Shown here: one piece after another, positions 1 through 32,000 of the stretch
Numbering within the stretch: the stretch's first letter is position 1
Layout of the letters: the number at the start of each line of letters is the position of its first letter
Source of the DNA: Methylophaga frappieri
GTDB lineage: Bacteria; Pseudomonadota; Gammaproteobacteria; Nitrosococcales; Methylophagaceae
Assembly (NCBI RefSeq): GCF_000260965.1
Contig: NC_017856.1
Span: 1,590,001-1,622,000 of the forward strand
Direction of reading: 5' to 3'
Length of the DNA: 32,000 bases
The notes under the pieces: model-generated
Databases searched by the model: none
Told to the model about the DNA's origin: nothing
Seen by the model: the letters and a program-made list of their open reading frames with translations, nothing else
Program-made: the position numbers and the translations under genes

Positions 1-1
1 G

Positions 2-280
2 TACATCACGGCCGCGGATATCGGGCTGAATCTGGCCTACTCGCATCGAGATATCCATGGCGATGGCAAGCGGGTCAGACGCCAGATTGATTATTATGAA
101 TACGCGCTGGAGCAGCTGCAAAAGGCCAGTAAACCGCTGGAGCAAGCTGTGACGGCAAACCAGGCATTATCTCTCACTACCTTTGATGAGGTTGATGCAC
201 TGCTCAAGGCCTATTTCAGCGACAAGTCGCGCGGTCAGAGTGCCATGAAAAGAGCTGAAAGCCTCTCCACCAAACAGTAA
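2..280 (+). CDS. 3' end of an unidentified protein-coding gene (5' part lies outside the window)
   Basis: Frame 2 is open from the window edge to TAA at 278-280 (93 codons: YITAADIGLNLAYSHRDIHGDGKRV...KRAESLSTKQ*). Third codon positions are G/C-rich, as in the following gene. The stop lies 20 nt before ATG 301 of the HD-domain gene. No family recognised. Confidence 0.55.
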   Translation, partial: YITAADIGLNLAYSHRDIHGDGKRVRRQIDYYEYALEQLQKASKPLEQAVTANQALSLTTFDEVDALLKAYFSDKSRGQSAMKRAESLSTKQ

Positions 281-300
281 GTGTGTCTGAGGTCAGGGCT

Positions 301-1191
301 ATGATCACCATTGAACGCACAGACTATGCCTTCGCCGCCGTCGATGCCTCCATCGAGGAATGGGCGGCGATCAAGGCAATTGTGCGGTATTGCGCTAATC
401 ACTACTGGGCTACGGAATTGCATTACCTTATTTCTGGCCCAGAAGAACGTCGTCCGCAGAAGGTTGAGTCCTTGAGCGAAGCGATGGAAAACGTTTGGGG
501 AGAACCCCCTGTCGAGTTGTTATTCAGGGATGAATTATTATTGCTGACCCAGTGTGTCACCGATACCGAGGGCAAGGGCCTGCCCGGCGTCGACGAGGAC
601 TTCCATGCGGATCTTGCCGGCCAGATTTATACACTCGATGTCTATGGCATTTTTGATGACGACAAGGTCACGGATGAGACATGGGATCGCTGGGCAAGAG
701 AACGACGCGTACATGACACGGTTTCCTGGATCATCAAACTGCATGCCGGGCAAACCGACAAGGCTGGCCACGCCTATGCCCAGCATCCGCTGCGTGTACA
801 TATGCGCTTGCAGGCGCTGTTTCCCGATGCGGGAGAGGATGTCCGCCACGCTGCCCTGTTGCACGACGTGATGGAAGATTGCGGTATCACCGCAGATGAC
901 CTGCACCAACGGGGTTATTCGGACGATACCATTGACATCGTCAGTGCGCTGACCAAGAACCCGGATGATGACCGCACCTATGCGCAACGTATCGAGTGGT
1001 TGGCGGAGCAGGGGACAGTAGGTGCAATGCAAGTGAAGCTTTGCGATCTGCTGGACAATACTGACCCTGAGCGCCTTCGTGACTTACCCGATGCCCAGGC
1101 CGCATCATTGTCGCAACGCTATGCCAAAGCCATTGCGCTGTTAACCAGCCGACTGGAGGCCTTGGGTGTTACGCATACCGGGCCGCAATAA
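301..1191 (+). CDS. Two-domain protein: unknown ~145-aa N-terminal domain fused to a RelA/SpoT-type HD hydrolase (small alarmone hydrolase-like) domain
   Basis: The ORF runs 283..1191. ATG 301 has GAGG (289-292) 8 nt upstream; GTG 283 is the alternative start. The C-terminal half carries HAGQTDKAGHAYAQHPLRV (from ~nt 742), the HD dyad in AALLHDVMED (nt 862-867) and KLCDLLDN. These are the conserved blocks of the (p)ppGpp-hydrolase HD family. I do not recognise the N-terminal half. Confidence 0.75.
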   Translation: MITIERTDYAFAAVDASIEEWAAIKAIVRYCANHYWATELHYLISGPEERRPQKVESLSEAMENVWGEPPVELLFRDELLLLTQCVTDTEGKGLPGVDEDFHADLAGQIYTLDVYGIFDDDKVTDETWDRWARERRVHDTVSWIIKLHAGQTDKAGHAYAQHPLRVHMRLQALFPDAGEDVRHAALLHDVMEDCGITADDLHQRGYSDDTIDIVSALTKNPDDDRTYAQRIEWLAEQGTVGAMQVKLCDLLDNTDPERLRDLPDAQAASLSQRYAKAIALLTSRLEALGVTHTGPQ

Positions 1192-1432
1192 TGAACATTT
1201 GTTATCGATGTTGAGGTCTTCGAACGCCGTGACGGTCAAGTCAAAGTCACTGCAAGTATAGCGAGCCCAACGGTGTGACCTAGCCCAGAATTCTTGGTCC
1301 ACATTGAAAGTCGTAAACGTGTCAACACCCGCCGAACAGCAAATGTCGCGGCGTAACTGGGTTGTCAAAAACCACTTGACCACTCCAATCGGGTATACTC
1401 ATGTTGTATCAATCTTCAGAAATGTGGCGACC

Positions 1433-2902
1433 GTGAGACTTACCACTCGCAATATCTTCTATCAAATATTCTTTGCTGTGATTGCCTCAAGTTCACTTGG
1501 TTTGGCACCTGTGGCTGCATCTGCTCAATCGATGAAGGAGATGAGCAGCACGTTGGAAGACCTGTTTGGGCAAGCGGGTGTTGAAATGAAAAAACCTGCT
1601 GCGCAACGTCGGCAGGAAGAACGTGACCGTATTCAAAAAGCGCGTGAAGCCGCGAGCAATATCCCCGCCACTGCAAACCTCGAAGGGCCATGGCGACTGG
1701 CGGCGCAAAACCGATCGCTCGACCTCGTTTTATATGAGACAAAGGGCAGCTCGTATGCGGAGAGAATCTATGACGGTTTTGCCCATGACCCAGTGCGCGA
1801 TTGTGTTCTGCCCGTAAATATTCGTATCGCTGACAAACATCCTCGCCCCGTAACCGCACGATATAGCACTAGCCGATATTATATTCAGACGGATGGAGGG
1901 CAGATAACAGAGCATTCCAAAGTCTATCCTGAATTAATGTCTGAAAATTGCGGCGGCGGTTCTGAGGACGTCATGGCGCAATCCAGCCTTTATGGTCAAT
2001 TTACCCTTGCGGGTGATCGCCAATGGGCTGGTAAGCTTGCGATTGATCGCAAAACGGCCTCTCCCAAAACTGCTGCGACGTTAATGCCGTCTACTTTGAC
2101 GCCGGTCTTGAGGCAGTATCTCACCACAGTAAAACTGACCCGCGAGGGCATTCCCGAGAAAAGCATGTATGCGTCGGTGGCTCCAACGAGCAATCCTTTT
2201 GATGACAAAGAGCTACAGGGTAAAGATGCGCAGTTGGTCCAGGGTTTGCCAACAGGTGGCGCTTATGTCGAGGCGATTTATCGAAACCTGCCAAATAAGG
2301 TGGCCGTGTCTGATCGTCGTTTCGCGGCGCCCTATGTCAAGGCCATGACGGGAGATGGAAACCGGGCCTATCAGGATTTGAGCTCTTTATTGTCAGGGAA
2401 AGGATTTTTGACAGAGCGCGAAAGAGCTGCCATGGATGAATGGATCGCCAATCAAAGCCTTTTACCTGCCGCCTACGTCACCTATCTCTTCCGTTATGAC
2501 GATACGTTTTCGCAATGTATGGGGCCGAATCCGAAAACAATTTCCATCCCTTGGATAGCGATTACCAAAACCGATTACGGCTTAGGTATTGAGTCAGAGC
2601 GGGTGACGTCTTCGAATACCATCAGGCATACCGTGCCAGAGCGTCTCTATAAGAGACTCGTGCCCATAAGCCGAGCAGATCCTTACCAAGCTGAGGTCTC
2701 AGACAGCATTCTGAATCGGATGCATGGCGACGAAGAACGATTGACAGTATCAGACGTCACGGCAGCCACTAGCGCCTTCATGAGCAAGCTGTCCTGCAAT
2801 ACGCCTGAGAAAGTGCAGTTTGAGGCAAATTTATTAGGCATGTATGACGAACATAATGCTGCGCAACTAGAAAGAGTGGCGATAGCAAATGGCGAGAAGT
2901 AG
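1433..2902 (+). CDS. Secreted hypothetical protein (~489 aa), no recognisable domain
   Basis: The long ORF runs 1304..2902. GTG 1433 gives a classical Sec signal peptide, MRLTTRNIFYQIFFAVIASSSLGLAPVAASA/QS. Alternative in-frame starts are TTG 1304, ATG 1343 and GTG 1424. No SD is obvious, so the start is uncertain. Confidence 0.65.
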   Translation: MRLTTRNIFYQIFFAVIASSSLGLAPVAASAQSMKEMSSTLEDLFGQAGVEMKKPAAQRRQEERDRIQKAREAASNIPATANLEGPWRLAAQNRSLDLVLYETKGSSYAERIYDGFAHDPVRDCVLPVNIRIADKHPRPVTARYSTSRYYIQTDGGQITEHSKVYPELMSENCGGGSEDVMAQSSLYGQFTLAGDRQWAGKLAIDRKTASPKTAATLMPSTLTPVLRQYLTTVKLTREGIPEKSMYASVAPTSNPFDDKELQGKDAQLVQGLPTGGAYVEAIYRNLPNKVAVSDRRFAAPYVKAMTGDGNRAYQDLSSLLSGKGFLTERERAAMDEWIANQSLLPAAYVTYLFRYDDTFSQCMGPNPKTISIPWIAITKTDYGLGIESERVTSSNTIRHTVPERLYKRLVPISRADPYQAEVSDSILNRMHGDEERLTVSDVTAATSAFMSKLSCNTPEKVQFEANLLGMYDEHNAAQLERVAIANGEK

Positions 2903-3371
2903 AGCCTTCAGTTCTTAACTGAGCAGCGGACCAACCGGCCGTTTCAGCTCGACGAGTTCATCTGCATACCAGCTATGTTTTTTGAACCAGGCGTTGTTGC
3001 GACAGAGTACCGACGCGCAGCTTGATTTTTGTTTGCCAAGACTGCGGGTCTGTAAATACCGGCCCAATAGCAAGGCGTCTGTGCTCAGATGATGCGACGA
3101 TCTGCCCATGGTCGCCAACAATAATTGCGTGGATTTATGTCACTGTAGATGATCGATACGTCTCCAAAAATTTTGGCAGCTGTTCACAGGCAAATTATTC
3201 GATCAAATAGAAGAGGGAGCTGTTAATGGATGGAGTTTTTGGTAGGGACAAGGTATGAGCTGAGGCGGTTTGATCAAAGATTCTGCCGGGCTGCCCAAGC
3301 CTTTATGAAGTTTTCAGATTATTTTTAAGGTCAACGAGCACTTTTGTTTAAGTATCTCGTAAACCCGATCA

Positions 3372-3743
3372 TTACACCAAGTCATCTATATTGACATCCA
3401 GCACATTGGCAATGGCCCTGTAGGCATCAACCCGTCCTTCACGCTTTCCGGTCTCAATTTGCGCGATGTACGCCTGTGAAAGCCCTGCAGCATCAGCCAG
3501 AGTAGCCTGTGACATACCACGGTATTCACGCCAAACTTTCACCGCGTTTACATTGGCCAGCAACGAATCAACGATATTAGACGGCACCAGTTCATCCTCA
3601 CCTGCCGCCAGTGTGGCTTCGGCCTTATCAAAAGCGGCTACATCGTCCAGCATTTCAGCCTTTTCGATTAATGCCTGGTAGTCGGCAATTGGCACCACCG
3701 CATACTCGGGCACGCCATTGTTCTCAATGATCTGTGCGCTCAT
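3372..3743 (-). CDS. Type II antitoxin, XRE-family HTH at the C-terminus with a Phd/YefM-like N-terminal segment
   Basis: 123-aa ORF. The HTH is MSQATLADAAGLSQAYIAQIETGKR. Its start overlaps the stop of the upstream RelE-like gene by 4 nt (3740-3743). Confidence 0.8.
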   Translation of the reverse strand: MSAQIIENNGVPEYAVVPIADYQALIEKAEMLDDVAAFDKAEATLAAGEDELVPSNIVDSLLANVNAVKVWREYRGMSQATLADAAGLSQAYIAQIETGKREGRVDAYRAIANVLDVNIDDLV

Positions 3744-3991
3744 TTGTAGATACCTCCAGGTGGGCCAACAGCCAACACAAGAACCGTTACCTGTTCGCCT
3801 TCAATTTTGTAAATACCACGGTACCCGCCAATCCGCAGCCGGTAGCCTTCGCGTCCTGCCAGTTTTTTGACTTCCCAATGGCCTCGGCTATTAGCTATTT
3901 CCTGAAATGCAGTACGGAACTGGTCAGCAACGTTTGCGGGTAGTTTCCGAAGTCCTTTAATTGCTTTTCTGCTGTACTGCACTTTTCCCAT
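3740..3991 (-). CDS. Type II toxin, RelE/ParE superfamily (toxin-first, HigB-like gene order)
   Basis: 83-aa basic protein. The KLAGREGYRLRIGGYRGIYKIEGEQVTVLVLAVGPRG-like C-terminus is typical of RelE/ParE toxins. It is translationally coupled to the antitoxin. Confidence 0.8.
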   Translation of the reverse strand: MGKVQYSRKAIKGLRKLPANVADQFRTAFQEIANSRGHWEVKKLAGREGYRLRIGGYRGIYKIEGEQVTVLVLAVGPPGGIYK

Positions 3992-4001
3992 GCGTTCTAA
4001 T

Positions 4002-4020
4002 ATAGCAATATGCTATTATA
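4002..4020 (-). promoter_or_regulatory. Putative TA promoter -10 (TATAAT on the minus strand, 4015-4020) overlapping a 6-3-6 palindrome ATAGCA-ATA-TGCTAT (4002-4016), the likely autoregulatory operator
   Basis: A perfect inverted repeat lies 11 nt upstream of the toxin ATG, and a perfect TATAAT hexamer overlaps it. No good -35 was found. Confidence 0.4.
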
Positions 4021-4435
4021 TTTCAAACAAAAAGTATTGCTTCTTGAGGGGGGTTGGGTCGGGCAGCGTGGCGAACTACAAACCTTCAGGCACGGAGGTA
4101 ACTATTTTTCAGCATTTTCTGAGCATGGTATTTTTCATGGTATCAGTCAAACACGAAACCCTAACCTACTGAAAATAAAACATAAAAACCTCTTATTGAT
4201 AATCGAGTGGGAATAATCATCGCAGCATGTGCGCTGAGTTATTCGCTGCGAGATCACCTCAGCAGCTTTTCGCAACGGGATAGCCTAACGAGTCGATTTT
4301 AGAGCAAAATTATGCTTAACGGCGTTGAATGCCGGTATTTCTCTTAGGATGGATTAAGCGAGTCTGCCTCTCGCTTGAGTATCTTAAAAAAAACAGCTGT
4401 CAGAGCCGATAAACAGCGCTAAACCAGACAAAAAT

Positions 4436-4450
4436 AATTGCTTAGCAATT
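4436..4450. promoter_or_regulatory. Perfect palindrome AATTGCT-T-AGCAATT immediately upstream of the Sel1 lipoprotein ORF, a possible regulator binding site
   Basis: 7-bp arms with a 1-nt centre, ending 4 nt before the first possible start codon (TTG 4455). Confidence 0.2.
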
Positions 4451-4454
4451 TGAT

Positions 4455-5405
4455 TTGCTGAAATATAAAAAGGTGTGTCAGATTATATGGAATCTGATTG
4501 TTGCAACGCAGGGTAATTTTCTGAAATCACAGCCGACTCATTTCCCCGTGTCTCTGGTGCTATTGGCAACCGTTTGCCTGATGCTGACTGGTTGTACCTT
4601 TTTTCAACAACAAACCACATCAACGCAATCAGCAGTCACACTTGAACCGGGCCCGGATGCCAACCAAGAGACAAACACGCAGATCACGGAACCTGAACGT
4701 GATGCTTTTTCAGATCTAAAAGACGCGCAAACCGTGCGCGATTTGTTTGCGCAAGATTATATTGACCCGCTGACACAGTATCTGAAAACGCATGCTGATC
4801 AGACAAATCTGTCAGCCTCAATAAAACTTGTCAAAGCAGAACGAGACCGACGTTGTCAGGTTATTGCCAAAGAATATGATAACCGCCCTGTTACCGCTGA
4901 GTCGGTTGCCAGATACCAATCTGGTTATCAGTTTTCCTGCCCCGCTGAAGTATCTGCTTATGCAGCACGACTTGAACCAACAGACCAAGACAGCACGGTG
5001 GCGAACGAAAGTGAGTCGCTTTCTTCTGAAAACAATGCAACAACGAGTTCTACGCCTTCGGCCGAGCTTGAAAAGTGTTATCTGTTGACCAGCATCAAAA
5101 ATTACAGCGCAGCAATAAAAACCTGTGAGCCGTTGGCTGCCGCAGGCGATACGGCGGCGCAATATCAAATGGCAAAAATACTGAACGCACTCTACCGGTA
5201 TGATGAAGCTATTTCATGGGCCGAAAAAGCCGCGCCTGCCTCTGCGGATAGCAGCTTTCTGTTAGCGACTCTGTATGCGCGAGGACAAGGCACATCGCAA
5301 GATCTCAATAAAGCCAATTACTGGTATCAGAAAGCCGCCGAATCAGGTCATCCTGAGGCGATAAAGTTACTTGAAAAAAAAGCCACCACTGAGGTTATCC
5401 CCTGA
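4455..5405 (+). CDS. Lipoprotein with C-terminal Sel1-type (TPR-like) repeats
   Basis: The lipobox is LMLTG|C. The Sel1 repeat signature is LATLYARGQGTSQDLNKANYWYQKAAESGHPEAIKLL. The start is ambiguous (TTG 4455, GTG 4473 or GTG 4548; there is no in-frame ATG before the lipobox). Confidence 0.7.
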   Translation: MLKYKKVCQIIWNLIVATQGNFLKSQPTHFPVSLVLLATVCLMLTGCTFFQQQTTSTQSAVTLEPGPDANQETNTQITEPERDAFSDLKDAQTVRDLFAQDYIDPLTQYLKTHADQTNLSASIKLVKAERDRRCQVIAKEYDNRPVTAESVARYQSGYQFSCPAEVSAYAARLEPTDQDSTVANESESLSSENNATTSSTPSAELEKCYLLTSIKNYSAAIKTCEPLAAAGDTAAQYQMAKILNALYRYDEAISWAEKAAPASADSSFLLATLYARGQGTSQDLNKANYWYQKAAESGHPEAIKLLEKKATTEVIP

Positions 5406-5437
5406 AATTGGCACTCCCTTCACGATTGAAATCGGGT

Positions 5438-7738
5438 ATGCCTGCCTTACTTAAGGATCATGCCAGACAAAGCTTGTTATGGCTGATCGTTTTGCTGGTA
5501 TTGCTGATGTTTACTGGCATGTGGGTGTTGTCTTCCTTGAATCTGAATTTTTCGGAAAAAACGTTATCTGGTCTGCGTAGTGAGCAGATAAAAGATAATT
5601 TCCAAGCGGGACTCGCCAGAATTGAACATCGGCAAAATGCGCTGCAAAGCTACAACACGACACTAGCCCAAGTAGGAGAAAGCTTTTGGCGTTTAACACA
5701 AACCAGCAATGAGCCTATCGCCAAAACCCGGCTCCGGGATCAACTCGATCACACGGTGAAAGCACACCTGCAAGGATTTGAGGGCGCGTCTGGTGGTTAC
5801 CTGTGGTTTAAATCCGATCTGGCAGCCTACTTTGGGGCCTTGGGTTATCACTTAGACAATGGTCATGTTGGTGCCCCGTTATCAGCCGATAAAGATTACC
5901 AGCAAGAAGGCTGGTTTCGACACCTTTCCGAACAGCTTGGTAACAGCCCACCCATTCCCGGTAAAGTCTATTGGACTCCCGCCTATTTTGATGTCGTTGA
6001 ACAGCAGGCAAAACTGGCGCTGATTAGCCCCATGTTTGATATTGAAAATAATCTTATTGGCTATGCCACAACCGACTGGGCAGCCGATACTATTATCGAA
6101 ATGGTCAGCCAGACACATGTCACCCATAGTGGTTTTGCATTTTTACTGGATCAAAATAATCGATCTTTATCCAGCCTCAACCTGAATGAAGATACCCTAC
6201 TTGCCCAAGAGTTGATTGATGCCATTCTGGCGCTGGACTTACCCAATGATCCCACGCTTAGGGCGCAACCTGAACCAAACACTGATGAGGTTCACATTGC
6301 AAACAGGGACTGGTTACTCTGGTTTGACAGTACGCCTGCTGGCATGGTGTTTGGGGTCGGAGCGCCGCAAGATGAAATTGATGCCGTCCTGTTGCCAATG
6401 CGTGATACCAATCAGCATATTCTGATTGTTACTGGTCTCATACTGATGGGCATCAGCTTCTGGCTACTTCGGCGCATGCTGAAATTACTGGCAGCTCTGA
6501 ACGCAGCCTACACTGATTCGTTAACCCATCTGCCAAACCGACCTAAGCTGCTGATTGATATAGCAAGCAGTGACCGAGTTGAGTTAGTCCTAATTAACAT
6601 TGACCGTTTTAAAGAGATTAACTCACTTTTTGGCCAATCGTGTGGGGACAGTGTATTGATTGCCGTGGCGGATAAACTGCAACGTATTGCTCAACCCATG
6701 GAAATGCAGCTTTATCGATTGCCTGGAGATGAGTTTGCACTCATCTTTCCAATCTTGCCAGCGACCGAACGAGAGCAACTGGCCAGCAATCTACATGAAC
6801 AGCTTCAAGGACTGACAGTAAATTGGCAGGGTCAACTGCTAACCCTGCATTTCACTTTTGGTATTGCCAGCCAGGATGATAAACGTCATACGCCTAATGA
6901 TGATCGACTGCTTACCTATGCCAGTATTGCGCTGCGCGAAGCGCGAAGCGCATCGAGGAATTATGGGTTTTATGATCCGGCTGATTCCCAAGAGGCTGTT
7001 TATGAGCAGAATATGCGGTTATCCCGACAATTGCGTGATGCGCTGACCGCCGATCGCATCATTCCCTGGTTTCAACCGATCTATGATAATGTCACCGGAC
7101 GAATAAACAAGTATGAATGTCTCATCCGCTTGGTAGATCAGACAGACAATATCGTTAGCCCAGGCCAGTTTCTGGAATTAGCGCATCAACTGCGCCTCTC
7201 CCGAGAACTGACCCGGCGCATGATAGAAAAATGTTTTGCTACCTTTCGGGATACCGATTTTACCTTTTCGATTAATCTTTCTTGTGCCGATGTTCAAGAG
7301 CCAGGATTAGTGGATTTTCTGACCGATACGCTGCGTGAGACAGGATTAGGCAAGCAAGTCATCTTTGAAATTCTCGAATCAGATGGCATTGCCAACTATC
7401 ATGACGTCATCCAGTTTATTCATCGGGTTAAAGCCTTTGGTTGCCAGATTGCCATTGATGACTTTGGTACCGGATATTCCAACTTTGCCCACTTACAACG
7501 CCTGAATGTGGATATCATCAAAATTGACGGCAGCTTGATCCGTCATATTCACGAAGATCCAACAGCAAGACAGGTCACTGAGGGGATCGTGGAGTTTGCA
7601 AAACGACTCAATATGAAAACCGTCGCAGAATTTGTGCATTGCAAAGCCGTACAGGAAGAAGTGTTGGCGATGAACATTGACTTTTCTCAAGGCGCATTTT
7701 TCGGTATGCCTTCATCGCAGTTGACCGGTCGTTCCTGA
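5438..7738 (+). CDS. Membrane sensor protein: periplasmic domain between two TM helices, then a degenerate GGDEF domain and an EAL c-di-GMP phosphodiesterase domain
   Basis: The ORF runs 5408..7738 (TTG 5408 or ATG 5438). The GGDEF motif reads LPGDEF, with the first Gly replaced by Pro. The EAL domain has ECLIR, SINLS, EILE, DDFGTGYSN, KIDGS, AEFV and QGAFFGMP. The ORF begins 2 nt after the Sel1 lipoprotein stop if TTG 5408 is used. Confidence 0.85.
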   Translation: MPALLKDHARQSLLWLIVLLVLLMFTGMWVLSSLNLNFSEKTLSGLRSEQIKDNFQAGLARIEHRQNALQSYNTTLAQVGESFWRLTQTSNEPIAKTRLRDQLDHTVKAHLQGFEGASGGYLWFKSDLAAYFGALGYHLDNGHVGAPLSADKDYQQEGWFRHLSEQLGNSPPIPGKVYWTPAYFDVVEQQAKLALISPMFDIENNLIGYATTDWAADTIIEMVSQTHVTHSGFAFLLDQNNRSLSSLNLNEDTLLAQELIDAILALDLPNDPTLRAQPEPNTDEVHIANRDWLLWFDSTPAGMVFGVGAPQDEIDAVLLPMRDTNQHILIVTGLILMGISFWLLRRMLKLLAALNAAYTDSLTHLPNRPKLLIDIASSDRVELVLINIDRFKEINSLFGQSCGDSVLIAVADKLQRIAQPMEMQLYRLPGDEFALIFPILPATEREQLASNLHEQLQGLTVNWQGQLLTLHFTFGIASQDDKRHTPNDDRLLTYASIALREARSASRNYGFYDPADSQEAVYEQNMRLSRQLRDALTADRIIPWFQPIYDNVTGRINKYECLIRLVDQTDNIVSPGQFLELAHQLRLSRELTRRMIEKCFATFRDTDFTFSINLSCADVQEPGLVDFLTDTLRETGLGKQVIFEILESDGIANYHDVIQFIHRVKAFGCQIAIDDFGTGYSNFAHLQRLNVDIIKIDGSLIRHIHEDPTARQVTEGIVEFAKRLNMKTVAEFVHCKAVQEEVLAMNIDFSQGAFFGMPSSQLTGRS

Positions 7739-7764
7739 TTTTTCTGAATACACACCAAAACGGA

Positions 7765-7809
7765 TTGTCAAAACGGCCGTAACCGTTATGATGTCACTTT
7801 GATATAACA
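7765..7809 (+). promoter_or_regulatory. Sigma70-like promoter (TTGTCA 7765-7770, 16-nt spacer, TATGAT 7787-7792) overlapped by a ModE-like inverted repeat CGTTAT-N14-ATAAC (7784-7808)
   Basis: Hexamers and spacing were read directly. The half-sites resemble the E. coli modA operator CGTTAT-N12-ATAACG, but with a 2-nt longer spacer. Confidence 0.4.
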
Positions 7810-7827
7810 TGGTGACAAGAGGCATAC

Positions 7828-8256
7828 ATGGCGCAAAGATTTAATGCTCGGGGTTTTTGGCTACGTTTTTTATTTGCATTAATTTTGGTATTTGCAACAT
7901 TTAACCCTAGTGGCTTTAGTTACTATCATTGGGCCAGTGATATTATTGCTGACAGTTCGGTTTTTCTCACACCGCCCTTTGCACTCATCACCATTATTCT
8001 TTTGATTGGCTGGACAATATACTTGCGCGCCACCTTGCGGTCGTTAGGTGGCTTTGGACTCCTATTATCATTTGCTTTTTTTGCCATCATTATTTGGTGG
8101 CTGGTTGATCTGGGGCTGCTCAGCATTGATAAGTTTTCCGGCCTGACCTATATCGTTTTGTTTTTGACAGCGGCGGTTCTGTCGGTGGGCATGTCTTGGT
8201 CACATATCCGGCGACGCTTGTCGGGGCAAGCCGACATGGATGATGTTGACGAATAA
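7828..8256 (+). CDS. Small integral membrane protein (about 4 TM helices), unknown function, first gene of the apparent mod operon
   Basis: ATG 7828 has AAGAGG 7 nt upstream. The 142-aa hydrophobic protein has an acidic C-terminal tail (ADMDDVDE). Confidence 0.7.
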   Translation: MAQRFNARGFWLRFLFALILVFATFNPSGFSYYHWASDIIADSSVFLTPPFALITIILLIGWTIYLRATLRSLGGFGLLLSFAFFAIIIWWLVDLGLLSIDKFSGLTYIVLFLTAAVLSVGMSWSHIRRRLSGQADMDDVDE

Positions 8257-8304
8257 CATCAACCGTCCAAACTTGTTACAAAAACGCTCAGAAAAACCCG
8301 TCAC

Positions 8305-9060
8305 ATGCGTCACTTTATACTGAACTGTTTCTTGTTGTCGGTCTTGGTGTTTGCCCTGCCCGCGCAAGCGGAATCGCTACGTATTGCCGTTGCTACCAAT
8401 TTTTCACTCCCTCTGAAAGCGATTGCAGCACGCTTTGAGGCGAAACACCAACAACCTGTCATTGTGATAACGGGATCAACGGGTAAGCTTTATGCGCAAA
8501 TTATGAATGGCGCGCCCGTGGATATTTTTTTTGCTGCAGATGCAAATCGACCGGCCAAATTAGAACAAGAAAATCGTATTATCGCTGGTAGCCGGCGTAG
8601 TTATGCAATTGGCAGTTTAGTACTGTGGACGTTATCTACTGATTTCCCGCTAAATAGTCAGACACTTCAGCAGGATGATTTTCGTTATTTAGCCATAGCG
8701 AACCCCCACTTGGCTCCCTATGGACTCGCTGCACAACAGTTTCTTACGCAACAAGGCTTATGGAAAACGCTGCAAAAACGAATCGTTCGTGGTGAAAATA
8801 TTGGTCAGGCCTATCATTTTGTTAAAAGCGGTAATGCAGAGTATGGTTTAATCGCCTTGTCACAACTGCTACAGCCAGGTGCCCCTGATCAAGGCCACTA
8901 TTGGCTGATTCCAGCAGAAAGTCATGAACCTATCGTGCAGCAAGTGGTTAAACTCAACGATTCGCCATTAATCAGGCAGTTTATGCAGTTTTTTTATCAA
9001 CCTGAGAGTCAGGCCTTGATTCAACGTTATGGTTATCAAACCCCCGATGCTGACGAGTGA
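8305..9060 (+). CDS. modA: Molybdate ABC transporter, periplasmic substrate-binding protein
   Basis: It has a signal peptide ending AQA/E. The ModA-type sequence is LRIAVATNF...ITGSTGKLYAQIMNGAPVDIFFAADANRP. modB and modC follow. Confidence 0.9.
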   Translation: MRHFILNCFLLSVLVFALPAQAESLRIAVATNFSLPLKAIAARFEAKHQQPVIVITGSTGKLYAQIMNGAPVDIFFAADANRPAKLEQENRIIAGSRRSYAIGSLVLWTLSTDFPLNSQTLQQDDFRYLAIANPHLAPYGLAAQQFLTQQGLWKTLQKRIVRGENIGQAYHFVKSGNAEYGLIALSQLLQPGAPDQGHYWLIPAESHEPIVQQVVKLNDSPLIRQFMQFFYQPESQALIQRYGYQTPDADE

Positions 9061-9724
9061 TTTGATTGCATTATGGGTGACCTTCAAGTTGGCTGCCGTC
9101 ACAACTGTATTGCTGCTGATAATCAGTACGCCGCTGGCATGGTGGCTGGCTCGCAGTCAGTGGCGCTATAAGTTCGTCATTGAGGCCATTATTGCGTTAC
9201 CTCTGATTCTGCCGCCTACTGTACTGGGCTTTTATTTATTGATTATGTTGGGCCCAAACGGCCCCATAGGTGGATTAACAACGACACTGGGGGGAACGCC
9301 CCTCGCTTTTACCTTTACTGGGCTGGTTATTGGTTCTGTGTTTTATTCATTGCCGTTTGTGGTTCAGCCTTTACAAAATGTATTTAATGGCATTGGTACA
9401 AACGTCCTAGATCAAGCTGCCACTTTACGCGCCGGGCCAGTTGATCGATTCTTCAGCGTCATTTTTCCACTCACCAAACCAGGGTTTCTGACCGCGACAG
9501 TACTGGGTTTTGCCCATACTATCGGCGAATTTGGAGTTGTGTTGATGATTGGTGGCAATATTCCAGGCAGCACGCAAGTGGTGTCTATCGCCATCTATGA
9601 TCATGTGGAATCACTAAATTACACTTCAGCGCATACCTTATCCGCACTATTGCTGATCCTGTCTTTGATTATGTTACTGACGGTTTATGGCCTTAATCGG
9701 CGTTTCAGTGTGTTGCGAACATGA
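9047..9724 (+). CDS. modB: Molybdate ABC transporter permease
   Basis: Multi-TM protein with an ABC permease EAA-like loop (LDQAATLRAGPVDRFFSVIFPL). ATG 9047 (MLTSDL...) is preferred over ATG 9029. It overlaps the modA end. Confidence 0.9.
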   Translation: MLTSDLIALWVTFKLAAVTTVLLLIISTPLAWWLARSQWRYKFVIEAIIALPLILPPTVLGFYLLIMLGPNGPIGGLTTTLGGTPLAFTFTGLVIGSVFYSLPFVVQPLQNVFNGIGTNVLDQAATLRAGPVDRFFSVIFPLTKPGFLTATVLGFAHTIGEFGVVLMIGGNIPGSTQVVSIAIYDHVESLNYTSAHTLSALLLILSLIMLLTVYGLNRRFSVLRT

Positions 9725-10785
9725 GTTTACAGACAACCCTCAACATTCCGCGCGAAGATTTCACCGTGGATCTTGATTTAACCGTTGCAACGGGCAAAGT
9801 TAGCGCTATTTTTGGCCCATCTGGCAGTGGCAAAACCACTATTTTAAGGAGCATTGCCGGTCTCGAAAAAAATGTCACCGGCCGGATACAAGTCCATAAT
9901 GAAATCTGGCTCAGTGATACGGTTTGCCTGCCCGCACATCAGCGCCGTATCGGCTTTGTTTTTCAGGATGCCGGTTTACTTCCCCACCTGACTGTAGAAG
10001 AAAACATTCGGTTTGGTCTGAAGCGACTACCTGTCTCACAACGCCGATCTTCTTTTGACGATACTATTGCACTACTCAGACTCTCCTCAATGCTGTCGCG
10101 GCGTATACAGACGCTTTCTGGTGGCGAACGCCAACGTGTCGCCTTGGCAAGAGCCATTATGACATCACCGTCAGTGCTATTATTGGATGAGCCGCTTGCC
10201 GCAGTGGATGAAGCCCATAAGGCTGAAATTCTGAGTTATATTGAAATGTTTCAGCGTCAACTGAAAATAACCATGCTTTACGTCAGTCATGATTTAGCTG
10301 AGGTCGCCCGCCTGAGCGATAACATTATGCTGATAGATCATGGACGGTCTATCGCTTATGGCTCAAGTCAGACGATTCTCACCTCATTGGACTCGCCCTT
10401 GGCCAGAGCAGATAATGCCGCTGCCATTATTAATACCCTTGTTATCAGTCATGATTCGCAATATGGGTTATCGCGTCTGCAATTTGGTGATGACGATTTT
10501 TTTATCACAAAGCTGTTAGCCATTGGCACCGCAGTTCGCTTGCGAATCAATGCAACGGATGTAAGCATCAGCCTTACCCGCCCTATCAACAGCAGTATTT
10601 TAAATAGCTTTTCGGTGCGGATTACTGATATCCGGCCCGTTTCTGATGCGCAGGTTTTACTGCGCCTTCAGATCGGGACAACGTATCTTCTCAGTCGCAT
10701 CACAAAAAAATCCGCCGATCAGCTTAATTGCCAGATTGGACAATCCGTTTATGCGCAGGTAAAAGCCGTTTCCATCATTCAATAA
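9721..10785 (+). CDS. modC: Molybdate ABC transporter ATP-binding protein with a C-terminal TOBE/Mop-like domain
   Basis: Walker A is GPSGSGKTT, the signature is LSGGERQRV and Walker B is LLLDEP. There is an ATGA overlap with modB. Confidence 0.9.
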   Translation: MSLQTTLNIPREDFTVDLDLTVATGKVSAIFGPSGSGKTTILRSIAGLEKNVTGRIQVHNEIWLSDTVCLPAHQRRIGFVFQDAGLLPHLTVEENIRFGLKRLPVSQRRSSFDDTIALLRLSSMLSRRIQTLSGGERQRVALARAIMTSPSVLLLDEPLAAVDEAHKAEILSYIEMFQRQLKITMLYVSHDLAEVARLSDNIMLIDHGRSIAYGSSQTILTSLDSPLARADNAAAIINTLVISHDSQYGLSRLQFGDDDFFITKLLAIGTAVRLRINATDVSISLTRPINSSILNSFSVRITDIRPVSDAQVLLRLQIGTTYLLSRITKKSADQLNCQIGQSVYAQVKAVSIIQ

Positions 10786-10786
10786 T

Positions 10787-10811
10787 CATGCTGACATTGT
10801 CAGCTAGCATG
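10787..10811. terminator. Imperfect palindrome between convergent modC and sixA (core GCTGACA-T-TGTCAGC)
   Basis: It starts 2 nt after the modC stop and covers the sixA stop codon. There are no flanking T-runs, so terminator function is uncertain. Confidence 0.25.
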
Positions 10812-11303
10812 TTTGACTTGATATAACCGCAATGGCGAACTGCCTAGTCTCGACCAAGCGTCATCCAATGTCATCACTGCCAAACTGGCAGGCTGCAAAA
10901 GACTCTCCAGCATCGTTCCCCCTGTCAGTAGTCGTAATGACTCACTCAGCCCCGGATTATGACCAACGAGTATCACAGTCTGAACCGTATCCGGTAACTG
11001 CCGAAGACTCCCGATCAAACTGGTCGGTTCAGCTAAATAGAGAGAAATTGGACTCACTGAGGCACGAGGGTGACATCGTAAACGATGACTGACAATATCA
11101 GCAGTTTGCTGGGTTCGCAGTGCCGGTGAAACTAACCAGTAGTCGGGCTTACCGACATGACTTCCTAACCAGTCAGCGATTTGTCGACATTGATCTTCCC
11201 CCATACGGGTCAAAGGACGGTCAATATCAGCATAGTGGCTATTGTTGCTAGCTTTGCCATGCCGCATCAACAACAAGGTTTTTCGAGAACTTGGCGTTGC
11301 CAT
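10800..11303 (-). CDS. sixA: Phosphohistidine phosphatase SixA (histidine phosphatase superfamily)
   Basis: It has the LLLMRHGKA catalytic motif, VILVGHNPGLS, and a size of ~167 aa. Confidence 0.8.
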   Translation of the reverse strand: MATPSSRKTLLLMRHGKASNNSHYADIDRPLTRMGEDQCRQIADWLGSHVGKPDYWLVSPALRTQQTADIVSHRLRCHPRASVSPISLYLAEPTSLIGSLRQLPDTVQTVILVGHNPGLSESLRLLTGGTMLESLLQPASLAVMTLDDAWSRLGSSPLRLYQVKHAS

Positions 11304-11310
11304 AAAGAAA

Positions 11311-11339
11311 ATCAGCAGAGCAAGATCTGCTCTGCTGAT
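11311..11339 (-). terminator. Rho-independent terminator downstream of gnd
   Basis: An 11-bp stem ATCAGCAGAGC/GCTCTGCTGAT is followed on the minus strand by TTTCTTT. It lies 15 nt after the gnd stop and 7 nt before the sixA ATG. Confidence 0.65.
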
Positions 11340-11354
11340 GATTTAGCCTAAATT

Positions 11355-12815
11355 TTACACATCGTAGGTTGAGGCAGACACATCTCCGCCACGTCCTGTC
11401 CAGTTGGTGTGGAAAAATTCGCCACGTGGCTTGTCCAGACGCTCATAAGTGTGCGCCCCAAAATAATCACGCTGTGCTTGCAACAGGTTTGCCGGTAAGC
11501 GAGCACTACGATAACCATCATAAAAAGACAAGGCACTCGAGAAGCTGGGTACCGGTACCCCAAGGCTAATCGCGGTACCAACCGCTTTACGCCAACCTGG
11601 TAAGGCTTCCGTAATTGCGTTGATAAAGAAATCATCCATCAACAGATTTTGCAAAGAGGGATCGCGATCAAACGCATCCCGAATATTACTGAGGAAACGG
11701 CTGCGAATAATACAACCACCACGCCACATCAACGCGATGCCACCATAATTCAGCTCCCACCCATAGGTTGCAGCAGCTTCACGCATTAACATGTAGCCTT
11801 GGGCATAAGAAATAATTTTCGAGGCATATAAGGCATCTCGAATGGCATCCACCATTTCTTGGGTATCACCTTCAAACTTGGCTGCCAAAGCAGGAAGTTT
11901 TTCCGAGGCGGCGACACGCTCTTCTTTCTGTGCAGACAAGCACCGTGCAAAAACGGCCTCACCAATCAAGGTCAGTGGAATACCCAGATCCAAGGCATTC
12001 ATACCCGTCCATTTGCCCGTCCCTTTCTGACCGGCAGTGTCTAAAATGTGGTCAATCAGCAAACTGCCATCCGGCTCTTTAACCGTCAGGATATCCCGGG
12101 TAATTTCGATAAGATAAGAGTCCAAGACACCGGTATTCCACTCTGCAAAGACCTGTTGAATCTCATCACCTGACATGCCGAGACCTTCGCGCATCATCTG
12201 GTAGGCTTCGCAAATTAATTGCATATCGCCATATTCAATACCGTTATGTACCATTTTGACATAATGACCAGCACCGTCATTACCAACCCAATCACAACAA
12301 GGTTCACCGTCAACCTGTGCAGCAATAGACTGGAAAATCGGTTTAATTGCGGGCCAGGCCGCATTATTGCCACCCGGCATCAAGGAAGGCCCAAACCGAG
12401 CACCTTCTTCACCGCCTGAAACACCACTACCAATGAATAAAATGCCTTTTTTGTGTAGCTCATGGGTGCGCCGATCACTGTCATTGAATAACGAATTACC
12501 GCCATCAATAATAATATCGCCTTTGTCGAGGTAAGGAACGAGTTGCTCAATAAACTGATCCACAACAGGACCAGCCTTCACCATCAACATCACCCGGCGT
12601 GGCGCTTTCAGCGTTTCCACGAAACTTTTCAGGTCATGACAACCGATAATATTGGTGTCTTTGGCCGGTCCGTTAATAAACTCATCAACCTTGCTGGTTG
12701 TCCGGTTATAAACTGCTACTGTGAAGCCCTTATCATTCATGTTTAATACAAGGTTCTGCCCCATGACGGCCAGACCAACCAGGCCAATATCAGCCTTTTT
12801 CTCCATTACTGTCAT
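11355..12815 (-). CDS. gnd: 6-phosphogluconate dehydrogenase, decarboxylating
   Basis: 486 aa. The N-terminal Rossmann motif is [17 protein letters not shown], with full-length Gnd-type sequence ([22 protein letters not shown]). Confidence 0.95.
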
Positions 12816-13801
12816 AATTTCGTTATCACCTTTATATATTCACCATCGGCTTCGCGCGATGACCCCACAACAATCCGGCAGTTTCCCGCATTGTCACACT
12901 CCACCGCTCCCGCCACCTCAATTATCTCTCCAGCAAACGCTTGTCCAACATACGTATGCGTAAAACATATCACCTCCGGTGTTCTGGGGTGATCAACGCT
13001 GTAACGGGCCGGAAAATCAAATGCATTTTGATCATCAATCACCCGGGCCCGAGTCACCTGGCTGCCACACTTCATGAAATGCCGATGTTCCGGCTCCAGT
13101 TCTGACTCAAAACAGACCATGCCAATATCAAACTTGCTGCCGTCCAGCATGGCTTTATTAAATTTGCGCTGCTCATGCCAGGCGAAATCATCAAAGTTTA
13201 ATGAACTTTGTCGTCGCTCATAATTAGCGTGCATCAATGTCTCATCCAAGAGCTTTAGCGTACCGTTTGCCACGCTCTCTTTCACCACCTGTCTGACTTG
13301 GTGAAAGTTGTCTCTACCATAAACCACAAAATCAATATCAGAATCCGGGCCATGATTATCGATCAACACGGAACCCGTTACACCCAATTTGTCTGACGCA
13401 ATACCCGCCGCACAAAATAGTGCCGTCAATCGTTGCAGTTTATCAGTCAATTGGTCTTGAGACAGCATTGTCATCAATTCGGCAAGTTTACTTTCAGGTC
13501 GATAATGCCGGACGACATTGTCCGGTCTAACGGCATGAAAAGCCGCATCAAACTGCGCAGATTGATACAGATAGTCAGGATAGTGTCTTTCCAGCAATCG
13601 ATTTGCCGTGTCTGTATCGACTTTCTGCCAACGTCCATCTTGCTTAACATATCGCAAAAAACAACCAATATGCTGCTGATGGGGATGATAGGAAATGACC
13701 GCAAACACCAGCCCTTCATCGGTTTCGATGAAATCTTTGGGCAAATACGGAAAGTCGGTCTGACGCAAAATTTCCTCCTCAATACCGACATCATGACACA
13801 A
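12812..13801 (-). CDS. Uncharacterised Pol-beta-superfamily nucleotidyltransferase with unknown N-terminal and beta-rich (possibly OB-like) C-terminal regions
   Basis: The minimal NTase motif GS-x10-DxD ([21 protein letters not shown]) lies at nt 13331-13375. The longest ORF starts at TTG 13801. TTG 13768 is the more likely start, because a strong GAGGAGG lies 5 nt upstream. The stop overlaps the gnd start (ATGA, 12812-12815). Confidence 0.7.
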
Positions 13802-13802
13802 T

Positions 13803-14699
13803 TTAGCGGCGCTGAAACTTACCTGCTAATCCAAACATACCATGGAAGGCAATGACGATTAGCAAGAGCAGCCATACATCAATGAAAAATCTGGCAATAC
13901 CATTGAACAATTGCCCCGTATGCAAGTCGGTGAGCACGCGATTAATCGGAATACCATCACCGTACAATTGAACTTCCATCGCTTTACGACTGGCTGAAGA
14001 CATGGTTTCAGGCTGACTCCAACTGACCCCTTGTAAAGACATCAACTCCCACTGATCGAGAAGAAAGTTACCGCGCCACATGCCCGTGTAGGTCTGCAGC
14101 ACCGGTTCGCTGTAATGCACCCCAATATTTTGGATTTGTGGCGGAATACCGGCAGCAGCGCCAAGCGTATCCAGATACTCGCCTTCTTTATTAAGCAAGA
14201 TCAATGCATCATCTGTTGCCAGCACGAGCAGATCTTCCAACGCGACAGCACCGACCAGTGGTCTGGGTAAATTCAATAAGGGCTGCGCATTGACGTAGAG
14301 CTTTTCATTAACGCCGACAATGACGTGCCCCGCCAAGACATAGGCTTTATCTGCCTGCAGTTCACCCACCTGATAATGCTGCTTGAGCCAGGCAGTGCTG
14401 ATTTTCACTTTGTCGAGACCAAGGAAACTCTGATGGTTTAACAGAATCGCACTACCCAGCCAGAACACGATCAGCAGGCCAGTCATTAAAAGCAGCAACC
14501 ACTTGAGCAGCGATGAAGCCAATATTTTCATTAGGGCGTTAGATGTTAAGGCTTGTTGTTGAACAGCCATTTTACCGAATCTGGAGAGAAAAGACAGGAA
14601 ACAGAGCACCGTTTTACTATACAAAAACGCCATATTCTGTTCCGTCACTGTGCTCAATTGCCTAGCCTTATTTAATACATGCAAACCCAGTCTGCTCAA
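13803..14699 (-). CDS. Membrane protein with an N-terminal TM helix, a ~200-aa periplasmic region and a C-terminal PepSY-associated-TM-like helix
   Basis: The C-terminal motif is DLHTGQLFNGIARFFIDVWLLLLIVIAFHGMFGL. The start is ambiguous (14699, 14633, 14570 or 14531; MKILASSLLKWLLLLMTGLL at 14531 gives a typical N-terminus). The stop lies 1 nt from the longest NTase ORF. Confidence 0.65.
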   Translation of the reverse strand: MSRLGLHVLNKARQLSTVTEQNMAFLYSKTVLCFLSFLSRFGKMAVQQQALTSNALMKILASSLLKWLLLLMTGLLIVFWLGSAILLNHQSFLGLDKVKISTAWLKQHYQVGELQADKAYVLAGHVIVGVNEKLYVNAQPLLNLPRPLVGAVALEDLLVLATDDALILLNKEGEYLDTLGAAAGIPPQIQNIGVHYSEPVLQTYTGMWRGNFLLDQWELMSLQGVSWSQPETMSSASRKAMEVQLYGDGIPINRVLTDLHTGQLFNGIARFFIDVWLLLLIVIAFHGMFGLAGKFQRR

Positions 14700-14793
14700 T
14701 TATCAGCGTTACATGCGCCCCCAAACGCGTCAATCGAAGTAGATAATCGCTCGGCTTTCGAGACAACATTAGGCTTACGCCCAGCTGATCAGA

Positions 14794-14832
14794 CGTGCCG
14801 GTTGGAGCGGTTACAGCAAAACAGCCGGCACG
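14794..14832 (-). other. Stem-loop (8-bp stem CGTGCCGG/CCGGCACG, 23-nt loop) 10 nt downstream of the three-small-gene operon
   Basis: The inverted repeat was read directly. No T-run follows on the minus strand, so it is a weak terminator candidate. Confidence 0.25.
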
Positions 14833-14841
14833 AAGGAATCA

Positions 14842-15069
14842 TTACATGACGTACTGTGCCGGCTGATGGGTGGTGGCCACTTCACGTTGCCGTAGACTGA
14901 ACATGGCCTTGCTGATATCAATGGCATAGTTGGCAAATTGTTGTTCTGACATTCGCAATGTTAACGCACCCATATTCAGGTGAACCATTTGACAATCGGC
15001 ACAATACTGCACCTCACAACCCGGTGAACTAAAAATTGTTTCCGGACGACAACTATTCGTTGCAGCCAT
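14842..15069 (-). CDS. Small orphan protein (75 aa) with a CX11CX4CX2C motif, third gene of the small-ORF operon
   Basis: ATG 15069 is preceded by a consensus SD (TAAGGAGAAATGA-ATG, with AAGGAG 6 nt upstream). The four Cys lie in the first 26 residues. No family recognised. Confidence 0.6.
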   Translation of the reverse strand: MAATNSCRPETIFSSPGCEVQYCADCQMVHLNMGALTLRMSEQQFANYAIDISKAMFSLRQREVATTHQPAQYVM

Positions 15070-15079
15070 TCATTTCTCC

Positions 15080-15337
15080 TTACAAGGACATTTCATAGGT
15101 TTCGCAATTGAGTCGCGATCCCCGATGTAATTGATAACTCAACCACCAGCGTCGAGAAAGTGACTGCCACAACCGTTGTTTTAACGGATGCGCATCCATT
15201 TCGGTCAATAACCGGTAGTTACGTGAAATTTGTAATGCCAGACAGGCACTGGCTTGTTGGCGGTAGCGTGTTTCCAATTCTGTTATGGCTGCCTGCATCA
15301 CTTCACAGCTCCATGCTGGCTCGTTTAACACCGACAT
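15080..15337 (-). CDS. Small orphan protein (85 aa), predicted helical, second gene of the small-ORF operon
   Basis: Its ATG lies 2 nt after the stop of the upstream 61-aa ORF (TAA-TC-ATG). Its own stop is embedded in the SD of the next ORF. Confidence 0.5.
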   Translation of the reverse strand: MSVLNEPAWSCEVMQAAITELETRYRQQASACLALQISRNYRLLTEMDAHPLKQRLWQSLSRRWWLSYQLHRGSRLNCETYEMSL

Positions 15338-15339
15338 GA

Positions 15340-15525
15340 TTACATCTCGGTGCGGCGTGCAGCAGCAGAAAGCAACATACTCCAGACACTTCGTTTAGAA
15401 GAAGCATCTAAGCAATTAAAATCAGCGGCGTGCAGCTTACCTTGACGGATAAGCGCCTCTAACCTATCTGGACGAAAAGCCAGGCGCACGGCCTGACGTT
15501 TACGAAATACATTTCGAAACGGCAT
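15340..15525 (-). CDS. Small basic orphan protein (61 aa), first gene of the small-ORF operon
   Basis: The ATG has GAGGG 8 nt upstream and lies ~40 nt downstream of the predicted -10. The N-terminus is Arg/Lys-rich. Confidence 0.5.
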   Translation of the reverse strand: MPFRNVFRKRQAVRLAFRPDRLEALIRQGKLHAADFNCLDASSKRSVWSMLLSAAARRTEM

Positions 15526-15565
15526 AAGATTGACCCTCAGCGATCGGCACTCAACATGGAGATTG

Positions 15566-15607
15566 AGTATAGATCACCAGATAATCTAAATGCAAATCAT
15601 TTTCATT
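15566..15607 (-). promoter_or_regulatory. Sigma70-like promoter (minus strand: TTGCAT 15590-15595, 18-nt spacer, TATACT 15566-15571) overlapped by a Fur-box-like sequence (15580-15607)
   Basis: CTAAATGCAAATCATTTTC (15586-15604) matches the 19-bp Fur consensus GATAATGATAATCATTATC at 13/19 positions. It is flanked by GATAAT (15580-15585). The site covers the -35 and the spacer. Confidence 0.5.
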
Positions 15608-15638
15608 TGTGAGGTAAAGACCGTTAAATTCCGGTCAT

Positions 15639-16154
15639 TTAAGGCGAAAAAGAACCCGTACCGTAGTAACCATATCCAGCAAACGGTAAATCATGTTTTG
15701 GATTATAAGGTCTGCGTCTATCCGCATATTTTTCGGGCCAGACTTTCGCGTTTTTAAGTACCACTAACGGAACGCTTAATGTTTTCTGATCAATAGTGAT
15801 ATGCCTGATCGCTGACACGCTTCCGGTGACGGTAATTAAGGTATCCGGAGCATAAATGAGAGGATCCAGAAATCCGTCTGACTCGACCACAAATCGACCC
15901 GCACTGGATTGCGTGGTAAGGGGTTTGCCATCAGGACTTAATGGAAACGCCACAATAGTCAGTGTTGCACCATCCGGTTTGTTGCTGATATCGACAATCA
16001 CACCACCCCAAAGAATCGGGGCTTGCAAGTTACTGTCTGGTGAATTCAGCACATCATTTAATGAGATATCCTGCGCTCTGGGCTGCCAGGGATTTGCTGG
16101 TTGCATCGCACAACCAGCCAAAGCAAAACTCAGCAGTAACATCAATAATCGCAT
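15639..16154 (-). CDS. slp: Slp-family outer-membrane lipoprotein
   Basis: The lipobox is LAG|C. The Slp-type core is ILWGGVIV...GRFVVESDGFLDPLIY...VWPE. The SD is AGGAAA. Confidence 0.75.
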   Translation of the reverse strand: MRLLMLLLSFALAGCAMQPANPWQPRAQDISLNDVLNSPDSNLQAPILWGGVIVDISNKPDGATLTIVAFPLSPDGKPLTTQSSAGRFVVESDGFLDPLIYAPDTLITVTGSVSAIRHITIDQKTLSVPLVVLKNAKVWPEKYADRRRPYNPKHDLPFAGYGYYGTGSFSP

Positions 16155-16206
16155 GTCCGTTTTCCTTTTAACCCGCTAAGCTCGCCCTCTAGCAGCCGAA
16201 GAAGGG

Positions 16207-17130
16207 TTACTTTACTTTGGCGGCACGTCTTTGCTTACGCAATGCTTTCTTTTCCGCTTTTTCTGCCCGAATTTTTACCAGTTGTGCTTGCTCTTCAAGC
16301 ATCATCTCAGGGGTTTCTAAAGTGACTGGACAAATTTTTCCTGCACGGAGTTCAGTTAACATTAACTTGCTGATTCTGTCGAAATCAGCACTGCCGCCGC
16401 GCTGTAAGCAACCCCGCTTTGCCGCCATAGCAGTGATTAACAACAAATCATCATGAGAAAGCGTATCCAATAAAAATCGTTGTTTTAAGGCTTGGGGATA
16501 GGTTTTTCTTAAATAACTCACCGCATACAGCGCAATATCTATATTTTCAAAGGCGGTTTCTTTTATCGCGCCGGTTATCGCAAGCCGATACCCTGTGCCA
16601 GGGTTTTCCAAGTTTGGCCACAACATGCCTGGCGTGTCATGTAACACCAGTCGGTCACCCACTTTGATACGTTGTTGCATTTTTGTAATAGCAGGCTCGT
16701 TACCCGTTTTTGCAATGGCGCGGCCAGAGAGCAGATTTATCAACGTTGATTTCCCGACATTTGGAATCCCCATAATCAACGCTTGTATCTTTTTACTGTT
16801 TTCTGACTTGGCTGGTACCAGTTTTTCTGCAAGCTGCAGAATAAGCTGCCGACTGTCACCTTGCAGAGCGGTTATTGCCAGCGTTTTGACACCTTGATCC
16901 CGCTCCAGAAAAGTCTGCCATTGTTGGGTCAACTGCGGATCAGCCAGATCTGCCTTATTTAATATTTTCAAGCACGGCTTGCCATCGCCCAGTCTTTCAA
17001 GCAATGGGTTAGCACTACTGAAGGGAATACGGGCATCCAGCACTTCAATCACCAGATCTACTTCTGGCAGACGTTTCTTTATTTCTTGTCCGGCTTTATA
17101 CATATGTCCCGGATACCACTGAATTGCCAT
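16207..17130 (-). CDS. rbgA: Ribosome biogenesis GTPase YlqF/RbgA (circularly permuted GTPase)
   Basis: It has WYPGHMYKA, with G4 NKADL preceding G1 GIPNVGKSTLIN and DTPG. The SD is GAAGAGG. Confidence 0.9.
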   Translation of the reverse strand: MAIQWYPGHMYKAGQEIKKRLPEVDLVIEVLDARIPFSSANPLLERLGDGKPCLKILNKADLADPQLTQQWQTFLERDQGVKTLAITALQGDSRQLILQLAEKLVPAKSENSKKIQALIMGIPNVGKSTLINLLSGRAIAKTGNEPAITKMQQRIKVGDRLVLHDTPGMLWPNLENPGTGYRLAITGAIKETAFENIDIALYAVSYLRKTYPQALKQRFLLDTLSHDDLLLITAMAAKRGCLQRGGSADFDRISKLMLTELRAGKICPVTLETPEMMLEEQAQLVKIRAEKAEKKALRKQRRAAKVK

Positions 17131-17316
17131 TTTTGCCTCTTCTGTCTTATGCTTTGTCGTTATTTATTATAAGCCTATAGACACTCGGTGCCGCGAAATA
17201 GCTGTGGCAAAGCGCTTATTACTTAATTCAAACACAATCTTAATCTTGGCCCGCTATAATGCCAGCGTAAATCATCGTGTCAGAGATAACTCGCCATTGT
17301 CAGAGAAACGTCCTCC

Positions 17317-17709
17317 ATGTTGCCAGCTCGACTGAAGCATTACTTCCTGTTCTGCTGTGGTTGGCTGTGTGTCATTCTCGGTTTAATCGGCGCACTTTTG
17401 CCTGTGGTGCCAACCACACCATTTATGATTCTGGCGCTTGCCTGTTTTGCTGAAACCTCGCCGAAATTTCATCGCATGTTGCTCAATAACCGGTGGATCG
17501 GCCCACCGCTTAAGCAGTGGGACCAAACCAGAACGGTACGTCGTCAAACCAAATTACAAGCCGTTGTAATGTTGGTAATTGCATTTAGTTTTTCGATTGG
17601 TTTCTTGTGGGGCGAATGGCTCTATCAACTGGCTTTGCTGGCTTTGGCAACGCTCATGATTGGCTTTGTACTCCACCTGAAAGAAGCCGAACCTAAATTT
17701 GAAAATTAA
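17317..17709 (+). CDS. ybaN: YbaN-family (DUF454) inner-membrane protein
   Basis: GLIGALLPVVPTTPFMILALACFAETSPKFHRMLLNNRW is typical of the family. Confidence 0.8.
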   Translation: MLPARLKHYFLFCCGWLCVILGLIGALLPVVPTTPFMILALACFAETSPKFHRMLLNNRWIGPPLKQWDQTRTVRRQTKLQAVVMLVIAFSFSIGFLWGEWLYQLALLALATLMIGFVLHLKEAEPKFEN

Positions 17710-17784
17710 ACTGGGTCATCCTGCAAAAAACCAGAGATGGCTCAACACCTCACTCTATTTTGATTATTGCGTGGAGCAGAAATA

Positions 17785-18129
17785 ATGGAACTCACTACCT
17801 ACCTCAGTCTTCTTGAAACCCAGCCTGAGCGCATTCGTTTTACAGATACGATGGCGGTCATTGACGCTAATTATGATTTCACACCGACCGCCTTTAAAAA
17901 TGCAGGCTTGGAAAACCAGGCTGGTGAAAATAACGGATCTTGTAAAATTTTCGCTTTTGGTCTGTTACAAGATCTTAATGAGGCACAAACGTTAGCTTGT
18001 TTTGGAGACTACTACCGAAAAGAGGTGTTGTTACAACCACAAGGCAGTGATCATCAAAACATCCGGCATTTTTTAAAACATGGCTGGGATGGCATCAGCT
18101 TTGCCGCTGAACCCCTAACAAAAAAATAA
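17785..18129 (+). CDS. HopJ-family protein (type III effector HopJ-like domain)
   Basis: ATG 17785 has GGAG 8 nt upstream. IRFTDTMAVIDANYDFTPTAFKNAGLENQAGENNGSCKIFAFG...HQNIRHFLKHGW matches my recollection of the HopJ (PF08888) family. Confidence 0.75.
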   Translation: MELTTYLSLLETQPERIRFTDTMAVIDANYDFTPTAFKNAGLENQAGENNGSCKIFAFGLLQDLNEAQTLACFGDYYRKEVLLQPQGSDHQNIRHFLKHGWDGISFAAEPLTKK

Positions 18130-18275
18130 GGTGTTCTCGCATAAGCAGTGAAAATTATTTCGCTCTGACACCACAAAAAAACGGTTAGCACTATCCATGT
18201 TTTACTCAAAAGATAACGCTTCGTGTTAGAATTCTGGCATTTTTTCGCCCACCACTTAAACACAGATATCACGCA

Positions 18276-19505
18276 ATGGAATTACAACCTTATAAGAAGT
18301 CCGAAACACGCTTTTTGCTGTTGGAAGGCGTGCATAGAAATGCGGTTGAAGCCCTTGAAAAGGCCGGATACACCAATATTGAATATATTTCTCATGCCCT
18401 TGATGAAGCGGCATTGATTGAAAAAATCAAAGGGGCGCGTTTTGTCGGCATCCGCTCAAGAACCCAGTTAACCGAAAAGGTTATTAATGCAGCAGACCGA
18501 TTGACCGCCATTGGCTGTTTTTGTATTGGCACAAACCAGGTGGATTTGGAAGCCGCAAAAATGCGCGGTATCCCCGTATTTAATGCGCCATATTCCAATA
18601 CCCGTTCTGTTGCAGAGTTAGTGATCGGTCAGTTGATACTGATGCTCAGAGGTATTCCGGAAAAAAGCTGGCATGTTCACAACGGCACCTGGCCAAAAAC
18701 AGCAGCTAATGCCTATGAAGCTCGCGGTAAAACCCTCGGCATCGTTGGCTATGGCAGCATTGGTTCACAACTGTCTGTACTCGCCGAAGGGCTTGGTATG
18801 AATGTCATTTATTACGATGTGGTGACCAAGCTGCCGCTAGGTAATGCCAGCCAGATTGACAGCATGGACGAACTGCTGCGCACATCAGATGTTGTCTCGC
18901 TGCATGTGCCTGAACTTGAGTCAACCAAAAATATGATGACCAAGGTCGAATTTAACAAAATGAAGTCTGGTGCCATTTTCATCAATGCCGCCCGAGGTAC
19001 CTGTGTCAAAATTGAAGATCTGGTCACCGCGCTGGATGAAAAACGCTTATCTGGCGCCGCCATTGATGTTTTTCCATCTGAACCAAAATCGAACGAAGAG
19101 CCATTAGAATCGCCACTTCGTGGTTACCCGAACGTTATTCTGACCCCACATATCGGGGGGTCAACCGTTGAAGCGCAGGCAAATATTGGTTTGGAAGTCG
19201 CAGACAAGTTTGTTCAATTTGCACAAAGTGGCACCACGGTATCGGCCGTCAATTTCCCGCAAATTGCGTTGACGGCCAGACCCAATACACATCGTTTGCT
19301 GCATATCCATCATAATCAGCCCGGCGTGCTCTCCAATGTCAACCGGCTGTTTGCCGAGCATGATATTAATATTCTGGCGCAAAGCATGACAACCAAGGAT
19401 GAAATTGGTTATTTGCTGATTGATGTTGCCGAGTTTGATTCCACCCTGGCCTATGAGCATTTGCAAAGCGTTGAAGGCACCATTCGTCTCAGAGTTCTAT
19501 ATTAA
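18276..19505 (+). CDS. serA: D-3-phosphoglycerate dehydrogenase with a C-terminal ACT domain
   Basis: 409 aa, collinear with E. coli SerA (FLLLEGVH, CFCIGTNQVDL, NAPYSNTRSVAEL, GIVGYGSIGSQL, TPHIGGST, ...IRLRVLY). Confidence 0.95.
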   Translation: MELQPYKKSETRFLLLEGVHRNAVEALEKAGYTNIEYISHALDEAALIEKIKGARFVGIRSRTQLTEKVINAADRLTAIGCFCIGTNQVDLEAAKMRGIPVFNAPYSNTRSVAELVIGQLILMLRGIPEKSWHVHNGTWPKTAANAYEARGKTLGIVGYGSIGSQLSVLAEGLGMNVIYYDVVTKLPLGNASQIDSMDELLRTSDVVSLHVPELESTKNMMTKVEFNKMKSGAIFINAARGTCVKIEDLVTALDEKRLSGAAIDVFPSEPKSNEEPLESPLRGYPNVILTPHIGGSTVEAQANIGLEVADKFVQFAQSGTTVSAVNFPQIALTARPNTHRLLHIHHNQPGVLSNVNRLFAEHDINILAQSMTTKDEIGYLLIDVAEFDSTLAYEHLQSVEGTIRLRVLY

Positions 19506-19512
19506 CGGCGTA

Positions 19513-19546
19513 GCCTGTCTTTACCATCTTGATGGTAAAGACAGGC
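19513..19546. terminator. Perfect 16-bp hairpin between convergent serA and dld (bidirectional terminator candidate)
   Basis: GCCTGTCTTTACCATC-TT-GATGGTAAAGACAGGC. It lies 8 nt after the serA stop and 7 nt after the dld stop. The T-runs are weak. Confidence 0.6.
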
Positions 19547-19552
19547 ATCTCA

Positions 19553-21253
19553 TTATTCTGACCAGTGCTTGTTCTTGCTGGTTTTGCCTATCCCGGGATT
19601 AAATCCATTGGTGGGATCCAGTTTTCTGTAAAAAGTCTTTAACGCTGGCTTGGCATGATACTCATGCCCTACATTGTGTTCAGCGGGATATTCCGCGCCG
19701 CGGGCATCAAAAAATGCCAATAGCTGTTGTTTAAGCGCTTTGGCATCAACGCCTTTTTTCAAAATGTAATTTTGATGCATGACATGACAGAACAAGTGGC
19801 CAAGATATAATTTAGCTTCCAGTTTATCTTCAATCTCTTGCGGCAAAACTTCCAGCCATTGCTGTTCATTACGCTTTAAGGCCACATCAACCGTCATCAT
19901 CGGGCCAAACTGTTTGCGTTTAATCGTGTGATAACGGCCAACCGCGCCACCAGCAACGAACCGATGCAAAATCGCTTTCTCGCCCTCGGCAGGCGTACAT
20001 TCAAAATAGTCACCTTCATGCGACGCAAAAAAAGTCGATAAATACTGCCGGGCTTCTTCCACCCCGTCGTCATTCATTTCCAGAATCCAGTGATGTGCAA
20101 ACCGCTCACGAAACGCATCCATTTTTTTGGGCAAATGATTTGGCCAGAGATAACTCAGGTACTGCATAAGGTGGTCAGATAATTTAGCCGGCAAAAATTT
20201 AAAATTGCCGGCAATGCGATCTACCGTGCGTTTAAGCGAAAACAGTTTCGGAATGTACTTTGAACCCAGTTTATCAATAACCAAAAACGTGTCTTTGCCA
20301 TACTTTTTACAAACATCGTAATACTCACGGCTCAGATATTCTCCAGAAACAGGCAAGTTATCAAACTCAGACAAGATGTCACGTCGCATTTTTGCCAGCA
20401 CCGTACTGTCATTGGTACCGATATAAAACACCTGTTGCTTTTTCGCGATCGGATAGGTGTCCAGCCGTACCGCAAATACGGCGAGCTTGCCGGCACAACC
20501 CGATGCCTCATGCAACCGCCGACCATCATTGTTAAATCGGGCTGGCGTTTCTTCGTCTACTTGTCTGACCCGATGGTGATATTCATCATCTGACGCCCGT
20601 TTATCGGGATAATGAATATCTGTCTGGCGATAATTTTGTTGCTCCAGATTGGTCAGCATTGCTTCTGGCGTTTCGCCCAGATCAATTCCTAAATGATTAA
20701 CCAGTGATAAGGTGCCATCCGCCGCAATCTGCGCATACAATGACAGCTCGGTATAAGCGGGACCACGTTGCACCAGAGCGCCGCCGGAATTATTACAAAT
20801 ACCACCGACAATGGATGCCCCTATACAAGAGGAACCTATCACCGAATGCGGCTCTCGGCCATAGGGCGCCAATACGGTTTCCAGTCCAAACAAGGTACTA
20901 CCTGCCAAACCAATGATCTGTTTCGCATTATCAATCAGCTGAATTTGATCAATGCGCATAGTATTAATAATGACGATTGGTCGATCATACTGATTACCAT
21001 CCGGTGTGGAACCGCCAGTCAAACCGGTATTCGCCGCCTGCATGATGACAATCACATCAGCAGCAACACACTGCTGCAACAATTGCCATACCTGTAGCAA
21101 GGTCGCCGGTCTGGCTACCGCTAACGCTTCACCCTCTCCAAAGCGAAAGCCCTTGCAATAAGGTTGAATTTTGGCAGGTGCTGTCAACACATAACGTTTG
21201 CCAACAATACTTTTTAAAGACGCTAATAATGGCTCGTGCTCTGGGTTTATCAT
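19553..21253 (-). CDS. dld: Quinone-dependent D-lactate dehydrogenase (FAD-binding)
   Basis: 566 aa, collinear with E. coli Dld (YCKGFRFGEGEALAV, MQAANTGLTGGSTP). Confidence 0.9.
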   Translation of the reverse strand: MINPEHEPLLASLKSIVGKRYVLTAPAKIQPYCKGFRFGEGEALAVARPATLLQVWQLLQQCVAADVIVIMQAANTGLTGGSTPDGNQYDRPIVIINTMRIDQIQLIDNAKQIIGLAGSTLFGLETVLAPYGREPHSVIGSSCIGASIVGGICNNSGGALVQRGPAYTELSLYAQIAADGTLSLVNHLGIDLGETPEAMLTNLEQQNYRQTDIHYPDKRASDDEYHHRVRQVDEETPARFNNDGRRLHEASGCAGKLAVFAVRLDTYPIAKKQQVFYIGTNDSTVLAKMRRDILSEFDNLPVSGEYLSREYYDVCKKYGKDTFLVIDKLGSKYIPKLFSLKRTVDRIAGNFKFLPAKLSDHLMQYLSYLWPNHLPKKMDAFRERFAHHWILEMNDDGVEEARQYLSTFFASHEGDYFECTPAEGEKAILHRFVAGGAVGRYHTIKRKQFGPMMTVDVALKRNEQQWLEVLPQEIEDKLEAKLYLGHLFCHVMHQNYILKKGVDAKALKQQLLAFFDARGAEYPAEHNVGHEYHAKPALKTFYRKLDPTNGFNPGIGKTSKNKHWSE

Positions 21254-21367
21254 CTTTGGTTTCTATTGATTTGTCAGGTTATCCACGACACTATTCTATC
21301 ACGACGATGTAGAATGCCATCTGGTTCGCTTCAAGACACACCAGATCGTTAAGTCAGGATATTACGC

Positions 21368-22165
21368 ATGCCCTTTCTGCACATTTTGCTGTTGGCTCTG
21401 CTTCAGGGCATGACGGAGTTTTTACCTATTTCCAGCTCAGCACACCTCATTTTGTTGCCGATGCTGGCCGATTGGCAAGATCAAGGCTTGGCCTTTGATG
21501 TTGCCGTGCATGTCGGTACGCTCAGCGCCATTGTTTTTTATTTTCGCGGTCAGCTGAAAAGCCTCATCCTGGATTGGACAAACTCAGTTCTTAAACAACG
21601 GCATATTGGTGATAGCCGCTTAGCATGGGCGGTGGGCATCGCGACCATTCCCGTTGGCATTGCCGGACTTTTTTTTAACGATGCCATCGAGTTTATGTTA
21701 CGCAACCCTTTAGTCATCGCAACCACCACCATCGTCTTTGGCATCTTACTGGGACTGGCTGACTGGTGGGGTAAACGACGCCGTGATGAACACCAATTAC
21801 GATGGCTTGATATCATCATTATTGGCTGTGCCCAAGCACTAGCTCTTATTCCTGGTACATCCCGCAGCGGCATCACTATGACGGCGGGTCTCATGCTGGG
21901 TCTGACACGTCAGGCGGCGGCCCGGTTTTCTTTTTTATTGTCTATTCCGGTCATCCTTCTGGCTGGCGGCCTAAAAACTGTTCAATTGGTCGTTGCGGAT
22001 AGTCCAACAGATTGGATGGTTTTGTTCAGTGGCGCCCTGTTTTCAGCAATCAGTGCCTATTTATGTGTGGTCATTTTTATGAAAATGCTGGATCATATCG
22101 GTATGTGGCCTTTTGTCGTTTATCGACTGATTCTTGGCGGCGTGCTGTTCTGGTTATTTCTATGA
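21368..22165 (+). CDS. uppP: Undecaprenyl-diphosphate phosphatase
   Basis: It has LQGMTEFLPISSSAHL and PGTSRSGITM motifs and is a multi-TM protein of 265 aa. Confidence 0.95.
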   Translation: MPFLHILLLALLQGMTEFLPISSSAHLILLPMLADWQDQGLAFDVAVHVGTLSAIVFYFRGQLKSLILDWTNSVLKQRHIGDSRLAWAVGIATIPVGIAGLFFNDAIEFMLRNPLVIATTTIVFGILLGLADWWGKRRRDEHQLRWLDIIIIGCAQALALIPGTSRSGITMTAGLMLGLTRQAAARFSFLLSIPVILLAGGLKTVQLVVADSPTDWMVLFSGALFSAISAYLCVVIFMKMLDHIGMWPFVVYRLILGGVLFWLFL

Positions 22166-22171
22166 TAGCTG

Positions 22172-22200
22172 TTGACAGACTGGGATTGTGTCCGTAATAT
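22172..22200 (+). promoter_or_regulatory. Near-consensus sigma70 promoter of rplM-rpsI (TTGACA, 17-nt spacer, TAATAT)
   Basis: TTGACA is at 22172-22177 and TAATAT at 22195-22200, 51 nt upstream of the rplM ATG. Confidence 0.7.
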
Positions 22201-22251
22201 TCTCCCTCTTTATTTAGACCGCCTGCGTATTTTTCTGGAGCAACCTGCGGA

Positions 22252-22680
22252 ATGAAAACCATAAGTGCAAAACCAGCCGAAGTTCGTCGTGACTGGTTCG
22301 TTATTGACGCGACCGGCAAAACGCTGGGTCGTATGGCAACCGAAATCGCCCGCCGTCTGCGTGGCAAACATAAAGCGATCTATACGCCGCATGTCGATAC
22401 TGGTGACTATATCGTTGTAATCAATGCTGAAAAACTGCGTGTTTCTGGTAATAAAATGCAAGATAAAATTTATTATCATCACACTGGTCACATCGGCGGC
22501 ATTAAATCAATTTCTCTGGCAAAACAGCTGGACAAAGCACCAGAGCGTGTTATCCAGACAGCGGTTAAAGGCATGTTGCCGAAAAATCCGCTGGGTCGTG
22601 CCATGTTCAGCAAGCTTAAAGTTTATGCTGGCGAAGCACACCCTCATGTTGCCCAACAACCTAAAATGCTGGAAATTTAA
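22252..22680 (+). CDS. rplM: 50S ribosomal protein L13
   Basis: [41 protein letters not shown] is the canonical L13 N-terminus. Confidence 0.97.
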
Positions 22681-22691
22681 CGGATATCCCC

Positions 22692-23081
22692 ATGGCAGAT
22701 TTATATTACGCAACCGGCCGTCGCAAAAGCTCAACAGCGCGTGTTTTCCTGAAACCAGGCAGCGGTAACATCACTATCAATACCCGTAGTCTTGAAGACT
22801 ATTTTGGTCGTGAAACATCTCGCATGGTCGTTCGCCAACCACTTGAATTGGTTGAAATGCTCGACAAGGTTGACTTGAAAATCACCGTTCGTGGTGGTGG
22901 TAATAATGGTCAAGCCGGTGCTATCCGTCATGGTATTAGCCGGGCACTGGTTGAGCTTGATAATGAATTGAAAACTGACTTGCGCAAAGCTGGCTTCATT
23001 ACACGTGATGCGCGTGCCGTCGAACGTAAAAAAATCGGTCTTCACAAAGCACGCAAGAGACCACAATTTTCCAAACGTTAA
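22692..23081 (+). CDS. rpsI: 30S ribosomal protein S9
   Basis: [21 protein letters not shown]...[18 protein letters not shown] is canonical S9. Confidence 0.97.
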
Positions 23082-23108
23082 TTGTTGGTATCATTCACAG
23101 CTTTTCAA

Positions 23109-23134
23109 AGCCACCTTCGGGTGGCTTTTTTTTG
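23109..23134 (+). terminator. Rho-independent terminator of rplM-rpsI
   Basis: AGCCACC-TTCG-GGTGGCT followed by a T8 run. Confidence 0.9.
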
Positions 23135-23193
23135 CTCTTTAAAAAAAAGTGTGATAAATAGATTACAAAAACTTATTTGTCAGAGGATCGCTT

Positions 23194-23676
23194 ATGTCAC
23201 GTATCTCAGTCTTATCCTTTGCCGTCTTATTGTTTGTTTTTGTCACACCAACTCGCGCTGAAGACGCCCCGGAGTTTGTCCTGTCTGGTGGTGCTTTTGA
23301 AGCTTTTGCAACCCAACGCAGTGCCGAATTCGGTTTGGCTTATCGTTTTAGCCCGAGAAAATGGTCGTTAATTCCAGAAATCGGTTTGTCTGCAAATAGC
23401 GATGGCGGCTATTGGGCGCATCTGGGGCTGCGTTATGATTTACAACTGAATCAAAAGTGGCTAATAACACCACAACTGGCCCTCGTCGGGTATGAAAATG
23501 GCGGCGGTGAAGATCTGGGCAGTGGGTTACTTTTTCGGAGTGGGATAGAACTGGGTTATCGCCTGACATCAGGATCAAAGTTAGCGATAACGCTTTATCA
23601 CTTATCTAACGCCGGGTTATCGGGAAATAATCCAGGTTCAGAGTCAGTGATTCTTAGTTACAGTTTTACCCGCTGA
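23194..23676 (+). CDS. pagL: Outer-membrane lipid A 3-O-deacylase (PagL-like acyloxyacyl hydrolase)
   Basis: It has a signal peptide (…PTRA/ED), a beta-barrel-like alternating sequence, the catalytic block YHLSNAGLSGNNPGSES (H-x-S-N ... E) and a C-terminal aromatic residue motif SYSFTR. The SD is GAGGA. Confidence 0.7.
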   Translation: MSRISVLSFAVLLFVFVTPTRAEDAPEFVLSGGAFEAFATQRSAEFGLAYRFSPRKWSLIPEIGLSANSDGGYWAHLGLRYDLQLNQKWLITPQLALVGYENGGGEDLGSGLLFRSGIELGYRLTSGSKLAITLYHLSNAGLSGNNPGSESVILSYSFTR

Positions 23677-23687
23677 TCCATGCAAAT

Positions 23688-24608
23688 TTATTTATAAAGT
23701 TGGCCGCGCCCTTCTGGCTGTGTTTTAAACCGTCGGTGAACCCATAAGTATTGTTCAGGAGCCAGTTTGACTTGCTGCTCTACCCAATCGTTTATGCGTT
23801 GTGCATCAGCCAACTCATCATCGCTGGGAAAGTTGTCCAAGGCGGGACCAATATCAATCTGATAGCGGCCATTGGCCAAACGTCTCGGCACATAGGGCAC
23901 CACCGCTGCACCACTCATTTTTGCAATCCGTGCTGTCGCCGGAATGGTCGCCGCTTTAACACCAAAAAAAGTGGCAAACACGCTGGTTCGCCGACCAAAA
24001 TCCTGATCGGGCGCATACCAAACCACCTTGTTTTTTCTTAGAGCACGTAACATACCGCGCATATCTGCTTGTAATATGGTGCCTTCACTATGGTATTTTC
24101 GATATTTGAGCATGACTGCATTGAACAATGGACTTTTCAGTTCTCTGAACATGATGTAAGCAGGTTGTTTGAGGAGGATTAAGCGCCCTCCTAACTCCAT
24201 ACTGGTAAAGTGACCTGTCAGTAACAATACACCTTTGCCCTTAGCTAACGCTTCTTGTAAATGCTGTAAACCATGATAATCAACACGCTTTGCGAGCGCC
24301 TCATCACTCCCCCACCAGCTTAATGCCGTCTCAATTGGCATCATGCCCATGGTTTGCATCGTTTTATGCAATAGATGATGCCGTTGTTGAGGCGTCAAAT
24401 CGGGAAAACATAACGCCAAGTTGCGCTTGGCAATATCAGCGCGATCTCTGGCAAACCACCACATCATTTGACCAATCACCTTTCCAGCGAATCGTTGCCC
24501 CATAACCGGCAACAATGCTGATAGACGCATTAAACTGAGTCCAATCCAGCTAAACCAGTGCCGTGGGTGCCAATAAGTGACAAACAGTGATTTCATAATG
24601 GCAGTCAT
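23688..24608 (-). CDS. lpxL: Lipid A biosynthesis late (lauroyl/myristoyl) acyltransferase, LpxL/HtrB family
   Basis: 306 aa. The N-terminus is HPRHWFSWIGL, followed by NLALCFPDLTPQQR and the acyltransferase H-x4-E block (TGHFTSMELG). Confidence 0.85.
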   Translation of the reverse strand: MTAIMKSLFVTYWHPRHWFSWIGLSLMRLSALLPVMGQRFAGKVIGQMMWWFARDRADIAKRNLALCFPDLTPQQRHHLLHKTMQTMGMMPIETALSWWGSDEALAKRVDYHGLQHLQEALAKGKGVLLLTGHFTSMELGGRLILLKQPAYIMFRELKSPLFNAVMLKYRKYHSEGTILQADMRGMLRALRKNKVVWYAPDQDFGRRTSVFATFFGVKAATIPATARIAKMSGAAVVPYVPRRLANGRYQIDIGPALDNFPSDDELADAQRINDWVEQQVKLAPEQYLWVHRRFKTQPEGRGQLYK

Positions 24609-24671
24609 CTGTAAAAACGCGCCTATGCTATCATTTCACGTCATTTCTCGCCCAACTGAAACCAATGTGAG

Positions 24672-25952
24672 TTGAATTTGAGGTTACTTTACACACTGCT
24701 TTTTTATCTGGCTTTGCCATTTATCCTGCTTAGATTGATCTGGCGAGGGATTAAGGCACCTGACTATTTTAAACGCTGGCCAGAACGCTTTGGTTTTGTC
24801 GCAAAGAGAAAATCACACAGTCCGCTAATTTGGGTACACGCAGTATCAGTGGGTGAAGTTGAAGCCAGTCGTCCACTCATTAATGGACTTCGTAAGCAAT
24901 ACCCCAATCATCAATTATTGATTACCACGATGACGCCAACCGGCAGTGCGCGCGTCGGGCATTTGTTTGGCGATAAAGTTGAACACGTTTATTTACCCTA
25001 TGATCTCCCCTTCGCCATTCGGCGTTTTTTGAAAGCAATGCACCCTGTAATGGGGATCATTATGGAAACCGAACTTTGGCCAAATTTATTACTGTCGTGC
25101 CAACAGAAAAATATCCCCTTAACGCTGGCTAATGCCCGTTTATCAGCACGTAGCGCACGAGGCTACCAGCGTTTATCAGCGTTTAGTCAGCAAGTTATTA
25201 CTAGTCTGCCTTTGATAGCGACGCAAACCCAAGCTGACCGGAGCCGATTTCTTGCTCTGGGCGCAAAACCAGAAAACGTACACGCTATTGGTAACTTAAA
25301 ATATGAGATTGCTTTACCGGCCAGTTTGAATGAGCAAGCAGAAGCTATTCGATCAATGTGGGGTAATCGTTCTGTTTGGATTGCAGCCAGTACGCATGAT
25401 GGTGAGGAGGAAATTATTCTCAATGCAGCGAAACAAGTGCGTAGTCAATTTCCAGACTTATTATTACTGATTGTGCCAAGGCACCCAGAACGCTTTGATC
25501 GTGTTGCTGGATTATGTCGCCGGCATGGATTACATGTCTTACGTCGAAGCGAAAACAAACCGTGTACAAGCCGAACTCAGGTCATGGTAGTTGACACCAT
25601 GGGTGAGTTAACTCTGTTTTACCCGACCGCCGACGTTGCCTTTATTGGCGGCAGCCTGATACCCCATGGTGGACATAACCTGCTCGAGCCAGCAGCATTG
25701 GGGCGTGCTGTCATTACGGGTCCTCATTATTTTAATTTTACCGAAATTACCGAGTTATTTCTGGCCCAGTCAGCGGCAGTTAAAGTCAAAGCCGATGCTG
25801 CGAGTTTGGCCGAAGCCGTTTGTGCTTTATTTGCAGATCCAAAACGACGTTCCGAAATGGGGGAAGCAGGACTCGAAATCATTCGGAAGAACCAAGGTGC
25901 AAGTAACCGACTACTCAATCTAGTGAAGCGACATATTCTCGATGAAGGATGA
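24672..25952 (+). CDS. waaA: 3-deoxy-D-manno-octulosonic acid (Kdo) transferase
   Basis: WVHAVSVGE plus full-length KdtA-like sequence. The start is TTG 24672 (or TTG 24678). Confidence 0.9.
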   Translation: MNLRLLYTLLFYLALPFILLRLIWRGIKAPDYFKRWPERFGFVAKRKSHSPLIWVHAVSVGEVEASRPLINGLRKQYPNHQLLITTMTPTGSARVGHLFGDKVEHVYLPYDLPFAIRRFLKAMHPVMGIIMETELWPNLLLSCQQKNIPLTLANARLSARSARGYQRLSAFSQQVITSLPLIATQTQADRSRFLALGAKPENVHAIGNLKYEIALPASLNEQAEAIRSMWGNRSVWIAASTHDGEEEIILNAAKQVRSQFPDLLLLIVPRHPERFDRVAGLCRRHGLHVLRRSENKPCTSRTQVMVVDTMGELTLFYPTADVAFIGGSLIPHGGHNLLEPAALGRAVITGPHYFNFTEITELFLAQSAAVKVKADAASLAEAVCALFADPKRRSEMGEAGLEIIRKNQGASNRLLNLVKRHILDEG

Positions 25953-26391
25953 TCATTACTGGATGCAGCGTGCACTGGCGTTGGCAAAACAAGCTGAGCA
26001 ACATGGTGAAGTCCCGGTTGGCGCGGTCATCGTTCGTGATGATTTACTTCTAGGAGAAGGATTTAATCAACCAATCCGACTCGCTGACCCTACGGCACAT
26101 GCTGAAATTATCGCCTTACGCCATGCTTGCACAGAACAAGAAAATTATCGTCTACCCGGCGCTACTATGTATGTGACTTTGGAGCCTTGTCTGATGTGTT
26201 CAGGCGCTTTGATTCATGCTCGGCTTGCACGACTCGTCATCGCTGCTCGAGAACCGAAAACAGGTGCCGCTGGCAGTCTAATTGATTGCTTTGCTTTGTC
26301 AGGTATTAATCACCGCGTTCAATGTGAATTTGGCATTTTGGCTGAACAAAGCAGTGAATTATTACGTACTTTTTTTCGTCAGCGTCGTTAA
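25942..26391 (+). CDS. tadA: tRNA adenosine(34) deaminase
   Basis: It has HAEIIALR and LEPCLMCSGAL zinc-binding motifs. HYWMQRALALAK parallels E. coli TadA. It overlaps the waaA end by 11 nt. Confidence 0.95.
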   Translation: MKDDHYWMQRALALAKQAEQHGEVPVGAVIVRDDLLLGEGFNQPIRLADPTAHAEIIALRHACTEQENYRLPGATMYVTLEPCLMCSGALIHARLARLVIAAREPKTGAAGSLIDCFALSGINHRVQCEFGILAEQSSELLRTFFRQRR

Positions 26392-26476
26392 GCGCACTTT
26401 ATCTATGACGATAAGACTAATCTGTTAGCATGAACTTATTAATTTTGCTTATTTTGTGCGGCTAGACTAACGAAAA

Positions 26477-27892
26477 ATGCGCCAAATAATCCGCCTGTTA
26501 ACGCTGATTTGTCTGGGTATTGCAACCGCCTGCAACGATGACAGAACCCATCTCGACCGTATTCTGGAGCGCGGAGAATTACGTGTAGCTACGCGAACCG
26601 GTTTAACCAATTATTATGAAAAAACCCCCGGAGAATTTAGTGGCTTTGAATATGAGTTGGCACAGCATTTTGCCGATACATTAGGGGTGGATCTCAACAT
26701 GATCGTGCCGGCAAATCTCAGTGAAATGCTGACTATGTTGGATGATGGTCGTGCCGATATTGCTGCTGCCGGCCTGACGATGACACCGGAGCGACAACAA
26801 AAAATGCGTTTTGGTCCGGTTTATCACGAGGTAACACAACAATTAATTTATCGAAATGGGGCAAAACGACCCCGTAATATTGCTAATCTGGGCAACGGGC
26901 AACTCGAAATCATTGCTAACAGTAGCCACGAAGAACATTTAATTGCTTTGCAAAAAGAGATTCCAGACCTGAGCTGGATCCCAAATCATGATGCTGACAG
27001 TCAGGAATTGCTGGGGTTAATTGAACTGGAATTAATTGACTACACGATTACAGATTCTATCGAGTTTGCTGCGATTCAAGGTTCCTACCCAGAGTTGCGG
27101 GTGGCCTTTGATGTCTCCGACCCCCAGCCGCTTGCTTGGGGGCTGGCAAAAGGCCCGGATGTCAGTCTTTACCGTGAGGTCATGCGTTACTTCGAACAAA
27201 TTGAAGAAAAAGGCTTTTTAGATAAGCTTATTGAACGCTATTACGGCCATATTCGTCGCTTTGATTATGTCGACACGAGAGCAATTCATCGTCGTATCCT
27301 AACGCACTTACCGGATTATGAATCGTGGTTTATGGAGGCGTCTAGCGTCAATAATTTTGACTGGCGATTGCTCGCCGCCATTGCCTATCAGGAGTCTCAC
27401 TGGAATCCAACAGCTGTTTCCAGCACTGGGGTGAAAGGCTTGATGATGTTGACGCGAGCAACAGCAGAAGAAATGGGGGTAACCGATCGGGAAGATCCGT
27501 ATCAGAGCATTATGGCCGGTTCGGCCTATTTAGATGAAATGCGAAAACGGCTGCCTGAACGAATACAAGAACCCGATCGCACTTGGCTGGCACTAGCCGC
27601 TTATAATATCGGTTTGGGTCATCTCGAAGATGCTCGCATTCTGACCCAGAAGAATGGCGGTAATCCAGATCGCTGGAGTGATATTCGTGAAAACTTGCCA
27701 CTACTCGCCCAAAAGAAATGGTTTGAACAAACGCGTTACGGATATGCTAACGGCGGTGAACCTGTACGTTATGTTGCCAATATTCGTCGCTATTACGATA
27801 TTTTATTGCAGCATGAAAATATCAACCCCATCCCTCCGCCAGTTATCACCCCACCGGAAGGACCAAGTCAGGCACTACCCGCTGCATTATGA
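26477..27892 (+). CDS. mltF: Membrane-bound lytic murein transglycosylase F
   Basis: The N-terminal part is a solute-binding-like domain (GELRVATR...FEYELA). The C-terminal SLT domain has AIAYQESHWNP with the catalytic Glu and AAYNIGLGH. Confidence 0.9.
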   Translation: MRQIIRLLTLICLGIATACNDDRTHLDRILERGELRVATRTGLTNYYEKTPGEFSGFEYELAQHFADTLGVDLNMIVPANLSEMLTMLDDGRADIAAAGLTMTPERQQKMRFGPVYHEVTQQLIYRNGAKRPRNIANLGNGQLEIIANSSHEEHLIALQKEIPDLSWIPNHDADSQELLGLIELELIDYTITDSIEFAAIQGSYPELRVAFDVSDPQPLAWGLAKGPDVSLYREVMRYFEQIEEKGFLDKLIERYYGHIRRFDYVDTRAIHRRILTHLPDYESWFMEASSVNNFDWRLLAAIAYQESHWNPTAVSSTGVKGLMMLTRATAEEMGVTDREDPYQSIMAGSAYLDEMRKRLPERIQEPDRTWLALAAYNIGLGHLEDARILTQKNGGNPDRWSDIRENLPLLAQKKWFEQTRYGYANGGEPVRYVANIRRYYDILLQHENINPIPPPVITPPEGPSQALPAAL

Positions 27893-27896
27893 TGAT

Positions 27897-27926
27897 AAAA
27901 AAACCCGCTTACGCGGGTTTTTTGTT
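27897..27926. terminator. Bidirectional rho-independent terminator between convergent mltF and dsbA
   Basis: AAACCCGC-TTAC-GCGGGTTT is flanked by an A-run upstream and a T-run downstream. Confidence 0.85.
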
Positions 27927-27940
27927 GACCGAGACTTAAG

Positions 27941-28573
27941 CTATTTTTCTAACGCAGCCTTTTCAACCAGATAATCAACAACCTCAAGCATCGCTTCCAT
28001 ACTGCCTGCTTGTGGCGCATCCGTACGATATTTTCCATCAACAATCATGGATGGCACCCCTGTGATTCCTGAAGTCCGGCTGATAACCAGTGCTTTCTTT
28101 ACTTTGGTTTGCACCGTAAAAGAGTTCATTTGTTTAGCAAATTTTTCCCGATCAATACCCTGCTCTTCCACAAAATCAAGCAAATCGTCTTCGGTATTCA
28201 AACGTCGTTTATCAACATGAATCGCATGAAACAGCTTATCGTGAAGTTGAGGTAAATCGCCCGTTTGCTCTGCGGCATAATAAACACGGGCCAGTTGTAA
28301 CCAACTATCGCGAAAAATCGCTGGCACTAATTGAAACTCAGCATTTTCTGGCAATGTTTGCTTCCAGTCAGAAACCAACGGATCTAAACGAAAACAATGC
28401 GGGCAAGAATAGGAAAACAGCTCCATCACCTGTACTTTACTGCTGTCGTTACGGGGCATTTGTGTCCCGGTCTCTTCATAATGTTGGCCTTGCTGAAAGT
28501 CCGCTGCACTCGCGGTCATTGGTAACAGCATAAGGCTTGGCAAAATCAGCAAAGTCCGCCAGAGAGTCGTCAT
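27941..28573 (-). CDS. dsbA: Periplasmic thiol:disulfide oxidoreductase DsbA
   Basis: It has the signal peptide MTTLWRTLLILPSLMLLPMTASA/AD and the CPHC active site (FSYSCPHCF). ATG 28573 has AGGA upstream. The longer ORF to 28705 would overlap ccsA. Confidence 0.9.
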   Translation of the reverse strand: MTTLWRTLLILPSLMLLPMTASAADFQQGQHYEETGTQMPRNDSSKVQVMELFSYSCPHCFRLDPLVSDWKQTLPENAEFQLVPAIFRDSWLQLARVYYAAEQTGDLPQLHDKLFHAIHVDKRRLNTEDDLLDFVEEQGIDREKFAKQMNSFTVQTKVKKALVISRTSGITGVPSMIVDGKYRTDAPQAGSMEAMLEVVDYLVEKAALEK

Positions 28574-28590
28574 AATTATTTCCTTTGTTT

Positions 28591-29736
28591 TTATAAAGTG
28601 CCGTATGAGTGAAGTCCGGATAAGAACATGTTGACCCCTAAAAAGGCAAACAATGTGACGAATAAACCAACAATTGCCCACCACGCCATTGGCGGTCCCG
28701 TCCATCCTTTAGTCATTCGCATATGTAACCAGGCAGCGTAATTAAGCCAGACAATCAAAGCCCAGGTTTCCTTGGGATCCCAAGACCAATAGCCACCCCA
28801 AGCCTCAGCTGCCCACAATGCGCCCAAGATCGTCGCCACCGTAAAAAAGGCAAATCCAAGCGCAATCGCCTTATACATGACATCGTCCATCAGACTTAAA
28901 GACGGCATTGCTTGCACCCAAGTTCCATTCGGCTGTTTTTGTAAGCGCCAATGCACTATCAAGTAAGCTACAGCAATCATTGCCGCCATGGCAAAGGCAC
29001 CATAACCTATAAAATTGGCCGGCACATGAATTTTCATCCAGTAGCTTTGCAACGCAGGCACCAATGGCTGAATTTCATGGGCATTACGTTCCAAGCTATA
29101 CCATAACTGGAAAAACACCGCCGCCGTAATCACTAAAAGTACAAAGCCTCCCAGTTTACGGGTGTCATAACGCCGCTCATAAAACAGGTATAACAACGCC
29201 GTCACAACCGCAAATAAAATAAAGACTTCGTACAAATTACTTACGGGAATATAGCCAATATCGGCGCCCATCAAGTGAGTTTCTCGCCAGCGCACCATCA
29301 AACCGGTCATACCGAGTGTGGTAGCAATCCAAGTCAGGACACTACCCATTTTTTCCAAATAATCCGAACGCAGCGTAAGCCCCGCAAAGTAAGTCACTGT
29401 TGCAGCAATAAACAATGCGCTCATCCACATTAGTGCTGATTGACTGGAAAGAAAATAAATCAGCCAGAAACTCGATTCCGCCTGATTCAAGTCGGTGCCA
29501 TAAAGTTGCACTGCCGTCAGGCTAAGCGCAGCGACCGCAAGACTATGCCAACGAAATGCTGGCCAGTACCATCCAAGCCAAGCCATGCTGATAGCGGTCA
29601 GAACAAGGATAATCTGTTCATAGACATCCAGCGAGGCATAAAAAAAGTAAAAGATACCCACCGTTGCAGCGGCAAGTAGCAAAGGCCACCACCAAGACTG
29701 ACGTGAGGCTGGCGTTGTTAGATAAGTCGTTGTCAT
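28591..29736 (-). CDS. ccsA: System II cytochrome c biogenesis protein CcsA/ResC (heme handling)
   Basis: The W-rich motif is WGGYWSWDPKETWALIVW. It is a multi-TM protein of 381 aa. Confidence 0.9.
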   Translation of the reverse strand: MTTTYLTTPASRQSWWWPLLLAAATVGIFYFFYASLDVYEQIILVLTAISMAWLGWYWPAFRWHSLAVAALSLTAVQLYGTDLNQAESSFWLIYFLSSQSALMWMSALFIAATVTYFAGLTLRSDYLEKMGSVLTWIATTLGMTGLMVRWRETHLMGADIGYIPVSNLYEVFILFAVVTALLYLFYERRYDTRKLGGFVLLVITAAVFFQLWYSLERNAHEIQPLVPALQSYWMKIHVPANFIGYGAFAMAAMIAVAYLIVHWRLQKQPNGTWVQAMPSLSLMDDVMYKAIALGFAFFTVATILGALWAAEAWGGYWSWDPKETWALIVWLNYAAWLHMRMTKGWTGPPMAWWAIVGLFVTLFAFLGVNMFLSGLHSYGTL

Positions 29737-29794
29737 CAGCTTCCCTATGTTTCTAATATGAGCGGGCTGTACAAATTAGGTTGCCATACAGGGT

Positions 29795-31801
29795 CTAGAG
29801 TTCCCTTGTACGGGTTGCCGCCAATAGTTTCTCGTGTTGTTGATTAAAGGCTTCATCAAAGTCACGCCCCCTGCGATTACTTGAGCCCGCCAGCAAAATC
29901 TGACTGCCGTTTTCTGACGGTTCCACCCAGAGCCAGAAGCGTCTTTGCGGGAGATAAAACTGCAAAAACACCCCAATGACCAATAACAGACAGCCAAAGT
30001 AAACAATGTTTTTCCCCGGCGCTTTGGCAATTTGCAGACCGGTAGATTCGATATGTTTAAAGTCGGTTAATTGCAAGAAAACTGGTGCCCCGTAACGCGG
30101 TAAAATACCGATCGCATCGACCGCATCCTGCAAGAACAGCATCGCATCTGGATCATCAATACTGGCATCGGGTGCAACCTCAGTGAAATAAATACGGGAC
30201 AGCATTTCCCGCAACATTCCAAGGTAAGCAGGGGCGAGACTATCGCGTTCACTATCTGGCAGCTCATCATCAATAAAGCGTCTTACTTCATCAAAGCCAC
30301 CACGCACAAACATGCTGAGCAGTGTTTCCAATGTCGACTGCAGGTTTTGCTCCAGTTCAGCATTGGCTGCAGGCAGCACAGACAAAGCATCACGCATCAT
30401 CTCGCCAGCGATTCGGCTGGTAACCGATTCATTCCTCAGCGCTTGATTAAAAGCAATAAACCCTTCTAACTGCCCGTTTTCATCCGCTGGTAAATACAAG
30501 TAGGCAAATTGCTCAGCAGGAGTGTTTCTGACACCACTCAGAAAAAAGTTACGTCCATCTCGTGGCACCGGGAACATATAGTTTTCAAACTCTTGGGCTT
30601 CACCCGTTTCAGTTCGAATTTTAAAACCGATACTGGGACCAAAATTACGCAAATTATCCGAGTCTTCTTCTGTCGGATCCGGATTGATATTAAATGGCCG
30701 AAAATTAATCATTTCCAACTTGAACAGCTGTTCACCAACCTGCATTTCGCTAGTTGAAAATACTTTGGTATCCAGTGATGCCGGGCCAGTAGTTGTGCTT
30801 TGCCCTGACAAAGGCCAAGCTTTAATGCTTACATGAGATCCGCCATCACTGAAACTGGCCTGATAAATAGCATGTCCCTTATAAATCCAAGGATGATTGA
30901 CCGCAATTGTCTGCTCTAACGGCGCCGCCAACTCCGGGTCATGAATACGTAAATCTGACTCAAAAGACTTCGGTTGGCCGTTTGGATAATGCTCGACCCG
31001 GAACTCCTCCACTTCAATGCGAAACGGTAAAGCCTGCAATAAATAGCCATCTCGCACGGGCAAGAAAACCACATCGGCTGACTTGCCTTCCGGAATACTG
31101 ACCGTGCCACGAAAAGCTTTATCGCCGACCGGCAGACGGCTTTGTGCCGGAATATCACGAATCGCCAAATCCCGGGTCTCAATTTGTATTTTGCCTTGTA
31201 ACTCAGCCAGTTTTAGCGATAAATTGCCGTCAATCAACCCGCCTAGGCAAATCACAACAATCGCGATGTGGGTAAACAAATACCCTAATCGATTCGCCCC
31301 ACCTCGCATTGCTGAAATTAATAAGCCGCCCTGCTTTTCAACCAGTCGGCTACGATAGCCTGTTTGCTTAATGACATCTCGAAGTGTGGTTGTGGTCGTT
31401 TCTAGTGGGGTACGCACTGACCACTGCGCATGATGCGGCATGAGCCGAAGAGACTTCTTTTGCACCTGGGTTCGCAACTGCCACATATCCCGAACCATTG
31501 ACGGGAAATGTCGAATAACACAGACGCCCGTTGAAATAACCAGCAATGTCAGTATTAAAAGAAACCAGCCGGCACTGTAAACATCATAAAGCCCCAACTG
31601 TTCAAAGACCTCAAACCAAAAGGGACCGAACTTGAGAACATAATCCGTGTAGGGCTGATTTTGTTGCAAGACCGTGCCGATGACAGAAGCAATCGCTAAC
31701 GTCAAAAGCAATGTAATGGCGAGGTCCATCGAACCAAGAAAAGCAAACAAACGCTTGCCAAATGGCACGTTTTTTAACCTAGAGGATTTTGGCTGCGACA
31801 T
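29795..31801 (-). CDS. resB: System II cytochrome c biogenesis protein ResB/Ccs1
   Basis: 668 aa. It has N-terminal TM helices, a large periplasmic domain and a C-terminal TM helix, and lies directly upstream of ccsA. Confidence 0.85.
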   Translation of the reverse strand: MSQPKSSRLKNVPFGKRLFAFLGSMDLAITLLLTLAIASVIGTVLQQNQPYTDYVLKFGPFWFEVFEQLGLYDVYSAGWFLLILTLLVISTGVCVIRHFPSMVRDMWQLRTQVQKKSLRLMPHHAQWSVRTPLETTTTTLRDVIKQTGYRSRLVEKQGGLLISAMRGGANRLGYLFTHIAIVVICLGGLIDGNLSLKLAELQGKIQIETRDLAIRDIPAQSRLPVGDKAFRGTVSIPEGKSADVVFLPVRDGYLLQALPFRIEVEEFRVEHYPNGQPKSFESDLRIHDPELAAPLEQTIAVNHPWIYKGHAIYQASFSDGGSHVSIKAWPLSGQSTTTGPASLDTKVFSTSEMQVGEQLFKLEMINFRPFNINPDPTEEDSDNLRNFGPSIGFKIRTETGEAQEFENYMFPVPRDGRNFFLSGVRNTPAEQFAYLYLPADENGQLEGFIAFNQALRNESVTSRIAGEMMRDALSVLPAANAELEQNLQSTLETLLSMFVRGGFDEVRRFIDDELPDSERDSLAPAYLGMLREMLSRIYFTEVAPDASIDDPDAMLFLQDAVDAIGILPRYGAPVFLQLTDFKHIESTGLQIAKAPGKNIVYFGCLLLVIGVFLQFYLPQRRFWLWVEPSENGSQILLAGSSNRRGRDFDEAFNQQHEKLLAATRTREL

Positions 31802-31865
31802 AGTAAACGCTTTGACGTTTGTGATGCCAACGCGATGTTGGCACCGTTGTCATCTCAAACCAGTC

Positions 31866-32000
31866 TCAGTGCAGACCGGAAACATATGCAGAGACCGCCT
31901 TGATTTCTGCTTCAGATAATCTGCCAGCAATATCCCGCATCATGCTATTCGGATCATTTGCACGGTTCCCTTTAGCGAATTGATGCAACTGTGTTTCGGT
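31866..32000 (-). CDS. 3' end of a class I c-type cytochrome (c4/c5-like); the 5' part lies outside the window
   Basis: The minus-strand frame is open from the window edge: TETQLHQFAKGNRANDPNSMMRDIAGRLSEAEIKAVSAYVSGLH*, ending at TGA (31866-31868). The FxxGxRxND...M...LS-x-x-EI-x-x-x-x-Y pattern is typical of the C-terminal part of cytochrome c4/c5 domains. Confidence 0.65.
   Translation of the reverse strand, partial: TETQLHQFAKGNRANDPNSMMRDIAGRLSEAEIKAVSAYVSGLH

Follow-up and report, generated by a model that had tools for sequence, protein, structure and literature searches.

A probable Fur-repressed operon of three small proteins in Methylophaga frappieri, with a first gene distantly related to PA4570

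What are the three small, tightly packed open reading frames on the minus strand of a Methylophaga frappieri locus, are they genuine genes, and is it iron that controls them? We considered these questions for a window of 32,000 nucleotides (the whole stretch of DNA that was analysed), in which a first-pass annotation had seen three orphan proteins behind a Fur box and had proposed an iron-responsive module, possibly linked to a PepSY_TM-like membrane protein following on the same strand. The genes of the trio, encoding proteins of 61, 85 and 75 aa, and their SD sequences are:

15534-15538, minus strand: SD GAGGG of ORF1, 8 nt before its ATG
15340-15525, minus strand: ORF1 (Q7C_1599), 61 aa, His-type PA4570-like protein with the signature GKLHAADFNCLD..SK..VW.MLL
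15080-15337, minus strand: ORF2 (Q7C_1598), 85 aa, orphan helical protein with the signature SACLALQISRNYRLL ... WW..Y
15076-15081, minus strand: SD AAGGAG of ORF3, overlapping the ORF2 stop TAA (15080-15082) and 6 nt before the ORF3 ATG
14842-15069, minus strand: ORF3, 75 aa, DUF6686-like protein, apparently unannotated in M. frappieri

Three coding sequences and their promoter

The basic description of the locus holds: the lengths, the gaps of 2 nt between ORF1 and ORF2 (TAA-tc-ATG) and of 10 nt between ORF2 and ORF3, the overlap of AAGGAG with a stop codon, and a TTGCAT-18-TATACT promoter are all present as first reported. The order ORF1-ORF2-ORF3 is identical in 28/28 Methylophaga loci, and median pairwise dN/dS values of 0.18 (ORF1), 0.12 (ORF2) and 0.14 (ORF3) bear out conservation of the trio as coding sequence. 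The ORF1-ORF2 junction is a gap of 2 nt or an overlap of 1 or 4 nt in 29/29 loci. The SD of ORF3 had been read as a sign of real translation, and a GGAG/AGGA motif indeed precedes ORF3 in nearly all of the 29 loci; the TGAGG/TGAGA core upstream of ORF1 is likewise kept in the upstream alignment. The position between slp and gnd is syntenic and stable, in a neighbourhood free of mobile-element genes. Hydrophobic segments were found in none of ORF1, ORF2 and ORF3, and hhalign comparison gave no sign of internal paralogy, the three being mutually unrelated. By these comparative measures all three are real genes and make up a co-oriented, tightly coupled coding unit. The annotation of M. frappieri thus gains a missed gene, ORF3, for which no identical (100%) match is present in the protein collection, and a corrected start codon for ORF2: GenBank Q7C_1598 is an N-truncated version of 72 aa, and the longer start is supported by the conserved W9.

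Upstream of ORF1 lie the elements on which the question of iron turns:

15566-15571, minus strand: -10 hexamer TATACT, invariant in all aligned loci
15590-15595, minus strand: -35 hexamer TTGCAT, invariant in all aligned loci
15582-15609, minus strand: AT-rich imperfect dyad CAAATGAAAATGATTTGCATTTAGATTA, a predicted Fur-type operator (from footprint and PWM) that covers the -35

A dyad over the -35 of a sigma70-like promoter had been noticed at the outset, and the comparison agrees, as the dyad contains TTGCAT, hence overlaps the core promoter, and is near-invariant in 27 loci. A generic promoter scan missed TTGCAT-18-TATACT; both hexamers are invariant in the 27 related loci, with a spacer of 18 nt in the window versus 17 nt in relatives. 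Across the 27 Methylophaga loci the footprint reads TAAAT(G/A)A(T/A)AAT(G/T)ATTTGCATTTAGATTA, then about 9 variable nt, then TATACT, and it is near-invariant between flanks that have diverged. Its dyad symmetry is apparent because in most loci the genus PWM also scores the reverse strand, shifted by 5 nt.

The claim of a Fur box had leaned on a match to the 19-bp consensus at 13 positions. That match is present (CTAAATGCAAATCATTTTC, 15586-15604, plus strand; 13/19, the best obtained) and the footprint around it is conserved, but the score alone does not rise above chance, because 23 sites of at least 13/19 occur in the window versus about 7 in Markov-1 simulations. Counting consensus positions was therefore rejected as sole evidence. 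The Methylophaga box is degenerate relative to GATAATGATAATCATTATC (12-15/19). Under a PWM derived from promoters of ORF1 homologues of other taxa, the window site takes 1st and 3rd place among 63,964 positions, at 11.3 bits versus 18.7-29.8 bits for the training sites, though the ranking is partly circular, those sites having been picked by similarity to the E. coli consensus. When the genus box PWM was applied to all loci and to the window on both strands, its matches were confined to ORF1 promoters and to the intergenic region just past ORF3. In the latter region the box precedes genes for TonB-dependent receptors or porins, scoring at least 14 bits in 11 loci, and the core AATGATAATGATTCGCA is discernible in most of the remaining loci. 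The candidate operator is, in other words, both kept in orthologous promoters and common to iron-uptake genes.

The promoters of more distant homologues agree with this. In Methylobacter, Methylomonas and Methylovulum, a 12-16/19 match (mostly at least 13/19) lies some 40-55 nt upstream of most ORF1 homologues, homologues of the Shewanella type have upstream matches of 14-16/19, and homologue promoters of other taxa have near-canonical Fur boxes, for example AAATGATAATCATTATC (16/19). Matches of at least 14/19 are found in 28 of 61 distinct homologue promoters, among them Methylococcales as well as Shewanella-type loci, compared to 3.6% of random 230-nt windows. It is the genus footprint, the box at neighbouring receptor and porin genes and the rank under the foreign PWM that make the case for the candidate Fur site, and this comparative evidence strongly favours iron/Fur control of the trio. 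Regulation of the trio would then be ordinary in kind, and a predicted Fur-type operator of the genus Methylophaga is now defined.

The other end of the unit bears on the suggested link to the membrane protein:

14784-14832, minus strand: 8-bp GC-rich hairpin CGTGCCGG ... CCGGCACG just past ORF3, with no U-tract and a fold z-score of -1.6
13803-14531, minus strand: PepSY_TM-like gene with two TM, probable start ATG 14531

The hairpin is a weak or doubtful terminator, while at the corresponding position three relatives (L001, L004 and L007) carry a clear GGGAGC...GCTCCC-T7 terminator. Pfam gave no match to the window PepSY_TM-like protein at E up to 1; its orthologue in L015 matches PF16357 (4e-7) and PF03929 (7e-7), and a 37%-identical paralogue in L003 matches PepSY_TM at 1e-14. 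In 17 related loci other genes, most with their own copy of the box, lie between ORF3 and the PepSY-like gene, which is itself overlap-coupled to a downstream nucleotidyltransferase-domain (NTP_transf_2) gene and gnd. An operon of trio and PepSY-like gene as a general feature was accordingly rejected on the intervening genes and the three terminators, and the PepSY-like gene is probably a separate transcription unit. In the M. frappieri genome such an operon is conceivable only because ORF3 has no clear terminator. The sequence past ORF3 shows no conservation from the window to its relatives and holds no evidence of a 3'-UTR sRNA like RsmW; an Rfam scan of the window returned zero matches, and the fold of the 5' leader is unremarkable.

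Relatives of the three proteins

Scanned singly against Pfam and NCBIfam, the three proteins gave sub-threshold matches only, so whole families were scanned, which separates consistent matches (PA4570_fam, DUF6686) from noise. The initial statement that none of the three is recognisable as a known family survives for ORF2, an orphan, and has to be qualified for the other two, which resemble PA4570 and DUF6686, both below threshold. A literature search found nothing on DUF6686, the DFRCLD motif or Q7C_1599, and profile searches of the ORF1-3 families against PDB sequences gave no match.

A profile search with ORF1 gathered 213 representative clusters (50% identity). In two sets of these superfamily members, 8/10 and 77/150 match PA4570_fam (NCBIfam NF050178) and nothing else, the 77 at E <=0.01; the window protein itself gives E 0.025 and 14.8 bits. 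The best E anywhere is 2e-7, and no member (0/150) attains the curated 100-bit cut-off, scores in the per-protein scan of 10 members staying at or below about 23 bits. On this profile evidence ORF1 is a distant, superfamily-level relative of PA4570 and no member of the family. Like pa4570, it encodes a small protein directly downstream of a candidate Fur box. The family shows a strand-like V-x-L-x-I segment with two or three helices after it; the model of ORF1 is poor (pLDDT 64), and no structural or PDB analogue was found. ORF1 had also been called strongly basic, which is right for the window protein (pI 11.65) and apparently not for the family: in the alignment, basicity looks like a trait of the variable N-terminus of the M. 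frappieri orthologue.

For the ORF2 family no Pfam entry was matched consistently. ScpB, PH_TRF2 and ParE_like each came up in only 1-2 of 13 members and were set aside as noise. ORF2-like genes also lie downstream of ORF1 homologues in Methylobacter-type contigs.

The AF2 model of ORF3 is good (pLDDT 81), with four strands and a helix at 42-67, which looks like a beta-sheet of zinc-ribbon type with a long helix after it. Foldseek of this model against the PDB yielded nothing significant; the best match, the MmoD inhibitory subunit 6d7k_H, has an E of 0.57 and was treated as chance. PF20391 (DUF6686) is matched by 18/19 ORF3 family members with a best E of 1.3e-6, compared to 15.4 bits and E 0.019 for the window protein, which does not reach the gathering threshold of 23.9 bits. 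The profile matches thus suggest that the ORF3 family is related to DUF6686, with the window protein a divergent, sub-threshold relative. The likeness concerns the N-terminal CxxC part (model positions 14-55 of 117), matched by ORF3 and by 17/18 other homologues; ORF3, at 75 aa, differs in covering only about one third of the model. The four cysteines from which a metal site had been proposed, C-X11-C-X4-C-X2-C, are present in the window protein, but as a four-Cys site they do not stand up to comparison: C18 is Val in 15/29 Methylophaga orthologues and absent from Methylococcales homologues, leaving C7, C23 and C26 as the invariant ones. H30 is found in 17/19, with Tyr in two homologues.

A predicted iron-starvation operon and its alternatives

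Genes around the homologues include piuA-like receptors with PiuC-like oxygenases, TonB-ExbB-ExbD, PepSY_TM and an IucA/IucC-FhuF siderophore synthetase. Seven genomes, M. frappieri included, have the trio without an adjacent receptor. The presence of partner genes follows the cysteine content of ORF1. Among homologues of the His type (1-2 Cys), 21/23 have ORF2-like and/or ORF3-like genes downstream, and of the two exceptions, L031 does have an ORF3-like gene that fell below the score threshold; among those of the Cys type (5-10 Cys) the count is 0/38. Shewanella baltica WP_011839888 is an example of the Cys-rich stand-alone form. The partner proteins ORF2 and ORF3 carry invariant Cys residues. 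This contrast, Cys-poor with partners and Cys-rich without, suggests a metal site assembled between proteins. Some homologues have only an ORF2-like gene, as with the Methylobacter pair, and others only an ORF3-like one, as with the Methylomonas pair, and a fixed three-protein site therefore cannot be general.

Taking these observations together, we propose that the trio is a tricistronic operon of the iron-starvation response, self-contained and repressed by Fur, and put the probability of this reading, with its mechanism as a whole, at about 0.6. Transcription would start from the sigma70 promoter TTGCAT-18-TATACT, whose -35 is embedded in the conserved AT-rich dyad of Fur-box type. With iron present, Fe2+-Fur on the dyad would block RNA polymerase; with iron absent, an mRNA of about 0.75 kb would be made. 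ORF1 and ORF2 would be translationally coupled through the 2-nt gap here and ATGA or TGATG-type overlaps in relatives, and ORF3 would be re-initiated from the strong SD overlapping the ORF2 stop, so that coupling and re-initiation together would yield three small soluble proteins at the same time. ORF1, of the His type, would be the core component, with ORF2 and ORF3 as accessory partners found only with Cys-poor forms of ORF1. With lower confidence, the proteins may form a cytoplasmic hetero-oligomer, with a Cys/His metal site (Zn or Fe-S) put together in trans. Its ligands might be C7, C23 and C26 (plus H30) of ORF3 together with His32 and Cys38 of ORF1 and/or Cys32 of ORF2, and such a split site would stand in for the Cys cluster that the Cys-rich, stand-alone relatives have within a single chain. 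Again at lower confidence, the complex would act as an effector or sensor of iron starvation and not as a component of transport.

Could the trio, or ORF1 alone, instead be a small transcriptional or post-transcriptional regulator, derepressed through Fur and controlling the adjacent outer-membrane uptake genes (TonB-dependent receptor, porin/FMN_bind/PepSY_TM) as a second-tier iron regulator? The control of FecI or PvdS by Fur follows an analogous logic, and the cassette does adjoin uptake genes in Methylophaga and Methylococcales. However, the adjacent receptor and porin genes are fronted by a Fur-type box themselves and so need no intermediary, and the seven genomes mentioned above keep the trio without such a receptor. 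The very basic ORF1 of M. frappieri would suit a regulator, though this basicity is apparently not kept across orthologues; the strand-like segment and helices of its family could be ribbon-helix-helix-like or HTH-like, though the family and fold searches detected none that binds DNA or RNA. PA4570 has been proposed to be similar to RNA-binding Rsm proteins, without functional support, and it did not complement rsmA or csrA phenotypes (PMC4950607). We regard a regulatory role as unlikely.

Still less probable is that the dyad serves a regulator other than Fur, be it Zur, another Fur-family paralogue or an unrelated repressor binding AT-rich DNA, with zinc or some other signal in place of iron. 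Zur regulons often include small Cys-containing proteins, ORF3 resembles a Zn-ribbon, and, as described, the Methylophaga box deviates from the Fur consensus. These points are countered by the near-canonical boxes (16/19 in the example above) at homologue promoters of other taxa and by the sharing of the box with TonB-dependent receptor genes; siderophore synthetase, PiuC and TonB-ExbBD, found nearby, are classical targets of Fur and not of Zur. The related pa4570 is moreover iron-repressed, with a Fur box kept among pseudomonads (bioRxiv 10.64898/2026.09.03.749296). That the ORFs are functionally unrelated or partly spurious neighbours, or a mobile toxin-antitoxin-like cassette, we find scarcely credible. 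Each ORF is short, ORF3 has no GenBank annotation and ParE_like is weakly matched by 2/13 members of the ORF2 family (E 0.023), but purifying selection on all three, fixed order and coupling in 28 species and the stable slp-gnd position without mobile-element genes speak against it, as does the fact that in a different order, the Methylococcales, ORF2-like and ORF3-like genes recur specifically downstream of ORF1 homologues. As far as sequence comparison can decide, conservation has already largely refuted this explanation.

Significance and comparison with known systems

PA4570 is the product of a strongly iron-repressed P. aeruginosa gene, and its function is unknown. Distant relatives are now seen in many bacteria, repeatedly behind Fur boxes in iron-uptake neighbourhoods, and they take two forms, Cys-rich and stand-alone or Cys-poor with one or two dedicated Cys-bearing partner genes. 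The contrast leads to a testable hypothesis, that a metal or Fe-S site lies within one protein in some forms and is shared between subunits in others, for which methylotrophs provide a simpler genetic system. A broader and speculative extension, to which we give little weight, is that the PA4570-like superfamily might be a widespread metal- or Fe-S-binding core of Fur regulons that became a split, multi-subunit sensor or effector in methylotrophs and methanotrophs. Under the same extension, the forms of Methylophaga, Methylobacter, Methylomonas and Methylovulum would have lost their own Cys, with ORF2 and the DUF6686-like ORF3 supplying the ligands. Should this extension prove right, the trio would represent a novel type of small-protein device for iron starvation and open a first way into the function of PA4570.

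The promoter resembles classical Fur-repressed promoters in having an AT-rich dyad or hexamer array over the -35 and spacer of a sigma70 promoter, reused at TonB-dependent receptor genes; at E. coli fhuA, fepA and similar genes the Fur box overlaps the -35/-10. The candidate Methylophaga box differs from these in its degeneracy with respect to the consensus. Among small proteins, Bfd (2Fe-2S), FhuF with its C-terminal CCx10Cx2C, FeoC and HemP/HmuP are comparable in being cytoplasmic, induced on iron starvation and often encoded beside TonB-dependent receptor genes, and some have Cys-ligated metal centres. The ORF3 spacing, C-X15-C-X2-C-X3-H, differs from that of Bfd, FhuF, FeoC and HemP, and the Pfam families Bfd, FhuF_C, FeoC and HemP were matched by neither ORF1-3 nor their relatives at E up to 1.

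The closest comparison is with PA4570 of P. aeruginosa, likewise a small (61-74 aa) soluble protein directly behind a Fur box, strongly iron-repressed as a gene, and the namesake of the only family that ORF1 matches. ORF1 is of the Cys-poor His type, and it is the Cys-rich stand-alone forms that the PA4570_fam model fits better. The gene pa4570 is monocistronic and has the RsmW sRNA in its 3' UTR, while ORF1 is accompanied by no Rfam sRNA and by two translationally linked partners.

Conservation and layout of the three genes

The three small-protein genes lie on the minus strand among housekeeping genes, with ylqF and slp on the upstream side and, on the downstream side, gnd and genes for a two-TM protein and a nucleotidyltransferase-domain protein, as follows.

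15340-15525, minus strand: ORF1, 61 aa, 100% match to Q7C_1599
15080-15337, minus strand: ORF2, 85 aa, an N-truncated version of which is a 100% match to Q7C_1598
14842-15069, minus strand: ORF3, 75 aa

Everything that the first-pass annotation had read directly is present in the window sequence: the ORFs, the gaps of 2 nt (ORF1/ORF2) and 10 nt (ORF2/ORF3), an AAGGAG 6 nt ahead of the ORF3 ATG with the ORF2 stop inside it, and, 40-70 nt 5′ of ORF1, a promoter made up of TTGCAT, an 18-nt spacer and TATACT. A collection of 5.8 billion proteins contains no entry identical to ORF3, which thus seems to lack annotation in M. frappieri. For ORF2 we favour the 85-aa form over the annotated 72-aa form, which would be 13 codons too short, because W9 is conserved and the start is coupled to the ORF1 stop.

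Scanning one genome per species, and reading gene order by tblastn, we found 28 loci, every one in Methylophaga, with the order ORF1-ORF2-ORF3 the same in all 28 and flanked by ylqF-slp and the TM-protein/NTase/gnd block. By the Nei-Gojobori method, the median pairwise dN/dS is 0.18 for ORF1, 0.12 for ORF2 and 0.14 for ORF3; the protein cores are invariant and the termini variable, the ORF1/ORF2 junction is +2, -1 or -4 nt across all loci, and ORF3 has a GGAG-type SD ahead of it in nearly every locus. Judged by sequence conservation, all three are genuine genes, and readings of the ORFs as non-coding or as a toxin-antitoxin system, against which the same conservation speaks, are excluded. All three proteins are soluble, and comparison by hhalign finds their families unrelated to one another.

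The operator in front of ORF1

Fur repression had been proposed from a 13/19 match to the consensus and its overlap with the promoter. Counting matches to the E. coli Fur consensus was rejected as evidence, the window holding 23 sites at 13/19 or better compared to about 7 in Markov simulations; because such counts carry no weight here, the case for a Fur-type site rests on comparison. When 27 upstream regions are aligned, the block TAAAT(G/A)A(T/A)AAT(G/T)ATTTGCATTTAGATTA, an imperfect palindrome with the -35 inside, is essentially invariant, as is TATACT about 9 nt past it; between the slp stop and the block the sequence varies freely, and the leader is partly conserved. A PWM of the block, scanned on both strands of all loci and the window, matches only ORF1 promoters and the short intergenic region past ORF3, which in most relatives serves as promoter for a TonB-dependent receptor or porin gene, and this points to one operator controlling both ORF1 and typical iron-uptake genes.

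Distant ORF1 homologues from metagenomes, which exact look-up assigns to Methylobacter, Methylomonas, Methylovulum and Methylococcaceae, with one group represented by a Shewanella baltica plasmid gene, also have, about 40-55 nt 5′ of the start, matches to the Fur consensus. Matches of 14-16/19 occur in 28 of 61 distinct homologue promoters (12-13/19 in the rest of the close group), and among 230-nt windows drawn at random from those contigs only 3.6% reach 14/19 or more. With a Fur PWM trained on the sites of foreign ORF1-homologue promoters, 15586-15604 ranks first and the overlapping 15592-15610 third of 63,964 window positions, though at 11.3 bits the former is clearly weaker than the training sites (18.7-29.8 bits). 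The second-best match, at 8057-8075 on the minus strand (GCAAATGATAATAGGAGTC, 10.8 bits), lies within a DUF6524 ORF, a short distance 5′ of a modABC-like transporter (SBP_bac_11, permease, ABC-TOBE) and is probably due to chance. A cluster of 13-15/19 consensus matches at 20572-20626, within the coding sequence of D-lactate dehydrogenase (19553-21253, minus strand), is regarded as a compositional coincidence.

We consider Fur-type control of the trio very likely (a probability of roughly 0.8), the proposal being carried by the comparative footprint, the box common to iron-uptake genes and the first rank by PWM; the 13/19 count alone is not evidence. The operator is unlikely to belong to another regulator, such as Zur, as the homologues have canonical Fur boxes and sit in iron-uptake neighbourhoods. 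The trio is possibly a second-tier regulator, but no fold or family match speaks for this, and the neighbouring genes, with a box of their own, have no need of such a regulator. As a likely Fur-type target, the trio would be regulated in an ordinary way.

Genes beyond the trio

On the same strand past the trio, Methylophaga loci carry a TonB-dependent receptor of about 720 aa (9 loci) or Porin_O_P-like and FMN_bind proteins (8 loci); one locus has a divergent receptor and a PiuC-like oxygenase, and the window and 6 loci have no uptake gene there. Most loci with such a gene show its own copy of the box, and in three loci without one (L001, L004 and L007) ORF3 is followed by a strong intrinsic terminator, where the window has only a GC hairpin without a U-tract. 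From the separate boxes and these terminators, the trio is therefore an independent unit. The suggestion that it is linked with the PepSY_TM-like gene is weak: overlaps couple that gene to the NTase gene and gnd, and a PepSY_TM match is reached by its orthologues only, not by the two-TM protein of the window.

This downstream block (11355-14531, minus strand) comprises the PepSY_TM-like gene, a 329-aa NTP_transf_2-domain gene and gnd (6-phosphogluconate dehydrogenase), with stop/start overlaps at 13801/13803 and 12812/12815, and is syntenic among the 28 loci wherever the contig reaches far enough; the first two would not be expected to share an operon with a central RuMP/pentose-phosphate enzyme. 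The Porin_O_P-like (about 420 aa) and FMN_bind (about 181 aa) cassette is found in eight Methylophaga species (L003 6792-9336, L014 6741-8606, L018, L020-L022, L027, L028), with a 238-aa PepSY_TM protein added in L003. It carries a AATGATAATGATTCGCA box, as ORF1 does, and is a possible unit for reductive iron uptake under Fur control.

The ORF1 homologues of Methylococcales have one or both of the ORF2-like and ORF3-like genes behind them, with piuA-like receptors and piuC, TonB-ExbB-ExbD, an IucA/IucC-FhuF siderophore synthetase and PepSY_TM on their flanks. In two Methylomonas-type loci, L058 and L059, the ORF3-like gene is convergent with the gene (4577-6739, minus strand) for an ABC exporter of the bacteriocin/RiPP type, which carries a C39 peptidase domain at its N-terminus.

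Protein families and the two forms of ORF1

The first-pass annotation had placed none of the three proteins in a known family, which holds for ORF2 alone: no family was found for it, and it is marked by the signature S-x-C-(L/I)-A-L-x-I-(S/A)-R-x-Y-R-L-L ... W-(W/F)..Y, in which a single Cys is invariant. ORF3 homologues match Pfam DUF6686 (18 of 19, best E 1.3e-6), the window ORF3 itself scoring 15.4 bits, below the threshold of 23.9. An AF2 model of ORF3 (pLDDT 81) predicts a four-stranded sheet and then a long helix, with no significant analogue in the PDB. The four-Cys CX11CX4CX2C site suggested for ORF3 is not conserved, since half of the genus has Val in place of C18; the invariant residues are C7, C23 and C26, with H30 retained in 17 of 19 homologues.

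Searched against 1.8 billion representative proteins, the Methylophaga ORF1 profile found 213 clusters at E ≤1e-3, with the motif V-x-L-x-I ... L..L...G-x-L-(H/C)-A-A-D-F-(R/N)-C-L-D..S-K..V-W. The only curated family touched is NCBIfam NF050178, "PA4570 family", matched by 8 of 10 and 77 of 150 members (best E 2e-7; ORF1 itself, E 0.025), always far under the 100-bit cut-off, and we thus place ORF1 as a distant relative of PA4570, outside the family proper.

Two Cys-rich branches of the superfamily have settings of their own. Stand-alone genes on the S. baltica OS155 plasmid pSbal01 (L109, 2983-3201) and in L068, L070, L082-L084, L089, L092 and L093, all annotated hypothetical, have 8-9 Cys and Fur boxes of 14-16/19, and lie directly upstream of a tyrosine integrase, adjoining a DUF3369 HD-GYP response regulator. 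Those of L071, L073, L077, L087, L088, L090, L096, L099 and L102 have no Fur box in front and lie immediately behind, often overlapping, genes for 414-512-aa proteins with a C-terminal DUF2325; in L073 and L077 the pair lies between genes for a P-type ATPase and a TonB-dependent receptor.

The 61 distinct homologues comprise 23 of a His-type, Cys-poor form (1-2 Cys) and 38 of a Cys-type form (5-10 Cys), the latter with the motif LCAADFRCLDC.SK.CVW.LCL..C and Cys-rich tails. ORF2-like or ORF3-like partner genes were scored in 21 of the 23 His-type homologues (one of the two exceptions, L031, has an ORF3-like gene missed by the score threshold) and in none of the 38 Cys-type ones. Because partners bearing invariant Cys residues accompany only the His-type form, a tentative and rather doubtful working model is that stand-alone Cys-type proteins would bind a metal or Fe-S centre unaided, and that the His-type lineage would assemble the site between subunits of an ORF1/ORF2/ORF3 complex. 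Cassettes with only ORF1 and ORF2, or only ORF1 and ORF3, weaken this model.

In P. aeruginosa, pa4570 is preceded by a Fur box conserved among pseudomonads and is fully repressed by iron (bioRxiv 10.64898/2026.09.03.749296), and PA4570 is a 74-aa protein of unknown function that does not complement rsmA or csrA (PMC4950607). ORF1 similarly lies behind a predicted Fur-type operator. What is new is a three-gene variant of this PA4570-type Fur-regulon small-protein gene, and a superfamily that comes in two forms, Cys-rich and partnered.
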